A stretch of 64,000 nucleotides of DNA, from the IMG/VR virus record IMGVR_UViG_3300028048_000054. One strand, written 5' to 3'. Source of the DNA: a virus. Taxonomy: Duplodnaviria > Caudoviricetes. Within the stretch, counting starts at the first letter, position 1; each line of letters opens with the position of its first letter. The notes beneath the pieces were generated by a model. The model saw nothing but the letters and a program-made list of their open reading frames with translations, was not told the DNA's origin and ran no database searches. Shown piece after piece: positions 1-64,000 of this stretch. A program made the translations under genes and the position numbers.

Positions 1-635
1 CCGCAGTTAGGGCAGATGGGTCAGAAGGATATATTTCAGACCCTATATCGGACCAAGAGTCAACATTATTGAATAACCCACCATTTGGTAGTTATCAAGT
101 TGGAGATGGAAAGCAGTACTCATATTGTTCTTCATCTGATTTACCAACAGAAGATGATACAGAGTATTTTTTAGAAATTAGAAACCGTGACTTAAATGTA
201 CTACAAAGAGATGGGCAATGGGTGTGGTACTTTAAGCAGAGAGCAGAGGGGGAGAGATGCCCATATTGGTTGGACACTCTTCATCAATGTAAACGCGGTA
301 AAAATTGTCCTATTTGCCACGGTACAGGACTTACCCAGACTGGTTATTATGACCCAGTTAAGATATTAGTTAGACTAGTAGGTTCTGATAGAAAATTAAC
401 ACAGTATAATCACGGATTACAAGTAGAGTATGTTGCACGGTCTTGGACAGTATGGACACCAATTTTAGCAAATAGAGACATTATCGTAACAAATGATGGT
501 AGACGTTACGAAATATTAGATGTAACACCATCAATTATTCGTGGTGGTGTTATAACCCATCAAGATTTTACAGTTAAAGAAAAGATGCCCAAAGACTTCG
601 TGTATTCATTAGAAGTACCTGGGCCATTGTACTAG
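1..635 (+). CDS. Head completion/neck protein with Zn-finger (5'-truncated by window edge)
   Basis: Frame is open from position 3 (AVRADGSEGYISDPISDQESTLLNNPP...), so the true start lies upstream of the window. Contains a CPICHGTG zinc motif and a head-closure-like C-terminus (RDIIVTNDGRRYEILDV). Lies just before terminator/sheath genes. Confidence 0.55.
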   Translation, partial: AVRADGSEGYISDPISDQESTLLNNPPFGSYQVGDGKQYSYCSSSDLPTEDDTEYFLEIRNRDLNVLQRDGQWVWYFKQRAEGERCPYWLDTLHQCKRGKNCPICHGTGLTQTGYYDPVKILVRLVGSDRKLTQYNHGLQVEYVARSWTVWTPILANRDIIVTNDGRRYEILDVTPSIIRGGVITHQDFTVKEKMPKDFVYSLEVPGPLY

Positions 636-638
636 AAT

Positions 639-1292
639 ATGGCAAGAGAAAGTGAGGTTTTTAATAAGGAAGTAGCAACTTTTGCTACAAGTAAAATTGG
701 TCTGACCTCATTTATACAGGACACCAATATCACATTCTTGCGCCAATATTTTAAGACGATGAAACCGATGAATACACAAAACCCAATCTACGACCAGGAT
801 ATTATTGCAACCAATATTCAAGTCGAGGGTGAGTTTCCAAGAAGACAGGTATCGTATCCTTTGGTAGTCGTGTCTACAATGAATAGGAGTCAGGACCTAA
901 TGAATAAACTGATAGGTCGAGAGTTATATACTCCTCTTTATGATAAGACGAGCAAGAAAAAGATAGGATATTCTATGGCAGGGACATTTACTACTGGTTT
1001 CTCAATCAGTGTAGCCAGTGAGTCCACGGCAGAAAGACGGGATTTATTGGATTTAATTGTAATGCTATACAGAACTATCGGCTCTGACTACTTGAAAAAA
1101 TTTAGAGTAAATATAACTGGAATGAGTTATGGCTCTGGCAGAACCGAATTACTGGCGAATGACTTAATCTACTTTGATACATTAAATTTAACTGTACAAA
1201 CAGAGTGGAAGCAAGTAATTCAAAATATACCTCTAATCACAAGTATTAATGTTGATGAGGTGACGGTTGCAGAAGAAGAACCAATCTTTTAG
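639..1292 (+). CDS. Putative tail terminator/tail completion protein
   Basis: 217 aa, immediately upstream of the sheath; YPLVVVS...FSISVASESTAERRDLLDLI pattern is typical of tail-completion proteins. Confidence 0.5.
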   Translation: MARESEVFNKEVATFATSKIGLTSFIQDTNITFLRQYFKTMKPMNTQNPIYDQDIIATNIQVEGEFPRRQVSYPLVVVSTMNRSQDLMNKLIGRELYTPLYDKTSKKKIGYSMAGTFTTGFSISVASESTAERRDLLDLIVMLYRTIGSDYLKKFRVNITGMSYGSGRTELLANDLIYFDTLNLTVQTEWKQVIQNIPLITSINVDEVTVAEEEPIF

Positions 1293-1317
1293 GTTATTTT
1301 AAGGAGAATACTATAAT

Positions 1318-2703
1318 ATGGCTACAAATGCAGAATTGGGACGTATGCCTGGTGTTCGTGTAAAAGAAATCTTAAATGCGGACTTAGGTATTATATCTCC
1401 CCAATTTAGAATCGCTGGGTTAGTAAGCACTTCATTCACATCACTATTAAAAAGAGATATTGCTGTGATTCGTGGTACTGGTGACACAGATACTCTAACC
1501 GATTTTACCGCTGATGAAGTCACAAGTGTTGAGTGCATCAGCCCGTATCAAGAAGCATATGGCACACAGCGTATTAAATTAACCCCTACAACAGATTACA
1601 CTGTAGAGGATAATGTAATTACTTTCACAACCGCTGGTAAAGCCAAAGTTGCTGCTGGTGATACTTATTATGTAACAGCAAAAATTTCAAAATTATCTGA
1701 CCATTTCTTTGCTCCAATTGAAATGCAAAACTTTTCACAAGTTGTGAAAGAATATGGTCCAGAATATGATGCTACAAACCAAACAGTTAACTCTATGGTC
1801 GCTATGGCGCATTTGATGTTTAATGCTGGCGCAAAAAGAATTGTTTGTGTTCAAGCAAAAACAGCATCAGCACAAGACTACACAGACGCAATTGCAAAAT
1901 TAGAAGAAGTAGGTGTTCAGTATGTACTCTGTTCTGGTAACAATGTAACAGGTGTCAACGAAGCCTTATTAACACACGTTGTAAAAATGAGCACAGTTGA
2001 AAACAGTATGCCACGTGTTGGTTTCACCTCAACTGTACAACTAGAACCCACCGTAGACCAAGTGATTACAGCAGCAAATGCATTAAAATCACAAAATATG
2101 GTTTTAACTGCACCAGGTAAAGTATTGATTGTTGTTGAAGATGAAAATGGAACTTCTTATGAAAAATGGGTATCTGGTAACTATGCCAACGCTGCAATTA
2201 TTGGTATGTTATGCAATCCATCAAGAAGATTGGCAACACCTTTAACAAGAAAAGATATTACACAGTATGGTATTTTGGATGCATTTGTTCACTATAAAAA
2301 ACAAGATACTGAAAAAATGGCTGCCAATGGTGTTAACGTATTATTACAGAGAAAATCTTCTAATACAATTGTGGTAAACCAAGGTTTGACTACAGATAAC
2401 ACTAACTATGGTTCATACTATTTGAACATTGTATGCTGCAAATATGAAGTTGCAAGATTATTACAAGCATACTTAGACGAAACTTTTGTTGGTACTGAAA
2501 TCTTAGAAGATACAGTATCATTAGTACAAAGTTCAATTAGAAATACGCTGGATGGGTTTAAAGGGTTATATTTAAATAACTACAAAGACCTTTCAGTAAC
2601 ACGCGATGCCGATATTCCAACGAAACTCAATGTAAGATTCAAAATGAGTGGTATCTTTGGATTGGACTACATCGATATGGAATTTAGCGTGTACGTTCAA
2701 TAA
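1318..2703 (+). CDS. Contractile tail sheath protein
   Basis: 461 aa with AAGGAG SD; N-terminal MPGVRVKEI and C-terminal NTIVVNQGLTT...DIPTKLNVRFKMSGIFGLDYIDMEF match sheath-family termini; followed by a tube-sized gene. Confidence 0.85.
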   Translation: MATNAELGRMPGVRVKEILNADLGIISPQFRIAGLVSTSFTSLLKRDIAVIRGTGDTDTLTDFTADEVTSVECISPYQEAYGTQRIKLTPTTDYTVEDNVITFTTAGKAKVAAGDTYYVTAKISKLSDHFFAPIEMQNFSQVVKEYGPEYDATNQTVNSMVAMAHLMFNAGAKRIVCVQAKTASAQDYTDAIAKLEEVGVQYVLCSGNNVTGVNEALLTHVVKMSTVENSMPRVGFTSTVQLEPTVDQVITAANALKSQNMVLTAPGKVLIVVEDENGTSYEKWVSGNYANAAIIGMLCNPSRRLATPLTRKDITQYGILDAFVHYKKQDTEKMAANGVNVLLQRKSSNTIVVNQGLTTDNTNYGSYYLNIVCCKYEVARLLQAYLDETFVGTEILEDTVSLVQSSIRNTLDGFKGLYLNNYKDLSVTRDADIPTKLNVRFKMSGIFGLDYIDMEFSVYVQ

Positions 2704-2723
2704 GGATTTAGAGGAGATTTACA

Positions 2724-3317
2724 ATGCAAGTAGATTATACATATGCTCCAGACCCATATAATGAAGACGGCAAAGTAATGTTAATGTCTGCTCTGAAATT
2801 ATATGCAGAAGTCTTAAACAAAGATACATCAAAAACACTCGTACCAATTGGTATGGCAAATTCAATGGACGTAGATGAAAGAAGACAAGTTATCTATAAC
2901 TTCGTAATTGGTAACAGAGACCCATCTACAGCCAGAGACTTAATTGCTGGTCCTGTTGAACAAAGTACATTGTCAGTGGGCACAATCGTTATGTACAAAG
3001 CCAACTTGATTGGTTTAGTATCAGAAGATGCTAAAGCCCCACACGTACAAGGTGCAAGATACTCAGCATCAATTCGTTCACAGACAAGACCATTCACAAT
3101 GATTGAAACTTGGACGAACCCAGCAACAGAACAAGTTGTATTAACCCAATCTTATATGGGTTGTATGATTGAGTCCTGCCGTAAACAAAGAAGTATGCAA
3201 AATACAGACTGGCGTGTTCTTGAAGATTTAGTAATTCACTTCAAAACAACCAAACTGGAAATTAACCAAGATGCTATCAACGACCCATCTCTTGGGAACC
3301 TTGAATTAGAAGCATAA
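2724..3317 (+). CDS. Tail tube protein
   Basis: 197 aa directly after sheath, GAGGAG SD, tube-like motif PFTMIETW...YMGCMIES; followed by a terminator. Confidence 0.75.
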   Translation: MQVDYTYAPDPYNEDGKVMLMSALKLYAEVLNKDTSKTLVPIGMANSMDVDERRQVIYNFVIGNRDPSTARDLIAGPVEQSTLSVGTIVMYKANLIGLVSEDAKAPHVQGARYSASIRSQTRPFTMIETWTNPATEQVVLTQSYMGCMIESCRKQRSMQNTDWRVLEDLVIHFKTTKLEINQDAINDPSLGNLELEA

Positions 3318-3338
3318 TAGATAGTATTTTCAAACCTA

Positions 3339-3371
3339 AGCACCCTCACTTATGTGGGGGTGTTCTGTTTT
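3339..3371 (+). terminator. Rho-independent terminator after tail tube gene
   Basis: GCACCCTCAC-TTAT-GTGGGGGTGT hairpin followed by TCTGTTTT. Confidence 0.7.
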
Positions 3372-3372
3372 G

Positions 3373-3394
3373 GTATACATTTTGGCATTTAGTG
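3373..3394 (+). promoter_or_regulatory. Candidate late promoter motif, copy 1 (GTATACAY-N6-ATTWAGTG)
   Basis: GTATACATTTTGGCATTTAGTG, right after the terminator and upstream of the tail chaperone; the same 22-bp bipartite motif recurs at 11287, 22031 and 33834. Confidence 0.6.
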
Positions 3395-3422
3395 TAAGAC
3401 ATTATATTATGAGGTGAACTGA

Positions 3423-3815
3423 ATGGATAGTTTATTAAGTTTATTTAAGGCTGAGCCCTTTAAGAAAGAGTACGAAATTAACGGGGTAAAAGTAACACTC
3501 CGTATGTTGAGCAGAAAAGAGTATGATGATATTATGAGTCGTGCAAGTATTTCCGCCGATGATTTAGTATCAAAAGAAGCATTACTTAGAAGACCCATTC
3601 TTGGTTATTCATTACAAGACATCAATGGTGTTAGTGTAAAGGATATTCCAGAAGTCAAAGCAGTTTTAGATAAAAATCCAAACTTACCCTTAAACCTTGC
3701 TGTAGAACAGGTATTGGGTGATTTTGATGCATTTTTAATTGATGGTCTATATGCTTTATACAATACTCTAATAGAAGATGACGAAAAAAATAGAGAAGAA
3801 CTAAAAAAAGATTAG
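3423..3815 (+). CDS. Tail assembly chaperone (G-like, short form)
   Basis: 130 aa between tube and tape measure; ends CTA AAA AAA GAT TAG (slippery A7 run). Confidence 0.75.
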   Translation: MDSLLSLFKAEPFKKEYEINGVKVTLRMLSRKEYDDIMSRASISADDLVSKEALLRRPILGYSLQDINGVSVKDIPEVKAVLDKNPNLPLNLAVEQVLGDFDAFLIDGLYALYNTLIEDDEKNREELKKD

Positions 3816-4171
3816 GTAGTAAGTTTGGGCGTTCATTATGGCAACTTTTTAAAGTCATAGGGAATGTACCAGACTTTATCAACTTTATTTCAGACGAGAC
3901 CCTTCTTGGTTGGGCTACCGATAACATACAGAAAGATTGGGACGATGATGCACGCGAGTGGGAATTGAAGTTCGATGCTGTAAAGCCTTGGCTAAATCCT
4001 CAAATGTATGATTATATGGAAAAACAAAAGAAGAGAAAAGAGGAACTGAAATCAATGGCAGCAAGTGTTCTTAAAATTGATAGTAAGAAAGTTGTTGTTA
4101 AAAACGCCTTTGAAGATGAGTTACGCAAGATGGGTATGACTGAAGAACAAATTAAGAGTATAAATAGTTAA
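3803..4171 (+). CDS. -1 frameshift extension of tail assembly chaperone (GT-like long form)
   Basis: The -1 frame from the A-run at 3803-3809 is open (RLGSKFGRSLWQLFKVIG...WEL) and continues into the track ORF 3965..4171. Confidence 0.75.
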   Translation, partial: KKRLGSKFGRSLWQLFKVIGNVPDFINFISDETLLGWATDNIQKDWDDDAREWELKFDAVKPWLNPQMYDYMEKQKKRKEELKSMAASVLKIDSKKVVVKNAFEDELRKMGMTEEQIKSINS

Positions 4172-4173
4172 TT

Positions 4174-6126
4174 ATGGCCGACCAAACTACAACTGTTACA
4201 GACCAAGATTCATTACAGACAGCATTATCACAGTTAGCATTAGGTGTTAAAGAAACATCTGATGCTTTACGTGCCAATTCTGAAGTTGGAACTTTGCTTG
4301 CAAATGTGTTATCCACTACTATGGATGAGAAGACACGCAACAGAGTTTTAGATATTGCTACTGACCCAAGACTGTCTCGTAGAGATAGACGTATTGCTAC
4401 ACGCGATGCGATGGCCACCCATATTAGTAAATTAGCCAACTCATTTAAGGGATTTACAACAACTAATACTTATTTAGCAAAAAATAATGGGTTGTTACAA
4501 AAGTTGGTGACAACAGTTGAGGCATTACATAGTAGTGTTAGTTCGGTAGCAAAAAAAACAACAAGCCAGACACCTAGTGTACAAACGTCTAGTGGTTCAC
4601 AAAAAAAATCTTTATATCAACAGAGAAGAAAACGTGAATCAGAAGAAGATAGACGTATAAATTACGCTGCTCGTAAAATTAATAGAAATTTTGCTAGAAA
4701 TCCTTTATTGCGTACACTATTACCAAATAGTGTTGCACGGTATGCTCGTGGTTTTGCTGCTACAAGTGATTCAATGAGATTACTTGGTAGAGGTTTGAGA
4801 GCACGTGGCCACACAACAACAGGTAATTTTCTTGTCAATTCAGGAAAATCGTTAGGAAGATTGGCTGGTGGTGCTGCTGGAGCATCTTTTGGGGCTATGG
4901 CTGCGGTTGGTGGAATAGCAGTGTTAGCGGCAATAGCGGTTATGGTTGCTAAACGTGCAATGACATCCTATTCTTCAGTTCTAAAAATGCAAGGTAGAAC
5001 TGGAGATAATAGATATAATTTATGGGGTCAGACTCTATTAGAATTTAAAGCGGGAACGTGGGGCTATTCACAAAAAGATGTAGCAAAAAAGCAAATGGAG
5101 TTTGCTAAAGCAGGGTTTACAGAGACAGCAGACACAGGGATTTTAGAAAGTGGTCTTCGGTCAGAAAAATATTTTGGTGTTGACAATACGGCACAGTATT
5201 TTCAGACATTGAGACGTTCAACGGATGCTATACGACGGTATGGAAGCGACTTAGGTAAAGAATTTTTTAGTTTAAGAACAATTGTACGTAATACTGGTAT
5301 GGGGTTGGAAGAACTGCAACAACATCAGACTGGTTTTATGGAATCCTTTAAGGGTGCTACAACACCATTTCAACTTGGGCAATTAGATGCTTTGATGTCT
5401 AATTTTAAGGATTTATTAACCAGTAAGGAAACGACTGGAACAGAATTGGCATCATTTTATAATGCAAACCAAAGAGTAGATACAAACACTATGTTAACAT
5501 CTGCCTGGTTTGCAGAACGGGGTGGATATAAATTTAGAAATCAAAATGGAGATTTGTTAGATAAAGCCTTTGAATTACGCCATATGGGTTCTGGTGACCT
5601 TGCAGGAAGAGCCAGAGCATTTCAGGCAGAATTAAAGGGTATTTATAATCAATTTGGTGTTTCAAAATTTAGTCAATTAAGTGGTAGCCAAAAGTTTATT
5701 GTAACTGAACAATTAATGCCACAGTTATTAGGTATTGATGCTTCAAAACTCCCCTCTATTGATACGTTTATGTCCAGATTTGATAGAGGTGCTGGAATAA
5801 CTGGCATAGATAAAGATACTGAAGACCAAATTAAGAAAGCACAAGAAACAGATACAGATAGAATAGTTCAAAAAATGTCTTTATTGGAAAATCCATTAAA
5901 TACAATTGCCAATATTATTATGAGATGGGCTACTTTCAATGTGCTTGGTGCTCGCAGTTATGTTAAAGATGCAGAAAGAAAAGCAAATGATGAAAAAGGA
6001 AAGCAGACCGTGCAAGATTTTGCAGTATCTGTTTATAACTTGACAGATGAAAAATTAGCAGTAAAAAAGGGTAAACCAGGTCAAAAGGCACAAGTAGTCG
6101 AAAAGATACAAGGTGGAACTAAATAA
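4174..6126 (+). CDS. Tape measure protein
   Basis: 650 aa, helical and Ala/Gly-rich with one hydrophobic segment (GAMAAVGGIAVLAAIAVMVA); canonical position after the chaperone. Confidence 0.75.
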   Translation: MADQTTTVTDQDSLQTALSQLALGVKETSDALRANSEVGTLLANVLSTTMDEKTRNRVLDIATDPRLSRRDRRIATRDAMATHISKLANSFKGFTTTNTYLAKNNGLLQKLVTTVEALHSSVSSVAKKTTSQTPSVQTSSGSQKKSLYQQRRKRESEEDRRINYAARKINRNFARNPLLRTLLPNSVARYARGFAATSDSMRLLGRGLRARGHTTTGNFLVNSGKSLGRLAGGAAGASFGAMAAVGGIAVLAAIAVMVAKRAMTSYSSVLKMQGRTGDNRYNLWGQTLLEFKAGTWGYSQKDVAKKQMEFAKAGFTETADTGILESGLRSEKYFGVDNTAQYFQTLRRSTDAIRRYGSDLGKEFFSLRTIVRNTGMGLEELQQHQTGFMESFKGATTPFQLGQLDALMSNFKDLLTSKETTGTELASFYNANQRVDTNTMLTSAWFAERGGYKFRNQNGDLLDKAFELRHMGSGDLAGRARAFQAELKGIYNQFGVSKFSQLSGSQKFIVTEQLMPQLLGIDASKLPSIDTFMSRFDRGAGITGIDKDTEDQIKKAQETDTDRIVQKMSLLENPLNTIANIIMRWATFNVLGARSYVKDAERKANDEKGKQTVQDFAVSVYNLTDEKLAVKKGKPGQKAQVVEKIQGGTK

Positions 6127-6974
6127 TGAGTATAACAACTAATATAATGGGTAATGAACACGCATATCAATTTATAATTGGTAATACAAAATTGCCATTT
6201 TTCTATATGCCATATGAGAACCCAAATATTATGGAAATCACCAACAAGAAAGAGTATAACAGAACTCAAACTATTGGTGGACAAGCCTTTGAACACTGGG
6301 GTGAACAACCAGCATTAATGCACGTTTCGATGCGTATTAGAAAAAATAGTTATTCTGGTAATATTATTGGTTTGTACAACGATAAAAAATACGATTTAGA
6401 AGACCCTATGTTCTGTACAGAATTAGAAGTTATGCAGATGATGTATAAAATGGACAGACGTAAATTGAGATGGAACATAGGTGATGCGTCCTGGTTAGGT
6501 GGTAGTGGAATTTCAAATAAAACATCAGGTATGAAAAGTTCTGTATTAAGTGTTGCCACAGGTGCTGTTGGGAATGTTATAACACCAGCAAAGACATTAA
6601 ATACTTCATCTTTTACATTTACAAAAGAAAGTGATATACTGTCAGGCACTGCTGCTACATCACAGGAAAAAGGAACCAACTTTTTGAATAATTTATCTGA
6701 TACTATTATTATTTTTAAGAATGAAATTTACTCTGGTTTTTTTACAAATTTTAAAGTCACAGAGGATGGTTCATTTCCATTTGTTAATGTTGTTACTTTT
6801 GATTTTACAATAACTCATACACTCCGTGATTCAATGTATGAGGGGTTGGCAAATGGGTCTGTTGGTAGACACATACTTGCTGGACTTGGTTTGGTTACCA
6901 CAGCAACCGCAGCAGGATATGCTATTGACTCAATTACTTCTGGTGCACAATCTATTGTTGATGGTATTATTTAA
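6126..6974 (+). CDS. Putative tail tube initiator/baseplate protein
   Basis: Follows the TMP; YENPNIMEITNKKEYNRTQTIGG...EHWGE and YSGFFTNFKVTED...FDFTI resemble tube-initiator proteins. Confidence 0.55.
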   Translation: MSITTNIMGNEHAYQFIIGNTKLPFFYMPYENPNIMEITNKKEYNRTQTIGGQAFEHWGEQPALMHVSMRIRKNSYSGNIIGLYNDKKYDLEDPMFCTELEVMQMMYKMDRRKLRWNIGDASWLGGSGISNKTSGMKSSVLSVATGAVGNVITPAKTLNTSSFTFTKESDILSGTAATSQEKGTNFLNNLSDTIIIFKNEIYSGFFTNFKVTEDGSFPFVNVVTFDFTITHTLRDSMYEGLANGSVGRHILAGLGLVTTATAAGYAIDSITSGAQSIVDGII

Positions 6975-9900
6975 TGGCTTATATTGAAAAAAGTTTGAAT
7001 ACAGCACATTTCACTAGACCAGCGGTTGTATTATTTAAGAAACCGCTTGCTACTAATGAAGAAATGACCGCCGAATTGGAGAAACTTATAGGTGATGCGT
7101 ATCCTATGGAAACGCATACACTGACCAGTTATTCTGGTAAAGGGAATCCAAAGGCGATTTTTTATTGTGTTTCTACAGGTGCTTATAAGGTAGTCAACTA
7201 TGATGAGAACGCCTATTTCCATATTATTGATTATAAGGATACCAAAGAAAACATACTTTCTAAAAAAATAGATTTTGATTTAGCAACAGCAAAGGCACCT
7301 GTTATTAATTCTTCATTTAGACGTAAGTTGTGGAAAACGGCTGTGGACTCTGTTTCACTTGCAAATCCAGCGACTGCTTTACCATATATTATTGGTATTT
7401 TTCTTAAAAAGAGTACTACAACAATACTTCAAAACACGGGCAAAATACTTACTAATGACTTTTTAAAAGAAGCAATAGATAAGTATTATGATGGTGTTGA
7501 TAAGGAATCAGAAGATTCTTTAACAAATACTCTTAATAGAACGTGGTATGTATTTTCACTTGATGATGATTATTATGTTCCTGAAATTAAATATAATGTG
7601 AAAGAAACATTAGGAACCAATTATCAAGAAGAACACTATGTAGAACACGGACCAGCAGGGGTAGAGAGTACAGCAAAAGTTCCAGAATCATTTGGAACTA
7701 CTGGGTATGGTATATCTACATTGGACACACACGTTGTACAATCTACTTGTTCTTTAACTAAAAATGCGTTTATTCGTTCCGCAGCATTTGCTAGAAACCG
7801 AGAGAAATTAATTGAAATTTTTGCAAAATATAAAATATTGAGTATCTATCAAGTAGTACTTCAAGAATCTGTAGATTGCAAAGATATTACAAAAGTTACT
7901 TATAAGCAGGCATTAGATGATTTTAATAATTATATGAAAAATGCTAATGCCAAGGCATTTGCTGAATTTAATTGTGAAATTGCAACATTTTACAATAGTA
8001 TGTATAATAAGTACTCTTTTAGAGCAGAGTATTATAAAGCAACTGATGAAAAAAACTTTCGTATTATAGATAAGTTTTCTGCGTCAGCATCAAAGTTCCT
8101 TTCAACTGATAAATATAAAATTAAAGTAACCACATTGTTTCCAGAGTTAAACAGAGACCTACTACTTGCGATGAACCCTAAAATTGCAAACGGTGTGGAA
8201 TATCCTTTGTCTGCATTTAAAGGTGCTTTTAGGTCATTATATAACTTGTCATATTATGTGGACTCAGAAGGTGGTAACTCAAAAGTTGGTTACATAGTAT
8301 TTACAGAGTCAGACACATTTAGAGATGCTGTGGACGCTTATTACTTTCTAGCAGAACGTATTAATAGAAGTATAAATGCTGTAGATGCAAAGACAGAACA
8401 GCAGTTGTTAAAGTATTATAATGTAAGTGCGGAATTTCCATTAAGATATAAATATCAAGAACTTACGACAGGTTCTATGATGGCTATTTCAGCAAGTGTA
8501 TTAAAAGATGACTATAATACTTATGGAAGTGACCAAAAAGAACAAAAAGTACATATTAATGACAATAATGCGGTACAGCCAACTGGTATTAGGAAGTCCA
8601 ATACAATTCAGTTTAGAGCATTTTTGGAATCAATGAACCGTGGAAGAATAGGAACACGTGAAAGCACCACAATAACCTATACGTCACGTAAGATGGGTGG
8701 TTTTAATCCACTTATGATTGATTTTAAATTAATGTACTATATGATGATAAAGTACAATGTTGTATTACCAAAGTATAATAAATTGGAACCTGAATTTATA
8801 CACGGAAATAATTCTAATAGTACAGTACGTATGTTTCCAATTAACTTTTTTACTGCTACTGGAAAGTTAGAGTCTGGTACATTTTCTAATATTTCTGGTA
8901 TAAGTAGGAAACAAAAAAATTCAGATGGAACCACCAATTATGCTTTTGATTTTGAGTCAATTAAAAAACTTCCCATAAAAGATAAAAAACGTCTAGTTTC
9001 TATGTATGAGAGCGTGTACTATGGTGGTTGGGCTGGGTTTTATTATACTAATGCCACAACTTACTCAGAAGATATTGCACCATATTATAATACACAATTG
9101 TCTGATGAAGTACTTACTACTATTCAGGAAGTATTAAACGAAGAAGATGAAAGTAACTATACTGAAAAATTCAGTCCACTAACAGACTTTACAGATTTTA
9201 GATATTTAACTGAATTAAACGATGTTAAAAATTCAGATGTGTCTGATATTGTTGTTTCGCGCCAAACAATGGGCAAAAGTCAGGCTACAATTACTCTAAA
9301 GAATAATGATAATAAATATGTGTTCAAAGATGGTATATTTAAAGGTGAGTGTATATTTGAACCTATGGACGAGGTGAGTATTTACTTACCAACAACCAGC
9401 GGTGGACTCACACTGTCATTTACAGGATTTTTAGACTCTACAGATGTTGCATCAACTAATGGTTATAATATGATTAGTTTGCAATGTTCGTGCCCTATTA
9501 AGTTATTGGAAATTAATCGTACAAATGTGAAACCTTCTATGTCTGGTGGTCTTGAAGCAGACTATGCACCATTAAACCCATTTTTAGTTCCACCAAAGAT
9601 GATGGAGTCTATGGAAAAGTGGGTCCCATTTATGTTTGTCCAACCACTAACATATATGACTTCTATGTTGGGTGATATTACTTCACCAGAATCAACTTAT
9701 ACTTATAAAACAGTTGAGTTAGCAAGTGAGGGCGGATACCATATTTTTGGACCTAAATTTGAGGACGATTTATTACAGTACTTGTGGTCACGTAGAAGCC
9801 AACATATAAAAGATTCTGAAGCAGCGAATTTAGCACTTAAAAATTTAATTGATAAATATACTGATACGGTAACTTACAAAAATGGTGAAGAGTTAGGTAG

Positions 9901-11284
9901 TGAGAAACCAGAACCTGGTATCAAAGACTTGCAAGAGAAGTATTCATACAATAGTAAGTCAAATAAGAAAGATTATGTGAAGTGTGAGTATAATGTTTAT
10001 GCTCAACGTAGTGATAATTTTCTATCTGAATCTGGTACACGCAAAGCGGTAGCACAATTAACAGGTACACTACAACCCGCATTTGCATTAGGTGCATCAG
10101 AAATTCCATTAGTATTCTCAAATTATAAGACCAATCTTGAATTATTGACAGAAACAGCAGAAAAGTTTAATTTCTTCTTATATTCAAATAGGTTTGGTGT
10201 TGTACGGTTCGCACCTCCTATGGTTTCATTGGCAAATTTAAGTATTCGTGATGGTGTATTAAATGAATCTGCAAGAGATGATGAGTATGACTATTCATAT
10301 TATACAGACTCACCAGATATTTTGAGTAAACAGAACACTATTTCATTTAGAGAAAGTTGTGATGACTCAAAATTGGTAACCTGGATTCAATTAACTGGTG
10401 GTCTAGTAGCATCAGCAAGTTTAGATGTCTCAAAGGCTGGTGTTGCCACACCTGTTGCTAACTGGCCATTGATTAAAAAATATGGTTATCACTCACAGAA
10501 ACAGCAAGCAGTTATTGGTATTAATAGTTTGCCAGCATTAAGAGCCTATGGTATGGCCCTTATGGACAGAGCAAATAAAAATTTTAGAACTGCTACTTGT
10601 GATACAATGGGTAGCGGTGATATAGATATTAATAAGACCGTTTATAGTTCTATTAATAATACTGTGTATCTGCGTGTAGGTTTAAGTTCTCACTATCAGG
10701 CTGGTAATACTTTTATAACTTCTTCAACATTAAACTGGGGTAGAAAGCCACTATGTACATTTTTTGAAGAAGTGGTCGAGAAGTCATCAACATATACAGA
10801 ATACAACACTGATGAGTCTGGTGGATATTTGAGTAAACCAGAAAATGTTTCAATATTACCAAAATTAACAACTCTGACAAGAGAAACAATGTCAAGAGAT
10901 GTAAATATTGATGCGTTTAAAACTAGTTTAGAGACATTATTTAAGCAGAATTTAATTACTAATGCTTATTACAGACAGATAAAGGGGTTGTTATCGGCTT
11001 ACGATACCAATAAGAATTATAAACAATTGTTCTATTCCTTTATATTTAATGGGTACTTCTGGGAAGGTGTACCGTCTATTTCATTTGAAGACTTATCAAC
11101 AGAGTTCTATTCTGAAAATGTTGCTAATGGGTTAGAAGAATCTGTATTTAGTGGGCAGAATCCTAATGATAAAAAAGGTAAGAAGAAGCCCAAAACAAAA
11201 GAAATTAACAATACAACTTCTGTGTTCCTTGGGTTATTTGACCAATCTTCTGTGAGTAAGATGCAGGACACTTATACATCATAA
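6974..11284 (+). CDS. Large baseplate hub-like protein
   Basis: 1436 aa; C-terminal half has hub-like segments (SQATITLKNNDNKY...FEPMDEVSIYL...FTGFLDS; NFFLYSNRFGVVRF; IKKYGY); N-terminal ~700 aa unrecognised. Confidence 0.55.
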   Translation: MAYIEKSLNTAHFTRPAVVLFKKPLATNEEMTAELEKLIGDAYPMETHTLTSYSGKGNPKAIFYCVSTGAYKVVNYDENAYFHIIDYKDTKENILSKKIDFDLATAKAPVINSSFRRKLWKTAVDSVSLANPATALPYIIGIFLKKSTTTILQNTGKILTNDFLKEAIDKYYDGVDKESEDSLTNTLNRTWYVFSLDDDYYVPEIKYNVKETLGTNYQEEHYVEHGPAGVESTAKVPESFGTTGYGISTLDTHVVQSTCSLTKNAFIRSAAFARNREKLIEIFAKYKILSIYQVVLQESVDCKDITKVTYKQALDDFNNYMKNANAKAFAEFNCEIATFYNSMYNKYSFRAEYYKATDEKNFRIIDKFSASASKFLSTDKYKIKVTTLFPELNRDLLLAMNPKIANGVEYPLSAFKGAFRSLYNLSYYVDSEGGNSKVGYIVFTESDTFRDAVDAYYFLAERINRSINAVDAKTEQQLLKYYNVSAEFPLRYKYQELTTGSMMAISASVLKDDYNTYGSDQKEQKVHINDNNAVQPTGIRKSNTIQFRAFLESMNRGRIGTRESTTITYTSRKMGGFNPLMIDFKLMYYMMIKYNVVLPKYNKLEPEFIHGNNSNSTVRMFPINFFTATGKLESGTFSNISGISRKQKNSDGTTNYAFDFESIKKLPIKDKKRLVSMYESVYYGGWAGFYYTNATTYSEDIAPYYNTQLSDEVLTTIQEVLNEEDESNYTEKFSPLTDFTDFRYLTELNDVKNSDVSDIVVSRQTMGKSQATITLKNNDNKYVFKDGIFKGECIFEPMDEVSIYLPTTSGGLTLSFTGFLDSTDVASTNGYNMISLQCSCPIKLLEINRTNVKPSMSGGLEADYAPLNPFLVPPKMMESMEKWVPFMFVQPLTYMTSMLGDITSPESTYTYKTVELASEGGYHIFGPKFEDDLLQYLWSRRSQHIKDSEAANLALKNLIDKYTDTVTYKNGEELGSEKPEPGIKDLQEKYSYNSKSNKKDYVKCEYNVYAQRSDNFLSESGTRKAVAQLTGTLQPAFALGASEIPLVFSNYKTNLELLTETAEKFNFFLYSNRFGVVRFAPPMVSLANLSIRDGVLNESARDDEYDYSYYTDSPDILSKQNTISFRESCDDSKLVTWIQLTGGLVASASLDVSKAGVATPVANWPLIKKYGYHSQKQQAVIGINSLPALRAYGMALMDRANKNFRTATCDTMGSGDIDINKTVYSSINNTVYLRVGLSSHYQAGNTFITSSTLNWGRKPLCTFFEEVVEKSSTYTEYNTDESGGYLSKPENVSILPKLTTLTRETMSRDVNIDAFKTSLETLFKQNLITNAYYRQIKGLLSAYDTNKNYKQLFYSFIFNGYFWEGVPSISFEDLSTEFYSENVANGLEESVFSGQNPNDKKGKKKPKTKEINNTTSVFLGLFDQSSVSKMQDTYTS

Positions 11285-11286
11285 TA

Positions 11287-11308
11287 GTATACACTTTGGC
11301 ATTAAGTG
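11287..11308 (+). promoter_or_regulatory. Candidate late promoter motif, copy 2
   Basis: GTATACACTTTGGCATTAAGTG in the gap before the spike-like gene. Confidence 0.6.
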
Positions 11309-11319
11309 AGGAATGTGAT

Positions 11320-12840
11320 ATGTCTGATATAGGTGATGTTTTACGTGATATTGATAAGCCAGATGTCTCTGATTTAGGTGATTATACCAAGAGTATTCGG
11401 TTTGCACGTATTTTAAATGTTTATGACGCATCTATATTAGAAGCCTCTGCTAGTGCTAAAAATAAGTATGGTAAGGCAGATATACTGTTTTTAGATGGTT
11501 TAGGAACTGTACCAGTAGAAATTCCTATATTAACAAACTGGTTTTCGTGGACTCGTGGTTCTGGTATTATGTTTATGCCAGAGCAGAATGATATAGTAGC
11601 CTGTTTAATGCAGCATAATGGGTACCCAATTATTATTGGATTTTTGCCATATAAGTGGGACGAGACAACTGAAAAACCAGTAAAATTAAGAAAGACCTCT
11701 GTTGGATATACAAAACCACTTTATAAAGGTGAGGTATTGATAAAATCATCTTCTGGTGGAAATATCCTACTAAATAAAAGTGGTTCAGTAGAGGTTAGCG
11801 GCGTAGATAGTTCTATTAATGAAATGGTTATATCTGAAATAGATGGAAATAACCAAGAAGTAATGTTTAATAGAACATTAGATGGTAATGAGGCTGGTGT
11901 ATCAAAAACAGTTGTTGGTAAAAGATACCTGCCAGATGGAACACCAAAATACGTAGGAAATTTTCCACAGATTTTTGAAAGTGGGGTTTCAACACATTAT
12001 ACACAGTCTATAGAACTTCCTTATGCTGAAAGTATGTCTTTTAATCTTCAGGAAGATGCAGAAATCACTGAAGTTACATCTGTAGAGGTGGTGTCAAGAG
12101 CAGGGAACACATCAAAGACATATACTCTAGGTGAAAAACAATACTCGCTTGTTGCAGAGAATATTTATACACCTGGTTCTAGTAATGATAATGAGTTGTA
12201 CTATAAACCCGCTACTATAGAGAAAAATTCTATAAAATACACTTTAATTATTCCTAATAAGGGATTCTCTAATGCAACCGTAAAATTAACTTATGAGGCA
12301 AAGGTATTTGTTGGCGGTGTTAGAGTCAATAGTGGTGGGGACTTATTTTTAGATGGACGCAATGTTATAGTACGTTCAGCAAATGAAAATGCAACACTCG
12401 CTTTAACAGATGATGGTAGAGCAACATTACGTGGTGGTGGTAATACCAGTATTGGTAATGCATATGGTGGTGTATTAAGGTGTACACAAGCAGGTGTAAT
12501 GTACAGTAATGGTATCGGAAGGGACTCTATGGGAGACCCTGATGCACCAATCACCAAGATGTCATTGTGGTCCGCATTAGGTGCTGAAGATAAGGAATTT
12601 GGTTCACTGTTTTATATATCGGACAACTTACCATTATTTAGATTGTTTAAGAGTGGAGATGTGTGGGACTACAAAGCAGTGACAGATAGTGAATATGCGT
12701 CGTTATCAACAAAATCTAGAGCCACAGTTAATAAATTAACCATTTCATTATGTGGATTCTTCCTAACCAAAGAAAAATTAGCAAAACTATTATTAGAAGA
12801 TGCCACATCATATGGTGATTTGAAAGCAGGTGTGAAGTGA
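11320..12840 (+). CDS. Putative baseplate spike/central protein (gpV/gp5-like N-terminal OB domain)
   Basis: Start refined to ATG 11320 (GAGG SD). RFARILNV...GSGIMFMPEQNDIVACL...PIIIGFLP resembles the gpV/gp5 OB-fold; beta-strand repeats follow. Confidence 0.55.
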   Translation: MSDIGDVLRDIDKPDVSDLGDYTKSIRFARILNVYDASILEASASAKNKYGKADILFLDGLGTVPVEIPILTNWFSWTRGSGIMFMPEQNDIVACLMQHNGYPIIIGFLPYKWDETTEKPVKLRKTSVGYTKPLYKGEVLIKSSSGGNILLNKSGSVEVSGVDSSINEMVISEIDGNNQEVMFNRTLDGNEAGVSKTVVGKRYLPDGTPKYVGNFPQIFESGVSTHYTQSIELPYAESMSFNLQEDAEITEVTSVEVVSRAGNTSKTYTLGEKQYSLVAENIYTPGSSNDNELYYKPATIEKNSIKYTLIIPNKGFSNATVKLTYEAKVFVGGVRVNSGGDLFLDGRNVIVRSANENATLALTDDGRATLRGGGNTSIGNAYGGVLRCTQAGVMYSNGIGRDSMGDPDAPITKMSLWSALGAEDKEFGSLFYISDNLPLFRLFKSGDVWDYKAVTDSEYASLSTKSRATVNKLTISLCGFFLTKEKLAKLLLEDATSYGDLKAGVK

Positions 12841-12841
12841 T

Positions 12842-13174
12842 ATGAAAAAAGAAAAGAAAGAATTTAGAACCGTTAAATGTGCTTGTTGTGGTAGATATGA
12901 AAAACAAGTAGACAGCAGGGTTGTTGATTGGTATTGTTCTGATTGTTCATTTGGTAATGGTAATTTTTTTAGAAAACAGGCTGGCAGACCAATTATTAAA
13001 CCAGCAACAGGCGTAAAGAAGGGTTCCATTGTTAAATCTGTTTTTGGAAAAGAATACAAAGTTTTAGGGATTGGTTATAAATTCCAAAATACAACTTATT
13101 ATTTTGTTGTAGAAAAAAATGCACAGGACGGGGTTCCTAGTTTTTTAGGGGACTACCAGATAATTAGCAAATGA
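12842..13174 (+). CDS. Hypothetical Zn-ribbon protein
   Basis: 110 aa, basic, CACC...CSDC. Confidence 0.5.
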   Translation: MKKEKKEFRTVKCACCGRYEKQVDSRVVDWYCSDCSFGNGNFFRKQAGRPIIKPATGVKKGSIVKSVFGKEYKVLGIGYKFQNTTYYFVVEKNAQDGVPSFLGDYQIISK

Positions 13175-13647
13175 CATTAATGGACTCATTGAGTAATCAG
13201 GGGATAGAAATATCACAATATATGTCTGCAACAACTATTATCAAATATGTTAGCAGTTTAGGTGCATTGATGCCTGTATTTCCAAATGTATTCTCAATGA
13301 TTAATACATTACAGTCTTATGTTGATAAATATAAGAGTGCTGTTCAAGCACTGGATAAAGCGCAAGGTGTTGTAGATAATGCACAAGCAAAATTAGAACA
13401 AGCAAAGGATATGTATAACAAAATTTTAAATACTCCTACAGCGTATATTGGAACTGGAATTGGAACAGTATCAATCAATCCGTCAGCAACTATAGCCTAT
13501 CACGCAGCAATTGAGGCTGCACAAAAGGCACTAGACCAAGCAGAAAAAGCATTAGAGAAAGCAAGACAGAAAGTGGATAGTATATATGACCAGATTGAGA
13601 AATATAAAGACACTGTAGTAAATCAATTGATGTCAATAAAGGTATAA
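13171..13647 (+). CDS. Hypothetical coiled-coil (helical hairpin) protein, probably virion-associated
   Basis: 158 aa; two heptad-rich helices (ALDKAQGVVDNAQAKLEQAK / AQKALDQAEKALEKAR) flanking a G/T-rich loop; ATGA overlap with the upstream gene. Confidence 0.5.
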   Translation: MTLMDSLSNQGIEISQYMSATTIIKYVSSLGALMPVFPNVFSMINTLQSYVDKYKSAVQALDKAQGVVDNAQAKLEQAKDMYNKILNTPTAYIGTGIGTVSINPSATIAYHAAIEAAQKALDQAEKALEKARQKVDSIYDQIEKYKDTVVNQLMSIKV

Positions 13648-13649
13648 AA

Positions 13650-15065
13650 ATGGCAATTACAAAAGACACATTATTAAGTTTATCAAGAAAATTAATATCA
13701 GCCAGAAATAATAACATTGACTTAACAACTGGTACAGTATTAAGTGATTTAGGTGTTGATGCTACAGCACAAATTTTAGCATCGATTTCTGCTGATATAG
13801 ATAGAATTATAGGGCAACAAGCATTAAATAGTGAGTATTTCACAGATGAAGAAGCAGATATGCTTGTTCAGTCTTTTGGTATTAAGAGAAAAGAACCTGG
13901 TTTTGCCACAGGTAATATTACCTTTGCAACACGCGACCTTCCTTCAGCGTCATCTCCTATTGTTATTCCAGTAGGTACACAAGTTTATACTTCGTCAGAA
14001 AACAATTCTGCAAGTTATTACTATGAAACAACTTCATCTGGGTCAATAACAAGCACAGCACCATTTAATACAACTACTGGGTACTATGAGGTTACAGTAA
14101 GTATTAAAGCAATGTCACCAGGAACTGATTACAATGTGGGTATTGGTTATATTAATGGTTTAAGAAGTTCTATCTCTGGTGTATCAGCGGTTTATAATAA
14201 AAATGCTATTGTTAATGGTACAGACACTGAATCGACTGAATCGCTATTAAATAAATTTTTAATCTATTGGCGTGGAAGAAATAGAAACACAGAACCTGGT
14301 ATTTTGGCTTGGACCTATGAAAATCCAGTTGTAGAAGAAGCAAAAGTAATTGGTCCAGATAATGACTTTGCTTTACGCGGTCCAGGTGCTGTTGACGTGT
14401 ATGTTCGTGGTATTACCGATTTAACTTATACACAAACCATTACAACAATAACTAAAGAGGTTCTTTTTGCTAAACAGCCTGTTATTAACATTGACACACT
14501 GTATGTAACAGTTGGTTCGGACAACTTTACTATTAATGATGGTGTATTTTCTATTGTAAAAGATACCGAAACAATTTATCAAGGTTCAAATGCTGCCCAC
14601 GATAAACTAGTGTGGACTGATGATGGTTATGATATTGTAAAAAATGTAACATCATACACCATAACATACTCATACAATTCATTAATCGATGATTTGCAAA
14701 GTATGTATGATAATGATGAAGAACGGTTAATTACAGGGGATATTCTGGCAAGAGAAACTTATAAAGTAGAAGTTGTAATGGAATTTGGTATTACAACTTT
14801 TCCTGGTGTTGATAAAGCCACAACAATATCTTTGGTCAAAACCAATATTCAAAACTTTGTAAATACGACACCTTTAAATACTGACTTAAAACAGTCAGAT
14901 ATTGTTGCAATTATTGAGGGTACCGATGGTGTATCCTATACTGCACTGCCATTTCTGCAATTCCACAGAGTAGGTGAAACTGACGAGAATAAGTGGGTGG
15001 CAGACATCGATTCATCTCCATTAGAATATTTTAGAGTTCAAAACGAGAATATTATTATTGGTTAA
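13650..15065 (+). CDS. Baseplate J-like wedge protein
   Basis: FGIKRKEPGFATGNITF...IPVGTQV; PGTDYNV...GVSAVYNKNAIVNGTDTESTESL; RGPGAVDVYV: classic gpJ motifs. Confidence 0.85.
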   Translation: MAITKDTLLSLSRKLISARNNNIDLTTGTVLSDLGVDATAQILASISADIDRIIGQQALNSEYFTDEEADMLVQSFGIKRKEPGFATGNITFATRDLPSASSPIVIPVGTQVYTSSENNSASYYYETTSSGSITSTAPFNTTTGYYEVTVSIKAMSPGTDYNVGIGYINGLRSSISGVSAVYNKNAIVNGTDTESTESLLNKFLIYWRGRNRNTEPGILAWTYENPVVEEAKVIGPDNDFALRGPGAVDVYVRGITDLTYTQTITTITKEVLFAKQPVINIDTLYVTVGSDNFTINDGVFSIVKDTETIYQGSNAAHDKLVWTDDGYDIVKNVTSYTITYSYNSLIDDLQSMYDNDEERLITGDILARETYKVEVVMEFGITTFPGVDKATTISLVKTNIQNFVNTTPLNTDLKQSDIVAIIEGTDGVSYTALPFLQFHRVGETDENKWVADIDSSPLEYFRVQNENIIIG

Positions 15066-15067
15066 TT

Positions 15068-15904
15068 ATGATAGACGCAAAGTACATTAATGTTTGTAAT
15101 CATAGGTTAGTGTGCGAGCCAATTGAACTAGAAGTTTTAGATTCTAGTGCTGGCACATATAAAGCAACCCTTCCTTATCCAGCAATTACAGAGAAGGCGT
15201 TGGTTTTTATTAGAACTTATGATGATGAAAAAAAGTACTTTCACGATGAATCTAGTTATTTGGAAACTCTAAATTATTCTTACCGTACTGTAACAGGTTC
15301 AATGGATGAATTACCAGAAGGTGGACTTATTAAACACATAGGTATTACAAACTATGAGTTTATGTCCGATACGGAAATTGTTTTTGGTACTATTCAAGGT
15401 GATGATACAATTAATAAAATTGATTTAACAGAAGGTCGTGTTCCAAAACAAATTATTCTCATAGATTACAATGTTAAAGCAGATAAGTGTCCTATTTGTA
15501 ATGGTACTGAAATTACACAAGATATAAATTTTAGTGGTACTGGTGAAGTAATGACTAATGAGGGACACGATAAGATTGTTTCTCGTGTATTAAAAGCCTT
15601 ACTAACACCTTATGGGGAATCAGCAGAAGACATTGCGTTTGGTTCTGCATTAGATACATTGATAGGAAATGAATTGGACTTAACTATTTCTGCTACAATT
15701 CAAAAGCATATATATGATACTATCAGTTATTTGATAAAATTACAAAGTAATGTTGAACTACAGCCAGAGGAAATTATAACAGGAGTTGAAAGTATTACAG
15801 TTAAACAGGACGATAAGATACCTACTAAATTAAATATAACAGTAGTTGTCACAGACTACAATGGTGAAAAAGTTCCCTGTGTACTTTCATTAGATGTTGA
15901 CTAA
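15068..15904 (+). CDS. Baseplate wedge/sheath initiator (gp25-like C-terminal domain)
   Basis: C-terminal KIVSRVLKALLTPYG...FGSALDTLIG...PTKLNITVVV is gp25/gpW-like; internal CPICNGT. Confidence 0.65.
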   Translation: MIDAKYINVCNHRLVCEPIELEVLDSSAGTYKATLPYPAITEKALVFIRTYDDEKKYFHDESSYLETLNYSYRTVTGSMDELPEGGLIKHIGITNYEFMSDTEIVFGTIQGDDTINKIDLTEGRVPKQIILIDYNVKADKCPICNGTEITQDINFSGTGEVMTNEGHDKIVSRVLKALLTPYGESAEDIAFGSALDTLIGNELDLTISATIQKHIYDTISYLIKLQSNVELQPEEIITGVESITVKQDDKIPTKLNITVVVTDYNGEKVPCVLSLDVD

Positions 15905-15905
15905 T

Positions 15906-16337
15906 ATGCCTAAATTTGGAAATAAATCATTAAGTATTTTACAAAACGCCCACCCAGAATTAAGACGGGTACTAAATGAGGCAATTAAATATTTTGATTT
16001 CTCTGTAATTGAGTCAGTTAGAACTCAAGAACAACACGAAGCAAATGTAAAGGCTGGAAAGACAAAAACAACTTGGGAGAAGTCAAAACATCGTGCTCGT
16101 TTAGATAATGAGGGTCGTATGACTTCTTGGGCGGTCGATATTGTTCCATATCCTTGTGATTGGTCAGATAAAGCCAGTTTCGCATTAATGGCAGGGTATG
16201 TATTAGGAATCGCTGCCGTTTTACATAGACAGGGATTTTTAACACATAAGTTACGTTGGGGTGGGGATTGGTCAGGTGACGGAAAGACAAATGATGAACG
16301 ATTCTACGATGGACCGCACTTTGAACTGGTAGATTAA
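15906..16337 (+). CDS. Endolysin, L-Ala-D-Glu peptidase (peptidase M15 family)
   Basis: HPEL...ESVRT...SKH...AVDIVP...RWGGDW...DGPHFEL zinc-peptidase motifs; start refined to ATG 15906. Confidence 0.9.
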   Translation: MPKFGNKSLSILQNAHPELRRVLNEAIKYFDFSVIESVRTQEQHEANVKAGKTKTTWEKSKHRARLDNEGRMTSWAVDIVPYPCDWSDKASFALMAGYVLGIAAVLHRQGFLTHKLRWGGDWSGDGKTNDERFYDGPHFELVD

Positions 16338-16339
16338 TT

Positions 16340-16663
16340 ATGACAGACTTATCAACATTAGTAGTTTTATGTTCAGTAGGTACAATAGGTGTAATTCAGT
16401 GGACTAAAGAATTGGTTCAATCTGTTTCCACTAAGAACTTTGACCACCTATATCAAGTTTTATTGTCTTTATTTCTATCAATAGTATCTGGTTTCTTTAT
16501 TTGGAAAATTAAATATTCCACAGAAACATACTATATGGTATTCCCTCTAACACTTGGGGTGTTATCAGTAGTGCAATTAGGGTATGATAACATTATTAAA
16601 TATCTTCAACAGGCCATTGAAGGTATAATGAAAAAGTTTATTTCAAATGAACAAGATAAATAA
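16340..16663 (+). CDS. Putative holin (3 TM)
   Basis: 107 aa, three hydrophobic segments and a charged C-tail, directly after the endolysin. Confidence 0.65.
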   Translation: MTDLSTLVVLCSVGTIGVIQWTKELVQSVSTKNFDHLYQVLLSLFLSIVSGFFIWKIKYSTETYYMVFPLTLGVLSVVQLGYDNIIKYLQQAIEGIMKKFISNEQDK

Positions 16664-17201
16664 AATAATCATTTTTATGTTACTCCTGGTTCTAGGTGTT
16701 TTGTTATTTCAAAACTACCTACTTCGCCGTAATGTAAAAGAGGCCGTAGAACAAGGTGGAACATTACCTCCAGGTGTACAGCAAGAAGTAACTGTTAAGC
16801 AGGACCACGTTACAATTAAAGAGAAAGAAACCAATACTGTAACAGGGGAAGTGATGGTTAACACTCAGACATTATATGTACCACCAGAAGGTCAAGTGGT
16901 TATTACAACAACTGATGAGGGTAAGACATCAGTGAAACTAACTAATAAGGGATTTACATTTACACCAGGTTTAGTATTTGTACCATCAAAAGATATGAAT
17001 ATTGGTGTAAATGCTAGATTAGTGTACTGGAATAGATTTGGTGCTGGTGTTGGTGGTATTATTTCAATCACAGATGACCCAAAACCAGCGGGAATTGGTT
17101 TTGTAGATTATAGATTTTATAAGAATTTTGCAGTAGGTGTGGCATATAGAGAAGCAATAACTGAACGTGGTATAGGTGCAACTCTTACATACTACTTTTA
17201 A
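16647..17201 (+). CDS. Putative spanin-like protein: N-terminal TM anchor plus C-terminal amphipathic beta-strands ending in Phe
   Basis: MNKINKIIIFMLLLVLGVLLF anchor; the last ~85 aa are alternating-hydrophobic strands ending GIGATLTYYF; third gene of the lysis cassette. Confidence 0.5.
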   Translation: MNKINKIIIFMLLLVLGVLLFQNYLLRRNVKEAVEQGGTLPPGVQQEVTVKQDHVTIKEKETNTVTGEVMVNTQTLYVPPEGQVVITTTDEGKTSVKLTNKGFTFTPGLVFVPSKDMNIGVNARLVYWNRFGAGVGGIISITDDPKPAGIGFVDYRFYKNFAVGVAYREAITERGIGATLTYYF

Positions 17202-17212
17202 GGAAGATAACA

Positions 17213-17722
17213 ATGGGCTATAAGAAAAGAACTCCAAATACATATGATTTACTAGCAACTAAAGTTCTAACATATGTTAATGAAGAAGATAAGAACGGCA
17301 GAGAAGTTGCGTGGGTTGTTGACGAATATGAAGATACTAAGATTCGTGAGTGGAACTCGGTTATTGATTTAGGAAAAGATGATGCCGAAGAATTGGTAGA
17401 GCCAGATTTGGTACAAGAAGCCCGTTATGAACTGTTAACTCCATCTGTAGACGGAAATGTTGACCTACACTTAGCAGACGGTACTTTTACTGAAGAAGAT
17501 GGAACTGCTTCAACAGCAACATCTCGTATGTATACAAAAACTACATATGTAAAAGTAATCGACAAAGAACACTATAATTTTAATGATTTAATGATTTTTA
17601 AGAACGGTACTCTTCAAGATAAAGTAAAAGATATTGCTTTTGCAGGGGAAGATACCATTCGTTTTGTTTTACCATTAGACGCTGGAGATATTATCCACGT
17701 AAGAAAACAAATTGGCTTATAA
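17213..17722 (+). CDS. Hypothetical protein, probably virion structural
   Basis: 169 aa; C-terminal LMIFKNGTLQ...DTIRFVLPLDAGDIIHV resembles small Ig-like virion repeat domains. Confidence 0.45.
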   Translation: MGYKKRTPNTYDLLATKVLTYVNEEDKNGREVAWVVDEYEDTKIREWNSVIDLGKDDAEELVEPDLVQEARYELLTPSVDGNVDLHLADGTFTEEDGTASTATSRMYTKTTYVKVIDKEHYNFNDLMIFKNGTLQDKVKDIAFAGEDTIRFVLPLDAGDIIHVRKQIGL

Positions 17723-17735
17723 GGAGTTCTGGTAA

Positions 17736-18221
17736 ATGTCAATTAACTTATTAGACCTTAGACATTTAAGAGTTGGTACAAAGTCAGAAATTGCTGCTAT
17801 TACCAATATCAGAGATGGACAGTTCTCAATGTGTACTGAGAACAGAACACTTTACACTTTTGTATTAAGTGGGGCACAGTATTTAATTGACAATGAAAAG
17901 GTACTTCGTTCAGATGTATCTGCCAATGCTAGATGGGTATATGCCAACATAAATGTGCCTTTTGGGTATGTTTATGACTTTGTAGTAAGGGATTGGGAAG
18001 AAGATAGTGAAAATGATGTGTACAGATTAACCATTGAGGACCCCAATACTGTTATTCAGACTGATAAGACTATGATTCAGTTGTACGACTCACAATCTAA
18101 TTTAGTAGGAGTTTCAAATATTGGGAAGGATGAAAATGGGTTATATGTTTTAACAACGTGTACAGAACCTGATGGACGTTTTAATGGGCGGGCCATCATC
18201 ATTCCAACTAATAAAGTATAG
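17736..18221 (+). CDS. Hypothetical protein, probably virion structural
   Basis: 161 aa, AAGGAG SD; shares a CxENR-x2-YxF module with 22068..23789. Confidence 0.45.
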   Translation: MSINLLDLRHLRVGTKSEIAAITNIRDGQFSMCTENRTLYTFVLSGAQYLIDNEKVLRSDVSANARWVYANINVPFGYVYDFVVRDWEEDSENDVYRLTIEDPNTVIQTDKTMIQLYDSQSNLVGVSNIGKDENGLYVLTTCTEPDGRFNGRAIIIPTNKV

Positions 18222-18223
18222 TT

Positions 18224-19414
18224 ATGGAATTTATAGAAATTATTAAAATTATTTGGCACGATATGATTACAACACCGTGGGGAGCATTACTCGGTATTGT
18301 GATTCTAATTTTGTTCTTATTTAAGGAACAAATTCGGGAAATTATTGATTTTATAATGAAACGTAAAAGTGCATCTTATGGTAAATCCGAGTATAGTAAA
18401 AAAGATGTTTTGAACCACCCTATTTTCAGAGACTTAGATTATTGGATTAATAAAGGTATTAAATTAGTAAAAATTGAGAAGTCGTATGCCAAAGAACTTA
18501 TTATGAAGGATGTACTTTATATTAAGTTTAATGTGATAAAAGACCTATTGACAAATACCATTAAAAATGATACTATAGATAGTATGAACAATTATGATTT
18601 AAAGAAGTTTTTCCAGGAACTCTTTAGAGATATGGATGCCCAACAGGTAATTGGATGGAGAAATGCTGGTATACCTGAAGTATTTATTAGAAAATATTTA
18701 ACTATGCAAAGAATGGGGCAAGAAGTTGTTCAGAATACAATTAAAGTATTTTTAAGCAGTGCTATTGATGCCACCACTTACACAAAGTGTTATTTGATTT
18801 TATCCGTATTAGATGCACAATTAACGAACGTATATGCAAATGCTGTATCTACGGCTTTATCATTAAACGGGGACTTAAATGGTACGATTTATAAGGGGGT
18901 TATTATTGGCACGTCTCACACAATGTATGCCATAGATGCCCCAATATCTGAGGATTTAATTGTATCAAGACTGGATGAGTTGCTTTCAAAAGTACATTGT
19001 TCACGTGCAGGAGTCGTTTTATTTCACGAATATCCAGCAGACGACCCATTTGATGGGAAATTTTCTATTGTATATGAACAATGCTCACCAGGAGTTTCAG
19101 TGGATAAGAAAGATGTACAATATATGCCAGCATACTTATTAAATGAGTTTAAATCCCCATTTGAGAAGGGAGAATTAGTTGTTGGAACAATTTTTGATTT
19201 TGATTATGGTGTGGGTAAGATAATGCGGGAGAACGGGACAGAAGTTTTGGCGGTGTACCCACTTAAAGATAATAGTACATTAAAAGGATTTATTAAATTG
19301 AATTGGCTTTCTAAAAATAAGTATCAATCAGATATAAAACAGGTTGACTTATTAAAAGAGTTACAAGACAGTTCAGAAGATATTAAAAAATTATTATTAG
19401 GGCATAAACAATGA
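18224..19414 (+). CDS. Single-TM membrane protein with C-terminal GAF-like domain (T4 T-holin-like architecture)
   Basis: TM PWGALLGIVILILFLF; C-terminal SRAGVVLFH...FSIVYEQCSPGVS...GTEVLAVYPL...LKGFIKLNW is GAF-like. Confidence 0.5.
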   Translation: MEFIEIIKIIWHDMITTPWGALLGIVILILFLFKEQIREIIDFIMKRKSASYGKSEYSKKDVLNHPIFRDLDYWINKGIKLVKIEKSYAKELIMKDVLYIKFNVIKDLLTNTIKNDTIDSMNNYDLKKFFQELFRDMDAQQVIGWRNAGIPEVFIRKYLTMQRMGQEVVQNTIKVFLSSAIDATTYTKCYLILSVLDAQLTNVYANAVSTALSLNGDLNGTIYKGVIIGTSHTMYAIDAPISEDLIVSRLDELLSKVHCSRAGVVLFHEYPADDPFDGKFSIVYEQCSPGVSVDKKDVQYMPAYLLNEFKSPFEKGELVVGTIFDFDYGVGKIMRENGTEVLAVYPLKDNSTLKGFIKLNWLSKNKYQSDIKQVDLLKELQDSSEDIKKLLLGHKQ

Positions 19415-19851
19415 AAATATATGGCGACCAACAAGTACAAGGTATTGCAAATGTATCTAGACGTGTTGTAGAGGGCCTAAAAGCCCAGTTGGTAAGTGGG
19501 GAATACTCATTAACAGCACGTTCTGAGAAATTTCATAGATTTACGGCTACAGCAGCAGCCTCTGTAGTACTTCCAAATGCTACCACATTAACCAGCGGGT
19601 ATGAGTTTATATTTTATACCACATCTTCAAATATTACACTAAAGAATTATTCTGGGTCAGCATTGCAAGTATTTGAACCTGGTGTTATGTATTTTGTATA
19701 CTTGATGGGAAACTCTACCGCTGACGGTGAGTGGGTTATCACTATGGATACTTCATATGATATTGCGGTGGGTTCTGCCGATACTCCATCCGCAGGTGTT
19801 CGCGCTTATTTCAAAACTGTGTCAGAATATACAGGAAGTTTGACTGATTAG
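19411..19851 (+). CDS. Tail fibre-associated structural protein
   Basis: 146 aa; ASVVLPNATTLTSGYEFIFY...ITL motif is common in fibre domains. Confidence 0.45.
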   Translation: MKIYGDQQVQGIANVSRRVVEGLKAQLVSGEYSLTARSEKFHRFTATAAASVVLPNATTLTSGYEFIFYTTSSNITLKNYSGSALQVFEPGVMYFVYLMGNSTADGEWVITMDTSYDIAVGSADTPSAGVRAYFKTVSEYTGSLTD

Positions 19852-19862
19852 GAGAATTACAG

Positions 19863-21692
19863 ATGGCTGGATTAAGAAAAAAATATATTACAAAACCAGA
19901 AAGAATTTATGCAGACCCCCTACACCCGTCTACATCTGATTATGATGTTGTAATTCCTCAATCAACAACCGACGCTGTATTGGTCGAAGGTACAAACGAA
20001 ATATTAACCGATTACTTGAAAGACGTTGGTGGTGTAAAAGTAGAACAGCGCAATACAATGATTGCTGGAGATGAGGTTGTCAAGGTTAATGGCAATAATA
20101 TAACAGTTGGTAATTATGCTGTTTCTATTGCTGATGGGTTTAATGAAAAAGGTGTTCCACAGGATTCAATTTATTACACTACTACATATACATCAGTTGC
20201 AACACCTACAGCAAATGATAATTATTTATTAATTTTGAAAAATGGCACTTTTGCGTATTGTACGTATTTTGATGGTGGGCGTGATTTTCCAACAACCAAT
20301 TTAATTACCAATCAAGTATTTTTTAATGAACAGTTAAGACGTGCCTATAAATATGATGGTTCTACGTGGGTTGAATATCCTTGTACGGCCATAGCTCGGT
20401 TTGAAAATGCTCAACTTGCAGAAATACTTCCATTTAATACGTGGTGGTGGGATGAAGTAGTGTGGGAAAATCACGAAGCAGATATTCCAGCGGGTATGCA
20501 AGTGTCTGTTTATGAAGATTCAAATGGTGACAACTATCTTAGAGTTAGAAAAGGCGGTGTAATTGATGCAGGGCACATATTTACACTAGAAAATGATATA
20601 TACAAAAAAGTACAATTACCATTTTCTGTTGGTCAAGAGGGTGGTAGTAATGATGGTAATTATACTAATGTAATGACAAATATTATTCCTGTAGATATTA
20701 CGTCAGATAATCTTCAAGGATTCTCTGTAAGCGGGAACAATGTCTCAGAAGTGTTCAATGCTTTAAATCCAACATTGGCTCCAAGTAGTCCAAGGTGGCA
20801 AGAGAGTGGTGCTCCTGCATACTTTAGTATATCTTTTCCACAAGCAAAATCAATAAACAAGTACATAATTACATCATACGCGGATGACAATGAAGTTGGG
20901 CGTATTGCTAATAGTTGGGTGCTACTAGGTTCTAATGACGGTGTGCATTGGGATGTTATCGATGAGATTAATAACGCAGGTTTTACAGGTGTTGGTCAAC
21001 CAAAGTCGTTTAGTCCAACAAATGTTAAATCCTATAGTTCTATTAAATTTATTGTTAAAGGGACTGTTGGAAACGCTAACTCATATGTATCTGTTGGACA
21101 AGTTAGATTTTACTCATCCGTTCCAGAATTAAATGTGTTTGTAATTACTAATGATGCAGGAACAACAGATGTGTTAACCTCTCCATATTCTGGACCAACA
21201 CTTCCAGTTGGATTCACATATTATCATAGAATTGGTAAAATAAGTATCGGGGAGACAGCAAACCTCTTTGGTGCTTTCCCATCTGTGTCTATTGGCATTG
21301 ATGCTGCTGGAAAGTATGAAACCGCCAGCACAGAAATTGATAAAAAAGCTAATTCTTCATTAAATAACTTAAATTCTGAAGCAATGAAGTTGGTATCTAC
21401 ATTGAGTGCTCCACGTATGGATATGCATAACAGTTCTGTATTAAGTAATATGGTTGTTTACCAAGCCCCTGTAAGTGGATATGTAATTGTTTATAATACA
21501 GTAAATACAACGCTGGTTTATAACCACAGTGCCAGTGAATTAGTATCTCAGAACTCGGCAGACGCTCTTGCTGGGGGCTCTGCTCCTGGTATTCCGTGTT
21601 CAGTTTGTGTTGCACAGGGTTCATACTATAAGATTAATTCCACAGGGGCTACATTAATGAAATTTGTACCATCAGTGGGTGCTACTTTATAA
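19863..21692 (+). CDS. Tail fibre/receptor-binding protein with F5/8 type C (discoidin/CBM32-like) domain
   Basis: RWQESGAPAYFSISFPQAKSINKYII...NSWVLLGSNDGVHWDVID...YSSIKFIV...VSVGQVRFY is a discoidin signature; followed by a Tfa-like gene. Confidence 0.7.
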   Translation: MAGLRKKYITKPERIYADPLHPSTSDYDVVIPQSTTDAVLVEGTNEILTDYLKDVGGVKVEQRNTMIAGDEVVKVNGNNITVGNYAVSIADGFNEKGVPQDSIYYTTTYTSVATPTANDNYLLILKNGTFAYCTYFDGGRDFPTTNLITNQVFFNEQLRRAYKYDGSTWVEYPCTAIARFENAQLAEILPFNTWWWDEVVWENHEADIPAGMQVSVYEDSNGDNYLRVRKGGVIDAGHIFTLENDIYKKVQLPFSVGQEGGSNDGNYTNVMTNIIPVDITSDNLQGFSVSGNNVSEVFNALNPTLAPSSPRWQESGAPAYFSISFPQAKSINKYIITSYADDNEVGRIANSWVLLGSNDGVHWDVIDEINNAGFTGVGQPKSFSPTNVKSYSSIKFIVKGTVGNANSYVSVGQVRFYSSVPELNVFVITNDAGTTDVLTSPYSGPTLPVGFTYYHRIGKISIGETANLFGAFPSVSIGIDAAGKYETASTEIDKKANSSLNNLNSEAMKLVSTLSAPRMDMHNSSVLSNMVVYQAPVSGYVIVYNTVNTTLVYNHSASELVSQNSADALAGGSAPGIPCSVCVAQGSYYKINSTGATLMKFVPSVGATL

Positions 21693-21701
21693 GGAGTTGA
21701 T

Positions 21702-22031
21702 ATGATTTGTGTACATTATGATAGAATTACTGGAAAGATTTTAGGTGCATTTGATAGTAAAATGGATAATATTCCAACACCTAATGTACGTGTCACTGAA
21801 GAATATTGGGCTGACTTAGATGGAAAAGATAAGAAAGTTGACCTAAAAACACTTGCTGTAGTTGGTATTAATAAAGTTGTTCAACCCAATATTGACGAAC
21901 TAAGAAGACAGGCATATGTAAAAGAAGCAGACCCACTTTTCTTCAAATGGCAGCGTAAAGAATGCACCAAAACTGATTGGATGAATAAAATTAAAGAAAT
22001 TAAGAAACGTTACCCAAAATCCACTGATTAG
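21702..22031 (+). CDS. Tail fibre assembly chaperone-like protein
   Basis: HYDRITGKILGAF...IPTPNVRVTEEYW and RRQAYVKEADPLFFKWQR...IKKRYPK are typical of fibre-assembly proteins. Confidence 0.7.
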   Translation: MICVHYDRITGKILGAFDSKMDNIPTPNVRVTEEYWADLDGKDKKVDLKTLAVVGINKVVQPNIDELRRQAYVKEADPLFFKWQRKECTKTDWMNKIKEIKKRYPKSTD

Positions 22032-22052
22032 TATACATTTGCATATTAAGTG
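22031..22052 (+). promoter_or_regulatory. Candidate late promoter motif, copy 3
   Basis: GTATACATTTGCATATTAAGTG in the gap before the 22068 gene. Confidence 0.6.
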
Positions 22053-22067
22053 GATACAGGTGGATTA

Positions 22068-23789
22068 ATGTATAACAGATATAGAATTTTTGACTGGTAT
22101 TTACAAGATGCTACAAACTACTCCAAAACAAGTTATTTGGGTGTGGGTTGTGGCTCTTTGTCTGTAGGGGAAGAAACAGAATTTAATACAGATACCTATT
22201 TTTATAATGTAATAAATATCTTCCCAAATTCTATTGGAAATACATTTGCGGCCAGAGTAGCGGTAACAACAGACACTCCTATCGAGATGGCTATAGAGGA
22301 TGGCACATATAATTTACCATTGATGATTTCTGAAAGTGGAGTTATAATAGAGGGCACCTCAATAGCAGTAGATGCAACACAATTTCACGATTATTGGTTA
22401 TGTTTAAAAGGAACTAGTGCCAAATTATACATTGATAACCAATTAAAGTGGTCTGGCGAACCGTCTCTAACTACGTCGGAACAGATGCACCATATAGGGT
22501 TTAAGAATTATGTAAGTGGTGAATCTACCATTTACATTAAACTTTTAAGATGTACTTATGGTGAAAGACACCCAATTGATTTTGATAATTTAAATTTTGA
22601 AGTAGAAGTTGATACTATCGATACTTTTGATTCACCAAACTTAAAAACATACTATAATGTAGGTGACAAGGTTTATTGTAGGCAAGACCAGACAGTAGAG
22701 TCAGAGGCACACGGGAATAAACGCGCCCGTTCCTTTAGAATACCACTTATTCAAAGACAGCCTGATATGCCATATTTTTTCTTTTACCGTGTTCGTGTAT
22801 TAGGAGAAAATAATCAAACATCAGATTGGGCCTACTATTTATTTGACCAACCAGATAATCCATTTATTTTTGCTACTAAATTACAGTTAACCACAGTAAA
22901 CAATGCGTTACCAAATTTAGTAGTGTTTTGTGAAGAGAATAGGTCATCATACATTTTTATAAAAGGTACACGACAAGACTATGATGGTGAGAATTATATC
23001 TATGATAGCCTATCACTAGGGTATTGGAAAAAGGTTAACAACTCTTACTTTATGTTAGACCCAGACTTAACAGACGTTATTTGGCAACATATGTATGAGG
23101 ACAGATTGCCAGGAGCAAATGTATATTCTCGTTATAATAAATCTGGTAATGTATCAACAATTTTAGAAGCAGATGCTATTATGATTGATGAAGTAAGAAC
23201 TAAGTTACTTCAAACAATTAGAAACTCGTGTATTCAATTAGCATCTGATACTGTTTTAGAAGATAACTTTGGTAAAAAATACAATTTATCAAAAGATTAT
23301 TTTGACAATTTATTAGAGTATAGATATGCTCTTTTAACAATTCAAAATGCTTACTGTTTTCCTGGTGAATACAACTGGATGGAACAAATTTTTGAAACTA
23401 TCACAGGTGTAAAGCCAGACATTTTTGAATTGAAAAACTCAACAGGTTGGGTGATATGGGATGACGTAGATATGTTCTACGCTCCAGACGATGAAAAGTT
23501 CGTATTAATGGACGATACAACTTTATATCCAGCATATAAAGAAGCCGTACTTTATTCTGACAATGAGTTGGCGTTTGGGTTTGATATAAGTATTTATAAT
23601 CCATACGATATGAAATTGCCAGAAAAGATGGTAAAAGAAATTATAACTAATTTCAAACCAGCAGCATCATCGGCAAATATCATTATGCACGATGCCGATG
23701 GTAGAGAGTATCAATATCCTGGTTATTATGGGTTTGCTCACTATGCCAGAGACTTGTATTACCCAGCAACATTTGAGGAAGAACATTGA
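22068..23789 (+). CDS. Baseplate/tail structural protein (LamG-like N-terminus, gpI-like wedge C-terminus)
   Basis: Start refined to ATG 22068 (AGGTGG SD). DATQFHDYWLCLKGTSAKLYIDNQL is ConA/LamG-like; LEDNFGKKYNL...LEYRYAL...IITNFKPAAS is gpI-like. Confidence 0.5.
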   Translation: MYNRYRIFDWYLQDATNYSKTSYLGVGCGSLSVGEETEFNTDTYFYNVINIFPNSIGNTFAARVAVTTDTPIEMAIEDGTYNLPLMISESGVIIEGTSIAVDATQFHDYWLCLKGTSAKLYIDNQLKWSGEPSLTTSEQMHHIGFKNYVSGESTIYIKLLRCTYGERHPIDFDNLNFEVEVDTIDTFDSPNLKTYYNVGDKVYCRQDQTVESEAHGNKRARSFRIPLIQRQPDMPYFFFYRVRVLGENNQTSDWAYYLFDQPDNPFIFATKLQLTTVNNALPNLVVFCEENRSSYIFIKGTRQDYDGENYIYDSLSLGYWKKVNNSYFMLDPDLTDVIWQHMYEDRLPGANVYSRYNKSGNVSTILEADAIMIDEVRTKLLQTIRNSCIQLASDTVLEDNFGKKYNLSKDYFDNLLEYRYALLTIQNAYCFPGEYNWMEQIFETITGVKPDIFELKNSTGWVIWDDVDMFYAPDDEKFVLMDDTTLYPAYKEAVLYSDNELAFGFDISIYNPYDMKLPEKMVKEIITNFKPAASSANIIMHDADGREYQYPGYYGFAHYARDLYYPATFEEEH

Positions 23790-23908
23790 AAGAACGACCT
23801 TTATTAAGATGTACTAAGTGTCATAATACAGAGTTTAATTGTAAGTTTGACAGAAGAGAAGGAAAATTAGTTTTTATTTGTGCGAAATGTGATAACATAA
23901 TTTATTAG
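23786..23908 (+). CDS. 40-aa Zn-ribbon microprotein (not in ORF track)
   Basis: TTG start overlapping the upstream TGA, GAGGA SD 6 nt upstream; MKERPLLRCTKCHNTEFNCKFDRREGKLVFICAKCDNIIY with two CxxC; fills the gap almost exactly. Confidence 0.7.
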   Translation: MKERPLLRCTKCHNTEFNCKFDRREGKLVFICAKCDNIIY

Positions 23909-23917
23909 GTAAGTAAA

Positions 23918-26497
23918 ATGGCAAAATCAAATAGTTTAATTATTCTTAAAAACTCTTCCTATGCAAAAGGAAGAAAATATGTGGTAGATGCCAATGATTT
24001 GATGACTAACTTCAAAATCATTTTGGACTCTGCTGGCACATCTTCTATTCGTGATGTTATCGAAGCAACTGGTCAGTATTTCAATCCGTTGGTATCAGAC
24101 CAATTATTAAATGCCATTACACAACTTACCTTAGCAGCAAATTATTTTAAAGATATTGGTCGCACAAATGAAGTAATTCTAGAACCATATACTGTTGGAT
24201 ATGGTACTCCAACACAGTATGTTCATAAAATGGTTGTAAAATTTAGACCATCAAGACCAAATACTGGACCAACAACACTTGCATTTAATGGTACAACTGG
24301 TGTTTCTCTACTCACAGATATGTATGAGGAATTAACATCAGGTGTATTATTACCAACATCAGATTATACCGCAGAGTATGATGCAGATAGAAATGCGTTT
24401 ATTTTGTCATCATCATTAGAGGATAGTGGTAGTGTAGCACTCCAAGAAATTCGTAGATTAGTAGAGAGTGCTGGACTTATTTATTCATCAGTACTAGAAC
24501 AACAATTAATGCAGGCAGTTGCAACTTATGCGCTTCAACCATCATATGTTTGTTTTTCTGATGAAAACAATGTTAGAATTAATAATTATGTACTTAAACC
24601 ATATGGTGTATTTGCACAAATGCCAAAATACACCGATGGTATGGTAATTAGATTTAGACCAAACTTTTCAAATACTTTATCGAATCCAACCATACAAGTA
24701 TATGGGATGGAAAGATACCCACTGGTTGCCGCTAACGGTGACACAATTCCAACTGGTTCTATTTCTACAGATTTTGATGTTGTTGTAAAATATGATTCGG
24801 AAAAATTTTATTTAGTGTCCAATGGGCTGTCATCATTAAAGTTACAAGATGGCCCAGTTGTTACAAAGATTTCGAATGATACATCTTTAGGTGATGGAGC
24901 ATCTGATAAGTTAACAACAGAATTTGCTGTAAAAACATATGTTGATGCCAAAGTAAATGCTACTAAGAACTATGCGGTAGCATCTGGTAAAGAAGATGTA
25001 GACGGTAAACCAGATTTTCTTGAAAAAACAGATGATACAACAGTAACAATTATGGCTGGGGAAAATGGTAAACCTAGTTATATTGATATGACTTCAATAG
25101 ATAATGCAGTAGCATCTGAGTGTAAGGACCCAACAACCGATATAGATGAGGACGGGGATGAAGTAACAACAACTTATGATTTGGCAAATTGTTTTGATGG
25201 TGATAATGATACTTATTATGAAACCAAAAAACAAGGGGCTGATGTAGAGGGTATCAAAAATGCTGAAATGGAGGGTCAGTATATTGTAATGCCAGAATTT
25301 GTTGGTGCCACTGGGTTAGATACTGCTGTGTCAAAAGTAAGGTTTTTAGGTAACTCATCGGTATCTTTGCCTAGGTCAGTATTCTTCCAGTATTCTATTG
25401 ATGGTGGAGAACATTGGCAGGATGTAGGAACTGAGACATACCAACAAGCAGATGCTGATGGTGAAATTAAAACTTACGTAAAGCGTGATATTTACCAGGT
25501 TGACTTTAACTCTGGTGAGTATTCAGATGTTGACGTTGATATTATACCTTACGTAGATGCAACAAATCCAGATTTAGGTGTTGCGGATACCTATGATGTT
25601 AGATGTTATGCGTATGAATTTTTAGGTACAACGGGTTGGCAATTAGTAAATTATCAATTTTGTAAAGAGTCTGTTGAAATTAAACCTTTAGTTCTTACTT
25701 ATGCAGACGGAACATCTGAAGTAATTACAGAAAAGATTCCATTATCAACAGCAGACTTGGGTGAATTAGAGACCTCTGCTGTTATTATAAAACACTATGG
25801 GGGACAGTTTGAGTTGGTAGATGGTTCAAAGTATAAAGAAGCATTCATTGAGCCTACACCAGCAAACGGTGTATTATGGGTAAAATTAGGTAGTGCCCAT
25901 TTATCAACATACTACTATAATGAAGTCGAAGAGGGAGTAATTCAACGACAAGAAGACAAGTTTGTTAAAGTTGGTAGAATTAGTGTTAACAACCGCGTAA
26001 TTTCAAGTTGTTTTCCTGGTGCATTTAATGGTGAGTACTCTGTTTCTAATCTACCGTTAGCAGATAATACATCTATCTCGCATAATATTGGTAGTTTAAA
26101 TAGTGCTAAAATGTTTATTACGTGTATTGGTTCAAATGGTGGGTATGTGGATGGTGACACAGTAGAATTAGTTACACAGGCAATTGATGCAAATTTTAGC
26201 CAAATGTTTTCAGTATCAACTACAGTAAATGGAACAGACATTACGATTAATCCGTTGAATATTGGTGGGGTAGATTATAATATAACCTATTCACCAAATC
26301 CACATAATCATACGGCAACAAGCACTGTTACAAGTAGTGCCTCTACACAACCTACATATCGTGTTGTGACAAGTGGATTAGAAACCGCTGTATTAAGATA
26401 TAACAGTATTGTATTACCAAATAAAAATACTGGCACTCTATTTGCTATAAATCCAGCACTTTGGAGATTGAGTGTGTTTTGCTCTAGGAGTTTTTAA
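23918..26497 (+). CDS. Tail fibre-like structural protein with internal tandem duplication
   Basis: 859 aa; two ~140-aa repeats (IRDVIEATG...QLLNAI...KFRPSRPNT / IRRLVESAG...QLMQAV...RFRPNFSNT); LTTEFAVKTYVDAK fibre motif; discoidin-like middle (ANCFDGDNDTYY). Confidence 0.6.
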   Translation: MAKSNSLIILKNSSYAKGRKYVVDANDLMTNFKIILDSAGTSSIRDVIEATGQYFNPLVSDQLLNAITQLTLAANYFKDIGRTNEVILEPYTVGYGTPTQYVHKMVVKFRPSRPNTGPTTLAFNGTTGVSLLTDMYEELTSGVLLPTSDYTAEYDADRNAFILSSSLEDSGSVALQEIRRLVESAGLIYSSVLEQQLMQAVATYALQPSYVCFSDENNVRINNYVLKPYGVFAQMPKYTDGMVIRFRPNFSNTLSNPTIQVYGMERYPLVAANGDTIPTGSISTDFDVVVKYDSEKFYLVSNGLSSLKLQDGPVVTKISNDTSLGDGASDKLTTEFAVKTYVDAKVNATKNYAVASGKEDVDGKPDFLEKTDDTTVTIMAGENGKPSYIDMTSIDNAVASECKDPTTDIDEDGDEVTTTYDLANCFDGDNDTYYETKKQGADVEGIKNAEMEGQYIVMPEFVGATGLDTAVSKVRFLGNSSVSLPRSVFFQYSIDGGEHWQDVGTETYQQADADGEIKTYVKRDIYQVDFNSGEYSDVDVDIIPYVDATNPDLGVADTYDVRCYAYEFLGTTGWQLVNYQFCKESVEIKPLVLTYADGTSEVITEKIPLSTADLGELETSAVIIKHYGGQFELVDGSKYKEAFIEPTPANGVLWVKLGSAHLSTYYYNEVEEGVIQRQEDKFVKVGRISVNNRVISSCFPGAFNGEYSVSNLPLADNTSISHNIGSLNSAKMFITCIGSNGGYVDGDTVELVTQAIDANFSQMFSVSTTVNGTDITINPLNIGGVDYNITYSPNPHNHTATSTVTSSASTQPTYRVVTSGLETAVLRYNSIVLPNKNTGTLFAINPALWRLSVFCSRSF

Positions 26498-28647
26498 TGA
26501 AACGTGTAAATTGGTTTTCAGGTCAACAAGTTCAAAAAGAAGATTTATCATACTTACAGGAATCACTGGCAGGTGAAATATCTAGCCGTACTTCTAGTCA
26601 GTATTCAAAGGGTATTATTTCTCCAGTAAGTACCTATGTTGGTGTAGATGTAGACCAAACACTTGTTATTCACCCATTTAGAGCATACACAGAGTCTGGT
26701 GAACAAATTGTTATTCCAGAAGATAAAAGAAGATTGGCACTCGATTTAACAGACGACTCAAATAGACAACTTGGTACGCAAGGGTTTTTGGAAGATGACC
26801 AGTTCGGGTGGAGAGAGAATACACCATATATCATTGTTGCAAGATATATGGAAGAGGCTGCAAGACCAAGACCACACTATCGAACTAGAGAACCATATGC
26901 AACACGTATATATGGTGGTTTTAAGTTCTTCGCTATGCGTGAGGGACTCGACCCATTGGAAGAAAATGGTATTAATCCATACATAATTTTAGCAAAAGCA
27001 ATCTATACAGAGGGAACATTGTTTGTAACAACTGCTGGTGTAACAGAATATGCAGGATTAGATGCAACACGTGTATCTACAACTGTAAAATCTAATATTA
27101 ATGGTACATATGATTTAAATTCACCTATCAGTGTTGAGACACACATTAGAAGTATTGGTGACCCAAATAGAGTTAGTGCAAAGAATCCACACGGTATCAC
27201 TGCTGAAATTCTTGGATTAGATGCAAGTGCGGTTCCTAGTCACGAAAAATTATTCCACTCAAATGGTTTTATAGGTGACCCAACAGACGTTACTTCGTGT
27301 TTTTATGCGTCTATAGATTCACGCGGTATAGGTGTAGATTATGTTAGTATTAGAAATTTAAATACTGGTGATAATTTACACTATAATGGTAATACAATCA
27401 CCGAATTTGTTTATAATACTGATAAGATTTATATTGCTCTAACTGATGATAATATTTGGCCAGACGGAACATACTATATTTATGCTGATTTAGAAACAAG
27501 AGAGATTGGTGTTGCTGCAAGTTCTCAATCTGTTGTTGATAATAGAACATACAATATTATTTACAATCAACAGGTACAGTATACAAAGAGCCCAATTCAT
27601 ATTAATTCATTAAATAATAATACACAATATAAATTATACACTCTAACATTTAGTGAAAGTAAACAATATACAACGATAGACTTGCACGGGCGTGGATTAA
27701 ACTTATCTAACTTTACAGCAATGACAGACCACCGTGTATTTGGTTCTATTTCTGCATCAAACTTACAGAGAAATCACGATGGGGATTTAGTATTATCATT
27801 TCCATTGAAAACAACTGCGGTCAAATTTTCGGATAAGACAATTCTTACTTCAGCAAATGCTTACCCAACAAATTATGTGGATAAGTCATTGAGACTTTAT
27901 TATGTTGATGGCACAACGATTAAAGTAGGGGCTGGAAGTTGTAAGGACTCAACCAATAAAAACTTATTAACTTTAAAGGGTGATTATACCAAAAATTTTT
28001 TTACAGATTGGAACGTAGGACCGAGTAATAAAGGTGGCCTGGCCCCATTAGTTGAAAAAAGACAGGGAACATACCACATTTTTGTTATTGGTAAAGAAAA
28101 TGGTGACACTGACGTTGCTATTGATACTGATATAAATGCTTCACATTGTGTATCTTCAAATCCATCTATAAGTTCACCTATTCCAGATTATAGATATTAT
28201 AGACGTATTGGAAGTGTGTATGTGTTTACGATAGTAATGCCAGATACAACAACACAATTACAATTAAAGCCATTTATAACTCTTCCTGATTCGGGGAATG
28301 GTGTAGAAACTATTTATACACAGAATATTGGAAGCGGGTATGTTGATGACAATGGTGATACAGTATTCCCAATTCCTACTATTTACGGTGGGGTTAATAC
28401 AATATTCTCTTATATGAGAGTGAAACTTAATGTTACAGACCCAGCGGGTACAACTTTTAAAGAATATTTGCCAATTTCAAAAACTGAAGCACCAAAAGAT
28501 GGGGATGGGTATTATACTGTAATCGATTTACCACACACCCTATCATTAGGGGCTAATGACATTTCCACTTTTAATGGAAAAGCAAAATTTTCAACTACGT
28601 CGTGGCAAGGATACATAATTTCATACTTTGACCCAAGGATTATATAA
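26497..28647 (+). CDS. Virion structural protein (baseplate/fibre), paralog A
   Basis: 716 aa; MKRVNWFSGQQVQKEDL N-terminus and NPHG...HxxxxHSNG motifs shared with the next gene. Confidence 0.55.
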   Translation: MKRVNWFSGQQVQKEDLSYLQESLAGEISSRTSSQYSKGIISPVSTYVGVDVDQTLVIHPFRAYTESGEQIVIPEDKRRLALDLTDDSNRQLGTQGFLEDDQFGWRENTPYIIVARYMEEAARPRPHYRTREPYATRIYGGFKFFAMREGLDPLEENGINPYIILAKAIYTEGTLFVTTAGVTEYAGLDATRVSTTVKSNINGTYDLNSPISVETHIRSIGDPNRVSAKNPHGITAEILGLDASAVPSHEKLFHSNGFIGDPTDVTSCFYASIDSRGIGVDYVSIRNLNTGDNLHYNGNTITEFVYNTDKIYIALTDDNIWPDGTYYIYADLETREIGVAASSQSVVDNRTYNIIYNQQVQYTKSPIHINSLNNNTQYKLYTLTFSESKQYTTIDLHGRGLNLSNFTAMTDHRVFGSISASNLQRNHDGDLVLSFPLKTTAVKFSDKTILTSANAYPTNYVDKSLRLYYVDGTTIKVGAGSCKDSTNKNLLTLKGDYTKNFFTDWNVGPSNKGGLAPLVEKRQGTYHIFVIGKENGDTDVAIDTDINASHCVSSNPSISSPIPDYRYYRRIGSVYVFTIVMPDTTTQLQLKPFITLPDSGNGVETIYTQNIGSGYVDDNGDTVFPIPTIYGGVNTIFSYMRVKLNVTDPAGTTFKEYLPISKTEAPKDGDGYYTVIDLPHTLSLGANDISTFNGKAKFSTTSWQGYIISYFDPRII

Positions 28648-30716
28648 TGAAGAAAGTAAATTATTTTTCTGGTATGTCAGTTAAACCTGACGATTTAATG
28701 ACCACACAATCCTTCTTAGAAAGACGGATTGATTCAAATATGAACGTGATAGGCAACCACGGTGTTGTTGTTGGTGCTACAACGCAAACAGGTACTGTGT
28801 TGAACTATCCTTATGTGTGGAATGATAGCACTTCCTTGGGTGTTTATGGTTTAATTGCCTACGATTGTTACGGTAGATTTATTTATGTAGAACCAAAATA
28901 TGATGATTTGGGCGTGAAGATTCCAACAGTATCCAATTTAACTCCAGATGAGAACGGAAAATTAGTAGAGGCTGGGGGTGGCACATTTATATCTAATACC
29001 ACTTACATAATGGTTATTCGTTATGCAGAAGCGTTGGACCCAGACTCTGTAAGACCTAACAGAAGAACTGGGCAACTAGTTCCAGCCCGTATTGATACTG
29101 GGTTTGAATTATATGTTAGAAATGGTGTTGAAAATGTTTTATCTGGTGATGTGATTTTAGCCTATATTACTACTGGGGAGCCACAAGGAACTGGGGACGG
29201 TGGTACTATTGTAAATATTAAGTCTGTTGATGAGTCAAAACGTGACGTATTTGGTTTGAATATTGACTTATTAAGAGCCAATATGGAAAATGAAGCAAAT
29301 GCAGCAGCATTGGGAGACAATCTAACATTTTCCGACCATATTAATATGGTTGGTGGTGGAAAAGTAACACGTACAAATCCACACGGTCTTTCCGCAGCCG
29401 ATTTGAATATTGATATTGCTGCTACTGGGAAACACCAAGAGTATTTGCATAGCAATGGTATTAAAACGAATGATATAAGTTCTACTACTTCAGCACTATG
29501 TCCAAGTAAATTTGTTACTTCTGAAACATCTGAAGAGGAAGTACACGTAGAAGCACTATCAGAAGAAAATAATGAAATTGTTGTTGTAAATGGTACAACA
29601 TTGACCCCATCTGATTTAGGGGACAGATATGTATTAAAATTATCACAATATGCTTCACCAGAAAATGAAGGTTTTTATATTGTTTCTGTAAGTGCTGACG
29701 AAAAGGCTATTGTATTAAGTGGCCCATTTACTAGTGAGTCAGCAGATGGATTTAAAGCAGTATTAACTGATAATAAATATTTACCTATTTGTTCTTTCCA
29801 CTGGGGTAGACCATACTATGTGTACTATACGATGCTACTAGAAAAAGTAACAGGAAGTACCGCAGAAGACCCTGACGAAAGAGAAGAAGATATTTATAAA
29901 ACTTTAACTAACGTACCATCAACGCACGTATTTATTGATAACACAACAACAACGTCAACAACAATTTTAGCAGCAGATGTAGTTGTTCGTGGCGTTGACC
30001 CAGTAACGGGTGTATATACAGGTAGTATTATTAGAGAAACAGAAGGTGGACCACAATATTGGGTAATTTCTAAAACACAAAATTTAGACGAAGAAGATAG
30101 TTATGAGATTGACCCACTGTCCTGGAAAGATAGACGTGTATTTAATAACACAGATTTTAAGGATATTCGCAGAGAAGATTTAGCGGCTATTCGTGATTCA
30201 GCACCATTTTCTAACAATGATGTGACAATCTACTATGCTCGTGTAGAATCAGAAAATCAGTTGTCTTATTTCCCAGTAGGTAATAAAACCTTGTATTTAG
30301 TTTTAGACGGGTACAATTTTGAGTATACTTTTACTGGTGTTAACGAATTAGATAAAGACCAATTATTATCTCAATTAAATAAAGAATTTGCATCCCAAAT
30401 TCCAACAGAGATTAAGCCATTAGCATATATTAATCATAATAAACACTTAACTATAGTTGCGTCCAAATCTATTACAGTTGGTAATGGAACAGCAAATGAT
30501 ATTCTCGGTATTGTGCCGATGACAGACTCTGGAGAGGATGTAAAAACTCTTATGTATGTGGGCGATATGCCAAGTGTGCAAGAGATGTACTATGATGAGT
30601 CTGGTAATTTAACACAAGTGTACTATATTACAGAAGGAAACTACTTACGTTCGCACCTACTGTCTTATAATGGTGACTTTGTAAGTGGAGTTAAAGAAGT
30701 GGTGGAGGTCTACTAA
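28647..30716 (+). CDS. Virion structural protein (baseplate/fibre), paralog B
   Basis: 689 aa; MKKVNYFSGMSVKPDDL, TNPHGLSAADL, HQEYLHSNG and DRRVF shared with paralog A. Confidence 0.55.
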   Translation: MKKVNYFSGMSVKPDDLMTTQSFLERRIDSNMNVIGNHGVVVGATTQTGTVLNYPYVWNDSTSLGVYGLIAYDCYGRFIYVEPKYDDLGVKIPTVSNLTPDENGKLVEAGGGTFISNTTYIMVIRYAEALDPDSVRPNRRTGQLVPARIDTGFELYVRNGVENVLSGDVILAYITTGEPQGTGDGGTIVNIKSVDESKRDVFGLNIDLLRANMENEANAAALGDNLTFSDHINMVGGGKVTRTNPHGLSAADLNIDIAATGKHQEYLHSNGIKTNDISSTTSALCPSKFVTSETSEEEVHVEALSEENNEIVVVNGTTLTPSDLGDRYVLKLSQYASPENEGFYIVSVSADEKAIVLSGPFTSESADGFKAVLTDNKYLPICSFHWGRPYYVYYTMLLEKVTGSTAEDPDEREEDIYKTLTNVPSTHVFIDNTTTTSTTILAADVVVRGVDPVTGVYTGSIIRETEGGPQYWVISKTQNLDEEDSYEIDPLSWKDRRVFNNTDFKDIRREDLAAIRDSAPFSNNDVTIYYARVESENQLSYFPVGNKTLYLVLDGYNFEYTFTGVNELDKDQLLSQLNKEFASQIPTEIKPLAYINHNKHLTIVASKSITVGNGTANDILGIVPMTDSGEDVKTLMYVGDMPSVQEMYYDESGNLTQVYYITEGNYLRSHLLSYNGDFVSGVKEVVEVY

Positions 30717-31579
30717 TGGATTCCATAATTCTAGCAACTGCCATTAAGTTGTATAAAAAACTTATCTCATTTATTACTGATTACCAAAGTGATTTATTTG
30801 GTACAGGTAAAGAAAGTATTTTTATTGGTACAGAAGATTCAGAAGTTCCAGCAGGATATACTTTATGGCAAGTAGGGGCAAACAATACTTATACTTTAGA
30901 CTCAGCAACAGTTCCACAATTTAATAACATTACTATAGATAGTAATTGTAATTTGACATCAAATGCACACTATCTATTCTTATATGTGAAAGATACATTA
31001 AGAATTAAAATTGGTGGAAGACTTCATTTAGATGCTAAGGGTGTTCCATCCTATTCTTTTTCACCATTTTTGCCACGTGCTGCTGCTGGTCGTTCTACCC
31101 CTGCATATACAGCAGCGTGCCTACGATTATTTATGAGTGGAAGAGATGTACGAACACCATTTGATTTAAGTGTAACTGGAAGTAATGCACCAGCGGGTAC
31201 AAACGGTATTGCAGGTGCTGGTAATGTGGGTGGTAGTGGTGGTGTTGTTTGTTTATTCCACGCTAATGATGGACTTGTAAGTTATAACACTAACTCTGGA
31301 TTATATGGTGGAATTTCTACAGATTTTGTTACAGCCAATGGTGGAGCAACAGGTGCCAACGGCGGTGGTATGCTTTTTGTATTTGCCCATAAAATTGTTA
31401 TAGAAACTAATGATGAAACTGCTCACGGTACAATTTCTGCTAATGGTGGAGACGGTTTAGGTGTACGCAGTTATATTAATAGTAACCCAGGTGGACCAGC
31501 AGACAACCCAACAGGTGTCCAAAATGCTGATTTTGGTGGTGGCGGTGTAGTTCATCACGTAGAATTGGATGTGATTTAA
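30716..31579 (+). CDS. Glycine-rich virion protein, paralog 1
   Basis: 287 aa; LYVKDTLRI...LHLDAKG, GGSGGVVCLF, GGGMLFVFAHKIVI, GTISANGG, FGGGGVV. Confidence 0.55.
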   Translation: MDSIILATAIKLYKKLISFITDYQSDLFGTGKESIFIGTEDSEVPAGYTLWQVGANNTYTLDSATVPQFNNITIDSNCNLTSNAHYLFLYVKDTLRIKIGGRLHLDAKGVPSYSFSPFLPRAAAGRSTPAYTAACLRLFMSGRDVRTPFDLSVTGSNAPAGTNGIAGAGNVGGSGGVVCLFHANDGLVSYNTNSGLYGGISTDFVTANGGATGANGGGMLFVFAHKIVIETNDETAHGTISANGGDGLGVRSYINSNPGGPADNPTGVQNADFGGGGVVHHVELDVI

Positions 31580-32628
31580 TGAGAGATGCTACAATACAGT
31601 ATTTACAAAAATCATTGTCAATCATAGATGGTTTAAAGATTGATGGAAAGAAATCAACACTGTTTGGAGAAAGTGGTGTTGATTTGGTTTTTACTCGTTC
31701 AGGTGTTTTTACCGAATTATCAAATCCATATACAGCAAATGGTTTGTTAGAGTATAGAAATGTGACTATACCAGAGGGTGTTAGTATTCAAGGGAATACA
31801 TTTTATGGGGGTGACGTTAGTGGTAGTAGACCGTTTTATTTAAAAGTAAATGGAACTCTTACAGTTAATGGTAAATTAAATATGGACGGTTTAGGACAAC
31901 AGGGATTTAGTGATGGTGTTAAGAGTAACCACGATGCCTATTATTCAGAAAATTTTAATGATTTAGGATACACATTGCCTGTTGTTGGAAATGGTGGGCA
32001 ACTATCATATAAGAATTGGAAAAATTTATATGATTATGGTCTAGTACACTCTTTTTTGAGTCCCAAAACTTGTTTAGTTGGTGCTGGGAGTGGGATGTCA
32101 AATAAGTATAAAAAGAAATCTTCTCGTAAATACTATTATAGGCACTCACAACGCTCAACTGCTTTGAATAGTAGTGGTTTTGTGTGGGATATGAATGACC
32201 GTACTGGTAGTGGTGGGGGGTTTCTTGCTTTGTATTATGAAAATTTAGACTACCAAGGACCTACTTGGAACGGGTACCCAACGAATATAAATTGTAATGG
32301 TGGTGGAACATATTGGGGTGCTGGTCATACGCGCGACCCTTGGTGGGGTGGTGGTTGTATGATTATTGCAGCCAAAAATATTGTTGTAGGTCCAAAAGGT
32401 TCGATAACTTGTAACCCCTGTCAGGCATCACATAGGTCTGTAACGGGCAACTTTTATTTGTATGATTCAGATAATAATTCTGGTGGGATTTCATACTTAA
32501 ATAGATATGCTGCCAGAGATATTGATTATGCGTTTGGTTCTTTTCGTAGTATGGACGCAAAATCTGGTGGCGGTGGTGTTTGTCTAGGATATAAAGTTTC
32601 ACAAGTATTTAGAGAGCAGAACAGATGA
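31579..32628 (+). CDS. Glycine-rich virion protein, paralog 2
   Basis: 349 aa; YLKVNGTLTVNGKLNMDG, GSGGGFLALY, GGGCMIIAAKNIVVGPKGSI, SGGGGVC. Confidence 0.55.
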   Translation: MRDATIQYLQKSLSIIDGLKIDGKKSTLFGESGVDLVFTRSGVFTELSNPYTANGLLEYRNVTIPEGVSIQGNTFYGGDVSGSRPFYLKVNGTLTVNGKLNMDGLGQQGFSDGVKSNHDAYYSENFNDLGYTLPVVGNGGQLSYKNWKNLYDYGLVHSFLSPKTCLVGAGSGMSNKYKKKSSRKYYYRHSQRSTALNSSGFVWDMNDRTGSGGGFLALYYENLDYQGPTWNGYPTNINCNGGGTYWGAGHTRDPWWGGGCMIIAAKNIVVGPKGSITCNPCQASHRSVTGNFYLYDSDNNSGGISYLNRYAARDIDYAFGSFRSMDAKSGGGGVCLGYKVSQVFREQNR

Positions 32629-33890
32629 AGATAGCATCATTTAACGAGATTAATAGATGTATTCAGAAAGTAAATAAATTAACCAGTTCTGGTAGATTAT
32701 CCTTATTTGGACGTGGTACAGATAATGTTGTCATTAATAGTAATACAATTCCAAATGGCCAGACTTTAATGGATTATTATCTGTATCAATACCCAAATGC
32801 TGAACTTCCATTAGAGTTTGGTAATTTGACTATTAATAATGGTGCTAATGTAAAAGTAACTGATGTAAAAACTGATGAAGATGGAAATCAAATCAATGGC
32901 TCACAAGTTGCTTATCTGAAAGTAAATGGAACTTTGACCGTGAATGGACACCTGCATATGGATAATGCGGGTGGATACTTTACTAGTAATACAGGAACAA
33001 TTATAACTGACTCAGAAGATTATCCAATATACAATAACAATTTTGCGTACAATTCATTTAATAATTTATCATTACCACAAGTAGCACAGACTGGGTCGTG
33101 TACAAATGAATTATGGTCACGCTTAACCAACTATGGTATTCAAGAAACATTTTTTACTGGTACTACAGCATTAACAGGTGCTGGAGGTTCTGGTCATACA
33201 AGATTTCAATATGATTATTGGGTAGATGAGGAGACAGGGGTTGCTTGTGAGTCTCCGTGGGATGATGAAACATACCCAAAAATTAACCCATACTGCAATT
33301 CTGGAACACGAAGATGGGGATACTATAGGCGGTATAAGGGACAATATAAGTGGTTTTGGAACTCTGGTGGGTATAACGCATACAAAGAAAAAGTAATCGC
33401 AAACACTGAAAAAGTCCAAAAATTCCAATATGAGACTCGTGGTGCAATCTCCAATTCTTGTTTATCTGGTAGTGGAGACTATAATCTAATACCAAAAACT
33501 ACTGTTGATGGTAAAATTAGCATTGGCGGCGGTGGCGGTGGATTTATTGCCATTTATGGAGAGTCTCTAGTTAATAGAGGACCACACTGGTTAGAGGGGA
33601 ATATTCGCAGACCATTAAATGTTCACGCTAATGGTGGTACTGAACTTTTACAAAATGTAGAGCCAGAACAAGAAATTAGAGGTGGCGGTGGGTTGATAAT
33701 TTCTGCTAAAAGAGTTGTAATCGGTCCTTATGGTTCAATTACGGCAGATGGTGGTAATGGTCAAGGACTTATGACACTTTTAAATCGTCCACCATACACA
33801 GGATTATATACTTATAATAATGGCTCTCCAGCGGTATACACCGACACATTAAGTGGGGGAGCAGGGTACGCTCAATTTTTTCAAAGATAA
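32625..33890 (+). CDS. Glycine-rich virion protein, paralog 3
   Basis: 421 aa; YLKVNGTLTVNGHLHMD, GGGGGGFIAIY, GGGGLIISAKRVVIGPYGSITADGG, SGGAGY. Confidence 0.55.
   Translation: MKIASFNEINRCIQKVNKLTSSGRLSLFGRGTDNVVINSNTIPNGQTLMDYYLYQYPNAELPLEFGNLTINNGANVKVTDVKTDEDGNQINGSQVAYLKVNGTLTVNGHLHMDNAGGYFTSNTGTIITDSEDYPIYNNNFAYNSFNNLSLPQVAQTGSCTNELWSRLTNYGIQETFFTGTTALTGAGGSGHTRFQYDYWVDEETGVACESPWDDETYPKINPYCNSGTRRWGYYRRYKGQYKWFWNSGGYNAYKEKVIANTEKVQKFQYETRGAISNSCLSGSGDYNLIPKTTVDGKISIGGGGGGFIAIYGESLVNRGPHWLEGNIRRPLNVHANGGTELLQNVEPEQEIRGGGGLIISAKRVVIGPYGSITADGGNGQGLMTLLNRPPYTGLYTYNNGSPAVYTDTLSGGAGYAQFFQR
33834..33855 (+). promoter_or_regulatory. Candidate late promoter motif, copy 4 (inside 3' end of upstream CDS)
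   Basis: GTATACACCGACACATTAAGTG; both conserved halves with the same spacing, ~80 nt before the 33937 start. Confidence 0.5.
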
Positions 33891-33893
33891 TAC

Positions 33894-33922
33894 TTGACAA
33901 AATACACAAAATTTGATATAAT
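33894..33922 (+). promoter_or_regulatory. Sigma70-type promoter heading the radical SAM operon
   Basis: TTGACA (33894-33899), 17 nt, TATAAT (33917-33922), with TG extended -10. Confidence 0.85.
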
Positions 33923-33936
33923 CAATAGGTAGGAAT

Positions 33937-34422
33937 ATGGAAACAACGAAAACGCTCGATGCAATAAATGATTCAAGGCAGACTGAACCTGGTGTTTATG
34001 TTTGGGGTAAATTTACTCCAGATACAGAGGGCACAGGGTTTCAAGATTTACCAGTATTAAGTGCTCCTAAAGCAACAGACACTATGGCGGTTGATAATGG
34101 TGGTGCTACTCTATGCCAATGTGAGTTAAGTACGATTGCTGCATTGAGAACTGGTGATATTGCAACTTCAACGGCTACAAACTTCAATTCATTAAATGGT
34201 GATGTTATGTACTACTTTATTAACTCTGTTGCAGACACGACACAAAATGCGCCTGAAAATGTTACTGCTGGTTGGTTTGTTCAAGTATTCAGAAGTGGAA
34301 ACTATATTATGCAAATTGCTTACCGTGTAGATAATCCATCTAGACAGTACCTTCGTGGGTATAACGGAAGTGTGTGGTCTACTTGGGCGTTCCCATTCGG
34401 TTCTTGGTTCCCAGGTAATTAA
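33937..34422 (+). CDS. Small protein with pyocin-knob-like C-terminal domain
   Basis: NAPENVTAGWFVQVFRSGNYIMQIAY...QYLRGYNGSVWSTW matches the fibre knob pattern. Confidence 0.6.
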   Translation: METTKTLDAINDSRQTEPGVYVWGKFTPDTEGTGFQDLPVLSAPKATDTMAVDNGGATLCQCELSTIAALRTGDIATSTATNFNSLNGDVMYYFINSVADTTQNAPENVTAGWFVQVFRSGNYIMQIAYRVDNPSRQYLRGYNGSVWSTWAFPFGSWFPGN

Positions 34423-35111
34423 TGAGGATTTGTATGAACGAAATTGTTATTGATAAGACAGGACTTGAAGTAGAAAATTTAGATTTAGAAAGTGCTGTAA
34501 AAATTATTTATAAAGTAGATGATAAAGATTTTATGATTAAACATCTTACTGAATTAAATAATTTTGAGTTAAAGAAACAGGAAGAAAAGAATCCAATTGA
34601 AGTACATCTAAATTTTAAATATTTGTCTTTTGATACAAGATTGGAAATTTTAAGATGGGCACTGACAAAAGAAGACTTAATTGATGCTTCACTTGTATTA
34701 AATATTTTTAACTTAATTAAAGGTTACAGCACATTTGATAAGACATTCTTTGATTCAGAAGAAGTAATGTTCAATAAAGCAACAGAGTTTTTAGATTTTA
34801 AGCGCAAATTAGCAACAGAGCGTTCAAAGTTTTTAAGAGAATTGGCTCGTTACTATTTTTCTGCCATTAAGTCTTGTGGAATTGTGGAATATGCCGTAGA
34901 CAACCCACCTTTGATTATACCCTTTGTATATCAAAGAATACTATTAATTTCTGATTTTATTACAATGTCAAATATGCTTTGCGATATTGTTGAAGTTAAT
35001 AATTTGGTAAATGTAGCCAATGCAAGATTTTTTATTGATTCAATGTCTACAAAGAACTCAATAGCAAATATTTTTATTAAAAGTTTAGGAGTACAAGATG
35101 GGCTATCCTAA
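34422..35111 (+). CDS. Hypothetical protein in rSAM operon (possible start 34434)
   Basis: 229 aa, helical, no recognised motif; overlaps both neighbours. Confidence 0.55.
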   Translation: MRICMNEIVIDKTGLEVENLDLESAVKIIYKVDDKDFMIKHLTELNNFELKKQEEKNPIEVHLNFKYLSFDTRLEILRWALTKEDLIDASLVLNIFNLIKGYSTFDKTFFDSEEVMFNKATEFLDFKRKLATERSKFLRELARYYFSAIKSCGIVEYAVDNPPLIIPFVYQRILLISDFITMSNMLCDIVEVNNLVNVANARFFIDSMSTKNSIANIFIKSLGVQDGLS

Positions 35112-35796
35112 TGTTACTGTTACATACGGGACTTTAATGACAAATACATTGAATACTATTTTGTCATTAGTTCAAAATGCTGATTCTACAACTGAAGACC
35201 ATTATTCAGCAAATGTTCCAGCAGAATTTAAACCAGGATACAGAAACACAATTTCCTTTAAACGTCCTGGGTATTCTGGTCAAAACCCAGATTTATTAAA
35301 GTATATGTACTATTATATGGACAGGGTAGCAGATACACATTTAGCCACAACAACAGCATCAACAATTACAGCAGAGTTTAATGCTTTTATGGCAGCCCGT
35401 GGTGTCACAGCAAACTCATCAAAAGTAGTAAATACTCGTGGACTTATTAATTTTTATAATAATGTGGCCTCGTTCATTAGTAAAAAACTAATTCTCGTAA
35501 CATCTCAATTAAACTCAACAGAAGTAATCTTTTATGACCCAGTAGTATATGACCCAAGTGAGTATCCAAGTGTAACAACGTATGATGGTTCATCAAATGA
35601 TGCTATAAGTGGTCAAGATGTAAACGAGGTACTAACAACTTTAAGAGATACAATAAATAATGTGTCCCGTGTTGAAATTGTTAGATATGCTATAAGTTAT
35701 ACTTCTAGTTCTTGTAGTTCATCTAGTTCAAGTTCTAGTTCTAGTTGTTCTTGTTCTAGTTCTAGTAGTATTTTTATAGGATGGTGGAAGATATAG
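35098..35796 (+). CDS. Ser/Cys-tailed protein 1, candidate rSAM substrate
   Basis: 232 aa, AGGAG SD; ends TSSSC-S10-CSC-S5-IFIGWWKI; paralog of the next gene. Confidence 0.75.
   Translation: MGYPNVTVTYGTLMTNTLNTILSLVQNADSTTEDHYSANVPAEFKPGYRNTISFKRPGYSGQNPDLLKYMYYYMDRVADTHLATTTASTITAEFNAFMAARGVTANSSKVVNTRGLINFYNNVASFISKKLILVTSQLNSTEVIFYDPVVYDPSEYPSVTTYDGSSNDAISGQDVNEVLTTLRDTINNVSRVEIVRYAISYTSSSCSSSSSSSSSSCSCSSSSSIFIGWWKI
35722..35794 (+). repeat. 73-bp exact direct repeat, copy 1
   Basis: TCTAGTTCAAGTTCTAGTTCTAGTTGTTCTTGTTCTAGTTCTAGTAGTATTTTTATAGGATGGTGGAAGATAT, identical to 36419-36491. Confidence 0.9.
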
Positions 35797-35797
35797 T

Positions 35798-36493
35798 ATG
35801 CCAATAGTTAATCATAAACCAATTACATATGATGATTTAGTTACAACTACACTTAGTCATATTCTTTCAATTGTTCAAAATGCCGACCCAAATACTGTTG
35901 ACCATTATGCGGCATCAGTTCCAGCAGAGTTTAAACCAGGATATGTCGTCTCAGACGCACTTCCTTGTACAGAAGCAGCAAGTCAAGAGATATTGCAGGG
36001 GTATCAGGCAGTCTATTCTCTTCCAGCAGATGTCAACTTGAGTGCCACGACACAATCGAAGATTAGTTCAGATTTTATTTCTTTTATGACTAGCCGTGGT
36101 ATTTATAAATCTGGTACCACTGAAATCACAGCCAAAGGAATATTAAATTTTTATAATAATGTGGCCGCCTTTATTTCAGCAAAACTTATTATTGTTACGT
36201 CAAATAGAAATTCAACAGAGTGTGTATTTTATGATGCTAATGATAATATTGTTATTCCAACTGTACCACAATCACTTGATAACAATACAACGGCCATTAC
36301 TAATGCGAACATAAACGATTTGTTATCAAATTTAATGAGTACCGTAAACAATGTATCAAAAATGTATATTGCAACATACAATATTGTGGTTGGGTGCTCT
36401 AGTTCAAGTTCCTGTAGTTCTAGTTCAAGTTCTAGTTCTAGTTGTTCTTGTTCTAGTTCTAGTAGTATTTTTATAGGATGGTGGAAGATATGA
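35798..36493 (+). CDS. Ser/Cys-tailed protein 2, candidate rSAM substrate
   Basis: 231 aa; ends GC-S5-C-S9-CSC-S5-IFIGWWKI; shares VQNAD, VPAEFKPGY and NFYNNVAxFIS blocks with protein 1. Confidence 0.75.
   Translation: MPIVNHKPITYDDLVTTTLSHILSIVQNADPNTVDHYAASVPAEFKPGYVVSDALPCTEAASQEILQGYQAVYSLPADVNLSATTQSKISSDFISFMTSRGIYKSGTTEITAKGILNFYNNVAAFISAKLIIVTSNRNSTECVFYDANDNIVIPTVPQSLDNNTTAITNANINDLLSNLMSTVNNVSKMYIATYNIVVGCSSSSSCSSSSSSSSSCSCSSSSSIFIGWWKI
36419..36491 (+). repeat. 73-bp exact direct repeat, copy 2
   Basis: Identical to 35722-35794. Confidence 0.9.
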
Positions 36494-36837
36494 TAGATGT
36501 TCTTTTTGAAAAACTTTATGAGTTACAAGAGAGTATTGAAAATGTAGCCATACAGATTATGGCCGCAATTAAGGCCGAGTTAGAGCCATTACCAAACCAA
36601 ACATTGATGTTCGAAGAAGCATATGCAAAACCTGTAATTTATACACATAAAAATGACGATGACCAGTATGAAGTAAAAGTATGCTTTATTAATGGTGCAA
36701 AGGTTGTTGACAATACTCTATTTATTTTGTATAATAATGTTGAAGAGAATGGCGAAGATGGACAAATTGATGTAAACAATTTAAGTTTAGAAAACGCCAT
36801 TATTTGTTTTGAAGCAATTAAAAACAATTTGAAATAG
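36490..36837 (+). CDS. Small acidic hypothetical protein in rSAM operon
   Basis: Start refined to ATG 36490 (ATGA overlap with the upstream stop); ~115 aa, acidic, no recognised motif. Confidence 0.55.
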   Translation: MIDVLFEKLYELQESIENVAIQIMAAIKAELEPLPNQTLMFEEAYAKPVIYTHKNDDDQYEVKVCFINGAKVVDNTLFILYNNVEENGEDGQIDVNNLSLENAIICFEAIKNNLK

Positions 36838-36860
36838 TAGACTTATCTACTTGATTTGAT

Positions 36861-45626: not shown

Positions 45627-46311
45627 GTTGGATTTAAATTATTTGGAGTTATTCAAAAAGAAATACGTTTATAGTTGCCCAGTGTGTGGTGGTAAAGACT
45701 CCTTCTGCGACTGCTGGAAACGCTACAATGAAGAAATCAAAAAGGTAGCAGCAGGTATTCCTGTCAAGTACAGAAAATATACCATCGATGATTTCACGCA
45801 CCCACAATTGGTAGAGCAAAAACAGTATATTCAAAGTGTGATAGCAGATTTTGACAATATACGGCTCAATGGGGACACCTTATACTTATATGGCTCGTCT
45901 GGTACCGCCAAGACTATGTCTGCGTGTCTAATAGCCGCAGAAGCCATTAGGAGAGGGTATGAGGTACACTACTATGACTCTATGCAGTCTATTGTTACCA
46001 AGTTGAAACAATCCTGGGCGGAAGATTCTACTGCTAACATCTTACGTGAAATAACTGCATCAGATTTGATTGTAATTGATAACATTGGTCGTGAGAACGT
46101 ACTCAACGAAAATGTTAAAAATGAAATTCTTAATATGTTCAAACAACGGTGCTACAACTGTTTACCAACCATTTTTATTGCGCCAGTTCCAGTGTCAGAA
46201 ATCCCATTGAAACTAGACAAAGATGTGGTAGAAGTATTTTTAACAAACTCCTTTAAGCAGGTTATGTTCAAAGGGTTTGATTATGCGAAGAAAGTTTTGG
46301 GAGAGAAATAG
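45616..46311 (+). CDS. DnaC/IstB-like helicase loader ATPase
   Basis: CPVC...CDC Zn motif, AGIPVKYRKYTIDDF, Walker A variant GSSGTAKT, LIVIDNIGRE, PTIF; start refined to ATG 45616. Confidence 0.8.
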   Translation: MLSKLDLNYLELFKKKYVYSCPVCGGKDSFCDCWKRYNEEIKKVAAGIPVKYRKYTIDDFTHPQLVEQKQYIQSVIADFDNIRLNGDTLYLYGSSGTAKTMSACLIAAEAIRRGYEVHYYDSMQSIVTKLKQSWAEDSTANILREITASDLIVIDNIGRENVLNENVKNEILNMFKQRCYNCLPTIFIAPVPVSEIPLKLDKDVVEVFLTNSFKQVMFKGFDYAKKVLGEK

Positions 46312-47631
46312 ATGGAACGGGACTTATTATCTTTACTGTTAAAAAATCAAGCAGTAGCAATTAAATGTTTGGAAGCAGGTATTAAATCTGTAATTTTTGA
46401 AAATATGCAGTATGCTATGTTTTTCAAAACTATTATGGCATACTTTTCAAACTACCGTATTATTCCAAATCAGGACACCTATATTAAATTTCTGGAAATT
46501 CTACAATTAGACCCAGAACTTAAAAAAGTATTGCCTGTTATTTATGTGGACGTAGCAAGTTACAATACTGACAAACAACTTGAATTTGTAATTGACTACT
46601 TAATCAAGCAATATAAAGCACGTTCAATTAAAGATTTATTACGCTCTGAAATAGATAACTTAAACCCTGATACTATTGAGGAATCATCAGCGACATTAAA
46701 CCGTGGTATATCAAAAATACGCTCGTTTGGTGTTATGGAAGGTTCCGAGGGTGACTTCAGATTCTGCGGTGATGAGGCCATAGACACTTATACCAAAGCA
46801 AAAACAACAGGTGTGGTAGGTCTTAAATATGGTTTCCCATCATTAGACATCAGAACTGGCGGTCAGGGTGTAGGTGAGTTATGGATTGTTATGGGTTATA
46901 TGAAAGCAGGTAAATCTACTATGCTTTTGAATATGGCCAATAACGTGTGGCACTCTGGTAAAAATGTGGTGTACTTTTCAGCGGAAGTATCAAAGAAAGT
47001 GTTAGACAGACGTTTGACCGCTATGAATATGTATGTGCCAATAAATGCCATTAAACAAGGTACACTTACAGTTGAAGATGAAGAACGTATGTACCAGTTC
47101 TACAATGACAATAAAAAAGTTAAAAATTCATTGTATATTGTAGACCGTGGTGCTATGACAACTGACTATATTCGTGCCAAAGTACAGGAACTAAAAGCAA
47201 TTATGCCAGTAGATTTAGTTGTGGTGGACTACTTAGGTATATGTCGTACAACCAACTGTAAATCCAACGCAAAGGAATATGAATATATTGGCCAGATTGC
47301 TTGGGATTTGCGCGATATTGCCAAGTTGGAACAAGTACCACTTTTAACAGCACACCAGTCAAATAAAGAGCACGGAATTTCCAAATCTATTGACGTAGGC
47401 CGTCACTGCGACTTGTTGCTACAAATCAAAATTACAGACGAAAACCAATTACAAGCAGGGTCTGATTTAGTTGATATGGAAGCAATTTTACAGTTGACTC
47501 GTGATAGTGCTGGTGGTACGTTCCCATTAGAAGCATCATTTTCATACGGTATCATTAAAGAACCTAAACGTATGGCACCTGCTTCTTTTGGTAATTCAGT
47601 GCCAGAGGGTGAAACTGATGCAGACTTTTAA
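46312..47631 (+). CDS. dnaB: DnaB-like replicative helicase
   Basis: GFPSLD..TGG, GYMKAGKS, YFSAE, VVVDYL, LRDIAKLEQVPLLTAHQ. Confidence 0.85.
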   Translation: MERDLLSLLLKNQAVAIKCLEAGIKSVIFENMQYAMFFKTIMAYFSNYRIIPNQDTYIKFLEILQLDPELKKVLPVIYVDVASYNTDKQLEFVIDYLIKQYKARSIKDLLRSEIDNLNPDTIEESSATLNRGISKIRSFGVMEGSEGDFRFCGDEAIDTYTKAKTTGVVGLKYGFPSLDIRTGGQGVGELWIVMGYMKAGKSTMLLNMANNVWHSGKNVVYFSAEVSKKVLDRRLTAMNMYVPINAIKQGTLTVEDEERMYQFYNDNKKVKNSLYIVDRGAMTTDYIRAKVQELKAIMPVDLVVVDYLGICRTTNCKSNAKEYEYIGQIAWDLRDIAKLEQVPLLTAHQSNKEHGISKSIDVGRHCDLLLQIKITDENQLQAGSDLVDMEAILQLTRDSAGGTFPLEASFSYGIIKEPKRMAPASFGNSVPEGETDADF

Positions 47632-48031
47632 TAATTTCTTCGTTGTTAAAAGTATGGAAGAATTAGAGTACCTAGATGGTGCTGAGTATAAAATTTGGAA
47701 CGATGACTATATTAAAGCAGCAGCATTTGCAGATGCCTCACATTATAGACAATTTCCAGATTTATTACGAAAAGCATTAGACTGGCGTATGACTTTAAAC
47801 GCAATGTATCCAAACGTACAACTAAAATGTTTGGCAAGTTATGGGTACTACAATAAAAAAGCATTAATGTATGCCGAAGATAGGTTTATACATCACTTAA
47901 TTCAGGACTACATTATTGTGAAGACAAATAAAGAAATAGAACTAGACGTACAACTCTATTGGCCAGAACAGGCTTATAGACAGGGGTTTAAAGATGCTTA
48001 TCGCAGACTATCAACATATAATGGCAAGTGA
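47618..48031 (+). CDS. Hypothetical protein
   Basis: Open frame packed between neighbours; start refined to ATG 47618. Confidence 0.5.
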   Translation: MQTFNNFFVVKSMEELEYLDGAEYKIWNDDYIKAAAFADASHYRQFPDLLRKALDWRMTLNAMYPNVQLKCLASYGYYNKKALMYAEDRFIHHLIQDYIIVKTNKEIELDVQLYWPEQAYRQGFKDAYRRLSTYNGK

Positions 48032-48593
48032 CTTACTAGATTTAGAAGACGCTGTGCTTGTGTATGATGAAAACTCCGAGGGGAACGCAACAAGGGGATT
48101 GAAAGGAAAGAGGGGAGTTCCGATTGACAGATTTTATGGGTTTGTAACATATAAACACTACACCAGAAAAGGAAGATATAGAACATCAATACCGTTTCCG
48201 TTGGGTGCTTATATTGAAGATGTATATGACGTTGAAATGTCTATGCTAAAAGAACGCATAGAGAGCAATCCAAACAAAACATTTTTCATAAACCCATTAG
48301 GTATATTTCTCAATAGTGGTATGGTATTCTTTCAATGTATAAGACCACGTATGCCAGAAGACTTGAAACAGTACAAGAACGTGGTGTTATTGTGGAACAA
48401 TATACCTAACTACAGAGAAGTACGTAGAAATCAGTTAATTCCAACTTCATATGGTAAGAACTTTACTTGGGCAGACCCGCCAGTACCATATTATTATTTG
48501 GAAAAAACTGGAAATTTTGTAGATATAAATAGATTAAATAATAAGCATATTCCAATTGACTTACCAGTTGGGGTATACATTAAGGAGAAATAA
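47994..48593 (+). CDS. Hypothetical protein
   Basis: 199 aa (alternative start 48021); no recognised motif. Confidence 0.5.
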   Translation: MLIADYQHIMASDLLDLEDAVLVYDENSEGNATRGLKGKRGVPIDRFYGFVTYKHYTRKGRYRTSIPFPLGAYIEDVYDVEMSMLKERIESNPNKTFFINPLGIFLNSGMVFFQCIRPRMPEDLKQYKNVVLLWNNIPNYREVRRNQLIPTSYGKNFTWADPPVPYYYLEKTGNFVDINRLNNKHIPIDLPVGVYIKEK

Positions 48594-50203
48594 TGAAGAA
48601 CGAAACATTATTTGGTGCCGAAGCAAGAGAGAAGTTGAAAGAGGGTGTTGCTAAAACTTATAAAGCAATTGCGCCTACTCTCGGACCTAAAGGCAGAAGT
48701 GCGATTTTAAGTTACGGCAAAAGATACAATTCCGTTACTTTAGATGACGGTGTGTCTATTGCTGACTTCTTGGTATTAGAAGACCCATTTGAAAATGAGG
48801 GTGCTAAACTGATTAAAGAAGTAGCCTCTAAAACAAATGATGAAGTAGGTGACTCTACTACCACATCTACCGTGCTGGCTTACAGTATGTTAGATAACGC
48901 ACTTAAAAACATTACAGCAGGTTCCAATCCTACTTTAATTAAGAAAGGTATGCAACGTGCTGTAAAATTCGTAGTAAGTGAAATTGAAAAGATTTCGTTA
49001 CCTGTAACTTCTAATGAAGACGTTAAAAAGGTGGCTACCATCTCTGCTAATAGTGCTGAAATGGGTGCCAAAGTAGCAGAAGCAGTAGAAGCGGTGAAAG
49101 GTGGTTTGGTATCAGTAGAAGAAGGTAACCAATTAGGAATCAACGTAGAAGTTGTAGACGGTATGCAACTCAGCACTGGTTTTGCTCACCCATACTTTGG
49201 TATTAAATCTGCCAATGGTAAGAGTGTGTTTAATAACCCCCTTATTGCCATTATTGATAGAAATATTCAATCTATGGACGAAATTATGCCAGTATTACGC
49301 TTGGCAAAAGATTACGGGCAACCACTGCTACTCATTTGTGAAAACATCCAACAATCTGCGTTGGCACTGGTATTAAAGAACTTCGTAGAAAGTCGTATTG
49401 AAATCTGTGTTGTTAAAGCCCCGTCTGGTGGTAATAACAAAAAAGAATTGATGGACGATATTGCTCTTTACACAGGTGGTAAAGTATTTGGTTCTATCTT
49501 TGGTGATGACCTTAAAAACTTTAATGCCTCTCACTTTGGTAGAGCAGAAAAGACTATGGTAGATGGGCAGTTCACAGTAATTCGTGCCAAACAAGACCCG
49601 AAGATTATTGAAGAACGTGTGAAATCTATTGATAATGCCTTGTTAGAAGCAAAAGGTGACCCATACCGCACAGAGCATTTGAGATTACGCCGTGCTGGTT
49701 TGACCTCTGGTATTGCGTTGATTAAAGTATGTGCTAAAACAGAAACTGAAACCAAAGCACAGATGGCGAAGTTAGAAGATGCTAAAAACGCTGCCATTAC
49801 TGCCATTAAAGGTGGTGTAGTAGCAGGTGGTGGTACGGCCTTTATGTACATCAAACAAAAACTTGAAGAAGAAATGAACAAAGAGTGGAAATCTCTGAAC
49901 AGTGATGTATCTTTGGGTATGGGTGTTGTATGTAATGCGTTAAGCAAACCTCTTTGTGTATTAGCAGAAAACACTGGCTTAAACGGTGAAACTGTGGTAG
50001 ATAAAGTGGCAGAAGGTGTAAAAACTAATCCAGCATTTGGGTTTAACGCTGATACAGAAGAATATGGTGATTTGATTAAGAGTGGTGTTATTGACGCTGC
50101 TAACTCAATGAAAACAGCCATTGAAAACGCAGTATCAGTAGTGTCAACGGTAATTATGACTGAAACTATCAGTTGTATTATTGAGGACGAAGAAAAGAAA
50201 TAA
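48593..50203 (+). CDS. groEL: Phage-encoded GroEL-like chaperonin
   Basis: TLGPKGR, DGVSIA, DPFENEGAKLIKEVASKTNDEVGDSTTT, VATISAN, VKAP, GVVAGGG, GVID. Confidence 0.95.
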   Translation: MKNETLFGAEAREKLKEGVAKTYKAIAPTLGPKGRSAILSYGKRYNSVTLDDGVSIADFLVLEDPFENEGAKLIKEVASKTNDEVGDSTTTSTVLAYSMLDNALKNITAGSNPTLIKKGMQRAVKFVVSEIEKISLPVTSNEDVKKVATISANSAEMGAKVAEAVEAVKGGLVSVEEGNQLGINVEVVDGMQLSTGFAHPYFGIKSANGKSVFNNPLIAIIDRNIQSMDEIMPVLRLAKDYGQPLLLICENIQQSALALVLKNFVESRIEICVVKAPSGGNNKKELMDDIALYTGGKVFGSIFGDDLKNFNASHFGRAEKTMVDGQFTVIRAKQDPKIIEERVKSIDNALLEAKGDPYRTEHLRLRRAGLTSGIALIKVCAKTETETKAQMAKLEDAKNAAITAIKGGVVAGGGTAFMYIKQKLEEEMNKEWKSLNSDVSLGMGVVCNALSKPLCVLAENTGLNGETVVDKVAEGVKTNPAFGFNADTEEYGDLIKSGVIDAANSMKTAIENAVSVVSTVIMTETISCIIEDEEKK

Positions 50204-50211
50204 TTTACACA

Positions 50212-50246
50212 GGGGTGGCTTTTATGGTTTCTTTTTCTGCCACCCC
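50212..50246 (+). other. GC-rich stem-loop after groEL (terminator or mRNA-stabilising hairpin)
   Basis: GGGGTGGC...GCCACCCC 8-bp stem with a 19-nt T-rich loop; no U-tract after the stem. Confidence 0.4.
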
Positions 50247-50257
50247 ACCCTATTAAA

Positions 50258-50638
50258 ATGAAAGTAAAAGCAAATTTATTTGTAGAAGGGGCAAGTGGAA
50301 AGATTCTAATAAAGTACGGGCAGGGTGGTTTAAGTTTACCAAGTATTTATGCTAGTGACGACCGTACATTAAAAGACCATTTGACAGATGTGCTTGTAGG
50401 ACTTGGTATAGGAGATGTTGTAGATGATGACATTGTACTATACAACTTTGATGATGTTGTTGACGGTGAACACATTATCTTTGTTACCTTTAAAGTACGC
50501 ACACGGGCAGGAAGTGTTCCAGAACACTTAAATTATAAGTTCTTGACATTGAGTGCCTTAAAGGATAGTTTGGATAAATTCGAAAATCCTTATGATTCCT
50601 TTGTAACAAGATTGTATATCTTAAACCCATATAACTGA
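50258..50638 (+). CDS. Hypothetical protein, possible degenerate Nudix fold
   Basis: VKANLFV...GKILI...GGLSLP...TLKDHL follows Nudix topology but lacks the REUxEE box. Confidence 0.35.
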   Translation: MKVKANLFVEGASGKILIKYGQGGLSLPSIYASDDRTLKDHLTDVLVGLGIGDVVDDDIVLYNFDDVVDGEHIIFVTFKVRTRAGSVPEHLNYKFLTLSALKDSLDKFENPYDSFVTRLYILNPYN

Positions 50639-50645
50639 GGTTATA

Positions 50646-52202
50646 ATGAAGACAGTAGATAGAGAAGACTTGATTAATGAGTTTGTGGGATTAGTAAAGA
50701 AGTATGCTAAAAAGTTTGGTTCCACCAACATTACTCGTGATTGGTGGAGAACTCAAACAAAGTATTCGGAAACAAAATGTAATGCTTTATTTGGTACATT
50801 TTCCAAAATGAAAGACATTGCATTTGAGTCAGCCGATATTAAAAAACGTGAAAATACCGAGATTAAAGTAAAGGGTAAATCAGGTAAGAGAACATATTTT
50901 GTTACCTCTGTTGTAGAGGGTGCAAAATTACACACGGGTTTTATGGCCGCTATTGATACGTTTTGTAAAACCAATGAGGCACAGCGTGTATTACTGTGGG
51001 TACGTGGAGTACACCCAAATGAAACTTTTACCTCTGAACAATTTACAGAATTTGGTACTGACCTTGTAACAGAATTTACTTTTAATGAAAAATTACAAGC
51101 AAAAGATTTTATGTTACACCCAGCCCAAATCCTTCCATTAACAGGGTTGAGCCGATTTGGTAATCGTGATGCCTCGTTAATCATTGCCTCAACTAAACAA
51201 CATATGACATCTGTGCCACGTGCTAAAGGAAACAGACCACATACATTATGGTCAACTGGTACAGTATCTATTCCCTCATATTCACCGACTCGTTCTGGGT
51301 CATTAGCAAATCAAGATAATACTATTGGTGGTTTAGTAGTAGAAGTAGAAGACCGTAAACGCTTTTACATCAGACCAGTTCAGTATAAAGATGGTGGCTT
51401 TATTGATTTAGGTGTTCAGTATTGCTCTGATGGTGAAGTAAAAATGGGTATTAAAGCCGAAGCCATTGTGTGGGGAGACCTACACCTTACCGAAGAAGAT
51501 AAGAGCGCAGTAATGGCCTCTATTGAACAAACTAACAAATTGTGTGCTCGTGCCGTAATGATTCACGATGTGTGTTCTTGGAACTCTGTAAATCATCACG
51601 ATATGAATAGTTGTATTATTCGTTCTGACGAAAGACCACATACATTACAAAGTGATTATGTGTACACAGCCACATTGTTAGACCAAATTCTTGACTCACT
51701 TGACACAGCAGATTTGTTTATTGTAAAATCAAATCACGACCTGTGGATTAAGAAGTGGGTTAACGCTGGTAACTTCTTACACGACAAGAACAACTCAATT
51801 GTAGGTGCTCAAGCCTTTATTGATTTTTGTTCTGGTGTGGACCCAATTGAGAAGAACGTCAGACTTTTGATGAAGAATAGAGACCGCTGTTACTTCTTAA
51901 AACACGAGCAATCTTTCAAAGTTGCTGGTTATGAGTTAGGTCAGCACGGTGAAAATGGTGCTAATGGAAGTAAAGGCAGTATTAAAGGGATTGGACGTGC
52001 TCACGATAAGATTGTAGTTGGGCACTCACATAGTCCAAATATCTTTTACTCGGCAATTCAAGTAGGAACCAACTCTAAACTTCAATTGCCATACGCACAC
52101 GGGGCTTCATCTTGGATGCACGCCAACTGTGTAATATACCCAAATGGCACTTTTCAATTGATAACTTTTATCGATGGGAAGTGGCACTTGACAAATGATT
52201 AG
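50646..52202 (+). CDS. Metallophosphoesterase-like protein, T5 A1-like family
   Basis: WGDLH, HD, SNHD, QHG, GHSHSP motifs with C-terminal QVGT...SSW...IYPNG...IDGKW; family assignment from recall of the motif pattern. Confidence 0.6.
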   Translation: MKTVDREDLINEFVGLVKKYAKKFGSTNITRDWWRTQTKYSETKCNALFGTFSKMKDIAFESADIKKRENTEIKVKGKSGKRTYFVTSVVEGAKLHTGFMAAIDTFCKTNEAQRVLLWVRGVHPNETFTSEQFTEFGTDLVTEFTFNEKLQAKDFMLHPAQILPLTGLSRFGNRDASLIIASTKQHMTSVPRAKGNRPHTLWSTGTVSIPSYSPTRSGSLANQDNTIGGLVVEVEDRKRFYIRPVQYKDGGFIDLGVQYCSDGEVKMGIKAEAIVWGDLHLTEEDKSAVMASIEQTNKLCARAVMIHDVCSWNSVNHHDMNSCIIRSDERPHTLQSDYVYTATLLDQILDSLDTADLFIVKSNHDLWIKKWVNAGNFLHDKNNSIVGAQAFIDFCSGVDPIEKNVRLLMKNRDRCYFLKHEQSFKVAGYELGQHGENGANGSKGSIKGIGRAHDKIVVGHSHSPNIFYSAIQVGTNSKLQLPYAHGASSWMHANCVIYPNGTFQLITFIDGKWHLTND

Positions 52203-52216
52203 AAATTTGGTATAAT
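52188..52216 (+). promoter_or_regulatory. Sigma70-type promoter, probably leaderless/near-leaderless
   Basis: TTGACA, 17 nt, TGgTATAAT; nearly identical to the 45265 promoter; ATG 52224 follows 7 nt after the -10 box. Confidence 0.8.
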
Positions 52217-52223
52217 TAGGATT

Positions 52224-52691
52224 ATGACGAGATTAGTGAGACCATCAATACTTCAAGTGTTAGAGGACTACGGATTGGAACAGAGACACGTAGGTAATAG
52301 TATCTTCACGTTCTGTCTGTGGCACCCAGATGGGAATACTCCTAATCTCTGCATATATCCAGACACAAATAGTTATTATTGTTTTACTTGTAAAGTTCAC
52401 GGAACAGTTGAAAATTTGATTGCCAAGTTGGAACATAAAACGTATAGTGAAGTGTGCAAAATGTTATATGGCAACAACTATGAGTTTAGAAAACTTGGTG
52501 ATGCTCCAAAACCATTGGAACCAGATACCAACTTTATGCGTGAGTCGTTGTCCAAAGAACTACGGGAATCTATACAGGGTAAAAAGATTGATTTAGACAG
52601 TGTACCATACTTAATCAACAAAATAATAACAACTAAAATGTCGTTAAACAATTACAAATTTCTACTGGAGGAAATCAGAAATGCCAAATAA
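52224..52691 (+). CDS. Stand-alone CHC2 zinc finger (DnaG primase Zn-binding domain)
   Basis: CLWHPDGNTPNLCIYPDTNSYYCFTCKVHG; no TOPRIM domain in the 155 aa. Confidence 0.8.
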   Translation: MTRLVRPSILQVLEDYGLEQRHVGNSIFTFCLWHPDGNTPNLCIYPDTNSYYCFTCKVHGTVENLIAKLEHKTYSEVCKMLYGNNYEFRKLGDAPKPLEPDTNFMRESLSKELRESIQGKKIDLDSVPYLINKIITTKMSLNNYKFLLEEIRNAK

Positions 52692-52992
52692 AAAAGAAAC
52701 TAAACAGTACGCAGCAGAACCGCTTACTGAAGTTCCAGAAATGAAAGCACTTATGGAACAAAAAGCAGCAGAGATTAAACCTTACACTATTGAGAAAATT
52801 ACTCGTTCGTGTGACCGTTCAATTTCTGTAAATTATCAGACCTACAAAGTATCTACTATCTTGTCGGCCACAGTGAATAAACAAGATGCTACACAAGAAG
52901 AGTTAGATGCTATGAGTCGTGAAATTTATGCTCAAGCGGAAAAACAGACATTAGAAGAAATTAACAAAATTGCGAAAGCATTAGGACGTTAA
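52681..52992 (+). CDS. Hypothetical protein
   Basis: 103 aa, GGAGG SD. Confidence 0.55.
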   Translation: MPNKKETKQYAAEPLTEVPEMKALMEQKAAEIKPYTIEKITRSCDRSISVNYQTYKVSTILSATVNKQDATQEELDAMSREIYAQAEKQTLEEINKIAKALGR

Positions 52993-52993
52993 A

Positions 52994-53647
52994 ATGGGAA
53001 CATTTGATAGCATTAATAATCAGTTAGGGTTGCGTAAAGGTTATGAGGGAACTCAACAACCAGCACCAACCACACCTGTAACCAAAATCACACCAGTTCA
53101 ACAATTACAAGACCCCTGGGTTAAAGGAGTTGCTGAAATGGTACAAATGCTAAAATCGAAAAGTGACTTTGGTCAAGTATCAGACGTACTATTTCGTATT
53201 CCAGTGCTTATTAATGGCGCAATTGAAATCTGGGAGTATGACACCACAAAAGAACGTGATATTTCCCAGCAGAACTTTCAACAGCACGTTATTAACATTG
53301 CTGACACCATTAGTAAGTGGCATCTAGCATCTCAAATTTACAATGAGATTATAGAGTTGCGACAGATGGAATATGATAACTGGAGAGCCAAATCAATGTA
53401 TATTCTCCGTCAACAACACGCCAGTGACAAGAAACTCTCAACTGAATCTGCCATTAAAGAGTTGTTTATTATGGAAAATGAAATGATTGACACTCCAAAA
53501 CGCATTGAACTTATGTATCTTAATGGTACAAAAAGTGTAATCGACAATGCAATTCTCAAGAGTTTGTATGAGAAATCCAAACACTTGATTACAATCGGTC
53601 TCCAATACAGAGCCGAATTTAATAGTCAGACAACGATAAGGTATTAA
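52994..53647 (+). CDS. Hypothetical protein, possible UvsY-like recombination mediator
   Basis: Helical C-terminal half (MEYDNWRAK...KKLSTESAIKELF) and position near SSB/RecA. Confidence 0.35.
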   Translation: MGTFDSINNQLGLRKGYEGTQQPAPTTPVTKITPVQQLQDPWVKGVAEMVQMLKSKSDFGQVSDVLFRIPVLINGAIEIWEYDTTKERDISQQNFQQHVINIADTISKWHLASQIYNEIIELRQMEYDNWRAKSMYILRQQHASDKKLSTESAIKELFIMENEMIDTPKRIELMYLNGTKSVIDNAILKSLYEKSKHLITIGLQYRAEFNSQTTIRY

Positions 53648-53648
53648 A

Positions 53649-54446
53649 ATGACAACACAAAATACACAAAATCAACAACGCAAGCCCATATTCTACGGAG
53701 ATTTACCTCAAGCAGAGTATGATGCAGTATTGGTAAAAGTGACCCCTATGGCACCTAAACCAAATATGACCCCGTCAGTTAAAGTAGACTTTTTAATTGA
53801 CTTCCCTGAAGCAGTAGCATTTGTATCAGGGTTTATGAACCAAACCTTCAAATCTGGTGATAAAACCGCAACTTGGTTGAAGAACTTAGGTATTTCTGCC
53901 CCTAATGGCATTACACCTTTGGACCAGTTAAAAGGGAAAAAATGTAAAATTTACGTGGTCCCTGGAAACAAAGTGTTCAGCCAAAAATATGGTAAAGAAA
54001 TTCAATACTATAAAATTGCGGCCTTAACACCTGCTAACAGCGTGGTTCCTCAAGTAATTGGTTCTGCCCCTCAAGCACAAGTAGCACAACCTGCTCCTGT
54101 TCAACAAGTGGCACAACCAGTAGTTCAACCTGTTGTACAACCTATGACACAACCTGTTGCGAACAATCCGTTTGTGACTCAAACTGTACCTGCTGCTCAA
54201 CCAGTATATGCAGTTCCACAAGCACAACCTACGGTACAACCTCAACCTGTAGTAGTACCTCAAGGTAACAATATGGCAGCACAGTTGGCTCAAGTTGCAC
54301 AAACTGCAATACAAGCGTCAGCAACTCAACCTGTTCCGCAACAAATTCAACAACAAGTTGCTCAATCTTTACAGGCACAACCAGCACCTGTGGCTCAACC
54401 TGTGGCTCAACCATTGCCTAACACTACTGTAAGTTTGGATTTCTAA
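53649..54446 (+). CDS. Putative single-stranded DNA-binding protein
   Basis: OB-like N-terminal ~130 aa (LPQAEYDAVLVKV...LKGKKCKIYV), long Q/P/V/A linker, C-terminal SLDF tip; near recA. Confidence 0.55.
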   Translation: MTTQNTQNQQRKPIFYGDLPQAEYDAVLVKVTPMAPKPNMTPSVKVDFLIDFPEAVAFVSGFMNQTFKSGDKTATWLKNLGISAPNGITPLDQLKGKKCKIYVVPGNKVFSQKYGKEIQYYKIAALTPANSVVPQVIGSAPQAQVAQPAPVQQVAQPVVQPVVQPMTQPVANNPFVTQTVPAAQPVYAVPQAQPTVQPQPVVVPQGNNMAAQLAQVAQTAIQASATQPVPQQIQQQVAQSLQAQPAPVAQPVAQPLPNTTVSLDF

Positions 54447-54447
54447 T

Positions 54448-54750
54448 ATGCCGAAAACAGCACAAGACTTAGTCAATGAATGGTTGAATAAAGAGATTGA
54501 CGTTGAGATTAAAACAGTAGATGACGAACAGTTATTTACATTAGTTTTAGCCCAAATGTTAGTTGATTGTTACAACGAACCACAATTCAAACAGTGGTTA
54601 AATTCGGACGACCTGAAAGATAAAATGAAAGCAGGTGTGTCCCTAGCCAGACCAATTTTGTGTTCTTATATGTTCGCAAAAGCAAATCAGGCCGAAATGA
54701 GAGAGACAGTTAAAGATGAGCAATCTGGACAAGATTTTATCAAGTCTTAA
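54448..54750 (+). CDS. Hypothetical protein
   Basis: 100 aa ORF filling the gap before recA. Confidence 0.5.
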   Translation: MPKTAQDLVNEWLNKEIDVEIKTVDDEQLFTLVLAQMLVDCYNEPQFKQWLNSDDLKDKMKAGVSLARPILCSYMFAKANQAEMRETVKDEQSGQDFIKS

Positions 54751-55792
54751 CAAGAAATACAAATCGGTAGACCAGGGTCTTTTAGCCAAAGCATCTGACC
54801 AAGTGGCACAAGTTGATTGGATTTCAACCAACATCTATGCTCTTGACCGTGTGATGGGTAAAGGACTTCCCAGAGGTCGTATCGTGGAAATTTGGGGTGC
54901 TAGTGCGTCTGGTAAATCTACCACTGCACTCCAGATTATAGCAGCAGTACAAAAACAAGGTGGGTTAGCCGCATTTATTGATGCCGAGCAAACTTACAAT
55001 GATAAATGGGCTGCTGCCTGTGGAATTGACAACGAAAACTTGTTGTTAGTTAAACCAGACTACGGTGAACAAGCATTGGACATTGTAGAAGATTTAATTG
55101 ACACTGGCGAAATGGACTTAATCGTTGTTGATAGTGTCCCTGGATTACTTCCTAAAGCAATTGCTGATAAAGACGTAGGGGAGTCCACAATTGGTGAACA
55201 AGCACGTATGATGAGCAAGTTCTTACAAAAGGTTACAGGTAAGTTGGCTAAAACCAAAACTTCCTTAATCTTAATCAACCAAACAAGAACCAAAATTGGT
55301 GTAATGTATGGTGACCCAACTGCTCTTCCTGGTGGTGCTGCTATTGAGTTCTTCTCGTCTATTATTATGAAAGTAGGCAGAGATAAAAAGAGAACTATCT
55401 TTGACAAACAAACAGGTGACCCTATCGGACACGTAATGATTGTTAAAGACACCAAAAACAAAGTATCTTCTCCGTATCGTGAAGCAGAATATATGTTCTA
55501 CTATCACAAAGGGGTAGATAACAGACAAACGATTGTAGAAGAAGCCATTGCCAAAGGTGTAATTGTTAAACCTGAATCTGGCCCCACATATCGTATCTTT
55601 ATGAACGGTGAAGAACACAAAATCATCGGTGTAGGCAATATCGTTGATTATTTAGCCGAACATAAAGATGTAGCCAAGTATGTGATTGCTCAAGCAGGTA
55701 TTCCAGAATACTATCAAAATGCTTTTGAAACATACGAAGAATTAAATACAGAGGTTGAAATTAAACCATCTGTAGAGGAAGAAAATAAATGA
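54716..55792 (+). CDS. recA: RecA recombinase
   Basis: GLPRGRIVEIWGASASGKST, AAFIDAE, PDYGEQAL, LIVVDSV, QARMMS, INQ, IGVMYGDP, GGAAIEFFSS. Confidence 0.95.
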   Translation: MSNLDKILSSLNKKYKSVDQGLLAKASDQVAQVDWISTNIYALDRVMGKGLPRGRIVEIWGASASGKSTTALQIIAAVQKQGGLAAFIDAEQTYNDKWAAACGIDNENLLLVKPDYGEQALDIVEDLIDTGEMDLIVVDSVPGLLPKAIADKDVGESTIGEQARMMSKFLQKVTGKLAKTKTSLILINQTRTKIGVMYGDPTALPGGAAIEFFSSIIMKVGRDKKRTIFDKQTGDPIGHVMIVKDTKNKVSSPYREAEYMFYYHKGVDNRQTIVEEAIAKGVIVKPESGPTYRIFMNGEEHKIIGVGNIVDYLAEHKDVAKYVIAQAGIPEYYQNAFETYEELNTEVEIKPSVEEENK

Positions 55793-56391
55793 AAGTCAAA
55801 ATCAAACGTCTGTGGATTAATGTGATGTTGAAATTGGCAGGTCTTCTCGGTGTTATTAGTGGATGGCTGTGCAAACTGTCCGTCAAATTAGCAACCTACG
55901 CAGAAGATACTAATGCTAAATGGTTCTATGTTCAATCATACGTGTTAGGTGCGGAATCTGAAATTTCTGATGCTATCCGTGATGGTAAAGAACTTCCTGT
56001 GAAACCTGTTGCTATTGTAGCAGATGGTGGGACCTATTATTTAGCATATGACTACGAGTTACATAAAGTACGGGAAATGAAAAAAACTCGTGTGTATAAA
56101 ACCAAAGAAGAAGCATATGATGCCATCAAAGGTTTTATTACAACTCGTAACACCTGCTCAATTACAATTGACGAAGCGTCTGAAACTGGTACGGTTGCGT
56201 TTACATCGGAACCTGTGTTTAAGTCAACTACTGTTACTACTGTTGTAACCGAACCTGTGAAGAAAGGTAATGGTAAACGTCATATTAAACACGACAAAAA
56301 ACAAGCCAAAACCTTGATTAAAAAAGGTAATGGCAAGTACAACAAAAAACCACAGCCCAAAAAGAAAGTGGTTAAAAAATCAGGTAAATAA
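55789..56391 (+). CDS. Hypothetical protein with hydrophobic N-terminus and Lys-rich tail
   Basis: 200 aa; tail contains KKGNGK twice. Confidence 0.5.
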   Translation: MKVKIKRLWINVMLKLAGLLGVISGWLCKLSVKLATYAEDTNAKWFYVQSYVLGAESEISDAIRDGKELPVKPVAIVADGGTYYLAYDYELHKVREMKKTRVYKTKEEAYDAIKGFITTRNTCSITIDEASETGTVAFTSEPVFKSTTVTTVVTEPVKKGNGKRHIKHDKKQAKTLIKKGNGKYNKKPQPKKKVVKKSGK

Positions 56392-56393
56392 TA

Positions 56394-57254
56394 ATGTTCA
56401 TATACATCTCGGACCTACATTTAAGTGATAAACAGCCAATATCCCGTGTGGATAGTGTATTTGATGCTGGGATGTATAAACTAGAATATGTATTAAAGAG
56501 GGCAAAGGAACTAGGTACTTTTGTGATTTGTGGTGGAGATTTCTTCCACGAACCACGGGTAAGTTATAAAATGCTCAACGGTGTTTTAGACTTGCTTAAT
56601 AAGTACAAAGTTGATGTGTATACAGTGTTTGGAAACCACGACTTGATAGGGGTGAACCAACTGGACGAAAGTGCAGCCATATTTACCCTTATCAAGAGTG
56701 GCCTGGTGAAGAAATTAGACGTTATGGAAACACCAGAGTATGTGATTGAGGCAGCCCATTATGTAAAAGAGATACCACAATCATACTTTATGAAGACCAA
56801 ATCGGAATCTAAAAAGAAGATACTTGTTATACACAACTCTTTAATACCAGTGAAAGTTCGTTTTGACCATATCTTGTTAAAAGATTTCAAAACGGATGCA
56901 GACTGGGTCCTCTGCGGGCACATACACCAGTTTTGGGATAAGAAAATCAAAAATGTACAATATGTTTCCCCAGGTTGTTTAGTTAGACGGTCAATAGCAG
57001 AAAAAGACCTTGAACCTTGTATGGTTATTGTAAATGGTAGTGTGGAAGTTGAGAAGATTCCATTACCAAAACCAGCAGAGTGGTGTGTTACTACCTCAGA
57101 AGAAGTTACACAGGCTCTTTCAACTGCTATAAATGACTCTAAAATTGAAGCCAGCCAGATTGAGGACTACATTAATTCTAGTGAATACGAACGAAAGGTT
57201 AAAGACTTTTGTTTAGATAAGATTAAAGAGGTAAGGACTAACAATGCCGATTGA
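56394..57254 (+). CDS. Mre11/SbcD-like nuclease
   Basis: SDLH, GGDFFH, GNHD, VIH, GHIH, SPG phosphoesterase motifs. Confidence 0.9.
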   Translation: MFIYISDLHLSDKQPISRVDSVFDAGMYKLEYVLKRAKELGTFVICGGDFFHEPRVSYKMLNGVLDLLNKYKVDVYTVFGNHDLIGVNQLDESAAIFTLIKSGLVKKLDVMETPEYVIEAAHYVKEIPQSYFMKTKSESKKKILVIHNSLIPVKVRFDHILLKDFKTDADWVLCGHIHQFWDKKIKNVQYVSPGCLVRRSIAEKDLEPCMVIVNGSVEVEKIPLPKPAEWCVTTSEEVTQALSTAINDSKIEASQIEDYINSSEYERKVKDFCLDKIKEVRTNNAD

Positions 57255-57492
57255 TTTAAGTGAAGTAATGGGAACTGTTAATCAATTAAAAATGATGCGT
57301 TCGTCTTTAGATGGCCGCCTAGAACAGTTGAAGTCCCAATTAAACACACAATTGAAGCCAGAATTTGAAAAGTTAGGTGTATCTACCGATAACATTGAAG
57401 AAGTTATACGTGTTGAGGAAGAAGAACTTAAAAATGCCTATGCCAAATTACAGGCTACAATTAGCGAAGTAAATAGTAACCTGGGTAAATAG
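57244..57492 (+). CDS. Small coiled-coil protein, possibly part of split Rad50/SbcC
   Basis: 82 aa heptad-rich, between Mre11 and the Rad50 C-terminal half. Confidence 0.5.
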   Translation: MPIDLSEVMGTVNQLKMMRSSLDGRLEQLKSQLNTQLKPEFEKLGVSTDNIEEVIRVEEEELKNAYAKLQATISEVNSNLGK

Positions 57493-57493
57493 T

Positions 57494-58153
57494 ATGCAGA
57501 ATCTACTGAACGCAATTAATAATCTCGATAAGAACGTGGCCTATATGCAGTCTAAATTGGACGATAGTATTGCTCGTAAACACACATTAGAAGAAACCAT
57601 ACAGACCGCAACTGAACTTAAAGATGTTTATACTAAAAGTGTAGCATTATTTAAGGAAGCATCTATTAATTGCCAGAAACAAACTAATGACCGCATATCG
57701 AATATCATTACCAAACTCTACCAGTTTGTGTTTGAGAATAATGATAGAGTCATTATAACTACTGAAATTAAACGTAATATTCCCGTAGCATCTGTTTTAA
57801 TTGAGACAGAAAAGAACGGCGAGACTATTACTTTAGACCCAGTAGAAGAAGATGGTGGTGGTAAATTAGATATTATTTCATTGGGTTTAAGGTTGGCTGG
57901 GTTACTTTTATATACTCCACAATTAAACAGGGTACTAATATTGGACGAGCCACTTAAAAACTTATCAACTAATGAAACATCTGCCAAAGCATATAGACAG
58001 AGAACGGCAGAGTTTTTGAAGATGATTTGTGAAGAGTATGGAATCCAAATTATAATGACCACGCACGATAAAGCATTTGTGGACATTGCCGACAAGAAGT
58101 TTGTGGTAGAATTGGAAGAGGATAGTTATGCGACTGTCAGCGATAGAGAATAA
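57494..58153 (+). CDS. Rad50/SbcC C-terminal half (split ABC ATPase)
   Basis: Coiled coil, signature-like DGGG..DIISLGLRLA, Walker B/D-loop LILDEPLKNLS, H-loop IIMTTHD; no Walker A. Confidence 0.85.
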   Translation: MQNLLNAINNLDKNVAYMQSKLDDSIARKHTLEETIQTATELKDVYTKSVALFKEASINCQKQTNDRISNIITKLYQFVFENNDRVIITTEIKRNIPVASVLIETEKNGETITLDPVEEDGGGKLDIISLGLRLAGLLLYTPQLNRVLILDEPLKNLSTNETSAKAYRQRTAEFLKMICEEYGIQIIMTTHDKAFVDIADKKFVVELEEDSYATVSDRE

Positions 58154-58856
58154 ACTAATACACGACAATAACTTTACCCTACTTGGCACTTCCATATCTG
58201 GGGTTGATAACTATGTTGGTCCAATGGTAGCCTGTTCAGTTATACTTGACTACTTTGCTCTACCAAAAGACCTTAAAAAGTTTATCGATGGGGAAAAGAT
58301 GTCAGACGTAGAGTTCAAGCAGTTTGTAAAAGAACTGCGCTACGTTGAGTTTTATGTAATGGAAGCCGATGTTATCAATACATTAAAAGACGTAGAACTA
58401 GCAGAACATATGACCAAATTTAACTGTGCTAATAAGTTAGTGTGGCGTATGTTACAAAAATGTGAAGTACCAGATGCGTACATAACAGCCGACAAAGACC
58501 TTACGGAAGTTATTGATACTACGGTTGATTCGGTACATAGTGAACGTGGTGATAGATATGTGTTATGGAATACTAATCACTCGTTGGAATTAGTGACACC
58601 TAAAGCATTGTTCATTACCAAGCCAGTTGATAAGTCTATTACTACAAGGGTTGCGAAAAGATTTGCTGACTTATTGTTAAAAAACAAACTCTCTCAATTA
58701 GATGCCCAAACTGAATCTAAATACTATATGAGTGAGTTCCCTGGTGAGAAGCAAGTACAGTATGTGGCGAAGTACGGTAACACTATTAATCATCGTGTAT
58801 TTCTGCCTAGATTATCAAAATATCCAGTGGGGCAGTTAATGTGGAGTGACAAATGA
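58128..58856 (+). CDS. RNase HII-like protein, degenerate active site
   Basis: [17 protein letters not shown] resembles [30 protein letters not shown] resembles the C-terminal xGxxxxHR; the catalytic DE is not intact. Confidence 0.45.
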   Translation: [242 protein letters not shown]

Positions 58857-59455
58857 CAGAATTAATTATTGGTATGGACAATGGCACAACAGCCTCATAC
58901 ACAGCCATTGATGTGGACGGAAATTTCTTACACTTTGGTCACGTTCCAACTTTCCAATTACAAAAGTGGACTAAACCAAAGAAAGATAAAAAGGGTAAGT
59001 TAACTAATGGTCATATAACAGTAATTGATATAAAAGCCTTGAAAGAAGAATTTACAAAACTTTTATACGAAAACAAGATTACACCAGACCAAGTGAAATG
59101 CTATCTAGAACGGCCAGCAGTAGGGTTTAGTGGCTGGTCGGTATGGACTTCCCTATCTGGTATAGCGGCTTGGGTGGCAGTGCAGTATGTTTTATTAGAT
59201 TTGGGTATTGAATATTTTACCATAGATAGTAGAGAGTGGCAAGAAAATTTAATACCACAAGCCTTGGGTACATCTTCTAAAAAGTCTGGTACAAAAACCA
59301 AGAAGAAAGCAGGTGAACGTAATAAGGCTTTGAAAATTGCTTCAGATGAATTAGCATTAAACTTATATCCAGAAGCAACACTTAAAGATAGTGGTGACGG
59401 TGATTCAATTTGTATCGCCTACAACTATTACCTAAAGGAAGTGAATAAATTATGA
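58853..59455 (+). CDS. RuvC-like Holliday junction resolvase
   Basis: IIGMDNG, YLERP, SREWQ, GDSICIA acidic motifs. Confidence 0.75.
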   Translation: MTELIIGMDNGTTASYTAIDVDGNFLHFGHVPTFQLQKWTKPKKDKKGKLTNGHITVIDIKALKEEFTKLLYENKITPDQVKCYLERPAVGFSGWSVWTSLSGIAAWVAVQYVLLDLGIEYFTIDSREWQENLIPQALGTSSKKSGTKTKKKAGERNKALKIASDELALNLYPEATLKDSGDGDSICIAYNYYLKEVNKL

Positions 59456-59634
59456 AATGCGATTACTGTGGAAAAGAAATGACGAAGTTTTGCTATGCTA
59501 TTCCATCTGGCAACTATGGTAATAGAAAGCCCTGGGCACTATGTACTAAAAAGTGTGTAGATGCTATGGTTAGGTCATATTTGAAAAAGCAGAAAATTAA
59601 TAAGGAGAAACGCAATGCCAAAAAAGGAAAGTAA
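59452..59634 (+). CDS. Small Zn-finger protein (TRASH-like)
   Basis: 60 aa, CDYCGK...LCTKKC. Confidence 0.6.
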   Translation: MKCDYCGKEMTKFCYAIPSGNYGNRKPWALCTKKCVDAMVRSYLKKQKINKEKRNAKKGK

Positions 59635-60022
59635 GGAATCAGCACCTACAGTGTATGCTGTCTGTAAGATTTGTGGGAGCTTATTTCCTATGGAAGCAAA
59701 CAAGGATGTTCCTGATTGCTGTGGTCGTCAATCTTGTATTGAGACACTCAATAAGAGTCGTGTAGTAGCAACACCTATCTATGGTACTAATGTAAATGTT
59801 ATTACTTATGTAGATGGGTTTGGTGCCACTGTAGAAGAACGCCCTATTGTTGATTCGGACCCAAATAATGTAAAATTAACAAAGGACGTTGATACTACAA
59901 AAAAGGACAGAGACAATGCCAAAAAAATTGACAAAGATTTCGACAAAAGATTCGGTAACAAAGCAAAAAAATCAACTGCTAAAAAAGCCAAGTCTGGAAG
60001 AGTTTCTAAATCAAGCAAGTAA
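59615..60022 (+). CDS. Zn-finger protein with Lys-rich tail
   Basis: AAGGAG SD; CKICG...CCGRQSC. Confidence 0.6.
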   Translation: MPKKESKESAPTVYAVCKICGSLFPMEANKDVPDCCGRQSCIETLNKSRVVATPIYGTNVNVITYVDGFGATVEERPIVDSDPNNVKLTKDVDTTKKDRDNAKKIDKDFDKRFGNKAKKSTAKKAKSGRVSKSSK

Positions 60023-60224
60023 ATGGCACGATAAGTGGGGTGCAATTTGTACCCCACCCTTCGACAATAAGCAGACCTACTTAGATTACCAGAAAATGTT
60101 TTATATTCAAAATATACAAGATTTATCTGGTGCTGACTATAATAAGATGGTTCAGGCCCACACTAAAAATGTAAAGGAACGTCTTAATAAAGTCCTATCA
60201 AATTTGACAAAGAAAGGGAAATAA
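59916..60224 (+). CDS. Hypothetical protein overlapping the upstream gene
   Basis: Likely start ATG 59916 (MPKKLTK) with AAGGA SD; fills the gap to 60228. Confidence 0.45.
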   Translation: MPKKLTKISTKDSVTKQKNQLLKKPSLEEFLNQASKWHDKWGAICTPPFDNKQTYLDYQKMFYIQNIQDLSGADYNKMVQAHTKNVKERLNKVLSNLTKKGK

Positions 60225-60227
60225 GTT

Positions 60228-60587
60228 ATGATTAAGAAAGAAAATTTTTGTAGATTAATTAACACAATACATCAGTATCACGATTCGTTAGAGGACGTGA
60301 GAGAAGTAATGCCAGGGCTGCAAGAAGATATTATGGACTTGACAGGTGACTTACTTTCTGAGATTGTTGTATTTTTAGATTCTGAATTAAACCTTCCTAT
60401 CATTGAACATATAGGGTCTACCATTAGTTGGTGGTTGTGGGAGTGCAACTTTGGAAAAGACCACCCAGATGTGACAATGAAAGATAGAGATACTGGTAAG
60501 GAAACGACTTTTCATTTAGATACAGTTGAAAAATTGTATGATTATCTTGTAAAGTACGAGGTTAATTTTGAAGTACATAACGATTAA
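60228..60587 (+). CDS. Hypothetical protein
   Basis: 119 aa; ISWWLWECNFGK...LYDYL pattern seen in small phage proteins. Confidence 0.55.
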   Translation: MIKKENFCRLINTIHQYHDSLEDVREVMPGLQEDIMDLTGDLLSEIVVFLDSELNLPIIEHIGSTISWWLWECNFGKDHPDVTMKDRDTGKETTFHLDTVEKLYDYLVKYEVNFEVHND

Positions 60588-60912
60588 AGAAGAAGACACC
60601 AACGGAATATTCTGTTTTGGTGATTTGTATAAACAACTAGGAATAGTAGAGTTTTCTGAAAAACGTGGTGGATTTATTCGCTCTGTAGACCAAATAAGAG
60701 CAAACAAGAAAACCATAGAACACTTACACGACATATTTATTAAAAATGTTAAAGTAAGTAAGGATAAGCGTGTAAAATCATATCGTAAAGAGTATCGTGA
60801 CCGTTTAGTTGCTTGGGATTTGTTATTATGGGCACCAGCAACAGATGATACTATACCTGATATGCAAATTGGTTTAGACGAAGATAAAGATAAATATGAT
60901 AAACTCAGTTAG
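60568..60912 (+). CDS. Hypothetical protein
   Basis: 114 aa, TTG start with GAGG SD. Confidence 0.5.
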   Translation: MKYITIKEEDTNGIFCFGDLYKQLGIVEFSEKRGGFIRSVDQIRANKKTIEHLHDIFIKNVKVSKDKRVKSYRKEYRDRLVAWDLLLWAPATDDTIPDMQIGLDEDKDKYDKLS

Positions 60913-62011
60913 ATTAAAAGATTTCCAATCTCACAAGGACAGTAAATTTGATTTTGTACCTGGTGTCAACGTCATCACTGGGGTTTCTGGTGTTGGTAAA
61001 TCTTCTGTAATTCGTGCTCTGAATTATGTATTTACCAATAAGAAACCTAATGGTGTTGAGTACAAACGCAGACCAGATGCCAAAGGGTTTGAGATTGAAG
61101 TGGATATAGACGGGCATAAAATTCACCGTGTTAAATCTACCAAAGCCAATGAGTACAGAATTGACGGTGAAACATACAAAGATATTGGTATAACAGTGCC
61201 TGATAAGGTGTTTGAACTATCTAACATACGTTCTATCAAAGTAGGGACAGATGAGTTCAATGTGCAATTGGCCAAACAATTTGACCCTCACTTCCTGATG
61301 TTCTTGCCAGATTCAGCAAAGGTTAAGTTCTTAAACCGCTTGTCTGGTTCACATATACTTGATATTGCTTTAAAAGAGACCAATAAGGACTTGTTGGACC
61401 TTGAAAAAGAACGGTTAAGTAGTGAGAACGAGTTGGGTCAGGTACAGGCAACCATAAATAATTTGGTGGAAGTTATAGACCCAATTAAAGTGGTTGTGGC
61501 CGATGCTCGTGTACAGTATGAACAGATGGCCGAAGATGCCAAAAGATTAGAGGCATTGAAGTTAGCAAAGAGCCATTTAGACGTATGGAAGAAGCAGAAA
61601 CAAGAGTTTGATTCCATACAATATGTTCTGTCTAAAGTTAATATAGAGGGATTTGAAAAGGCCGTAGTAAGATTAAATGACCTTAAAACTCTTCATAGCA
61701 ACTTTAAACGGACCTATGGTGAAGCCAACCGTGTTCTAGCCGCTATTCAGAAGATAGACTCTTTAGATGTAACTGGGCTAGAGCAGAAGAAAGAGAGGGT
61801 TGACAAATTGCGCGAATTATGGTATAATTATAGGGACGTGGAAGAAGAAATAAACAGTGTGGTAAGACAGCAACAGGACTTAGATGATAAGATTGAAAAA
61901 CAAATCATTACTGTGAAGTTATTCCTTGAGAATACGCCTGTCTGCCCGACCTGTAATTCCACAATTACAAAGGCAAAAATTAAACAAATTATAGGGGAAC
62001 TTTCAAAATGA
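60896..62011 (+). CDS. Rad50/SbcC N-terminal half (split ABC ATPase) with zinc hook
   Basis: INSVRLKDFQSH, GVNVITGVSGVGKSSVIRAL, Q-loop KQFD, coiled coil, CPTC hook near the C-terminus. Confidence 0.9.
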   Translation: MINSVRLKDFQSHKDSKFDFVPGVNVITGVSGVGKSSVIRALNYVFTNKKPNGVEYKRRPDAKGFEIEVDIDGHKIHRVKSTKANEYRIDGETYKDIGITVPDKVFELSNIRSIKVGTDEFNVQLAKQFDPHFLMFLPDSAKVKFLNRLSGSHILDIALKETNKDLLDLEKERLSSENELGQVQATINNLVEVIDPIKVVVADARVQYEQMAEDAKRLEALKLAKSHLDVWKKQKQEFDSIQYVLSKVNIEGFEKAVVRLNDLKTLHSNFKRTYGEANRVLAAIQKIDSLDVTGLEQKKERVDKLRELWYNYRDVEEEINSVVRQQQDLDDKIEKQIITVKLFLENTPVCPTCNSTITKAKIKQIIGELSK

Positions 62012-62547
62012 GTGAAAAAAGATGCTTGAAATTAGTTAAAAAAATTGCTGAGTGCAAACAAAAAGGTATGCACCCTAAAGTAATTAGACGGTTGGAAAAG
62101 AAGTTAGAGGGTGCAATTTGTCATCACGTATTTCCCGAATTATCTGAACAAAGTCAGAGTGTGTTCCAGTCAGTGAGATGTACACTTCTGACCATTATTA
62201 ATAGTGCCACAGATTTTCGTGGTGATAAAGCAAACGAATTGGATGCTGAATCACAACTTGGTGTATTTTTAAGTCCTAACAATAATACCGTAAAAACAGG
62301 TGATTTTAAACAATCTGATGTGTTTAAAGCCCTGCGTGAATTGGCATTGAGTCTAACAAAAATTAATTCAAATTTACATGCTAATATCTTATTAGTATCA
62401 GGTATGTTAAATTCGTTTTATAAACAAGGTTATGAAATCCTTGGCATTAATAAAGATGACTTAAATTTAGACCCATATTTTAATAAATGTGGTCTATTAG
62501 CCGATAAACTGGCGGATATGGTAATCGGAGATATGGGGAATAAGTAA
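62008..62547 (+). CDS. Hypothetical protein
   Basis: 179 aa, overlapping both neighbours (ATGA / TAATG). Confidence 0.55.
   Translation: MSEKRCLKLVKKIAECKQKGMHPKVIRRLEKKLEGAICHHVFPELSEQSQSVFQSVRCTLLTIINSATDFRGDKANELDAESQLGVFLSPNNNTVKTGDFKQSDVFKALRELALSLTKINSNLHANILLVSGMLNSFYKQGYEILGINKDDLNLDPYFNKCGLLADKLADMVIGDMGNK

Positions 62548-64000: not shown

Follow-up and report, generated by a model that had tools for sequence, protein, structure and literature searches.

The anaerobic sulfatase-maturing enzyme (anSMEcpe, PDB 4k36-4k39), which modifies a residue in a full-length protein and accepts either Ser or Cys at the same site, is among the closest described systems to the locus analyzed herein, a cassette in a 64,000-nt stretch of DNA (hereafter the window) from an uncultured giant phage of the cattle gut. 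In this cassette, two neighboring genes encode predicted folded proteins ending in a Ser/Cys tract and a hydrophobic tip (the follower), adjacent to genes for four radical-SAM (rSAM) paralogs, A to D. anSMEcpe was the nearest solved structure to the model of paralog C, tied with others (Z 14.9, rmsd 4.1, 267 residues aligned, spanning the whole model), and Ser and Cys are exactly the two residues allowed in the tract. The sequence identity was, however, only 14-16%, no Pfam or NCBIfam membership was found, and the C-terminal site is a reduced C-x-H...CxxC (plus one extra Cys in paralog C) rather than a two-cluster SPASM domain. Moreover, the cassette has four paralogs instead of one enzyme and about 20 putative target residues instead of one, and lacks a sulfatase motif.

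A precedent for rSAM maturation of a full-length protein is the HXS antiphage system (PMC13128918), in which several rSAM enzymes (HxsB/HxsC) and a small accessory protein (HxsD) mature HxsA, a protein carrying His-x-Ser repeats, and the modified protein itself is the effector. HXS is a bacterial defense system, not phage-encoded, and carries five HxS repeats rather than a homopolymer-like C-terminal Ser/Cys tract with a follower; no HxsB or HxsC model was found among the NCBIfam hits of the window enzymes at E<=0.1, and the tail contains no His. The rSAM-matured RiPPs, namely the sactipeptides/ranthipeptides (CteB, SkfB, PapB), streptide (SuiB), and epipeptides (EpeE/YydG), share the fold class (Z 12-14.5), weak PapB/AlbA profile hits for paralog D, and a Cys-containing core encoded beside its enzymes. 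In the window cassette, in contrast, there is no leader peptide, RRE domain, or SPASM domain, the core sits at the end of a 200-residue folded body, a follower takes the place of a leader, four enzymes are present, and some cores in the family lack Cys. The RimO/MiaB/MtaB methylthiotransferases, of which RimO methylthiolates a protein side chain, resemble the N-terminal half of one 666-aa protein of the cassette, although all scores were below the family cut-offs, rSAM paralog B replaces the TRAM domain, and the domain is optional in the cassette. Finally, polyserine linkers of carbohydrate-active enzymes (e.g., Teredinibacter turnerae, PMC2699552) are likewise long runs of Ser, but they join two domains, whereas the run described here is terminal, capped by a conserved follower, admits only Cys as a second residue, and is linked to rSAM genes. 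Our literature searches on polyserine or Ser-rich sequences with radical SAM and phage, and on jumbo phages with radical SAM, found nothing on this system, and no paper describing rSAM tailoring of a phage protein tail was found in a limited set of full-text searches.

Organization of the locus

The features of the cassette, all on the plus strand, are as follows.

33894..33922 (+): perfect sigma-70-type promoter (TTGACA-17-TATAAT, 12 of 12 matches), ahead of the knob, 229-aa, and tailed-protein genes
33937..34422 (+): 161-aa tail-fiber knob-like protein (phrog_2915 tail fiber, E 1e-4)
34422..35111 (+): 229-aa accessory protein, helical, with no named family
35098..35796 (+): Ser/Cys-tailed protein 1 (232 aa), predicted alpha/beta body with no known fold, followed by the tail
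35704..35769 (+): core 1, 22 residues, S3-C-S10-C-S-C-S5
35770..35793 (+): follower 1, IFIGWWKI
35722..35794 (+): 73 nt identical to 36419-36491, a gene-conversion tract over the core end and follower
35798..36493 (+): Ser/Cys-tailed protein 2 (231 aa), a paralog of protein 1
36395..36466 (+): core 2, 24 residues, C-S5-C-S9-C-S-C-S5
36467..36490 (+): follower 2, IFIGWWKI
36478..36837 (+): 119-aa protein without assigned function
36707..36735 (+): second perfect sigma-70-type promoter, just ahead of the rSAM genes
36861..37811 (+): rSAM paralog A (316 aa), with CxxxCxxC, GGE, and C-terminal C-x-H...CxxCD
37798..39798 (+): 666-aa fusion of a MiaB/MtaB/RimO-like methylthiotransferase domain without TRAM and rSAM paralog B, which has no C-terminal Cys/His site
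39800..40711 (+): rSAM paralog C (303 aa), the best-conserved part of the cassette (49-74% identity across loci)
40708..42231 (+): 507-aa fusion of a P-loop ATPase-like N-domain and rSAM paralog D
42257..42283 (+): terminator-like hairpin (11 pairs plus a T run) closing the cassette

The knob-like protein was homologous to the ends of 695-aa and 1911-aa ORFs in L005 and L009 (the L numbers designate the phage loci compared), and in relatives it corresponds to the C-terminus of long fiber proteins directly upstream of the cassette. Homologs of the 229-aa protein were identified in nearly all loci, adjacent to the tailed protein; since their alignment showed no invariant residue, it is probably a non-catalytic partner, and no Pfam, PHROG, NCBIfam, or PDB match was found. 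Genes of similar size to the 119-aa gene hold the same position in L001 and L005, but no sequence similarity was detected, and the gene had no detectable homolog in the other loci.

The bodies of the tailed proteins had no Pfam, PHROG, or NCBIfam hit, and megablast and tblastn searches against 50,697 phage records found no match. An AF2 model gave pLDDT values of about 80-90 for the body and below 35 for the tail. Foldseek searches with the body model against PDB and BFVD found nothing at E<=0.001, and a wide VIA search gave a best Z of only 4.6, to designed helical proteins, which is uninformative. An ESM Atlas feature search scored at or below 0.83, which was likewise not informative. Profile searches of PDB sequences with the body, the 229-aa partner, and paralog C gave only chance or low-complexity hits. 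A scan of genome contigs found only MAG bins holding phage-sized contigs with conflicting taxon labels, and thus no host could be assigned.

The Ser/Cys tract and its follower

The original prediction, made from the letters of the window alone, had described a pair of proteins of about 230 residues with a poly-Ser/Cys core and a shared C-terminal cap, and this observation was confirmed. The counts of 19 Ser and 3 Cys in protein 1 and of 20 Ser and 4 Cys in protein 2 were exact, and the bodies were 48% identical over 227 residues, in the blocks that had been listed, with a variable stretch after KPGY. The Cys positions near the C-terminus, which had been regarded as fixed, are shared by the two window proteins through the 73 nt of identical DNA, which is local gene conversion, and are not fixed across the family. 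Only one position, 7 residues before the anchor Phe, was preferred, with 33% Cys against 2-13% at the neighboring positions (-2 to -6 and -8 to -12).

To determine whether the tail is merely a neutral low-complexity linker, which would have been indicated by homologs that mostly lack it or show random tail length and Cys placement, we surveyed the family. A profile search found at least 489 clusters at 50% identity, 334 of them at E<=1e-10. Of 159 retrieved members, 120 had a tract of at least 12 residues plus a follower, and most of the rest were contig fragments or short tracts with the same follower; the tail was thus far beyond chance. Homologs down to 26% body identity kept the tail, and nearly all full-length members kept a tract of about 20 residues (median 20, IQR 18-23). 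In 141 distinct tails, the 12 residues before the follower were 96-100% Ser or Cys, and Thr, Gly, Ala, Pro, and Asn were almost absent, although each is one nucleotide away from a Ser codon. At least 1 Cys was present in 115 of 118 tails (mode 3-4), while three had none, and these can pair with a Cys-bearing paralog; cores of the sactipeptide/ranthipeptide thioether type require Cys donors in every core. The follower was a fixed C-terminal motif, x-[F/Y]-I-[A/V/G]-Y-M-x-[I/L], of which the IFIGWWKI of the window is a divergent form, and its distance to the C-terminus was also fixed. Furthermore, paralog tails in nine other phages (L006, L021, L023, L024, L026, L028-L032 without L027) agreed in protein sequence but not in DNA (identical runs of 8-30 nt), indicating that the constraint acts on the protein.

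The body has a hypervariable segment that accepts insertions of up to about 190 residues, including a Gly_rich_2 domain, many cassettes also hold a tail-less paralog, and two relatives (P0121 and P0124) replace the tail with a glycine-rich domain, so the body works without the tail. The C-terminal glycine-rich half of the fusion P0121 was not detectably similar to the upstream glycine-rich ORFs of the window.

The radical-SAM paralogs and their linkage to the tailed proteins

Every homolog context with enough flank had the 229-aa-type gene and rSAM paralogs next to the tailed-protein gene. Conversely, of 27 IMG/VR loci found with paralog C alone, 25 showed a tailed protein within the locus; of the two apparent exceptions, L034 has it 2 kb away on the other strand, and L008 is cut at the contig end. 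In about 30 jumbo-phage loci the association held despite reshuffled gene order, inverted orientation, and duplication of the whole cassette (L026 and L030 carry two), so the linkage is not just frozen synteny, although all loci come from one broad lineage of related large phages and part of the linkage could therefore be inherited.

CxxxCxxC, GGE, and an S-x-D-x3-R motif were invariant in all 99 aligned paralogs, and each of the ancient paralog groups had its own conserved residues. The enzymes, which belong to no named family, thus fit the rSAM superfamily, whose hallmarks are the CxxxCxxC cluster motif and the GGE SAM-binding motif on a partial TIM barrel, while Pfam PF04055 reached its cut-off only for the MiaB-like domain. 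The model of paralog C had a pLDDT of 96 and matched rSAM structures at Z 12-15; following anSMEcpe, the nearest structures were SuiB (14.5), CteB (14.2), viperin (14.1), SkfB (14.0), and ChlB (13.9). Since viperin acts on nucleotides, the fold alone does not prove a peptide substrate. The seven-Cys SPASM motif binding two auxiliary clusters was not found: only C-x-H...CxxC was conserved in A, C, and D (plus Cys286 in C), nothing was conserved there in B, and no SPASM Pfam hit was obtained, so the site may be a single reduced auxiliary site. Nor was an N-terminal RRE (PqqD-like) domain, present in many SPASM/twitch maturases but not in anSME, recognizable, as the cluster motif starts at about residue 13 in A, C, and stand-alone B and D, leaving no room for it.

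MiaB/RimO methylthiotransferases have a UPF0004 domain with three Cys, an rSAM domain, and a C-terminal TRAM domain. In the 666-aa protein, Pfam UPF0004 and Radical_SAM domains were detected, but TIGR00089 (2.5e-57) scored 194.6 bits against a cut-off of 251, and no TRAM hit was found; paralog B, which follows instead, stands alone in L003. A methylthiotransferase-like domain or gene recurred in the cassettes of the window, L001/L002, L005, L029, and L032, and a NifS-like gene recurred in about 20 other loci.

Possible roles of the Ser/Cys tail

Taken together, we consider it more likely than not, though by no means certain, that the C-terminal 30 residues form a protein-borne, RiPP-like substrate module on a folded alpha/beta protein of about 200 residues from a jumbo myovirus of the cattle gut, with a core of about 20 residues that may only be Ser or Cys and a seven- to eight-residue hydrophobic follower ending the chain. 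In this view, paralogs A-D would act on the core after translation, helped in this phage by the fused methylthiotransferase-like and ATPase-like domains, and in all phages probably by the non-catalytic 229-aa partner, and would most likely abstract hydrogen from the CH2-OH or CH2-SH side chains or the alpha-carbons. The product would stay attached to the body, which would work with the tail-fiber apparatus and carry the variable, insertion-tolerant surface segment. Of this scheme, our analysis established the conservation and exclusive Ser/Cys composition of the tail, the strict gene linkage, the intact rSAM motifs in all four paralogs, and a predicted fold of the peptide-modifying rSAM type, whereas it is inferred, without direct evidence of modification, that the tail is the substrate, that the follower is a docking or assembly tag, and, from gene position beside fiber genes only, that the protein is virion-associated. 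As to the chemistry, the candidates in our order of preference are oxidation of Ser/Cys to formylglycine as in anSME, which would explain why Ser and Cys are interchangeable, Cys-to-carbon thioether bridges, and epimerization. The recurrent sulfur-handling accessories hint at C-S chemistry, but the three Cys-free tails indicate that Cys-dependent chemistry cannot be obligatory for every copy. The interpretation given in the original prediction was thus partly supported: the body/core/follower design and the link to the rSAM genes were supported, whereas its choice of an enzyme-recognition or assembly tag for the follower remains conjectural, and its rigid, metal-binding or membrane-penetrating element stands without evidence either way.

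More tentatively, and at less than even likelihood, the cassette may install a new kind of post-translational modification, repeated about 20 times along the Ser/Cys homopolymer on a folded tail-associated protein to give a poly-formylglycine, thio/ether-bridged, or alternately epimerized rod, which is made by four dedicated enzymes of an unnamed rSAM family and needed for adsorption or infection. If the tail is modified, this would be a phage-encoded protein-maturation pathway, widespread in jumbo phages of rumen and gut, with its own enzyme family (at least 791 protein clusters at 90% identity, all unnamed) and substrate family. Considering its extreme substrate of about 20 consecutive target residues, it could reveal new iterative radical chemistry and a new material-like element in virions, and it would give a handle on host recognition in phages that have no cultured host.

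Among the alternatives, the least improbable, though still unlikely, is that the tract is a flexible polyserine spacer whose hydrophobic end forms a beta-strand plugging into another virion or assembly protein, while the rSAM enzymes are mere neighbors engaged in nucleotide, DNA, or cofactor chemistry like viperin. The apparent disorder of the tail in the AF2 model, the tie with viperin, the tail-less and glycine-rich paralogs, and the relatedness of the phages are consistent with this idea. However, natural polyserine or Ser/Thr linkers tolerate Thr, Gly, Pro, and Ala, vary widely in length, and lie between two folded domains, which disagrees with the composition, narrow length range, preferred Cys position, and terminal placement observed here; the linkage survives rearrangement of the cassette as a unit, and Cys in an exposed linker has no rationale. 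It is less likely still that the body is only a giant leader, from which the modified tail of roughly 30 residues is cut off as a small bioactive peptide. Although the core/follower layout and multiple rSAM enzymes resemble RiPP clusters, and long leader domains exist in proteusins, no protease or exporter gene was conserved in the cassette, the hypervariable segment fits an exposed functional surface rather than a leader, and the retention of tail-less paralogs and the position among tail-fiber genes argue the same way.

We regard it as very unlikely that the tail binds iron, sulfide, or a cluster as scaffold or donor for the phage's own Fe-S enzymes. Cys is present in most tails and NifS-like and MiaB-like accessories occur in the cassettes, but most tails have only 2-5 Cys at variable spacing, Ser is a poor cluster ligand, and the folded variable body and conserved follower would not be explained. 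A functionless low-complexity tract or slippage product, as might be suspected from the simple sequence and the 73 identical nt, was refuted by the homolog survey. No length variants or indels were seen in contigs from four public runs, but these break at the 73-nt repeat and thus say nothing on tract-length variation, and those from RNA libraries do not prove transcription. The tract was encoded by mixed, non-repetitive codons that differ between paralogs; in agreement with the alternation of AGT with TCT/TCA that had been noted, Ser codons showed moderate over-alternation, with 225 AGY/TCN switches across 24 tracts against about 182 expected from a calculation on those counts.

Ser/Cys tails of the paired proteins and their conservation

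The window is phage DNA with all genes on the + strand and a GC content of about 35%, and it carries a baseplate-wedge gene (phrog_6, E 3e-31) and tail-protein genes together with a weak, sub-threshold tail-sheath match (E 0.005). The observation behind the original prediction, namely two adjacent ORFs ending in a poly-Ser/Cys core capped by a hydrophobic follower, was confirmed in the translated sequence:

35098-35796, + strand, 232 aa, ending S3-C-S10-C-S-C-S5 and then IFIGWWKI
35798-36493, + strand, 231 aa, ending C-S5-C-S9-C-S-C-S5 and then IFIGWWKI

The bodies of the two proteins are 48% identical, whereas the last 73 nt of the two genes are identical. In nine other phages that carry two or more tailed paralogs, the tails agree in protein sequence but share only 8-30 identical nt. 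The nucleotide identity in the window is therefore a local gene conversion, and the general constraint acts on the protein.

To determine whether the tail is more than low-complexity sequence, we collected its homologs. A word-indexed search found 17 relatives, the alignment of which showed the tract and a hydrophobic end even at 26-30% body identity, and a profile search of 1.84 billion representatives found 489 clusters, 334 of them at E<=1e-10. Of the 159 proteins then examined, 120 carried a tract of at least 12 residues plus a follower, and the rest were mostly contig fragments, short tracts with the same follower, or true tail-less paralogs. The tract length had a median of 20 (IQR 18-23, range 6-32), and the Cys count was mostly 2-5. 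When the tails were anchored on the follower, the 12 preceding positions were 96-100% Ser or Cys, with Thr, Asn and others appearing only sporadically. Cys was scarce in the five positions next to the follower and peaked at position -7, at 33%. The follower reads x-[F/Y]-I-[A/V/G]-Y-M-x-[I/L], and the chain usually ends there; the IFIGWWKI of the window is a divergent variant shared only with its closest relatives. The tail is thus more than low complexity, and the condition that had been set in advance as refuting the prediction, tails that are absent from homologs or random in length, was not fulfilled. The accompanying claim of fixed Cys placement, however, held only in part.

Genomic context of the tailed genes

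In the window, the tailed genes lie within the following arrangement, in which the genes are on the + strand:

33894-33922, perfect sigma-70-type promoter
33937-34422, + strand, 161-aa fibre-knob-like gene
34422-35111, + strand, 229-aa unknown
35098-36493, + strand, the two tailed genes
36478-36837, + strand, 119-aa unknown
36707-36735, second perfect promoter
36861-37811, + strand, rSAM paralog A
37798-39798, + strand, MiaB-like domain fused to paralog B
39800-40711, + strand, rSAM paralog C
40708-42231, + strand, ATPase-like domain fused to paralog D
42257, terminator-like hairpin

Two further promoters at 42228-42256 and 42325-42354 bring the total to four perfect 12/12 matches to TTGACA-17/18-TATAAT within 10 kb, which suggests a host with a canonical sigma-70 (not Bacteroidota-type promoters) and separate transcription units for the substrate and enzyme genes. 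Upstream, at 30716-33890, three consecutive ORFs (287, 349 and 421 aa) are rich in Gly runs and end in short hydrophobic strands, with no family hit. Just after the cassette, a 225-aa ORF at 42357-43034 contains a K-x-D-G-type nucleotidyl-transferase (ligase-like) motif and is followed by a helicase-like 490-aa ORF, marking the start of a replication or repair module.

The contexts of distant tailed homologs showed the same partners. Among these loci (numbered here with the prefix L), L001/L002, L005, L006 and L007 showed the same set, whereas L003/L004 has four stand-alone paralogs and neither the MiaB nor the ATPase domain, which shows that those two domains are optional. In L032, two stand-alone MiaB-like genes (UPF0004 plus rSAM) of 543 and 528 aa lie inside a cassette at 10952-14172, showing that the methylthiotransferase-like module also occurs unfused. 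Within the rSAM cassette of the distant relative L003, a 111-aa S-adenosylmethionine-decarboxylase-like gene (13342-13677; PF02675, 26.8 bits, just above its cut-off) was found that is absent from the window, and in the relative L001 an IS605 OrfB/TnpB (Cas12f-like) gene (16432-17631) is inserted directly after the cassette.

In the reverse test, a search that started from paralog C alone retrieved 27 IMG/VR loci on contigs of up to 314 kb. Of these, 25 showed a tailed protein, most of them also a 229-aa-type gene, and several rSAM paralogs. Of the two apparent exceptions, L008 is cut at the contig end, and L034 has two family genes 2 kb away on the opposite strand. Gene order differs between loci: the partner gene lies before or after the tailed gene, and paralog A lies first or last. 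Two loci, L026 and L030, carry two complete cassettes per phage, each with a tailed protein, a body paralog or second tailed protein, the partner and the rSAM genes. Linkage that survives shuffling, inversion and unit duplication argues for a functional unit. Many cassettes pair a tailed protein with a tail-less body paralog.

The stretch occurs in bovine gut metagenomes from 12 studies, and the public contigs break exactly at the 73-nt repeat. MAG bins that hold relatives carry conflicting taxon labels and are phage-sized contigs.

The rSAM paralogs and the predicted structure of the tailed protein

An alignment of 99 paralogs kept CxxxCxxC, GGE and an S-x-D-x3-R motif invariant. Groups A, C and D keep C-x-H...CxxCD, to which group C adds one more Cys, whereas group B has none of these, and each group has private conserved residues. 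Judged from these sequences, the paralogs are four old, subfunctionalised and apparently active enzymes. None of them reached a Pfam or NCBIfam cut-off apart from the generic PF04055 hit of the MiaB-like domain, and a profile of all four groups found at least 791 unnamed metagenomic proteins. Paralog C was modelled at pLDDT 96, and its nearest solved structures formed a tie among anSMEcpe (Z 14.9), SuiB (Z 14.5), CteB (Z 14.2), viperin (Z 14.1), SkfB (Z 14.0) and ChlB (Z 13.9). The predicted fold class is that of peptide- and protein-modifying rSAM enzymes, but viperin is not excluded.

The body of the tailed protein was modelled as an alpha/beta domain (pLDDT 80-90) with an unstructured tail, and the fold and sequence searches revealed no known relative. 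The segment after the K-x-G-Y motif is hypervariable and in relatives accepts insertions of up to about 190 residues, including a Pfam Gly_rich_2 domain. The body family is fused to, or interrupted by, glycine-rich domains: the family members P0115 and P0124 hit Gly_rich_2 (PF21722), while a third, P0121, has no Pfam hit. In P0121 and P0124 a glycine-rich C-terminal domain stands in place of the tail, and both end in a strand-like Y-[IV]-K-I-[IV]-[YF]-K motif instead of the Ser/Cys tail. Furthermore, the knob-like gene just upstream of the cassette is the C-terminus of long fibre proteins in L005 and L009. We infer that the body is a functional, probably exposed, tail-associated protein and not a mere leader.

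Proposed modification of the Ser/Cys core

The interpretation in the original prediction was partly supported. In the best-supported reading, which we hold with moderate confidence, the core is modified by the rSAM set while attached to the body. The conservation of the tail and its linkage to the rSAM genes are findings of the sequence comparisons, whereas the modification itself is inferred from them and from the predicted structures. The exclusive use of Ser and Cys, with Thr barred, fits an enzyme that needs a CH2-XH side chain; anSME turns both Ser and Cys into formylglycine, which would explain their interchangeability, although thioether formation and epimerisation remain possible. Within a phage, the followers of paralogs resemble each other more than those of other phages, as a shared docking partner would produce. 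The competing readings are that the tail is a linker plus anchor, that the protein is a giant-leader RiPP, that the tail is a metal carrier, or that the tract is neutral.

The nearest functional precedents are anSME, which acts on a protein substrate with a Ser/Cys target; the HXS defence system, in which two rSAM enzymes and a small protein mature a full-length HxS-repeat protein (PMC13128918); and the rSAM RiPP maturases. Membership in each of these fails on at least one defining feature, and the cassette is thus an unnamed system, although its general kind is known.

Sulfur-handling accessories also recur with the cassette, which hints at C-S chemistry but proves nothing. A methylthiotransferase-like domain or gene was found in the window, L001/L002, L005, L029 and L032, whereas a roughly 320-aa gene, here termed NifS-like although it had no Pfam hit at E<=0.01, was found at 15922-16899 of L003 and in about 20 other loci. 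The NifS-like gene is missing from the window, L001/L002 and L005, which instead carry the MiaB-like and ATPase-like fusions, and the two types of accessory were never seen together in the stretches sampled.
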